Under the pieces are notes generated by a model. It saw only the letters and a list, made by a program, of their open reading frames with translations. It had not been told where the DNA came from and searched no databases. This document shows, piece after piece, positions 1-33,597 of a DNA stretch of 33,597 bases. The stretch is from a virus (taxonomy: Duplodnaviria > Caudoviricetes): positions 1 through 33,597 of IMG/VR virus record IMGVR_UViG_3300027820_000071; one strand, 5' to 3'. The stretch's first letter is position 1, and every line of letters starts with the position of its first letter. Both the position numbers and the translations under genes were made by a program.

Positions 1-8681: not shown

Positions 8682-9548
8682 ATGAAACTTATGCTTGTTG
8701 CTTCGCTATTTATGGGGGTAGCAGACGCTAGCCCTTTCTATTTTCAAACGACTCTAGGCGGGGCTGGCAGCTTCGAGAGAGGGCCTGAGCATCCAACAGC
8801 AAGTATTGCCATCGGTGCAGCTGTTTATGAAACAGAGCGATTTGGCATAGACTTAGAGGCTGGATACACACGTATCGGCACTGTAAAGGCAACTCCAAAA
8901 GTAGAACATACTGTTTGGTATGAGCCGATTCCTGTTGTTCCAGTTCCAACAGAAAGACCAGAGCCAACAGAGCCGCTACCAATCATTTCTGAGCCCGCTA
9001 AGCCTATAGGGCCTCCTGCTCAAGTTAAGATTGAAACTCCTCCGCCAGAACTTGCTGAGCCTGAGCCTGAGACAGAAAACGATAAGCCAATCCTTGTGAT
9101 AGATGTTCCTATTGATCTAGCTCTCCCTGGAAAACTTCTGGCTCGCTCTGTGAAAGGTGCTCCTGAAGGCATAAGGATAAACGGGCAGGAGCTAAAAAAG
9201 TACATCCCGAAATACAGCACTGATCTGTATCAAACAACGATTGGAGCCAGGCTTAAATTAGGTAATTTCATGTGGATACAGCTTAGAGGCGGTGCTGAGA
9301 AGAAAGTTATTGATGGTCAGATCGATGAAAAGAGGCAGAAGGGAGAGACTATCAACTGGCGGATTAAGGAAAAGTTTCGGGATGATGAAATTACGTATGT
9401 TCTAGGAGGCTCTGTCCTTTTGAATCTACGCAAACAGCTTATGGGCGTGCTGAAATTCGACTACCACGACCTTAATAACCGCGTTGATGATAATAGCTTC
9501 CAGACTGACGATATTATAGTCAGTGCTGGCTTAAGGTTTGGGTTTTAG
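8682..9548 (+). CDS. Outer-membrane beta-barrel protein with Pro/Glu-rich insertion
   Basis: Signal peptide ending ADA, amphipathic strands (FGIDLEAGYTRIG, IGARLKL, LKFDYHD) and a C-terminal beta-signal SAGLRFGF. Confidence 0.7.
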   Translation: MKLMLVASLFMGVADASPFYFQTTLGGAGSFERGPEHPTASIAIGAAVYETERFGIDLEAGYTRIGTVKATPKVEHTVWYEPIPVVPVPTERPEPTEPLPIISEPAKPIGPPAQVKIETPPPELAEPEPETENDKPILVIDVPIDLALPGKLLARSVKGAPEGIRINGQELKKYIPKYSTDLYQTTIGARLKLGNFMWIQLRGGAEKKVIDGQIDEKRQKGETINWRIKEKFRDDEITYVLGGSVLLNLRKQLMGVLKFDYHDLNNRVDDNSFQTDDIIVSAGLRFGF

Positions 9549-9550
9549 TC

Positions 9551-9859
9551 ATGTTTAACTTAAAGAATGCGATTCTTACTGCTGTCTTTGCTACTGTTCT
9601 TAGTGGGTTCAGCTGGTTTGGCTCTGAGTTTGTGCAAGCAAAGCAGGACCAAATCATAAACTGGGCTGATAAAACATATCTAAAGATTGCTACATTTGAT
9701 CAGCGCAGTACTCGGAGTGAGATCAGACAGATTAAGCGAGATATTTTCGAACTGTTGCGTGTAAAGGAGCAGCGTTCTCTGACAGATCTGGAAGCCAAGC
9801 GATTGCATGACTTGCAAAATGAGGTGCATGACTTGGAGAATGACTTAAAGAGCATGTAA
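9551..9859 (+). CDS. Membrane-anchored coiled-coil protein
   Basis: N-terminal hydrophobic helix and C-terminal heptads. Confidence 0.6.
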   Translation: MFNLKNAILTAVFATVLSGFSWFGSEFVQAKQDQIINWADKTYLKIATFDQRSTRSEIRQIKRDIFELLRVKEQRSLTDLEAKRLHDLQNEVHDLENDLKSM

Positions 9860-9863
9860 ACAT

Positions 9864-10133
9864 CTACATAGATTTCAGTTTTAAGGCAAGCTCCAAATCT
9901 TGTATTTCATCTTTTGCCGCTTGCAACTCTTTGCTTAAAGAGGCGACAGTCGAGACTAATTTAGCATTCCTTTCTGTCAGTTGTTCGCATCTCTCCCGAG
10001 TAGAACCAAGTCCATAAAACGATTGCGAGGCATTCCTGATCGTCTTCATGTATGCCTTCTCCGGGCTTTCTCCAAGACTGCAAAGTTGCGCATATGCTTG
10101 ATTTAACGCCCACGGGATATTGTTTTCACTCAT
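9864..10133 (-). CDS. Hypothetical coiled-coil protein
   Basis: Last gene of the leftward operon, with a 4-bp overlap to the upstream gene. Confidence 0.6.
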   Translation of the reverse strand: MSENNIPWALNQAYAQLCSLGESPEKAYMKTIRNASQSFYGLGSTRERCEQLTERNAKLVSTVASLSKELQAAKDEIQDLELALKLKSM

Positions 10134-10345
10134 ACTTTCGCCCTCTTGAAATGCCTGAATACTCCAGTAGGCGCATTGGCAAGCCAGTCAATATCATACT
10201 CATTACTGCTGGTCTTCTGTGTTATCACTGCTAGCTCATATGGCGTTATGTCTTGTAGTGGCTCAAAATGAAATAATCCCACCTCATCATGGACATCAGG
10301 ATCTATAGATTTAAATCTTGTTGCTATTCTCACTTCAATATCCAC
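10130..10345 (-). CDS. Hypothetical protein
   Basis: Part of an overlapping operon. The FEPLQDITPYELA motif is seen in small phage proteins. Confidence 0.6.
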   Translation of the reverse strand: MDIEVRIATRFKSIDPDVHDEVGLFHFEPLQDITPYELAVITQKTSSNEYDIDWLANAPTGVFRHFKRAKV

Positions 10346-10538
10346 TCATAGATCTAAAATTACTCATCGCTATACTTTGAGCCAGGGTTTCCATTTCCTT
10401 CCTCCTCTCCTTAGTCTCCGCATCAACCTCTTTTCCTTCAGTGCTTTCTGAAGTAGTCTCTTCTATAGTTTTAGCTTCTGCGAATGTACCAATAAGCGGT
10501 GATGCGGAAATCATTTGTAGGAATGACCGTCTTTTCAT
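10335..10538 (-). CDS. Small protein with twin-arginine-like N-terminus
   Basis: MKRRSFLQ matches RRxFL. RBS AAGGAG. Confidence 0.6.
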   Translation of the reverse strand: MKRRSFLQMISASPLIGTFAEAKTIEETTSESTEGKEVDAETKERRKEMETLAQSIAMSNFRSMSGY

Positions 10539-10852
10539 TTCAATACTCCTTCTTCAATCCAATAACGAAAAGTTCTTAGAATTCCCCTAAGCCAATAGAA
10601 CTGCCTATCTCTTTCATTGCATTTACCTACCCCATCTCCGATGTATTCATGGCATGCACTACAGGCGATAGCAGCAGCTGTATCGTCTGGTTTCATGCCC
10701 ATTCCAGCATTAGAGTCATGACTTCTGTAATGAGCAAGTACTGAGGTTTCAGGATTATTGTTGCAGGTCGGGCCTTGTATCATGCATGGAGCCCCTCTAG
10801 CAGAATCCCTTAGCTTCTGCAGCCTAATCGGCTTCTGCTTTGGAATCATCAT
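10535..10852 (-). CDS. DUF1364 (YbcO-like) putative Zn-binding nuclease
   Basis: LRDSARG.PC....P.CN.NPETSVLAHYR...GMGMKPDD..AAIACSACH. Confidence 0.9.
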   Translation of the reverse strand: MMIPKQKPIRLQKLRDSARGAPCMIQGPTCNNNPETSVLAHYRSHDSNAGMGMKPDDTAAAIACSACHEYIGDGVGKCNERDRQFYWLRGILRTFRYWIEEGVLK

Positions 10853-11069
10853 TTGAAAACATCTCCCCTCGCGTAATCCCTGCTAATACAGGGAAATTAT
10901 CAGCGAATTCATCCCACCATTCCCTGCACTTAATCTCTTGAATAATCAGCTTTCTTACAAAACGGCTCATTGATATTTTGTCTTCATTCGCCATCTTATG
11001 AAGATGGTCTTTCAGGTCATCATCCATATATACCCATACTTTATTTGTAGTTGCTTTGCACTTACCCAT
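10824..11069 (-). CDS. Ribbon-helix-helix DNA-binding protein
   Basis: KVWVYMDDDLKDHLHKMANEDKISMSRFVRKLI. The likely start is ATG 11069, after RBS GGGGAG. Confidence 0.75.
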   Translation of the reverse strand: MGKCKATTNKVWVYMDDDLKDHLHKMANEDKISMSRFVRKLIIQEIKCREWWDEFADNFPVLAGITRGEMFSNDDSKAEAD

Positions 11070-11079
11070 ATTATCTCCC

Positions 11080-11412
11080 CTATGTAATATTCCCCTGTCG
11101 CTTATTTGCATTCTCGCTACGCCATAACTCGATAATCAACTCGGCTGTGTTCCTCCGGTTCCTGTAGATTTCATAATCCGCTACGGCGTTCTCATACTTC
11201 CCTCGCCATTCGGTGTACTCTTCACTATTCCTCGCTCTACCTTCCTTCTCTCCGACGGTCCCATCAAGACTCCTCTGATCGAGGACAAGCTGGCCAAGTA
11301 TCGTCTTTTCCTTGTGGGCTAAGCCCATCATGTAAGATTTGGCCCTTGCTGCTCTCTCATCAGTATCAATTAGGTACTGAAGGGCTTTATCTCTGCGCTC
11401 TAGATCAATCAT
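11080..11412 (-). CDS. Helical hypothetical protein of the recombination module
   Basis: C-terminal IELWRSENANKR. Coupled to the upstream gene. Confidence 0.65.
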   Translation of the reverse strand: MIDLERRDKALQYLIDTDERAARAKSYMMGLAHKEKTILGQLVLDQRSLDGTVGEKEGRARNSEEYTEWRGKYENAVADYEIYRNRRNTAELIIELWRSENANKRQGNIT

Positions 11413-12419
11413 CAGAGCCTGCTTATCTTTTCGAGATATTTAATTGAAAGGCTAGAAAGATCTTCTAAGACTTCATGTTGTATTTCGCTTAACTCCTCAT
11501 CTTCAATGGAAACGCCATCAATAAATCTGAGCTTCTTAACCCAATCTTGAAGCCTTTCTTTCTCTGGCCGTAATTTCTCTTGCCTAGCCTTCTCTGCCTC
11601 TTCCTCTTCCTTCTTCTGCTCTGCAAGTTCCTTCTCTCTTTTCTCCAGCTCTAGCTGTTCGTTCTCTTCCTTTAACTTCCTTGCTGTAGATTCTGCTTCT
11701 GCAAGTTTCTTTGCCTCAATCTCTCTTTTCTCCTTCTCGATAGCTTCTTGAGCAAGCCGTATTTTTTCGTTCTCTGCATCTATCCTAGCCTGCTCTTCTG
11801 CCTGCTTCTTCTCTTGCTCTTCCTGGAGAACACGAAGCCGCTCTAATTCTTCCTTTTCTTCTATTGCTACAGAGAGTTTTTTAACTCCAGCATTTTTTGC
11901 AATTACAGCATCATCAAAAAACTCTTGATATTCTTCTTCCGTTATCTCGATTTTAGTTAGATCTGATAAGTAGATTTTTAGCTCTGCTGAATCCTTACCA
12001 AACATATTATTAGCAGGGCCTCTAATGTCGTATTCTATCTTGTGATTTATGTTTTCTTTCCGCTCTTCTTCCCTTTTAAGCTTTTCTGCGGCTTCCCGCA
12101 CTGCCTTATCATCAACTTCTTTTCTTAGCGCTTTTAACCTATCCTCTTCAGGCACTACGATATCCAGCAGTCTTTTCTGCTCTGAAAGAACGGCTTTAGA
12201 AAACTTATTTGCATCATTCCTTGCAGCTTTCCCTGCCTTTTCTATTGACACCCTTACTTTTTGGAACTCCCTGCACGCACCCTTAACCAACGAATAATCA
12301 TCAGAGTTCGAGATTTCAGTAACATCAGAAAACTTTTTAGATAACGAGGTTAATTCTTGCTCTGTGTGGTCTATAGATAACGCTGCTTTAGCTCGTTCAT
12401 TAACGGTTAACTCTTTCAT
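11412..12419 (-). CDS. Long coiled-coil protein (DUF1351-like)
   Basis: KVRVSIEKAGKAAR...EEDRLK followed by Glu/Lys/Ala heptads. Directly downstream of ERF. Confidence 0.65.
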   Translation of the reverse strand: MKELTVNERAKAALSIDHTEQELTSLSKKFSDVTEISNSDDYSLVKGACREFQKVRVSIEKAGKAARNDANKFSKAVLSEQKRLLDIVVPEEDRLKALRKEVDDKAVREAAEKLKREEERKENINHKIEYDIRGPANNMFGKDSAELKIYLSDLTKIEITEEEYQEFFDDAVIAKNAGVKKLSVAIEEKEELERLRVLQEEQEKKQAEEQARIDAENEKIRLAQEAIEKEKREIEAKKLAEAESTARKLKEENEQLELEKREKELAEQKKEEEEAEKARQEKLRPEKERLQDWVKKLRFIDGVSIEDEELSEIQHEVLEDLSSLSIKYLEKISRL

Positions 12420-13177
12420 TGCGCAGCCCTTTTTAAGTGATCATGGAAAATTGCCCAGTATGTTTTTTTGCATCCTTCAGGAGCCGAGGACTTCATTATC
12501 TTTTGAAGGTGAATCCGCTCATCACTTGATAACGGCTCATATAGCTCACGGGCATTAGCTGGCCCATTCTCCTCATCATCTAGATCAACGATGTCTTTCG
12601 CATCTTTTGATAATCCTTGTATTTTCTTTACATCAACCTTTACAGAGTCATCAACAGACTGAGATTGATTTGGCTGTGACGCTGTATTCCCGTCATCATC
12701 GATCTGATAAACCCCAGCCATTGCAGCCAATGCATAACGCCTAGCATATGTGATACAGCTACCGATCCCTTGAGGATCTGATTTCATCGGAACCATTGTC
12801 AACTTAGAGCGCATCCACTGCCCGGATGTATGTGTTAGCTGAGTAACTAGGCCAACACTACCAACACCACCAATAGGCATTTGAACAACAGAGATACCAT
12901 TTTCTGTAAATGGGCCCCTAATATCGTCCCAGACTGCGCTCAGGTCCGCGTACTTGGATTTAAAAAAAGGGTTAGTGCTGTCCTTGACTGCACCTTGCAT
13001 AGCCCCCTGAGCCTTACACAGAGCCGTAGACAGCTCTGCTATGTCTGGTGAGCACTGGAATTCAAAGTCCAGATTTGCTGCCCTTCCGACAGCTTCCCCA
13101 GAGCCTCTTAATGCGCCGCCAATTATATTATCGATCTTTTTTTCATGGTCTGTATCAATGCTCATTTTCTTCTCCAT
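12416..13177 (-). CDS. erf: ERF-family single-strand annealing protein
   Basis: ALCKAQG....AVKDSTNPFFKSKYADL, HTSGQWM and DPQGIGSCITYARRYAL.AMAG....DDDGN. Confidence 0.93.
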   Translation of the reverse strand: MEKKMSIDTDHEKKIDNIIGGALRGSGEAVGRAANLDFEFQCSPDIAELSTALCKAQGAMQGAVKDSTNPFFKSKYADLSAVWDDIRGPFTENGISVVQMPIGGVGSVGLVTQLTHTSGQWMRSKLTMVPMKSDPQGIGSCITYARRYALAAMAGVYQIDDDGNTASQPNQSQSVDDSVKVDVKKIQGLSKDAKDIVDLDDEENGPANARELYEPLSSDERIHLQKIMKSSAPEGCKKTYWAIFHDHLKRAAQ

Positions 13178-13283
13178 TCTCTAGTTCAATCATCTTTTCA
13201 TGCTCAGCCCAATGCTGTTCTTCTTCCATGTGTTCATAAAGCTCTCTCTCTACTTCGTATTCGTGTCTGTCTTGGTTGCTCAT
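13155..13283 (-). CDS. Small acidic protein (42 aa)
   Basis: MSNQDRHEYEVERELYEHMEEEQHWAEHEKMIELENGEENEH* with RBS ACAGGGG. Confidence 0.55.
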   Translation of the reverse strand: MSNQDRHEYEVERELYEHMEEEQHWAEHEKMIELENGEENEH

Positions 13284-13301
13284 ATTGTTCCCCTGTTAAA
13301 A

Positions 13302-13424
13302 TGGAGGCAACTTGATAAAAGGTCAGGATACGAACCTGACGTCTTCCTCTGTCGAGTCTGTTTTTCCAGCCAGTACCCTGGCTCTGGTTCCCCAGATTTA
13401 TTAAACTACTCTCATCAAGTCGCC
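13302..13424 (-). ncRNA. tRNA-like RNA with 16-bp acceptor stem and 3' UCCA
   Basis: GGCGACTTGATGAGAG pairs fully (with G-U) to CTTTTATCAAGTTGCC, followed by TCCA. D-like arm TA-GTTT...GAAC. T-like arm GTCAGG-TTCGTAT-CCTGAC. Confidence 0.7.
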
Positions 13425-13585
13425 ATTGACTCTGCTCCTGGAACCTTAAATAACAACAATAACTGTGAAGATAGCCACAAGAGCAACACACATAACGATC
13501 AGATCCCCTTTAAAATCCTCTCGATATTTCCGCTCTTGCTTAGCTCTATCCACGTTCGTTCGTAAGTGTATGTATTCTTTTCTCA

Positions 13586-13774
13586 TTATTTTTGTCCTAA
13601 AGGGCTATCATCGCAGTCTAGGCAAGCAAGACCGTTTCCACGTCCTACACAGTCACACATTTCAACTGGTGGTATTCTGTCCATGCGTGGATCGTTCATG
13701 AACGATTCCAACCATGAATGATTAGGCGCCATGGATGGACGTGTAAGCCATACTGGGAACTGTATTATGTTCAT
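13586..13774 (-). CDS. Small Cys-motif protein
   Basis: CDC...CLDC, with TAATG coupling to the upstream gene. Confidence 0.5.
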   Translation of the reverse strand: MNIIQFPVWLTRPSMAPNHSWLESFMNDPRMDRIPPVEMCDCVGRGNGLACLDCDDSPLGQK

Positions 13775-14055
13775 TACTGCATAGCCTCCATTACTTCGAC
13801 ATCTTCAGGTTCGCAATAGTCTGCAACCATAGCTGTAATCTGTTTACCGATACGCAATTCCAGGTCGTGATGCTTATCAGCGGGCTTATTCCTTAGCTCA
13901 ATAATAAGGTAAGCAAGAGCAGCCAGAGCACCGTCATCGGCTTCAGTAAAAGATTCAACAAACCATCCGTTAATATCTTTAACTCTGCCTTCGAAAATGC
14001 TGGTTGCAGTGTCGTCAAACTCTGGTGAATCTTTAATAGTCTCGTTCATTATCAT
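13774..14055 (-). CDS. Hypothetical acidic protein
   Basis: RBS ACAGGGG. First gene after a sigma28-type promoter. Confidence 0.65.
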   Translation of the reverse strand: MIMNETIKDSPEFDDTATSIFEGRVKDINGWFVESFTEADDGALAALAYLIIELRNKPADKHHDLELRIGKQITAMVADYCEPEDVEVMEAMQ

Positions 14056-14075
14056 CCCCTGTTGGTTTGATTATC

Positions 14076-14102
14076 TTATCGGCCCGAATATCGAAACCTT
14101 TA
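14076..14102 (-). promoter_or_regulatory. sigma28/FliA-type promoter 1
   Basis: Minus strand TAAA-GGTTTCGATATTCGG-GCCGATAA, the exact TAAA-N15-GCCGATAA consensus. Confidence 0.85.
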
Positions 14103-14205
14103 GGATAAAAATAAACAAACCAGAATAATGAAGAATACAGCCCAGCCAAGACGGTTAGCGGCATCTTCCAAACCTGTTTTGTCTGTTTTGAAATAGCGTT
14201 TCATG

Positions 14206-15147
14206 TTATTCACCGACCTTAGCCATATGGTTTATTGCTAATCCAATAATTATTGACTTATTAGCTTTCCAAAATTCTATAGCATTCTCTCCATCCATTA
14301 ACCGGATTCGAGGGTCAGTAAAAGACTCCCAGTCTTTTATACTATGGAATTCGCATCCTATTTTGATCTCAGTGTCGGTTATCGTTATAGGATAATGCAT
14401 ACCAGTTACTACAGTTGGGGTTATTGAAGCATCCCCGGATACCCAAGCATCATCGGATACCCAAGCATTACCGAATACACGAGCATTCCCGGATACCTGA
14501 GCATTACCGAATACCTGAGCATTCCCGAATACCTGAGCATTACCGGATACCCAAGCATTACCGGATACCTGAGCATAATAGGATACCTTAGCATCCCCGG
14601 ATACCTGAGCATCCCGGGATACCTGAGCATCACCGAATACCCAAGCATTCCCGGATACCTGAGCATAATCGGATACCTGAGCATAATCGGATACATAAGC
14701 ATTATCGAATACCTGAGCATTCCCGGATACCTGAGCATTACCGGATACCTGAGCATAATCGGATACATAAGCATTACCGAATACCTGAGCATAATCGGGT
14801 ACCTGAGCATTACCGAATACACGAGCATTCCCGGATACCTGAGCATTCCCGGATACCTGAGCATTACCGAATACACGAGCATTACCGAATACCTGAGCAT
14901 AATCGGATACCTGAGCATCCCGGGATACCTGAGCATTCCCGGATACCTGAGCATTACCGGATACACGAGCATCACCGGATACCCAGGAATTATCATCTGT
15001 ACTCAAATTTGATTCAGTTTCAATAAAGCCACCAAGCTGGCCAGATTCAACACCTGAGAATGATTTGATCGCTTCAATTCTATAAAGAGTAACTCCATAT
15101 GGAGTAATAATGCTTTCGTTTAATAGTATGAATTTATCGTTTTGCAT
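14206..15147 (-). CDS. Hexapeptide-repeat (left-handed beta-helix-like) phage protein
   Basis: LYRIEA...GQLGGFIE.E.NLS head, about 31 xAxVSG/xAxVFG repeats, IKIGCEFH...W tail. Confidence 0.85.
   Translation of the reverse strand: MQNDKFILLNESIITPYGVTLYRIEAIKSFSGVESGQLGGFIETESNLSTDDNSWVSGDARVSGNAQVSGNAQVSRDAQVSDYAQVFGNARVFGNAQVSGNAQVSGNARVFGNAQVPDYAQVFGNAYVSDYAQVSGNAQVSGNAQVFDNAYVSDYAQVSDYAQVSGNAWVFGDAQVSRDAQVSGDAKVSYYAQVSGNAWVSGNAQVFGNAQVFGNAQVSGNARVFGNAWVSDDAWVSGDASITPTVVTGMHYPITITDTEIKIGCEFHSIKDWESFTDPRIRLMDGENAIEFWKANKSIIIGLAINHMAKVGE
14426..14987. repeat. About 31 tandem 18-bp coding repeats
   Basis: Unit such as GCATTACCGGATACCTGA with a few recurring variants. Confidence 0.95.
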
Positions 15148-15168
15148 TCTGTTCCCCTGTTAATTTAC

Positions 15169-15402
15169 CTATTCCTGATTCCCGCTCCTGCTCCAGCTCC
15201 TGCTCCAGCTCCTGCTCCTACTCCCGCTCCTGCTCCAGCTCCTGCTCCCGCTCCCGCTCCCGCTCCTGCTCCATCTCCCGCTCCTGCTCCAGCTCCCGCT
15301 CCCGCTCCCGCTCCTGCTCCATCTCCCGCTCCTGCTCCAGCTCCCGCTCCTACTCCCGCTCCCGCTCCCGCTCCTGCTCCTGCTCCAGCTCCTATACATC
15401 AT
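15169..15402 (-). CDS. Arg/Ser/Gly/Trp low-complexity protein
   Basis: ATGA-coupled to the upstream gene and co-oriented with the operon. (SR/SG/SW)n. Confidence 0.6.
   Translation of the reverse strand: MMYRSWSRSRSGSGSGSRSGSWSRSGRWSRSGSGSGSWSRSGRWSRSGSGSGSRSWSRSGSRSRSWSRSWSRSGNQE
15178..15393. repeat. 6-bp tandem repeat tract (CTCCNG)n
   Basis: About 36 units of CTCCTG/CTCCCG/CTCCAG. Confidence 0.95.
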
Positions 15403-15656
15403 TTCAGTATCCCGTAGCTTTCAATAGAGGCAGTCCTGACATAAAAATCATTAGGGAGCGACTGCGCATCTTTCCAAGATTCCTCATTGAATGCTCCGGT
15501 TTCATACACAATGGCAGGATCAGATAATTTAACGTCTGAATCATTCACGCCAACAAGTTTCCCTGTATAGATATAGTTCACACAAAACAGCGTAATACGC
15601 TGCCCCATCAGAGAAACCAATCCTTCGCCTTCAACATCTTCAATCAATCGTTTCAT
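15399..15656 (-). CDS. Small Sm/LSm-like beta protein (DUF6948-like)
   Basis: LMGQRITLFCVNYIYTGKLVGVNDSDVKLSDP...FYVRTASIESY. RBS AAGGGG. Confidence 0.6.
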   Translation of the reverse strand: MKRLIEDVEGEGLVSLMGQRITLFCVNYIYTGKLVGVNDSDVKLSDPAIVYETGAFNEESWKDAQSLPNDFYVRTASIESYGILK

Positions 15657-15680
15657 GTAATTCCCCTTTAGTGAGACTAA

Positions 15681-15724
15681 AGATTATAATAACATTTGAC
15701 AGTTGTCAATACTTGCAGTAGAAT
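15681..15724. promoter_or_regulatory. Back-to-back sigma70 promoters around palindrome TTGACA-GT-TGTCAA
   Basis: Plus strand: TTGACA(15696)-17-TAGAAT(15719). Minus strand: TTGACA(15709-15704) with TAATCT at 17 bp or TATAAT at 15 bp. Confidence 0.85.
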
Positions 15725-15752
15725 TATTTCACACTTAAGCAAAGGAACACAG

Positions 15753-15962
15753 ATGGAAGACTTGACAGAGAAGCAAGAAGAAGTGCTTGCCTTTATAAAA
15801 GAACATGTTAACGATCTTGGCAGGCCTCCAACTCTAATGGAGATCTGCGACGAATTTAACTGGAGTTCACCTAATTCAGCCTCTGCTCATCTTAAGTTCC
15901 TGGAGATTAAAGGAGCCATCGAGATTGACAAGGGTGTAACTAGAGGAATAAGGGTGTTGTGA
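15753..15962 (+). CDS. LexA-type winged-HTH DNA-binding protein (no peptidase domain)
   Basis: LTEKQEEVLAFI......GRPPTL.EI...F.WSSPNSA..HLK.LE.KG.I......RGIRVL. RBS AAGGA, ATG 15753. Confidence 0.9.
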   Translation: MEDLTEKQEEVLAFIKEHVNDLGRPPTLMEICDEFNWSSPNSASAHLKFLEIKGAIEIDKGVTRGIRVL

Positions 15963-16129
15963 TGAAAATAGACGAGCGAATCAAAATAGAACGCGACTCT
16001 CTAGAGATAGCAATATTCCCAAGAGAGCGGAAAGAACATGCTGAAAAGCTGGCTGAACTTGAGAGGCAGCGGGATGCTGAAACAGCATACCGTGAAGCTC
16101 AATATTTTATTGAACCTGTTGATGAATAG
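15962..16129 (+). CDS. Hypothetical protein (55 aa)
   Basis: TGATG coupling. MKIDERIKIERDSLE...IEPVDE* ends inside repeat copy 1. Confidence 0.6.
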   Translation: MKIDERIKIERDSLEIAIFPRERKEHAEKLAELERQRDAETAYREAQYFIEPVDE

Positions 16130-16137
16130 GAGGGGAT

Positions 16138-16347
16138 ATGAGCGGATATTTATTTTTTAGAAAGACTGGTGTTAAAGAAATAGACAAAATATTGAGTAAG
16201 CTTGAGGAGGCAGGCCATGCTTACCACCATACAAGTGAATGGCAGGACGAGACCTGGAGTGGGGAGCCTTCATACGTAGATCAGATTCAGAAAGCAGCCG
16301 ATGATGCTGCGAATAAGTGGGTAAATGAATTTGACCAACCCCGATGA
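16138..16347 (+). CDS. Hypothetical protein (cassette 1)
   Basis: Start and stop both lie within boundary repeats. Strong RBS. Confidence 0.75.
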   Translation: MSGYLFFRKTGVKEIDKILSKLEEAGHAYHHTSEWQDETWSGEPSYVDQIQKAADDAANKWVNEFDQPR

Positions 16348-16359
16348 ATAGGAGGGGAT

Positions 16360-16572
16360 ATGGATAATACAGAAGTAATAGCGGCCATGAAGCACTATAT
16401 TGACACATATCAAGATCAATTAGGGTGGAAACAATACAGCAAGGAAACCATGTTGGCTGACCTTGTTTACGGAATCGGCATAGCAATGGATAGGGACAAG
16501 TACGAGTTTGCTGATGGTTACAACGAATTCAAAAAAGATCTGATTGAATTCTTGACCAACCCAGATGAATAG
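16360..16572 (+). CDS. Hypothetical protein (cassette 2)
   Basis: Start and stop both lie within boundary repeats. Confidence 0.75.
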   Translation: MDNTEVIAAMKHYIDTYQDQLGWKQYSKETMLADLVYGIGIAMDRDKYEFADGYNEFKKDLIEFLTNPDE

Positions 16573-16580
16573 GAGTGGAT

Positions 16581-16775
16581 ATGGACGAGCTTAACGAATG
16601 CAAGCGAGCAATAGCAGCTATCAGGGATTTAATTAATGACTCTGAAGGGGTTGCTGGTCTACATCGGAACGGTGATATAGCCCCATGGGATGAGTTGCTG
16701 GCTGGTGGGCGTTTTGAGGAATGGCTGTTAGATTTCAGTATTGCTGAAGAGTTGTTGACGCATAACCAGAAATGA
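16581..16775 (+). CDS. Hypothetical protein (cassette 3)
   Basis: ATG lies in repeat copy 3. SEGVAGLHRNGDIAPWDELL.GGRFEEWL is a motif I recall from other phage proteins. Confidence 0.75.
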   Translation: MDELNECKRAIAAIRDLINDSEGVAGLHRNGDIAPWDELLAGGRFEEWLLDFSIAEELLTHNQK

Positions 16776-16790
16776 AGTACGGTAATCCAA

Positions 16791-17110
16791 TACGCAAAAC
16801 GCCTCGGTTAAGAGGCGCTTTACGTGAATCGGTTGCTTTTGACGGGGCACCGAAACAGTCAGTATCAGTATTATCCTTCCTGTTTCCCTTCCCGTCAATA
16901 GAATCAACCGCGCAAAATGCCAGCGATATGGCTAGGTGCGGTGTGGTCTGGTGGGTAAGAAGCCAGCGCATAACCCCAACCGCGTACCACTGGTGTCGGG
17001 CCAGCTACGATAATCCTCGATGGATAAACACCACCCGATTGCTGAATGTCGTTGACTTTTAAGTACTTAGTTACTTAATCGTCGAGCAAACGACGGGGTT
17101 TTTCTTTCTC
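16791..17110. ncRNA. Candidate structured RNA/origin element upstream of replication gene
   Basis: Nested inverted repeats CGGTTG/CAACCG, TTGACGGG/CCCGTCAA and GAAACAG/CTGTTTC, plus CGCCTC/GAGGCG, GTCGTT/AACGAC and TTAAGTA/TACTTAA. Confidence 0.5.
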
Positions 17111-17260
17111 TAAAATAAGGGTCTACAAGAATGAAATGGCTATACATAACACCAGAGGTAAAAATAATGGTTTTTTATGGACTTAAACACAAAGATAAAT
17201 GGAGGAATCCAACGAGGATGTCAGCTAAACATGACCTTCCTGCTAAACCAAGGGGTTCTC

Positions 17261-17809
17261 TTGAATAACTTCGATGAATTCTGGCGCGCATATCCAGGCA
17301 AGAAGGTAGCCAGGCCTAAGTGCAAGGAGAAATATGACAAATTGACAGAAGAGGAGCATAAGGAGGTGATGCTTGGTATCCAGGCGCAGTTGAGATTCCG
17401 GGTGGAGGCGAAGAAATCAGGCGAGTTTATGGCTGAATGGTGTAATTCACAAACATTCATCAATCAGCAGAGATGGTATGACGAGATCGGTTCACATGCC
17501 GAACTGAAAGAAAAGAGAGTTGAGAAGGAATGCTGCATTCAGGGCTGCTCAGAGCCCGTACACGCGCCTAACGGAGAGATAGCGAATGATGGGGGTGGGG
17601 CTTGCTTCTATCATCTTCAATTTACACCCAAAGGGAAGCTGAGGGCGAAGAAGTCCAAGGCAGATAAAGAATTAGGGCGTCTCAATACAGTAGATTTACT
17701 TAGAAAGCATTATGCAGAACATCCTGAAATACATAATTTGAGAGGTGAAGCTGCATTGAAATTTATGAAATATTCCATAGGAAAGATGAAAATAGTGGGA
17801 GATAGGTGA
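17261..17809 (+). CDS. Phage replication initiator-like protein (C-terminal-type domain) with Cys/His motif
   Basis: FDEFWRAYP.KK....C...Y.KL...TFINQQRWYDE. Likely TTG start after AGGGG (the ORF track starts at 17177). CCIQGC...CFYH. Confidence 0.7.
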   Translation: MNNFDEFWRAYPGKKVARPKCKEKYDKLTEEEHKEVMLGIQAQLRFRVEAKKSGEFMAEWCNSQTFINQQRWYDEIGSHAELKEKRVEKECCIQGCSEPVHAPNGEIANDGGGACFYHLQFTPKGKLRAKKSKADKELGRLNTVDLLRKHYAEHPEIHNLRGEAALKFMKYSIGKMKIVGDR

Positions 17810-17986
17810 ATGAGCTATCCAAAAGAAGAATGGAACAAGCTAACTGATGATGAAAAAATATTCATGAAAGAATTAGGCGATAAGTTTTCACCAAAGTACG
17901 AAGGAGTAGATTCACCTGGAGGGATTATTATCAAAGACGTTAAACCAAGAACACCATATAGGGCATGGTGGATAAAAGGGGGTTAA
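17810..17986 (+). CDS. Hypothetical protein (58 aa)
   Basis: MSYPKEEWNKLTDDEKIF...WWIKGG* fills the gap exactly. Confidence 0.55.
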   Translation: MSYPKEEWNKLTDDEKIFMKELGDKFSPKYEGVDSPGGIIIKDVKPRTPYRAWWIKGG

Positions 17987-17987
17987 A

Positions 17988-18239
17988 ATGGGTGTTAGAT
18001 GTACAACAGCAGGAGATGAGTTAGGAGCACAATCAAAAAGCATACATGGAGCTGTAGAAATAAGGTATAAGAAAAGCGGTGATGGTTGGGAGGTGTATAA
18101 CAATAGCGAGGGGAAAATTCTTTTCTCTCATAAATATAGAGATGATTGTGAAGACTACATTGCTAGCATGCATGATCTGTTCAGGCTAGTGGCTAAAGTT
18201 CCTTGGCGGGTGGAGGCGGAAGAAGATGAAACAGTTTGA
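17988..18239 (+). CDS. Hypothetical protein
   Basis: RBS AAGGGGG, operon context. Confidence 0.6.
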   Translation: MGVRCTTAGDELGAQSKSIHGAVEIRYKKSGDGWEVYNNSEGKILFSHKYRDDCEDYIASMHDLFRLVAKVPWRVEAEEDETV

Positions 18240-18459
18240 TGAGTGGTGGGTAATATATACTTCTGATAAAGGCGGATGCCCTAAAAATATGGGGGATAGA
18301 TCTTTCTTCAGCAAGGCTCTTACCATTGTAGGAGAGCATGCATTTAAGGCAGGCATGTTAGCAGCTGCTGATATAACTGAGGCTATTGACTTGTCTTGTG
18401 ACGAATTTGTCACCCTAGAAATGATAGCTGAGGAGATAAGGCAGGCAGTAAATGGCTGA
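18226..18459 (+). CDS. Hypothetical protein
   Basis: RBS GGAGG, overlaps both neighbours. Confidence 0.6.
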   Translation: MKQFDEWWVIYTSDKGGCPKNMGDRSFFSKALTIVGEHAFKAGMLAAADITEAIDLSCDEFVTLEMIAEEIRQAVNG

Positions 18460-18766
18460 AAGCCCAACAAGTAGAACACTAAAGAGGCTAAGAAAAGAGG
18501 GGTACTTAGCTGATGTAACGGAGAAGTGGATTCCAGGGGCTAATATTAGAAAGGACTTATTTGGATTTATAGATGTTTTGTGTATAAAAGGGACAGAGAT
18601 ACTTGGTGTTCAGGCAACAAGCTATACAAATATATCAGCACGTGTAAAGAAAATAGCAGAACATGAGCACGTTGATGCTGTCAGGGATGCGGGAATATGC
18701 ATAGAGGTGTGGGGTTGGCGAAAGGTTAAGAATCGCTGGCAGGTTAGGATTGTAGATGTTAGTTAG
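18452..18766 (+). CDS. PD-(D/E)XK nuclease/Holliday-junction resolvase-like protein
   Basis: SPT.RTL..LR.EGY...V.EKW...RKDLFGFIDVL.......GVQATS. Confidence 0.75.
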   Translation: MAESPTSRTLKRLRKEGYLADVTEKWIPGANIRKDLFGFIDVLCIKGTEILGVQATSYTNISARVKKIAEHEHVDAVRDAGICIEVWGWRKVKNRWQVRIVDVS

Positions 18767-18775
18767 GGGATAGCA

Positions 18776-19084
18776 ATGAAATATATACTCGCAATAATAC
18801 TTTCTGTTTCTGTTTCAACAGCTCAGGCTGGGTTCTTTGATTTTGTTGAGGATGCATTCGGCAAGACTGGTATATTCCATAAAAAGGGGAATGGTCATGA
18901 TAGGGGTACATTTGAAGGTCCGATATTTCCGCCACCTCCTATAATTGAAATCCCGCCTAATGGATTTGATGAGAATCCTTTGGACTGTCCTGATGAGCCT
19001 ATAGCTGCAGTGCCAGTGCCGCCGGCAGCTTGGCTGTTTCTATCGGGATTGATAGGACTTATCGGTATAGCAAGGAAGAGATAA
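18776..19084 (+). CDS. Secreted VPLPA-CTERM (PEP-CTERM-like) protein
   Basis: Signal peptide ending AQA. C-terminus AVPVPPAAWLFLSGLIGLIGIARKR gives motif, TM helix and basic tail. Confidence 0.88.
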   Translation: MKYILAIILSVSVSTAQAGFFDFVEDAFGKTGIFHKKGNGHDRGTFEGPIFPPPPIIEIPPNGFDENPLDCPDEPIAAVPVPPAAWLFLSGLIGLIGIARKR

Positions 19085-19103
19085 AAATATATTGGGGGTA
19101 GTT

Positions 19104-19448
19104 ATGGCAAGACGTAGAACAGATCCACATGAAAGGGCTCATTGTGCATTAGAGGATTGGGCTAGTTTTATATTAACCACGTTAACAAGTCAGGAATTAG
19201 GCTATCAAATAGCGCAATTAGACGTAGAAAGGGTGCAGACACCACCTAAAGCACTAATCCCAAGGGTTACATTCACCCCATATACAGTTAAATGCATAGA
19301 AAACTGGTATGACATAGCAACGGATACGTTAAAAGAAACAGCTTATCTATATTATTTGGCTGAAATAGAAGAGAAAAAAAGAGTAACGCGAAGACAGCAC
19401 GGGTATTTAATAGCTAACGTTTCTAGATACTTGACAGGACTGTCCTAA
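19104..19448 (+). CDS. Putative late regulator (antiterminator Q-like)
   Basis: LEDWA.F.......LGY pattern. Last gene of the replication/nuclease arm, where Q sits in lambdoid phages. Confidence 0.45.
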   Translation: MARRRTDPHERAHCALEDWASFILTTLTSQELGYQIAQLDVERVQTPPKALIPRVTFTPYTVKCIENWYDIATDTLKETAYLYYLAEIEEKKRVTRRQHGYLIANVSRYLTGLS

Positions 19449-19467
19449 TTATGGAACATATAGGCTA

Positions 19468-19709
19468 GATTTAAATCATGCCCCCAAAGGAAAGGCAAAT
19501 GCCTTCACTACAATGTTTTGCCAGATCTGCCATGGAACGATACAGGTCCATGTCACGAGAAGTGGCAGGTATTGTAGGTGCTCCATTTGTGGTCAGCTAT
19601 CTGTAACCCTCCCCCCCTTGTGGCAGATAGTCGGCCGTCCAGTTTGCGGACCTGAGCAGGGTTTCCTCCGGCATCTCCTATACCCTGTGGAAAAACCGCA
19701 TTTAAAATC
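19468..19709. ncRNA. Candidate multi-hairpin RNA
   Basis: Stems CTACAAT/ATTGTAG, CTGCCA/TGGCAG, CTATCTG/CAGATAG, TGCGG/CCGCA and CAGGGT/ACCCTG. The ends GATTTAAAT/ATTTAAAATC can pair. Confidence 0.5.
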
Positions 19710-19785
19710 AGTAATATAGATGGTGTTAGGTTGTCAATAGAATGAGTAAGGTTGTTAATAAAGAAGAACCAGTGGGTGTAAAGGC

Positions 19786-19833
19786 AGGCAAGCCTAAAAA
19801 CGAAGCTATGTCTTTAGCTTTTAAGGCTTGCCT
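19786..19833. terminator. Long hairpin between convergent units
   Basis: AGGCAAGCCT...AGCTA-N6-TAGCT...AGGCTTGCCT. Confidence 0.55.
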
Positions 19834-19846
19834 TAAAGAGAAGAAA

Positions 19847-20257
19847 TCAAAAGCCCCACGAAAGTCCTAGCCTGAAGTTATTAGCAACAATAGCGCCATT
19901 AAAAGACAGGGATACATTCTGCCAATACCGCCTGTATTTCGGTTTAAGCATTGCAGAGATTGCATAGTGTGTAATCCCGGTCCCTATGAAATAGGCTGCA
20001 GTTTGTCCTGACGTTGGATTCTCGCCGAACATACCGGTAATGATTGGATTCTTCTCTACCAGATCGTCGTGATTCTGAATATCGGCAGTCTGACCAGCAT
20101 CTATAGCTAGAATCGCCATGTAAGCCACCTGTCGGCCTGTGTCAGCCCTTGTCCAGTTCTCAGGTACAAGGTCAAGGGCTGAGCACTTAGCAGCGTACAT
20201 CGTGGCTACAGCGGCTATCAGTAGGGCTATGAGTCCGGGTATGCGTTGGTTAGTCAT
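19847..20257 (-). CDS. Exported membrane-associated protein
   Basis: Signal peptide, W...D...Q.AY.....IDAGQT, E.NPI..G..P and C-terminal LGLSWGF. Confidence 0.65.
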   Translation of the reverse strand: MTNQRIPGLIALLIAAVATMYAAKCSALDLVPENWTRADTGRQVAYMAILAIDAGQTADIQNHDDLVEKNPIITGMFGENPTSGQTAAYFIGTGITHYAISAMLKPKYRRYWQNVSLSFNGAIVANNFRLGLSWGF

Positions 20258-20469
20258 AACCCAACCTGATTAGTTATAAAGTCCATACAGCGTTCTAATC
20301 GTTCTGATAGCTCGCTTATAATCGGGTTGTCTGAATAATCATCGCAATACTTTATAAATTCTCGGGTAGTCATATTGCGCAGGGTTGCTTCGTTGTGATC
20401 GTTACTTAGGAGCTTTAATTCGGAATCAGCCCATGCTACGGCTTTAATTTCTTTAATCGGATTAAGCAT
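20254..20469 (-). CDS. Hypothetical protein
   Basis: RBS AAGGGG, 4-bp overlap with the next gene. Confidence 0.6.
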   Translation of the reverse strand: MLNPIKEIKAVAWADSELKLLSNDHNEATLRNMTTREFIKYCDDYSDNPIISELSERLERCMDFITNQVGL

Positions 20470-20475
20470 TATTGG

Positions 20476-20628
20476 TTACCCCTTAGTTGTTGTGCTCATA
20501 ATTGCTAGCAGTGTTGCGGCTCGCTTGCTGAGGACTGGTTTAGGCATATGTGTTTTTGCAGTTCCAGCCTTTTCTATTGCTTTAGCTTTTCGTTCTTCGT
20601 AAGTGCCACGTGCTTTTGCTTGGCCCAT
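20476..20628 (-). CDS. Small basic protein (50 aa)
   Basis: MGQAKARGTYEERKAKAIEK... is a recurrent small phage protein start. Confidence 0.6.
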   Translation of the reverse strand: MGQAKARGTYEERKAKAIEKAGTAKTHMPKPVLSKRAATLLAIMSTTTKG

Positions 20629-20629
20629 G

Positions 20630-20806
20630 TCATATCACCTTAGTGGTTGTCATGCTGGCCCAGCTATCAACGAGTGCCCGTATCTCTGCTATCCGTGCAT
20701 CTACCTTGTCCGCTGCGGCTCGGTGCTTTTCTACTTCCGCCATAATTGCATCCCATTGCTTGCATTTATCATTGCGGCGGTCGTCTCTGTTTTCACGGTG
20801 TTCCAT
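20630..20806 (-). CDS. Hypothetical protein (58 aa)
   Basis: MEHRENRDDRRNDKCKQWDAIMAEV...TTTKVI* with RBS AAGGA. Confidence 0.55.
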   Translation of the reverse strand: MEHRENRDDRRNDKCKQWDAIMAEVEKHRAAADKVDARIAEIRALVDSWASMTTTKVI

Positions 20807-20940
20807 GGTTTAGTCCTTATAAATAAATACTTGCGAGTGTGTAAAGAGAAGTAACAAGCCCGGCATATACGACAATTGCAATACCTAGTTTTGCTCTGGT
20901 CTCACTAGATGGACAGTATTTTCGGTAGTCGTAAGGCATT

Positions 20941-21141
20941 TTATTCCCCCTTATACCCTGTAGACTCGCGGCAAACCTGATCAGCCTTAACGGTTTCAGT
21001 ATCAGTAAGTGCGCCTGATGTCCTTGTGCAGTGGTAATAGTCGGATTCCACCTGATAGGTATCGATCACACCGCCGAGATTGTTGGAGCCCCACACGATA
21101 GTGGAGACGATAGCTATGGTGATGAGTGCTGGTTTAATCAT
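20941..21141 (-). CDS. Small exported protein
   Basis: Hydrophobic N-terminus, two Cys, RBS ACAGGGG. Follows sigma28-type promoter 2. Confidence 0.6.
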   Translation of the reverse strand: MIKPALITIAIVSTIVWGSNNLGGVIDTYQVESDYYHCTRTSGALTDTETVKADQVCRESTGYKGE

Positions 21142-21165
21142 TGTTAATCCCCTGTAATAATTACG

Positions 21166-21192
21166 ATAACGGCTATCAGAATGAGAACTTTA
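21166..21192 (-). promoter_or_regulatory. sigma28/FliA-type promoter 2
   Basis: TAAA-GTTCTCATTCTGATA-GCCGTTAT (N15). Confidence 0.7.
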
Positions 21193-21344
21193 ATCATTTT
21201 TAGCTGGCCATACGCACTCTAGGCTTATTGGTAGCCCAGAAGTCGCCCCAGCTACCATTTAAAGCCATCCATTCGTAACGGTCGCGTTCGTATTCATCTA
21301 TTCCGTTGATATTGGCGATGTCCTCTGTTAGTTAGCTTTGATCC

Positions 21345-21368
21345 TAAAGCCCACTCTATGAATGGGCT
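21345..21368 (-). terminator. Hairpin, possible terminator
   Basis: AGCCCA-N9-TGGGCT with a short U tail on the minus strand. Confidence 0.45.
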
Positions 21369-21380
21369 GAAGTGATTAGG

Positions 21381-21560
21381 CTAATCTAATTCGCGCTCAG
21401 CGTCGGCGATTGACGCCTCTACAGCGTCATGGTTAGGCTCACCGTTTACCCAAGGGATAACATCATAAATAAAATCCGAATATTCCATGGTATCGTCCGA
21501 ACTAACTTCACGCGTATAGACATTACCTTGATAAATGCAAACTTCTGTGTTCCAGTTCAT
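21381..21560 (-). CDS. Hypothetical acidic protein (59 aa)
   Basis: MNWNTEVCIYQGNVYTREV...AERELD* with RBS AGGAG. Confidence 0.6.
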   Translation of the reverse strand: MNWNTEVCIYQGNVYTREVSSDDTMEYSDFIYDVIPWVNGEPNHDAVEASIADAERELD

Positions 21561-21587
21561 TGTCTTAACTCCTAATGTGTTTATGGT

Positions 21588-21905
21588 CTAGTCGACGTAA
21601 TCTTTAGCTTTAGCCTTGATTTCATCGCTATATTCAACAGAAATAAAAACAAACTTAACTTGAGGGGTATCATCCCTGCTGTTTGAGTATTCGTAGCAAT
21701 CTGTCATACCGTCAAAATGCCCGGACTGGAACTGATTACAGAAAGATTTAACTTCATCCAAGGCTGCAGGCGAAAGATCCTGGAAGATTGTTATATTTAC
21801 GCTGCTAGTCATACTTGCACTAGAAGCACGGACTTTTGCTTTTATCCCGTGCTCTTTAAGTTTTGATCGGATTGCCTTAGCGGCTGCTGCGTGATTGCTT
21901 AACAT
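21588..21905 (-). CDS. LPD29-like domain protein
   Basis: AAAAKAIR..LK...VR.......SSVNI...FQSGHFDGMTDCYEY...QVKFVF. Confidence 0.75.
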   Translation of the reverse strand: MLSNHAAAAKAIRSKLKEHGIKAKVRASSASMTSSVNITIFQDLSPAALDEVKSFCNQFQSGHFDGMTDCYEYSNSRDDTPQVKFVFISVEYSDEIKAKAKDYVD

Positions 21906-21933
21906 TGTCTTTCCCCTTGTAGTGTTACTATAT

Positions 21934-21960
21934 TTAACGGCACCTGACCTGAAACCTTTA
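21934..21960 (-). promoter_or_regulatory. sigma28/FliA-type promoter 3
   Basis: TAAA-GGTTTCAGGTCAGGT-GCCGTTAA (N15). Confidence 0.8.
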
Positions 21961-21975
21961 GTGACCTAGTTCACA

Positions 21976-22170
21976 TTACTTATAAAGTTTTGCTACCAGA
22001 AAGGCATAAAGGATTTCTTGCACGGCTTCATCCTTGGTTAAGGACTTACCGGATACATCATTCTTAGTATCAAACGAATATTTCCTAAGTGCTTCAATCA
22101 CTTCAGGATGCGTTAGGTTAATGGTAATTCCACCTTGGGACTTTAAGTAAGCTTCATGTATTGTTGTCAT
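21976..22170 (-). CDS. Hypothetical protein
   Basis: RBS GAGG. First gene after the sigma54-type promoter. Confidence 0.6.
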   Translation of the reverse strand: MTTIHEAYLKSQGGITINLTHPEVIEALRKYSFDTKNDVSGKSLTKDEAVQEILYAFLVAKLYK

Positions 22171-22199
22171 GTCATAACCTCGTTGTGTACCCTAAACAA

Positions 22200-22215
22200 T
22201 GCAGAACACATGCCA
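22200..22215 (-). promoter_or_regulatory. sigma54 -24/-12 promoter
   Basis: TGGCATGTGTTCTGCA is GG-N10-GC, about 30 bp upstream of ATG 22170. Confidence 0.7.
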
Positions 22216-22290
22216 ATAATTATAAGTACCTGAATACAGGACAGATAGGCAAAACAAGAACAATATACCAACCAGTATCTAGGTAAGAGA

Positions 22291-22395
22291 TGTAAAATAT
22301 CTGGACGCTGTTTGATATAAATCAATAACTTAAGTGTGTATAAAATCTTGACGAAAGCGTTAAATATCTTGACTAACAACACTATCAACCACTTA
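22291..22395. promoter_or_regulatory. Three 17-bp enhancer-like boxes and two IHF consensus sites
   Basis: Boxes TGTAAAATATCTGGACG (22291), TGTATAAAATCTTGACG (22337) and CGTTAAATATCTTGACT (22358). WATCAANNNNTTR at 22320 and 22383. Confidence 0.7.
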
Positions 22396-22441
22396 AGGCG
22401 TATAATCCATTGACACTTAAGAATGAAGTGGGTCACAGAAT

Positions 22442-22642
22442 ATGAAACTAGCCTTTGCATATAAGCTATTCAGATCTTGGGATAACACAAGGCTAGACTC
22501 AGCTTGTAAAGCCTTCATGTTCATTAATGGCGAGAACGTCCCGCTAAATCAGCCATATCAGCCTAGGACAATAGTATCCAAGCATATGCCAGCACAGCAG
22601 ATCTATTCCTTGGTGCCTCCTAAATATAGCTCAACTCAGTAA
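22442..22642 (+). CDS. Hypothetical protein
   Basis: ORF only, weak RBS. Confidence 0.4.
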   Translation: MKLAFAYKLFRSWDNTRLDSACKAFMFINGENVPLNQPYQPRTIVSKHMPAQQIYSLVPPKYSSTQ

Positions 22643-22899
22643 TGGTGAGCGCTTGACGGGTCGTTCCAATCTCCTTTGGATTTGTATCCAGGACTTAGAA
22701 CCCACGCTCCGTATCCAGTACGGAATCCACCAATATTAGGGAAGGTTTTATGCAGAAGGTTGAGGACTTCTTCTGTTTTATCGTAATCGACATCACCCGA
22801 TTCATCATTGACTGAGAACTCAAGCTCTTTGCGGCTGTAAGCCCAGTCCACCTGGAAGGAAAGATTAGAAAAGAACGTGCTAAGCTTTGATTTGGTCAT
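22636..22899 (-). CDS. Hypothetical protein
   Basis: RBS GGAG. Follows sigma28-type promoter 4. Confidence 0.65.
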   Translation of the reverse strand: MTKSKLSTFFSNLSFQVDWAYSRKELEFSVNDESGDVDYDKTEEVLNLLHKTFPNIGGFRTGYGAWVLSPGYKSKGDWNDPSSAHHY

Positions 22900-22936
22900 G
22901 GTCTATACTCCAATGATTACGTGTTTGTTATGATAG

Positions 22937-22963
22937 TTAACGACAGGCGTACAGAATACTTTA
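22937..22963 (-). promoter_or_regulatory. sigma28/FliA-type promoter 4
   Basis: TAAA-GTATTCTGTACGCCT-GTCGTTAA (N15). Confidence 0.7.
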
Positions 22964-23019
22964 GTGAGCTCCATCACAATTTTGGAATTAACCCACCTTG
23001 CAGACAGCAGGTAATAGAC

Positions 23020-23493
23020 ATGGCAGAAACTCAGCCTCTTAAGAAGAAGCACCCAGGCGGAAGGCCAACTAAATACACTCCAGAACTAATAAGGAAAACG
23101 AAGGAGTACTTGGAAGGCTGGGAACAACACGGCCATAAAATACCTAGCATATCTGGACTATCTCAAGTCATTGACGTGACAAGAGAAAGAATTGCTATCT
23201 GGAGACAAGATAAGAATAAACAAGAGTTTAGTCGCATCATTGATAGATTAATGTCAATGCAAGAGACGAAATTGCTCGATAATGGCCTGGATGGTACGTT
23301 CAATTCAGCGATCACCAAGCTGTGTTTGAGCAAGCACGGATACTATGATAATCCTCAAGCTAATCAAGCAGCTACAGGCATCCAGGTGACAGTGAACAGA
23401 GGCATAGTAAAGCTGGAGACAGGTGGACAGACCCTGACAGTGGATGCATCAGAGCAGGCTGTTGATGGTGAGGTGCTTGAGCACAAGCCCTGA
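23020..23493 (+). CDS. terS: Terminase small subunit (P22 gp3-like)
   Basis: GGRPTKY, PSISGL and QE..L...GL.G.FNSAITKL.L..HGY. Likely start ATG 23020. Confidence 0.85.
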   Translation: MAETQPLKKKHPGGRPTKYTPELIRKTKEYLEGWEQHGHKIPSISGLSQVIDVTRERIAIWRQDKNKQEFSRIIDRLMSMQETKLLDNGLDGTFNSAITKLCLSKHGYYDNPQANQAATGIQVTVNRGIVKLETGGQTLTVDASEQAVDGEVLEHKP

Positions 23494-23741
23494 GAGGAGA
23501 GAACTAGCTCTACCCTAGGCTACCCCATACCCACAGCCCTTCTCTCCTCACACGAGCTTAGATTAGCTCACAGGAATAATTTGAAGGGGGGGGGTGGGTT
23601 AGGCGCAGGTGGGGGTGGCTATGAGGCGGTACCATATACCCCACACCCAAGTCTTCCAATCCCAACACAAAAGTCCTACTAACAGGACATAAACTATGCT
23701 ATAGTCCTACTTAATTCGCGATTTGTCAGTATAGGTAGGAC
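23494..23741. other. Non-coding region with inverted repeat, G-tracts and GTCCTAC motifs; candidate pac/terminus region
   Basis: GAGGAGAGAA/TTCTCTCCTC, G9 at 23586, G5 at 23611, AGTCCTACT twice and inverted GTAGGAC. Confidence 0.45.
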
Positions 23742-23744
23742 ATT

Positions 23745-23900
23745 ATGAATGAGTTACTAGGTAGGATTGGATGGAGCAACAGGCATTTTGCCAGGTTGGT
23801 TGGGGTAGATGAGAGGACGGTATCTCGGTGGTGTGCTGGGCATGAGAATTCTGTAGCGCGGGCGTATTTGGAGTTAGTAGCTCGGATATTGGGGGTGTGA
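23745..23900 (+). CDS. Cro/XRE-like HTH protein (51 aa, not in ORF track)
   Basis: GWSNRHFARLVGVDERTVSRWCAG. RBS AGGA. Confidence 0.8.
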   Translation: MNELLGRIGWSNRHFARLVGVDERTVSRWCAGHENSVARAYLELVARILGV

Positions 23901-23901
23901 G

Positions 23902-24126
23902 ATGAGACTGTATGATTGGGACGCATTGGGAGTGGTGATAGCCATTATTTTGGCACTTGTTGGTGGGCTTTGGATTTCATCTGCATGTGCTAAGGAAATC
24001 AGTATTGATCAGCTCCATGAGGCGATCATTGCTCTAACTGAGTCAGAGTCTGAGCACTATCACGTAATATCTAATGTTGATGTCTATGAGTATTACTCTA
24101 AGACTGTGGGGAAGCATCATGAATAA
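23902..24126 (+). CDS. Small membrane/exported protein
   Basis: N-terminal TM segment. RBS GGGGG. Confidence 0.55.
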   Translation: MRLYDWDALGVVIAIILALVGGLWISSACAKEISIDQLHEAIIALTESESEHYHVISNVDVYEYYSKTVGKHHE

Positions 24127-24409
24127 TCCGATGTACTTTTACCTTCTTATAGCCAAGGTACTGTTTGCGGTGTTTGCTATAGTCTTTTTTGTTGCCCAAC
24201 TGTGGGCCATCAATATTGGTATTGAGATCTGAATCAAGTAATGTTGTAGGGGGTGGTGAGATGCTTAGGGGATGCGACTGGCAAGTTTCCCGTATTGGAT
24301 ATCATGGATTTATGAGTCTTATTTGGGTTTTATTTAAGTTTAACAGAGCTGCGAGGAAAAGTGGCATTGAGTCAAACATTGAAATCACATTACCTTTAAG
24401 GTGGTGGCG

Positions 24410-24691
24410 ATGAAGTTCCTGATTTTGCTATTTGAGGATTCTTACTGGGGACCGTTTCTATTCCTTTTGTTATTCCTCGCCATTCCTGTATTTGGAAGTT
24501 CATCGGTCTGTGCTTATGACCAATTTGAGGGTTATGATTTATCCGTTCCCTATCCTGAGACTAGGGGTTGGTATCGGGTTGAGGAGCAGCGTCGAGAGGA
24601 TAGGCGGGATTTTGAAGTACGTCAAAGATATGACGAGCGGGATAATTACAACCCTTATACTCGTCGTTTTCTGATTAAATTAGAGGAATAG
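24410..24691 (+). CDS. Small membrane/exported protein
   Basis: Hydrophobic N-terminus and charged C-terminus. ATG 24410 follows AAGGTGG. Confidence 0.5.
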   Translation: MKFLILLFEDSYWGPFLFLLLFLAIPVFGSSSVCAYDQFEGYDLSVPYPETRGWYRVEEQRREDRRDFEVRQRYDERDNYNPYTRRFLIKLEE

Positions 24692-24693
24692 AT

Positions 24694-24936
24694 ATGAGGA
24701 ATTATGGCAAGGGTAAATCTGTACCGAGTCCGACTGGGCGCCCGAGCCCGAAGAGTTCAGGCGTGAAGAAGATGGAGGCTGGTGATTATTCTGGTGGGTC
24801 CAGGCCAGGGTCTATGAAGAGTGCAGCACAGTTGGAAAAAGAGCGTAAAGCCAGGGCGCTCAAGCGAGCTGGAGGGACTGGGGATGTTTACAGGCGCAAG
24901 ATAGAGGAAGCCTTGTTGCGGGCTCAGGGAAGGTAA
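24694..24936 (+). CDS. Small basic protein
   Basis: Lys/Arg/Gly-rich. RBS GAGG. Confidence 0.6.
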   Translation: MRNYGKGKSVPSPTGRPSPKSSGVKKMEAGDYSGGSRPGSMKSAAQLEKERKARALKRAGGTGDVYRRKIEEALLRAQGR

Positions 24937-25121
24937 TGCGTGATTATGAAGCGAAGCTTTTGAAGAAAATGGAGGCGAGGCATATTCCTGATAAGATACC
25001 TCGCTATCAAGTGATTTTCATGAGAAACGGCTCCAAGATCAAATTTTACGGTGATCCAGAGGATAAGCTCAGAGGTTCTAAATCCCTGTTGCTTGAATAT
25101 TTAAATGCCCTGGACACCTAA
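24936..25121 (+). CDS. Hypothetical protein
   Basis: TAATG coupling. Confidence 0.55.
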   Translation: MRDYEAKLLKKMEARHIPDKIPRYQVIFMRNGSKIKFYGDPEDKLRGSKSLLLEYLNALDT

Positions 25122-25245
25122 GCAGCACAGATTATTCTGTCAGGCTGCCAATGACAAGAAAGTGGCGCAGCGTTTAGGTATTTCACAGAGCAAGGCACGG
25201 AAGATGTGCCGAGAGGGTGTTAAGAAGGCGCTTTTAAAGAAATGA
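25105..25245 (+). CDS. Small basic protein (46 aa)
   Basis: MPWTPKQHRLFCQAANDKKVAQRLGISQSKARKM... is a recurrent phage late-region peptide type. Confidence 0.6.
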   Translation: MPWTPKQHRLFCQAANDKKVAQRLGISQSKARKMCREGVKKALLKK

Positions 25246-25409
25246 GAATATTCTTTCTTATTTTGATGTTAATTTGTGTTATTGCTGGACGCGTCCACAC
25301 TTTTGACCTAACTGAGGGACAGGCTTTAGTAGAGGGTGCTATATATTGGATTGGGGCCTTGTGTTGGGGGTTCCTTGCTTGGCATCCATTTAGAAATAAA
25401 GAGAGTTGA
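25242..25409 (+). CDS. Small membrane protein (55 aa)
   Basis: ATGA coupling, two hydrophobic stretches. Confidence 0.45.
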   Translation: MRIFFLILMLICVIAGRVHTFDLTEGQALVEGAIYWIGALCWGFLAWHPFRNKES

Positions 25410-25434
25410 AGAAGTAGGTTTAGGAATTTAATTC

Positions 25435-25457
25435 AAGGGGCTTCGGCCCCTTTTTTT
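25435..25457 (+). terminator. Rho-independent terminator
   Basis: AAGGGGC-TTCG-GCCCCTT followed by a T run. Confidence 0.9.
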
Positions 25458-25468
25458 AGGAGTAGATA

Positions 25469-25720
25469 ATGGCTATTACTGGAGCTGCTTTGCAGGCTGC
25501 GGCCGATGCTGCAAATACAATGCGGGTTATCAAGGTAAACCAACAGATCCCGATAGATGCGACATATGATGCATTTTATGTTGTTGGAGAAGTATCCCCC
25601 TATGCAGGACGGGCGATGTGGTGTCGAACGACCAAAGCTGGGAATGCTGCGGCTCAGTGGGTTGAGGTTGCGGCGGCCCTTGTTGCAGGCCCTTGCGATA
25701 CAAATGCGCTGGATAACTAG
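25469..25720 (+). CDS. Hypothetical Ala-rich protein (possibly virion)
   Basis: Strong RBS AGGAG. Confidence 0.7.
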   Translation: MAITGAALQAAADAANTMRVIKVNQQIPIDATYDAFYVVGEVSPYAGRAMWCRTTKAGNAAAQWVEVAAALVAGPCDTNALDN

Positions 25721-25729
25721 GAGTTATAT

Positions 25730-26611
25730 ATGGCAATTCAAAATCCGGTAACGGTATGCGGAGAGGATTCAGCGAGCGGGAATTCAGAAAGCCTCAAGAG
25801 TCTTGGTGGATCTGGGTACGTGACAACCTCTCTCCCAGACCCTAAATTCGTTGCTTCTGATTATCCGGCATGTAAGCTGCTGATCAATAATGATTCTGTT
25901 TTAGTTGATGGCGGAACAGATCTTGTAGATCTAGTGCAGGGGTTGGTCTTTCGCAACGCAGGCGATGAGACTGTTACACGAGTCGGGGCAGGGTTCGTCC
26001 CAAGGAAAGTTGGCGGGTCATCAACCCCGACGTTTGCCTTAGCCGGTGGTGGAACGATGCCAGCTTTGAGTACTAATAATGCATTAATCTTTCTTGTAGC
26101 GGATAAAGCATCAGCATCAGATCCCTATTTTGAGCTAGGCGATGCGACAAACGGAGTAGGGGCCTATGCCAGCTGCAGAGGGGGCACAGGCTCTGAATCT
26201 TATCTTGTAAATACCAGTTCTGATTATCTTGGTTCTGCCAGTGTGCACGAAGAATCTGCCGATGCTGCTGGAACAGTATTGGCCGGGGCGATTGCAATCA
26301 ATCGCAAGGCTGCGACAGATGCTGAAAAGCTTAGAGATTACCGCGTCTATGGTGCAGGGGTAGAATTGGTAGTAAGCGGCGCTGAGGCGGGTACAGCGAA
26401 TTGGGCAACTTTGGACATGGCTGCTTACGAGTCACAAATACTAATTAATATTAGCGGCACTGATGTAGATTCACTCTGTTATGTGGTAGCCGCCTTTCAT
26501 ACAGCCTCTCCTTTGGGGCTATCGGATGAGACTGTATTTACCGCTCTCCGGTGGATGCGAGAGAACCCAGGCTATTTGTGGCCCGGACTGAGGAGCCTTG
26601 TCAGCCCTTAA
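25730..26611 (+). CDS. Putative virion-associated beta-rich protein
   Basis: 293 aa, Ala/Gly/Ser/Thr-rich. RBS AGGAG. Directly upstream of TerL. Confidence 0.55.
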   Translation: MAIQNPVTVCGEDSASGNSESLKSLGGSGYVTTSLPDPKFVASDYPACKLLINNDSVLVDGGTDLVDLVQGLVFRNAGDETVTRVGAGFVPRKVGGSSTPTFALAGGGTMPALSTNNALIFLVADKASASDPYFELGDATNGVGAYASCRGGTGSESYLVNTSSDYLGSASVHEESADAAGTVLAGAIAINRKAATDAEKLRDYRVYGAGVELVVSGAEAGTANWATLDMAAYESQILINISGTDVDSLCYVVAAFHTASPLGLSDETVFTALRWMRENPGYLWPGLRSLVSP

Positions 26612-26613
26612 AT

Positions 26614-28005
26614 ATGAATATATCCCTCCCGAATAATTGGCAGCCACGTCATTATCAGGTTCCATTATGGAATTATCTTGCCCAGGGAGGGAAAAGAGCA
26701 GCTTGTTGCTGGCATCGAAGATCTGGAAAAGACGATACCATGCTGCATCACAATGCGTGTTCAGTATTTGAGCGAGTAGGCAACTATTGGTATCTGCTGC
26801 CAGAATATAACCAGTGTCGTAAAGCTATCTGGGATGCTGTCAATCCTCATACTGGCAAGAAACGAATAGATGAAGCATTCCCGCATGAAATAAGGGAAAA
26901 CACACTCCAGCAGGAAATGAAGCTGGTTTTCAAAAATGGTTCAACCTGGCAGCTGATGGGTAGTGATAATTACGATGCCCTTGTAGGTTCTCCTCCTGTA
27001 GGCCTGACATTTTCTGAATATGCGCTCTCTAATCCAAGTTCATGGGGCTTTTTAAGGCCGATTTTGCTTGAAAATGGTGGTTGGGCTATCTTTAACTCAA
27101 CACCAAGGGGCAAGAATCACTTCAAAAACCTGATGGATCTCGCAGAGAAGTCTGAAGATTGGTTCTCTGAACGCCTAACGGTCGATAAAACCGGCGTTTT
27201 CACTCACGAACAGCTCTTAAATGAGCTTGAAGAGCTTCAAAGTGAGCACGGAGACGAATATGGCAAGGCAATCTGGCTCCAAGAGTACTATGTAAGCTTT
27301 GAAGCAGCCATCCCCGGTGCGATTTGGGGCGCTCAGACCACTAAAGTGACCTTTGATGGCCGATTAGGTGATTTCCCTTCTGTTGGTCACCTACCGGTCT
27401 TCACCGTATGGGATATCGGTCGGTCAGATATGACTTCAATCTGGTTCTACCAGATGGTAGAAGGCAGGATCAGGGTAATCGACTATCATGAAGACAGTTT
27501 TAAGGAAATTGAGGATTATTGCGAAGTTTTGAGGGGAAAAGCATACGATTACGGCCTTCATTGGCTCCCTCATGATGCAAAACCACTTAAATTAGGTATG
27601 GGTGGTAAGACAATACTCCAGCAATTCATAGATCAGAAAGTAGGTGATTTCGTTCTAGTGCCAAACATTGGCAGAGAAGATGGCATACAGGCGGCTAGAA
27701 AGACATTCCCTCTGTGTGATTTCGACAAAAGTGTAGAGAAGGGATTTGAGCACCTGAAGAACTACAAACGGACTTATGATGAGGTGAAAAAAGTATTCTC
27801 TCTCACTCCCGTCCATGACGAACATTCTCATGCCTCAGATGCTTTTAGGTATCTCAGTTTAACCTGGCAGCAATCAAAAACGGCCTATCCTGAACTCACC
27901 GATCAAGAAAAGCTGTTCGCTGGAAATGTGACAAATATCAAATTTGGCGAGATAAGAAAAGAGCACTTTAGGAAAAAACGCAATGAAAGGGCTGGATTTG
28001 TATGA
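26614..28005 (+). CDS. terL: Terminase large subunit
   Basis: PRHYQ, Walker A WHRRSGKD, Walker B LTFSEY, STPRGKNHF, nuclease WDIGRSD and HDEHSHASDAFRY. Confidence 0.95.
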   Translation: MNISLPNNWQPRHYQVPLWNYLAQGGKRAACCWHRRSGKDDTMLHHNACSVFERVGNYWYLLPEYNQCRKAIWDAVNPHTGKKRIDEAFPHEIRENTLQQEMKLVFKNGSTWQLMGSDNYDALVGSPPVGLTFSEYALSNPSSWGFLRPILLENGGWAIFNSTPRGKNHFKNLMDLAEKSEDWFSERLTVDKTGVFTHEQLLNELEELQSEHGDEYGKAIWLQEYYVSFEAAIPGAIWGAQTTKVTFDGRLGDFPSVGHLPVFTVWDIGRSDMTSIWFYQMVEGRIRVIDYHEDSFKEIEDYCEVLRGKAYDYGLHWLPHDAKPLKLGMGGKTILQQFIDQKVGDFVLVPNIGREDGIQAARKTFPLCDFDKSVEKGFEHLKNYKRTYDEVKKVFSLTPVHDEHSHASDAFRYLSLTWQQSKTAYPELTDQEKLFAGNVTNIKFGEIRKEHFRKKRNERAGFV

Positions 28006-30035
28006 CTGATCTAACGGTTTCTCAATGGCTGGAAGAAATCAACGACGCCAAAAAGCGCGAGAAGGATTTTCGCGAGGATGGCAGAGAGATTCGTGAAATC
28101 TACTCCAATGAGAAAAAAACACCGTTCAATATCCTCTATTCCAATACAGAGACCCTCCTGCCGGCCCTATTCTCAGAGGTTCCACGGCCCTTAGTAAAGA
28201 GGCGATTCAAGGATGAGGACCCCATGGGAAAAGTTGTTGCAGAAGCTGCGCAACGGATCTTAGAGTATTTGATAGACACAGATGTCGATGATTACGACAA
28301 ATTCGACAAATCTATGTCAAATGCGACACTTGATGGACTTCTGCCCGGCCGAGGTGTTACCAGCATCAAATATGAGTCTGATGACGACTGGGAGACCGTT
28401 TGCACGGATTCCAGGAAATGGGATCGGGTTCTGTTCGGATATGCCACTAAGTGGTCAAAAGTCCCATGGATAGCCTATGAGGAATATTTAGACCGTGAAG
28501 AGGCTAGACGGTTATTTGGTGCAAAAGCCAATAAATTGACGTTTGTCGAGGGTGAAGAGCAAGATAACGAAGACGATTATAAAAAGGAAGAAAATAAGGA
28601 TCAGGGTTACCGCAAAACAGCCAGAATTTTCCAGATTTGGGATAAATCAGACAAAAAAATCAAATATATCAGCTCTCAATACAAGGATGATTTCTTAAGA
28701 GAGGATGATGACCCATTAGAACTGACAGGATTCTTCAACTGCCCTGAACCGATTCAGTTTGTCGAAAAGTCCAGTGATCGTATACCGACTGCTCTATATA
28801 CAATCTACAAGAATCAAGCTAGGGAACTGAACAGAATACAGGATAGGCTGAATCGCGTCATAGAGGCGATCAAGGTTAGGGGTGCTTATAACGGATCATT
28901 GGGTGAGGAAATAGAGCAGATCTTCAAAGAAGAAGATAATGCCCTTGTTCCAACAGATAAGGCAGCGATTTTTGGAGAAGGTGGCCTGGATAAGAATATC
29001 TGGATGATTCCTATAGCTGAACTCGTTAGTGTTGCCCAGCAGCTTATGCAGGCAAGAGAATCAGCAAAACGGGTCATTTATGAAGTGACCGGTATTTCCG
29101 ACATCATCAGGGGCCAATCAGCAGCGTCAGAGACATTAGGTGCGCAGAAGATCAAGGAATCATGGGGAACCATGAGGATTAAGCGGCTCCAGAAGGAAGT
29201 CCAACGATATGTTCTTGATACCATGCGCTTGATGCTGGATGTTGCTGTCAACAAGTTCTCTGAAGCCTCATGGGCGAAAATGACAGGACTGCCCTACTCT
29301 ACAACTGAGCAGAGAGAGCAAGCACAGAAAATCGTTCAAATTGCACAAGCTAACAGGATGAATCCTCAAGATCCATCCATTCAGCAAGCCATGCAAGTGC
29401 TGCAAATGCCTAATTGGGGTGATGTCCTCGAAATATTGAAAGATAACTATTCGAGAAGTTATCGCCTCGATATGGAGACAAATTCAACGATTGACGTTGA
29501 GGCGACTGAAGACAAGCAATTGGTTGGTGATTTCATGAACGCCATGGGCCAGTTTATGAACGGTATTTCCCCTCTGATCGACAAAGGCGTTATGCCATTC
29601 GGGGCTGCAAAGTCCATGATGCTTTCTATTGTTAAGCGTTATCGATTTGGCCGAGAGGTTGAGGACGAGCTGAATCAGATGACTGAGCCTCAGCAACAGC
29701 CTAATCCAGAACAAGAAAAAGCAGTAAAGGAATTCCAGCAAGCTCAGCAGAAGTTTCAACAAGAGCAGCAGAAATTCCAGCAGGAAAAACAACAAGCTCA
29801 GGAACAGTTTATTCAGCAATCCAACAACCTCAAAGCAGAAAAGATGCAGCTTGATTTTGCAAACAAGTTGGCGCAATTAAAGCTGAAATATCAGGAAGAT
29901 CTCGCTAATGTCAAGCAACAAACAAATCAGGTTGAGATGGAAGCCTCTCTGAAAGCCCTATTGGAACGTCATAAATCTGATGTCAGGTCTATGCTGGACA
30001 AACAAGCAGCCAGGATGATGAAAGCAGTTGCCTAG
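28002..30035 (+). CDS. Portal protein
   Basis: 677 aa after TerL. FNILYSNTETLLPALF, IYEVTGISDIIRG...ETLGAQ and a Gln-rich C-terminal coil. Confidence 0.9.
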   Translation: MTDLTVSQWLEEINDAKKREKDFREDGREIREIYSNEKKTPFNILYSNTETLLPALFSEVPRPLVKRRFKDEDPMGKVVAEAAQRILEYLIDTDVDDYDKFDKSMSNATLDGLLPGRGVTSIKYESDDDWETVCTDSRKWDRVLFGYATKWSKVPWIAYEEYLDREEARRLFGAKANKLTFVEGEEQDNEDDYKKEENKDQGYRKTARIFQIWDKSDKKIKYISSQYKDDFLREDDDPLELTGFFNCPEPIQFVEKSSDRIPTALYTIYKNQARELNRIQDRLNRVIEAIKVRGAYNGSLGEEIEQIFKEEDNALVPTDKAAIFGEGGLDKNIWMIPIAELVSVAQQLMQARESAKRVIYEVTGISDIIRGQSAASETLGAQKIKESWGTMRIKRLQKEVQRYVLDTMRLMLDVAVNKFSEASWAKMTGLPYSTTEQREQAQKIVQIAQANRMNPQDPSIQQAMQVLQMPNWGDVLEILKDNYSRSYRLDMETNSTIDVEATEDKQLVGDFMNAMGQFMNGISPLIDKGVMPFGAAKSMMLSIVKRYRFGREVEDELNQMTEPQQQPNPEQEKAVKEFQQAQQKFQQEQQKFQQEKQQAQEQFIQQSNNLKAEKMQLDFANKLAQLKLKYQEDLANVKQQTNQVEMEASLKALLERHKSDVRSMLDKQAARMMKAVA

Positions 30036-30369
30036 CCAGATCAGAAAGCAACTCGGACAGGGAACCCCACCCGACACTACAGCTGTGTCTATCTTCAGTC
30101 CTGATCGCAGAGACAGGTTTACGATTGAAAATATCATTATATGCAATACAACAGCATCCGCTGCTACATATAGAATCTTCCTTGATAATGATGGCTCGAC
30201 TTATGATGCGACAACAGCAATTGCTTACGATGTTTCATTAGCTGGGAATGCAACGGATATCATAGAAGTTAATCTATATATGACAGATCCTGCGGGGAAC
30301 TTAGCAGTAAGAACTGGAACTGGAAATGCTCTGACATTTACTGTAAATGGCAGTGACGGATCAATTTAA
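30028..30369 (+). CDS. Small beta-rich structural protein
   Basis: IIICNTTAS..T.RIFL...AIAYDV...LTFTVNG. Confidence 0.6.
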   Translation: MPSQIRKQLGQGTPPDTTAVSIFSPDRRDRFTIENIIICNTTASAATYRIFLDNDGSTYDATTAIAYDVSLAGNATDIIEVNLYMTDPAGNLAVRTGTGNALTFTVNGSDGSI

Positions 30370-30890
30370 TGCCAAGGTATAAATTCCCTGCAGTAACAGG
30401 GGCTGATGATGAGTATCTGATAGCGGATGGAAACGGAAGGGCGAACTGGGGAAAGCTTACAGGCAGCTCATATTTAGATGCTGACAGTATGTATGACAAT
30501 AATGCGGCAGCGGCCGTCACTCCAGTAAGTGATATTCAAACGCCATTCGATGGAAATATCACAACAATCGATGAAGTTACAGGTGCTCCCGGCATAGATT
30601 TGAGTGTTAATTTTACGTCTGTAACGTCAATTTATGGCCTTGTTCTCAGAGCATATTATCAAGGCTTAGCGACTCATCATGTTGATGTAAGTTTTCATAA
30701 TTATGATTCTGGATTAGAAGATGTAGTAATGCGATTAGATAACGCAACGGATTACAACTATCGAACAATCCTGATCCCCTCTAATCCAAATTATATTTCA
30801 AGCGGTGATTCTCAGATTAATTTTATCCACCCAGATTCTGGAACGCCGACACACGACCTCTTTATAGATTACATTGCAATATTATATTAA
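30369..30890 (+). CDS. Hypothetical (likely structural) protein
   Basis: TAATG coupling, beta-rich. Confidence 0.55.
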   Translation: MPRYKFPAVTGADDEYLIADGNGRANWGKLTGSSYLDADSMYDNNAAAAVTPVSDIQTPFDGNITTIDEVTGAPGIDLSVNFTSVTSIYGLVLRAYYQGLATHHVDVSFHNYDSGLEDVVMRLDNATDYNYRTILIPSNPNYISSGDSQINFIHPDSGTPTHDLFIDYIAILY

Positions 30891-30893
30891 GAG

Positions 30894-31316
30894 ATGCTTA
30901 TGCCTTTATATACATACGAATGCAAAAACGGCCACAGATTTGATCGAATCCTAAGATTGAAAGACTATAAAAAGCCTCAAACCTGCGAATGCGGTTTAGA
31001 GGCCAATCGCGTCATTGTCCCGACAATGATTAATTGCGATATGGCTCCATGGGATAGCTATCTCTCTCCTGCATCAGGGAAGTTAATTACTTCTTATAAA
31101 CAGCGCAGAAAGGATATGGCAGAGCATGATTGTGTTGATTATGAGCCAAGCCTTAAAAAGCACATCACTGCTCATATGGAGTCTGAAGAGACGAAATTAG
31201 AGAAAGCCATGGATGAAACTGTAGAGGCGGAATTTGAGAAAATGCCCATTCGTAAACGAGAGAAACTGGCAGAGGAATTAACATCCGGTGCCGATTGTGA
31301 ATATACGAGGATTTAA
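30894..31316 (+). CDS. FmdB-family zinc-ribbon protein
   Basis: MPLYTYECKNGHRFD...CECG. Confidence 0.8.
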   Translation: MLMPLYTYECKNGHRFDRILRLKDYKKPQTCECGLEANRVIVPTMINCDMAPWDSYLSPASGKLITSYKQRRKDMAEHDCVDYEPSLKKHITAHMESEETKLEKAMDETVEAEFEKMPIRKREKLAEELTSGADCEYTRI

Positions 31317-31318
31317 CC

Positions 31319-32287
31319 ATGAGTGAAGAACTCGCAGACAGCGGTTCAGAAAGTACAGAAAGCGGCATTGATATGGATGCTGCAATGGATTCCATCAGCT
31401 CTGATTTGTTTGGTGTAGAGCCAGAACAAGAAGAAGTAATAGAAGAAGCTCCTGAGACTGAGCAAATCGAAACAGAACAAGAAGAACAAGTTGAGCAAGT
31501 AGAAGCGCGCCATGCTCCACAGTCTTGGAAAAAGGAGATGCATGGATTCTGGAATGGGTTAGATCCAGCCGTTCAGGATTATGTAGAGCAGCGCGAAGAG
31601 CAGATGAGGGAGGGGCTTGAAAAAGATCGCGATGATGCTAATCGAGGCCGCGATATGAGAGATATCATGGCTCCTTATTCAGAGATATTAAAATCTCAAG
31701 GGATCGAAGAAAGCGCTTTAGTCAGAAATCTGATGAACGCGCATTACAGATTATCAACAGCTGACGATGCTGGTAGGGCTAGCCTTATCAGACAGTTAGC
31801 TCAAAGCTACAATGTGTCTTTAGACGGTGAACAGAAAGAAGTAGATCCTGTACTAAAGGCAATGCAAGACAAAGTTAACAACCTTGAAAGCCATTATGCA
31901 CAGTCGCAACAGCAAGCCCAACAGGTAGCCCGTGACCGTGTTTCACAGGATGTAGATGCATTTGCATCTGACCCTGCCCATGAGTTCTTCGATGAAGTAT
32001 CAGAGCAAATCGTACCATTGATTAATGCTGGATATGATTTGGAGGATGCGTACCAAAATGCTATTTGGTTAAATCCTGTAACACGTCAAAAAGAAATTGA
32101 CCGGACTGCGAAAGAAGCAGAGACGAAAGCTCTTGATGAGGCGAAAAAGGAAACCGAAAAAGCACAAAAAGCTAAAGCAGCAAACGTCAGAGGTCGAGAC
32201 ACCAGCAAAGCTTCTACAGAGCCAACTGGAACGATGGAAGACACCATGCGGGAAGTTTACCGCGACATTCAATCACGTTCACACTAA
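31319..32287 (+). CDS. Capsid scaffolding protein
   Basis: Acidic, APQSWKKE...W..LDP.VQ.Y...RE, LEDAYQNAIW.NP. Directly upstream of the major capsid gene. Confidence 0.85.
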   Translation: MSEELADSGSESTESGIDMDAAMDSISSDLFGVEPEQEEVIEEAPETEQIETEQEEQVEQVEARHAPQSWKKEMHGFWNGLDPAVQDYVEQREEQMREGLEKDRDDANRGRDMRDIMAPYSEILKSQGIEESALVRNLMNAHYRLSTADDAGRASLIRQLAQSYNVSLDGEQKEVDPVLKAMQDKVNNLESHYAQSQQQAQQVARDRVSQDVDAFASDPAHEFFDEVSEQIVPLINAGYDLEDAYQNAIWLNPVTRQKEIDRTAKEAETKALDEAKKETEKAQKAKAANVRGRDTSKASTEPTGTMEDTMREVYRDIQSRSH

Positions 32288-32299
32288 AAGGAGCCTGTC

Positions 32300-33262
32300 A
32301 TGGCATCACCTAACAGCACTTTTACGGAACTGGTGTCTACCACATTCCGTAAGCATCGCAAGGAGATTAAAGATAATATCTCCAATCGCAATGCACTCTA
32401 TAAGTACATCATGAAGAAAGGTAATTACCGGAGCGAGGATGGCGGTCTTACCATCGCAACTCCGCTAGATTATGCAGAGAACGCAACTTACCAGCGTTAC
32501 AGCGACTGGGATACTCTGAACATTCAAGCCTCTGACGTTATCAGTGCGGCTGAATATCAGTGGCGTCAGATTGCTATCAACGTTGTAGCAAGCGGTCGTG
32601 AACTGCGCATTAACTCTGGCGAAAGCCGTATCATCAATCTTGCAAAGGCTCGCATCAAGAATGCAAAGCGTACTTTTGCGAACAACTTCTCGGAAGATCT
32701 CTACTCTGATGGCACTGCAACCAATCAGATTAATGGTCTCCAGGCTATCATCTCTGATCTTGGTACTGGTACGGTCGGTGGTATTGATTCCAGTGTATAT
32801 GCTTTCTGGCTCAGTCAAATCTTTGACGCTTCAGATGAGTCTGTAACGCCAAGTGCGACGACTATTGAAAATTCCATGATGCTGCCCCTGTGGCTCAATC
32901 TGGATCGTGGCCCTGATGACCAGCCTGACCTGATCGTAATGGATAATACTTATTACCAGTATTTCGAAACATCTCAGGTTTCCATTAAGCGTTACACAAG
33001 CTCTTCCAGTGCTAATGGTGGGTTTTCCACTCTGAAGTACAAAGGGGCAGATGTCCTGTTTGATGGAAATTCAGGTATCCCTGACACACATGGTTACTTC
33101 ATCAATACCGAGTATCTCGGTCTATGTGTCCATCGTGATGCAGATATGGAGATTGTGGAAGAGCAGCGTCCTATCAATCAGGATGGCGTTGTAATTCCGA
33201 TTCTCTGGATGGGCAACCTGACTTGCTCTAACCGTAATCAGCAGGGCCTGATCCTCGCTTAA
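32300..33262 (+). CDS. Major capsid protein
   Basis: 320 aa after the scaffold with RBS AAGGAG. DNISNRNAL, LYSDGT...QINGLQ, GTVGGID, PDLIV and W.GNLTCSNR. Confidence 0.9.
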   Translation: MASPNSTFTELVSTTFRKHRKEIKDNISNRNALYKYIMKKGNYRSEDGGLTIATPLDYAENATYQRYSDWDTLNIQASDVISAAEYQWRQIAINVVASGRELRINSGESRIINLAKARIKNAKRTFANNFSEDLYSDGTATNQINGLQAIISDLGTGTVGGIDSSVYAFWLSQIFDASDESVTPSATTIENSMMLPLWLNLDRGPDDQPDLIVMDNTYYQYFETSQVSIKRYTSSSSANGGFSTLKYKGADVLFDGNSGIPDTHGYFINTEYLGLCVHRDADMEIVEEQRPINQDGVVIPILWMGNLTCSNRNQQGLILA

Positions 33263-33273
33263 GGAGAGAAAAA

Positions 33274-33597
33274 ATGACTTATGCAGTAACAGATACTGTG
33301 GCAGGTTCTCAGGGTATCGCTGATAACTCGACCACTCAGAAACACCCACTGGGTACCATTGTGCGGGCTAAAGACCCGACCTATGGAGAAGGTGAGTTCA
33401 TCTATCTCAAAGGCGTGGCCTCTACGACTGTTGGGCTGTGGGTGACCTATAATGTAGGTTTCCAGTCTGCCCTTGCTACAAGTGCAGTAGGTACTCCTAA
33501 TCCACATGCAGTAGCTATGTCAGCTTGTGTTGCAGATGAATATGGCTGGTATCAGATCAGTGGATGGGCTATTGCAAGTAAGGCTAACACCTTGTCG
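33274..33597 (+). CDS. Capsid-associated/cement protein, 3'-truncated
   Basis: RBS AAGGAG. MTYAVTDTVAGSQGIADNSTTQKHPLGTIVRAKDPTYGEGEFIYLKGVAST... is open to the window end. Confidence 0.75.
   Translation, partial: MTYAVTDTVAGSQGIADNSTTQKHPLGTIVRAKDPTYGEGEFIYLKGVASTTVGLWVTYNVGFQSALATSAVGTPNPHAVAMSACVADEYGWYQISGWAIASKANTLS

Follow-up and report, generated by a model that had tools for sequence, protein, structure and literature searches.

What is encoded on the minus strand at positions 13302 to 13424 of the window, by which we mean the whole 33,597-nt stretch of phage DNA analysed here? The initial annotation had described a tRNA mimic with a 16-bp acceptor stem, an encoded CCA end and no anticodon loop, and both its sequence and its placement on the minus strand were as it gave them. 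We found that the 123 nt are a real feature, which is, on its predicted fold, a candidate gene for an undescribed tRNA-like RNA with a 22-bp acceptor branch; a function can be proposed by inference. A single variant copy, in the metagenome locus L392, served for comparison. The predicted parts are as follows.

13302..13424, minus strand: predicted tRNA-like RNA, 123 nt (fold and shuffles; variant copy L392 717-839)
13425..13427, minus strand: AAU leader before G+1, predicted RNase P site, same in L392
13409..13424, minus strand: 5' strand of the acceptor helix (RNA 1-16), beginning G1 G2 C3, unchanged in L392
13387..13408, minus strand: U8-A9-like linker and D-arm-like segment (RNA 17-38), with two possible registers
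13368..13383, minus strand: anticodon-position hairpin (RNA 42-57), either 6 bp closing a 4-nt loop or 5 bp closing a 6-nt loop
13347..13356, minus strand: 3-bp hairpin in a long variable region (RNA 69-78), from pair probabilities
13322..13340, minus strand: 6-bp T-arm with a 7-nt loop and a pyrimidine at position 58 (probabilities and L392 comparison)
13306..13321, minus strand: 3' strand of the acceptor helix (RNA 104-119), unchanged in L392
13302..13305, minus strand: discriminator U and encoded CCA, unchanged in L392
13284..13301, minus strand: U-rich trailer and ribosome-binding site (RBS) of the next gene, 15/18 identical in L392

The minus strand of the element (13424-13302) folded at -52 kcal/mol (z -6.17), and none of 200 shuffled sequences was equally stable, whereas the plus strand over the element reached -35.7 kcal/mol (z -2.74). 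Thus, the fold signal is strand-specific, as an RNA would show. All 16 terminal pairs form, each with a probability of at least 0.98. Three of them are G-U pairs (positions 4, 12 and 14) and not four as had been counted; the fourth G-U lies within the proposed D stem. This helix is stacked on the 6-bp T-arm, which gives 22 bp, and is followed by the encoded U-CCA. The inner arms that had been drawn are supported for the hairpins 42-57 and 69-78 and for the T-arm 85-103 (probabilities 0.85-1.0, with the T-arm at 0.98 or more, except pair 42-57 at 0.42). However, the proposed D stem (19-22 with 35-38) had a probability of 0.0 in the energy model, and its register is therefore unproven. In L392, the change G35A converts a U-G of this stem to U-A, and the alignment to the distant RNAs discussed below favours pairing of the D segment with RNA 27-31, unlike the register first proposed.

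Helices of 16 bp alone are not rare in the window (n=4). In 150 shuffled windows, the combination of a T-arm, an acceptor of at least 12 bp and N-CCA never occurred, and it occurred twice when the acceptor was allowed to be as short as 7 bp. ARAGORN found no gene and no tRNA over the window, and the Rfam check that had been recommended gave no described family over the element, whether the gathering score was the cut-off or E was allowed up to 10. The view that the element cannot be a normal tRNA is borne out by the ARAGORN result, by the 16 + 6 bp branch and by the anticodon-position hairpin, in which only a 4- or 6-nt loop and no 7-nt loop is possible. The U noticed at the A58 position is indeed present in the T-loop, and the encoded CCA was seen in both the window copy and L392.

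Identical copies are present in L004/L005 (99.3% identical to the window over 10.8 kb) and in L383, L399 and L402. L392 (717-839) is the sole variant among 71 metagenome loci and differs at 5/123 positions (G35A, A60U, C84A, U91C, U95C), against 23/129 in its next ORF (Fisher p=0.0005). Its Erf core is 78% identical to that of the window, its upstream DNA is unrelated, and the shared sequence ends about 3 bases upstream of G+1. The high identity of the element could reflect recent cassette exchange rather than selection. The L392 changes break no pair, and no double-sided change separates both sequences; with five changes placed at random, all 35 pairs stay intact in 8% of trials (11% if the D stem is not counted), so this observation is weak on its own. 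Where the changes lie is more informative: none of the five falls in the 36 nt of acceptor helix plus U-CCA, two fall in the 7-nt T-loop and three in the 68-nt interior. Simple arithmetic gives about 3% by chance for this distribution, a pattern noticed post hoc. At T-loop positions 54/58, U/U in the window becomes C/C in L392, while U55, C56, G57 and the D-loop GG are unchanged; the same positions are U/A in 146/154 CCA-ended tRNAs of the fetched loci. This shift may be a retained pyrimidine pair or plain drift. With two distinct sequences of the element, covariation is thin.

L392 also carries at 510-576 (+) a 14-bp hairpin ending in G-CCA with an AAU leader (z -5.1). This hairpin, 140 nt upstream of the variant, coincides in part with a putative 51-aa ORF and has no Rfam or phage match.

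Beyond these copies, the following searches added no homologue. BlastN against 50,697 phage records gave no match, and a genome collection search returned 0. Plasmid matches (442 records, one 36-nt piece, E=1) were rejected, since R478, which was inspected, lacks the T-loop and the partner strand. Pattern scans of viral sequences kept 1/4, 1/43 (the others with at most 10 pairs) and 1/93 loci, and each time this was the near-identical copy. The acceptor-end pattern gave 0/119 loci (51 distinct, at most 11 pairs) in a scan that covered 54/64 parts and whose returns did not include the known copy. Model R1 was built on one sequence, and so distant kin can be missed. On 50 of 82 related records (longer ones preferred), it found only the near-identical G046 and none of 17 near-complete relatives; it found 0/8 among MAGs. 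The model was also run on 90/93 loci (L143, L144 and L157 left out) and on 100/120 loci.

The window record (G000) is 88% complete, and the flanks of the element are present. It includes terminase, portal, capsid, a LexA-type DNA-binding gene and an Erf-like annealing protein, and no tyrosine integrase was found in it. Among the capsid relatives, 7/12 loci are in bins labelled Gammaproteobacteria, which is weak evidence of the host. The phage is lambdoid-like, and the element is part of its leftward early operon as an accessory cassette. The neighbouring features are as follows.

15399..15656, minus strand: first ORF of the leftward operon, 85 aa, predicted Sm/Lsm fold (structure model)
14076..14102, minus strand: perfect match to a sigma-28-type promoter, upstream in the same operon
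13446..13586, minus strand: 46-aa ORF upstream of the element, whose L006 homologue joins the acidic ORF directly
13155..13283, minus strand: acidic ORF of 42 aa, downstream, no PHROGs or Pfam family
12416..13177, minus strand: Erf-like single-strand annealing protein (PHROGs/Pfam scans)

The element sits between the 46-aa ORF and the acidic ORF, and the latter overlaps Erf. In the relative L006 (Erf 74% identical), these two ORFs adjoin without the RNA. Thus, an accessory cassette of about 160 bases comprises the RNA together with the next RBS. No target duplication was seen at the cassette junctions between window and L006, and no dedicated promoter or terminator was found for the element. 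The sigma-28-type site (14102-14076, about 650 bases upstream of the element) is expected 0.006 times by chance. The element had been placed downstream of this promoter. However, the site occurs in L006, which lacks the RNA, and no such site lies in the 716 bases upstream of the RNA in L392, so a tie between the two is not supported. One-mismatch sites of this type also occur in the window at 21934-21960 (-) and 22193-22219 (+). The sigma-28-type motifs suggest that early genes may be linked to the flagellar state of the host. Elsewhere in the window, a 288-aa ORF at 8682-9548 (+) has a signal-peptide-like start, a Pro-rich insert and a weak outer-membrane beta-barrel match (E 0.003). In L006, a structure at 3890-3993 (+), directly behind the leftward promoter, has a 7-8-bp terminal helix, a T-like arm and a long irregular hairpin, no CCA and a z of only -1.7.

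Several ordinary identities were rejected for the locus. An intrinsic terminator was flagged but is not indicated, as such calls number five against 4.8 on shuffled sequence and the U-run takes part in pairing. The strand-asymmetric fold, the lack of a visible target duplication and the single copy in the window argue against a MITE-type insertion. Frames of 85 and 121 aa span the element, and L392 has no equivalent of the 85-aa minus-strand frame among ORFs of at least 30 aa, which argues against a coding role. A tRNA fragment at an att site is opposed by the lack of a tyrosine integrase in G000, by the non-canonical loop and by the fact that the 5' strand is the element's own partner.

A possible relative was found in the tRNA arrays of two large uncultured phages, where an RNA of about 190 nt lies at L161 361-551 (-) and at about L232 556-743 (+); it is not in Rfam. 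Model R1 gave a weak match in the L161 array (15 bits, E 0.17), and L232 was found by a pattern scan covering 40/64 parts. L232 is not an independent test, because the pattern that picked it had been derived from L161 and the window. Both RNAs have a D arm, two T-like arms and their own closing helix of 16-20 bp, which is paired in each although its sequence is not the same. The element aligned to them with scores of 49 (L161) and 47 (L232), against shuffle maxima of 35 and 33 and a maximum of 35 for 343 tRNAs. When the four sequences were aligned, every cell of the inner 8-bp helix was paired, with three one-sided changes, and the T stem had two double-sided changes; 11/500 shuffles reached the score, which is only suggestive where the sequences form two related pairs. 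Nothing in the alignment corresponds to the outer 8 bp and U-CCA of the element. On these comparisons, the RNA of about 190 nt looks distantly related to the element, and if this likely kinship holds, the outer 8 bp and U-CCA would be new. A search for more members gave three loci (two already known, one by chance), a search of phage records gave no useful record, and two distinct sequences make up the family as found. L369 was also listed with this RNA between large-phage tRNA genes.

The scan that found L232 also returned a promoter-like intergenic repeat, three times in one phage (L235, L236, L279), and a conserved structured-looking intergenic element in four phages (L257, L302, L314, L316). 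Other tRNA-like structures were seen in their own right. At L436 12801-12906 (-), there is a 106-nt tRNA missed by ARAGORN, with a Leu-like D arm, UGG in the anticodon loop, a very long variable arm and an ACCA end. L445 4296-4340 (+) is a 45-nt minihelix with a 7-bp acceptor, a canonical T-arm and G-CCA, intergenic before an RBS. In a 561-kb phage, two tRNA-Ser genes (L217 1118-1227 and 1004-1115, both -) have a leader and trailer whose pairing lengthens the acceptor stem to some 16 bp, and the helix end carries no CCA.

How would the RNA be made? RNase P normally measures from the tRNA elbow. In tRNA, the acceptor and T stems stack to 12 bp; in the element the stack reaches 22 bp, 10 bp more, so we infer that cleavage follows the CCA end, as in SRP and C4 RNAs, and not the elbow ruler. 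In both copies, G+1 is preceded by AAU, the helix ends in N-CCA and the leader does not pair with the CCA; the discriminator is U instead of the purine of the RCCA optimum. We consider it probable that a processed, discrete RNA is made from the element. The leader and the N-CCA end would direct the host RNase P to cut the leftward early transcript before G+1, and the T-loop would be free to drift if cleavage is CCA-guided. The AU-rich trailer would be trimmed to the CCA by the usual tRNA 3' pathway, which is well established. The 123-nt product would stay out of translation, and it could not decode, because it has no anticodon loop and its arm is about one helical turn too long.

These steps may be compared with what has been reported for RNase P. 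The E. coli enzyme has its optimum at A(-2)U(-1)/G(+1) and forms base pairs with the RCCA at the 3' end; SRP and C4 RNAs have an extended stem instead of a T-loop and are cut without T-loop contact; an extended acceptor stem can slow the enzyme (PMC10731613). In addition, for T-box binding it has been stated that helix insertions of 11 bp keep the phase and that those of 5 bp invert it (PMC4919913). The 22-bp branch with its optimal leader is also a natural test of ruler versus CCA-guided cleavage.

What could such an RNA do? The reading that we favour, tentatively and at somewhat less than even confidence, is that an accessory gene gives rise to a stable 123-nt RNA, released by RNase P, whose CCA-ended helix would act as a decoy for host enzymes that recognise tRNA ends. 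The G1-C72/G2-C71/C3-G70/U73 end would be bound and perhaps weakly cysteinylated, which is the least certain step, and the CCA end would soak up CCA-end toxins of the toxSAS/CapRel kind. Among 154 CCA-ended tRNAs of the fetched loci, only tRNA-Cys has the same acceptor end. U73 alone is reported to confer Cys identity on minihelices, with the GCA anticodon as another major determinant (PMC9976931). The toxSAS toxins are reported to recognise CCA together with the first five pairs and to modify minihelices; they have a link to anti-phage defence, and their specificity varies between families (10.1101/2024.07.05.602228). The FaRel2 determinants given there, C2-G71 and G4-C69, are unmet, as the element has G2-C71 and G4-U69. 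We count the second N-CCA hairpin of L392, with the same leader, as apparent support for the decoy, and the absence of the element from 17/17 near-complete relatives as apparently against it. A decoy must also outnumber host tRNA ends, and this speaks against it given that no promoter or terminator of its own was found.

It had been suggested that the element is a decoy for tRNA-targeting defence nucleases. For anticodon nucleases, this does not fit an RNA without an anticodon loop. The answer of phages to tRNA-targeting defence, as described in two reports, is replacement tRNAs (10.64898/2026.07.10.737580, 10.1101/2024.07.05.602228). In the first of these, OLD is triggered by phage recombination loci and cuts the anticodon arm, and OLD-type defence is overcome by replacement tRNAs, not decoys (10.64898/2026.07.10.737580). 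The nuclease-decoy reading is disfavoured on both counts. No untranslatable RNA decoy for CCA-end toxins was found in the open-access literature searched.

The first ORF of the operon may bear on one of the alternatives. Its model (pLDDT 90.9) had only Sm/Lsm chains as best matches (E 4e-4, TM about 0.6), and it has 1095 relatives, mostly viral, and no Pfam or PHROGs family. Thus, on the structure model it looks like a member of a widespread unnamed phage Sm-protein family. It is coupled to an Arg-Ser-Gly (RS) repeat ORF at 15169-15402 (-), and among the fetched relatives only one besides the near-identical G046 has it.

The main rival to the decoy is that the element is a cut mark in cis. At the tRNA-like fold, RNase P and 3' trimming would divide the early message in front of the Erf module, or would leave it with a 5' helix that protects it, and the RNA would be a by-product. 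We regard this as possible but rather unlikely. The RNase P-type leader and CCA, the position 18 nt before a start codon and the second, simpler CCA hairpin in the same operon of L392 all agree with it, as does the proposal that RNase P cleavage in the his operon stabilises part of the mRNA (PMC10731613). However, the 68-nt interior is conserved as well, with only the three L392 changes, which is more than a cut mark needs, and L006 keeps the same flanking genes without the element. The predicted opening of the RBS barely shifts on a +1 cut (0.64 to 0.55; 0.69 to 0.69) and changes modestly after a cut at the CCA (0.68; 0.91); a translation switch was rejected on these predictions. It is less probable, though not negligibly so, that the element is a decayed or neutral remnant of a tRNA or of a larger phage RNA of the L161/L232 family, recently carried between phages. 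Its likely kinship to the RNA of about 190 nt would fit, with the D-loop AGG, the first T-like arm and A58 missing, as would the drifting T-loop in L392 and the lack of the element in most relatives. On the other side, the outer 8 bp and U-CCA have no L161/L232 counterpart and pair perfectly, so that the outer helix looks like a gain and not like decay, and the element is conserved more than the next gene.

A scaffold of the Y RNA kind, in which the long helix and the tRNA-like module bind a ring protein (the phage Sm-fold protein or host Ro60), seems improbable to us. The layout resembles that of Yrn1 of D. radiodurans (PMC4201824). The 5' end of the element matches 5 of the first 6 letters of the GNCGAAN0-1G motif, with the last G out of place. 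The Sm-fold ORF is the first of the same operon, its RS-repeat neighbour also lies upstream of the RNA in L392, and L006 is without the Sm-fold ORF, the RS-repeat ORF and the RNA alike. However, a Ro60 (TROVE) gene was found in 0/5 records, including G000 and G046 (a control was detected in 2/14), the YrlA model of Rfam was not matched, and Y RNAs were found adjoining Ro60. The Sm-fold family is also far more widespread than the RNA (1095 clusters), and the relative L452 has it with no match to the RNA. Still less credible is an antisense regulator of c4/CI type, as had also been considered, which RNase P would mature and whose loops would pair with phage mRNA. RNase P acts on the C4 RNA, whose stem is extended (PMC10731613), and the element has long single-stranded linkers. 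But Rfam gave no C4 match, no repeated target pair like the a/b sites was seen, and complements of 9-10 nt are scattered over the window and look like chance (five of ten bases, none repeated in the left operon). We give least credence to a role outside the ribosome, in which CysRS or GlyRS would charge the RNA and a phage enzyme would use it as amino-acid donor. The U73 end and a shape incompatible with the ribosome would suit it, and Mom of phage Mu uses Gly-tRNA as donor (PMC13219725). However, no GNAT/Mom or similar protein was found among 60 ORFs searched with PHROGs and 30 with Pfam in a record that is 88% complete, and the element is without the GCA anticodon, a major Cys determinant (PMC9976931).

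Returning to the decoy for tRNA-end enzymes, its fullest form is a new class of phage RNA, in which an acceptor arm longer by one helical turn (22 bp) would be a cysteinylated anti-defence decoy, grown from a tRNA-array RNA by the outer helix and U-CCA and possibly held by a phage Sm ring. We consider this form unlikely. If it is true, the added turn would present the CCA end to synthetases and end-modifying toxins on an unchanged face, and would put the elbow beyond the reach of the RNase P ruler and of the ribosome.

The element can be set beside several known RNAs. A canonical tRNA has a 7-bp acceptor and a 5-bp T stem, a 7-nt anticodon loop and U54 with A58, whereas the element has 16 + 6 bp, a 4-nt or 6-nt loop only, and U/U (C/C in L392). 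It shares N-CCA on the terminal helix, encoded as U-CCA in both variants. Allo-tRNAs, selC* tRNA-Cys and tRNA-Sec are like the element in having acceptors of more than 7 bp, a long variable region and U73, but they are described with a 12-13-bp branch and an anticodon (PMC5389517). None of these was an Rfam match for the element. tmRNAs carry a G3-U70 alanine end and a tag ORF; the element has C3-G70, and neither ARAGORN nor Rfam reported a tmRNA, so this identity was rejected. The L161/L232 RNA shares the inner 8-bp helix, the start of the D-arm and the 6-position T-arm. It differs by its own closing helix without a CCA end, by the extra T-like arm and by a retained A58.

Y RNAs (Yrn1, YrlA) are also described with a long helix joining the 5' and 3' ends and a tRNA-like module, and Yrn1 with D-like features, a 5-bp 'anticodon' arm with a 6-nt loop and a T-arm (PMC4201824). 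However, the long helix of the element ends in an encoded U-CCA, and the arm order is D then T, whereas it is T then D in YrlA (PMC4201824). The C4 RNA of P1/P7 and pre-SRP (4.5S) RNA have, like the element, a stem extended past the cleavage site and an optimal leader (PMC10731613). They differ in that the element has no Rfam match to them, that no antisense targets were found for it, and that it keeps D-like and T-like arms. By analogy, the element would work most like these RNAs, which are cleaved by RNase P without being tRNAs.

T4 RNAC and RNAD (NC_000866.4 70908-71171) are phage-encoded, structured non-tRNA RNAs of about 120-140 nt, as is the predicted RNA of the element, and RNAC also has a T-arm near its 3' end. 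Their function is described as still unknown (PMC9697503). They are late RNAs in a tRNA cluster, whereas ARAGORN found no tRNA in the window; RNAC has a canonical T-loop, long irregular hairpins and a short terminal helix, unlike the element. Model R1 gave 10 bits (E 0.77) on RNAC/RNAD, so no homology was shown. We conclude that the element belongs in kind with T4 RNAC/RNAD without being homologous to them. Furthermore, it is small and alone in its operon, with a natural minus control in L006 and a natural variant in L392, and it thus gives a handle on the role of anticodon-less stable phage RNAs such as these.
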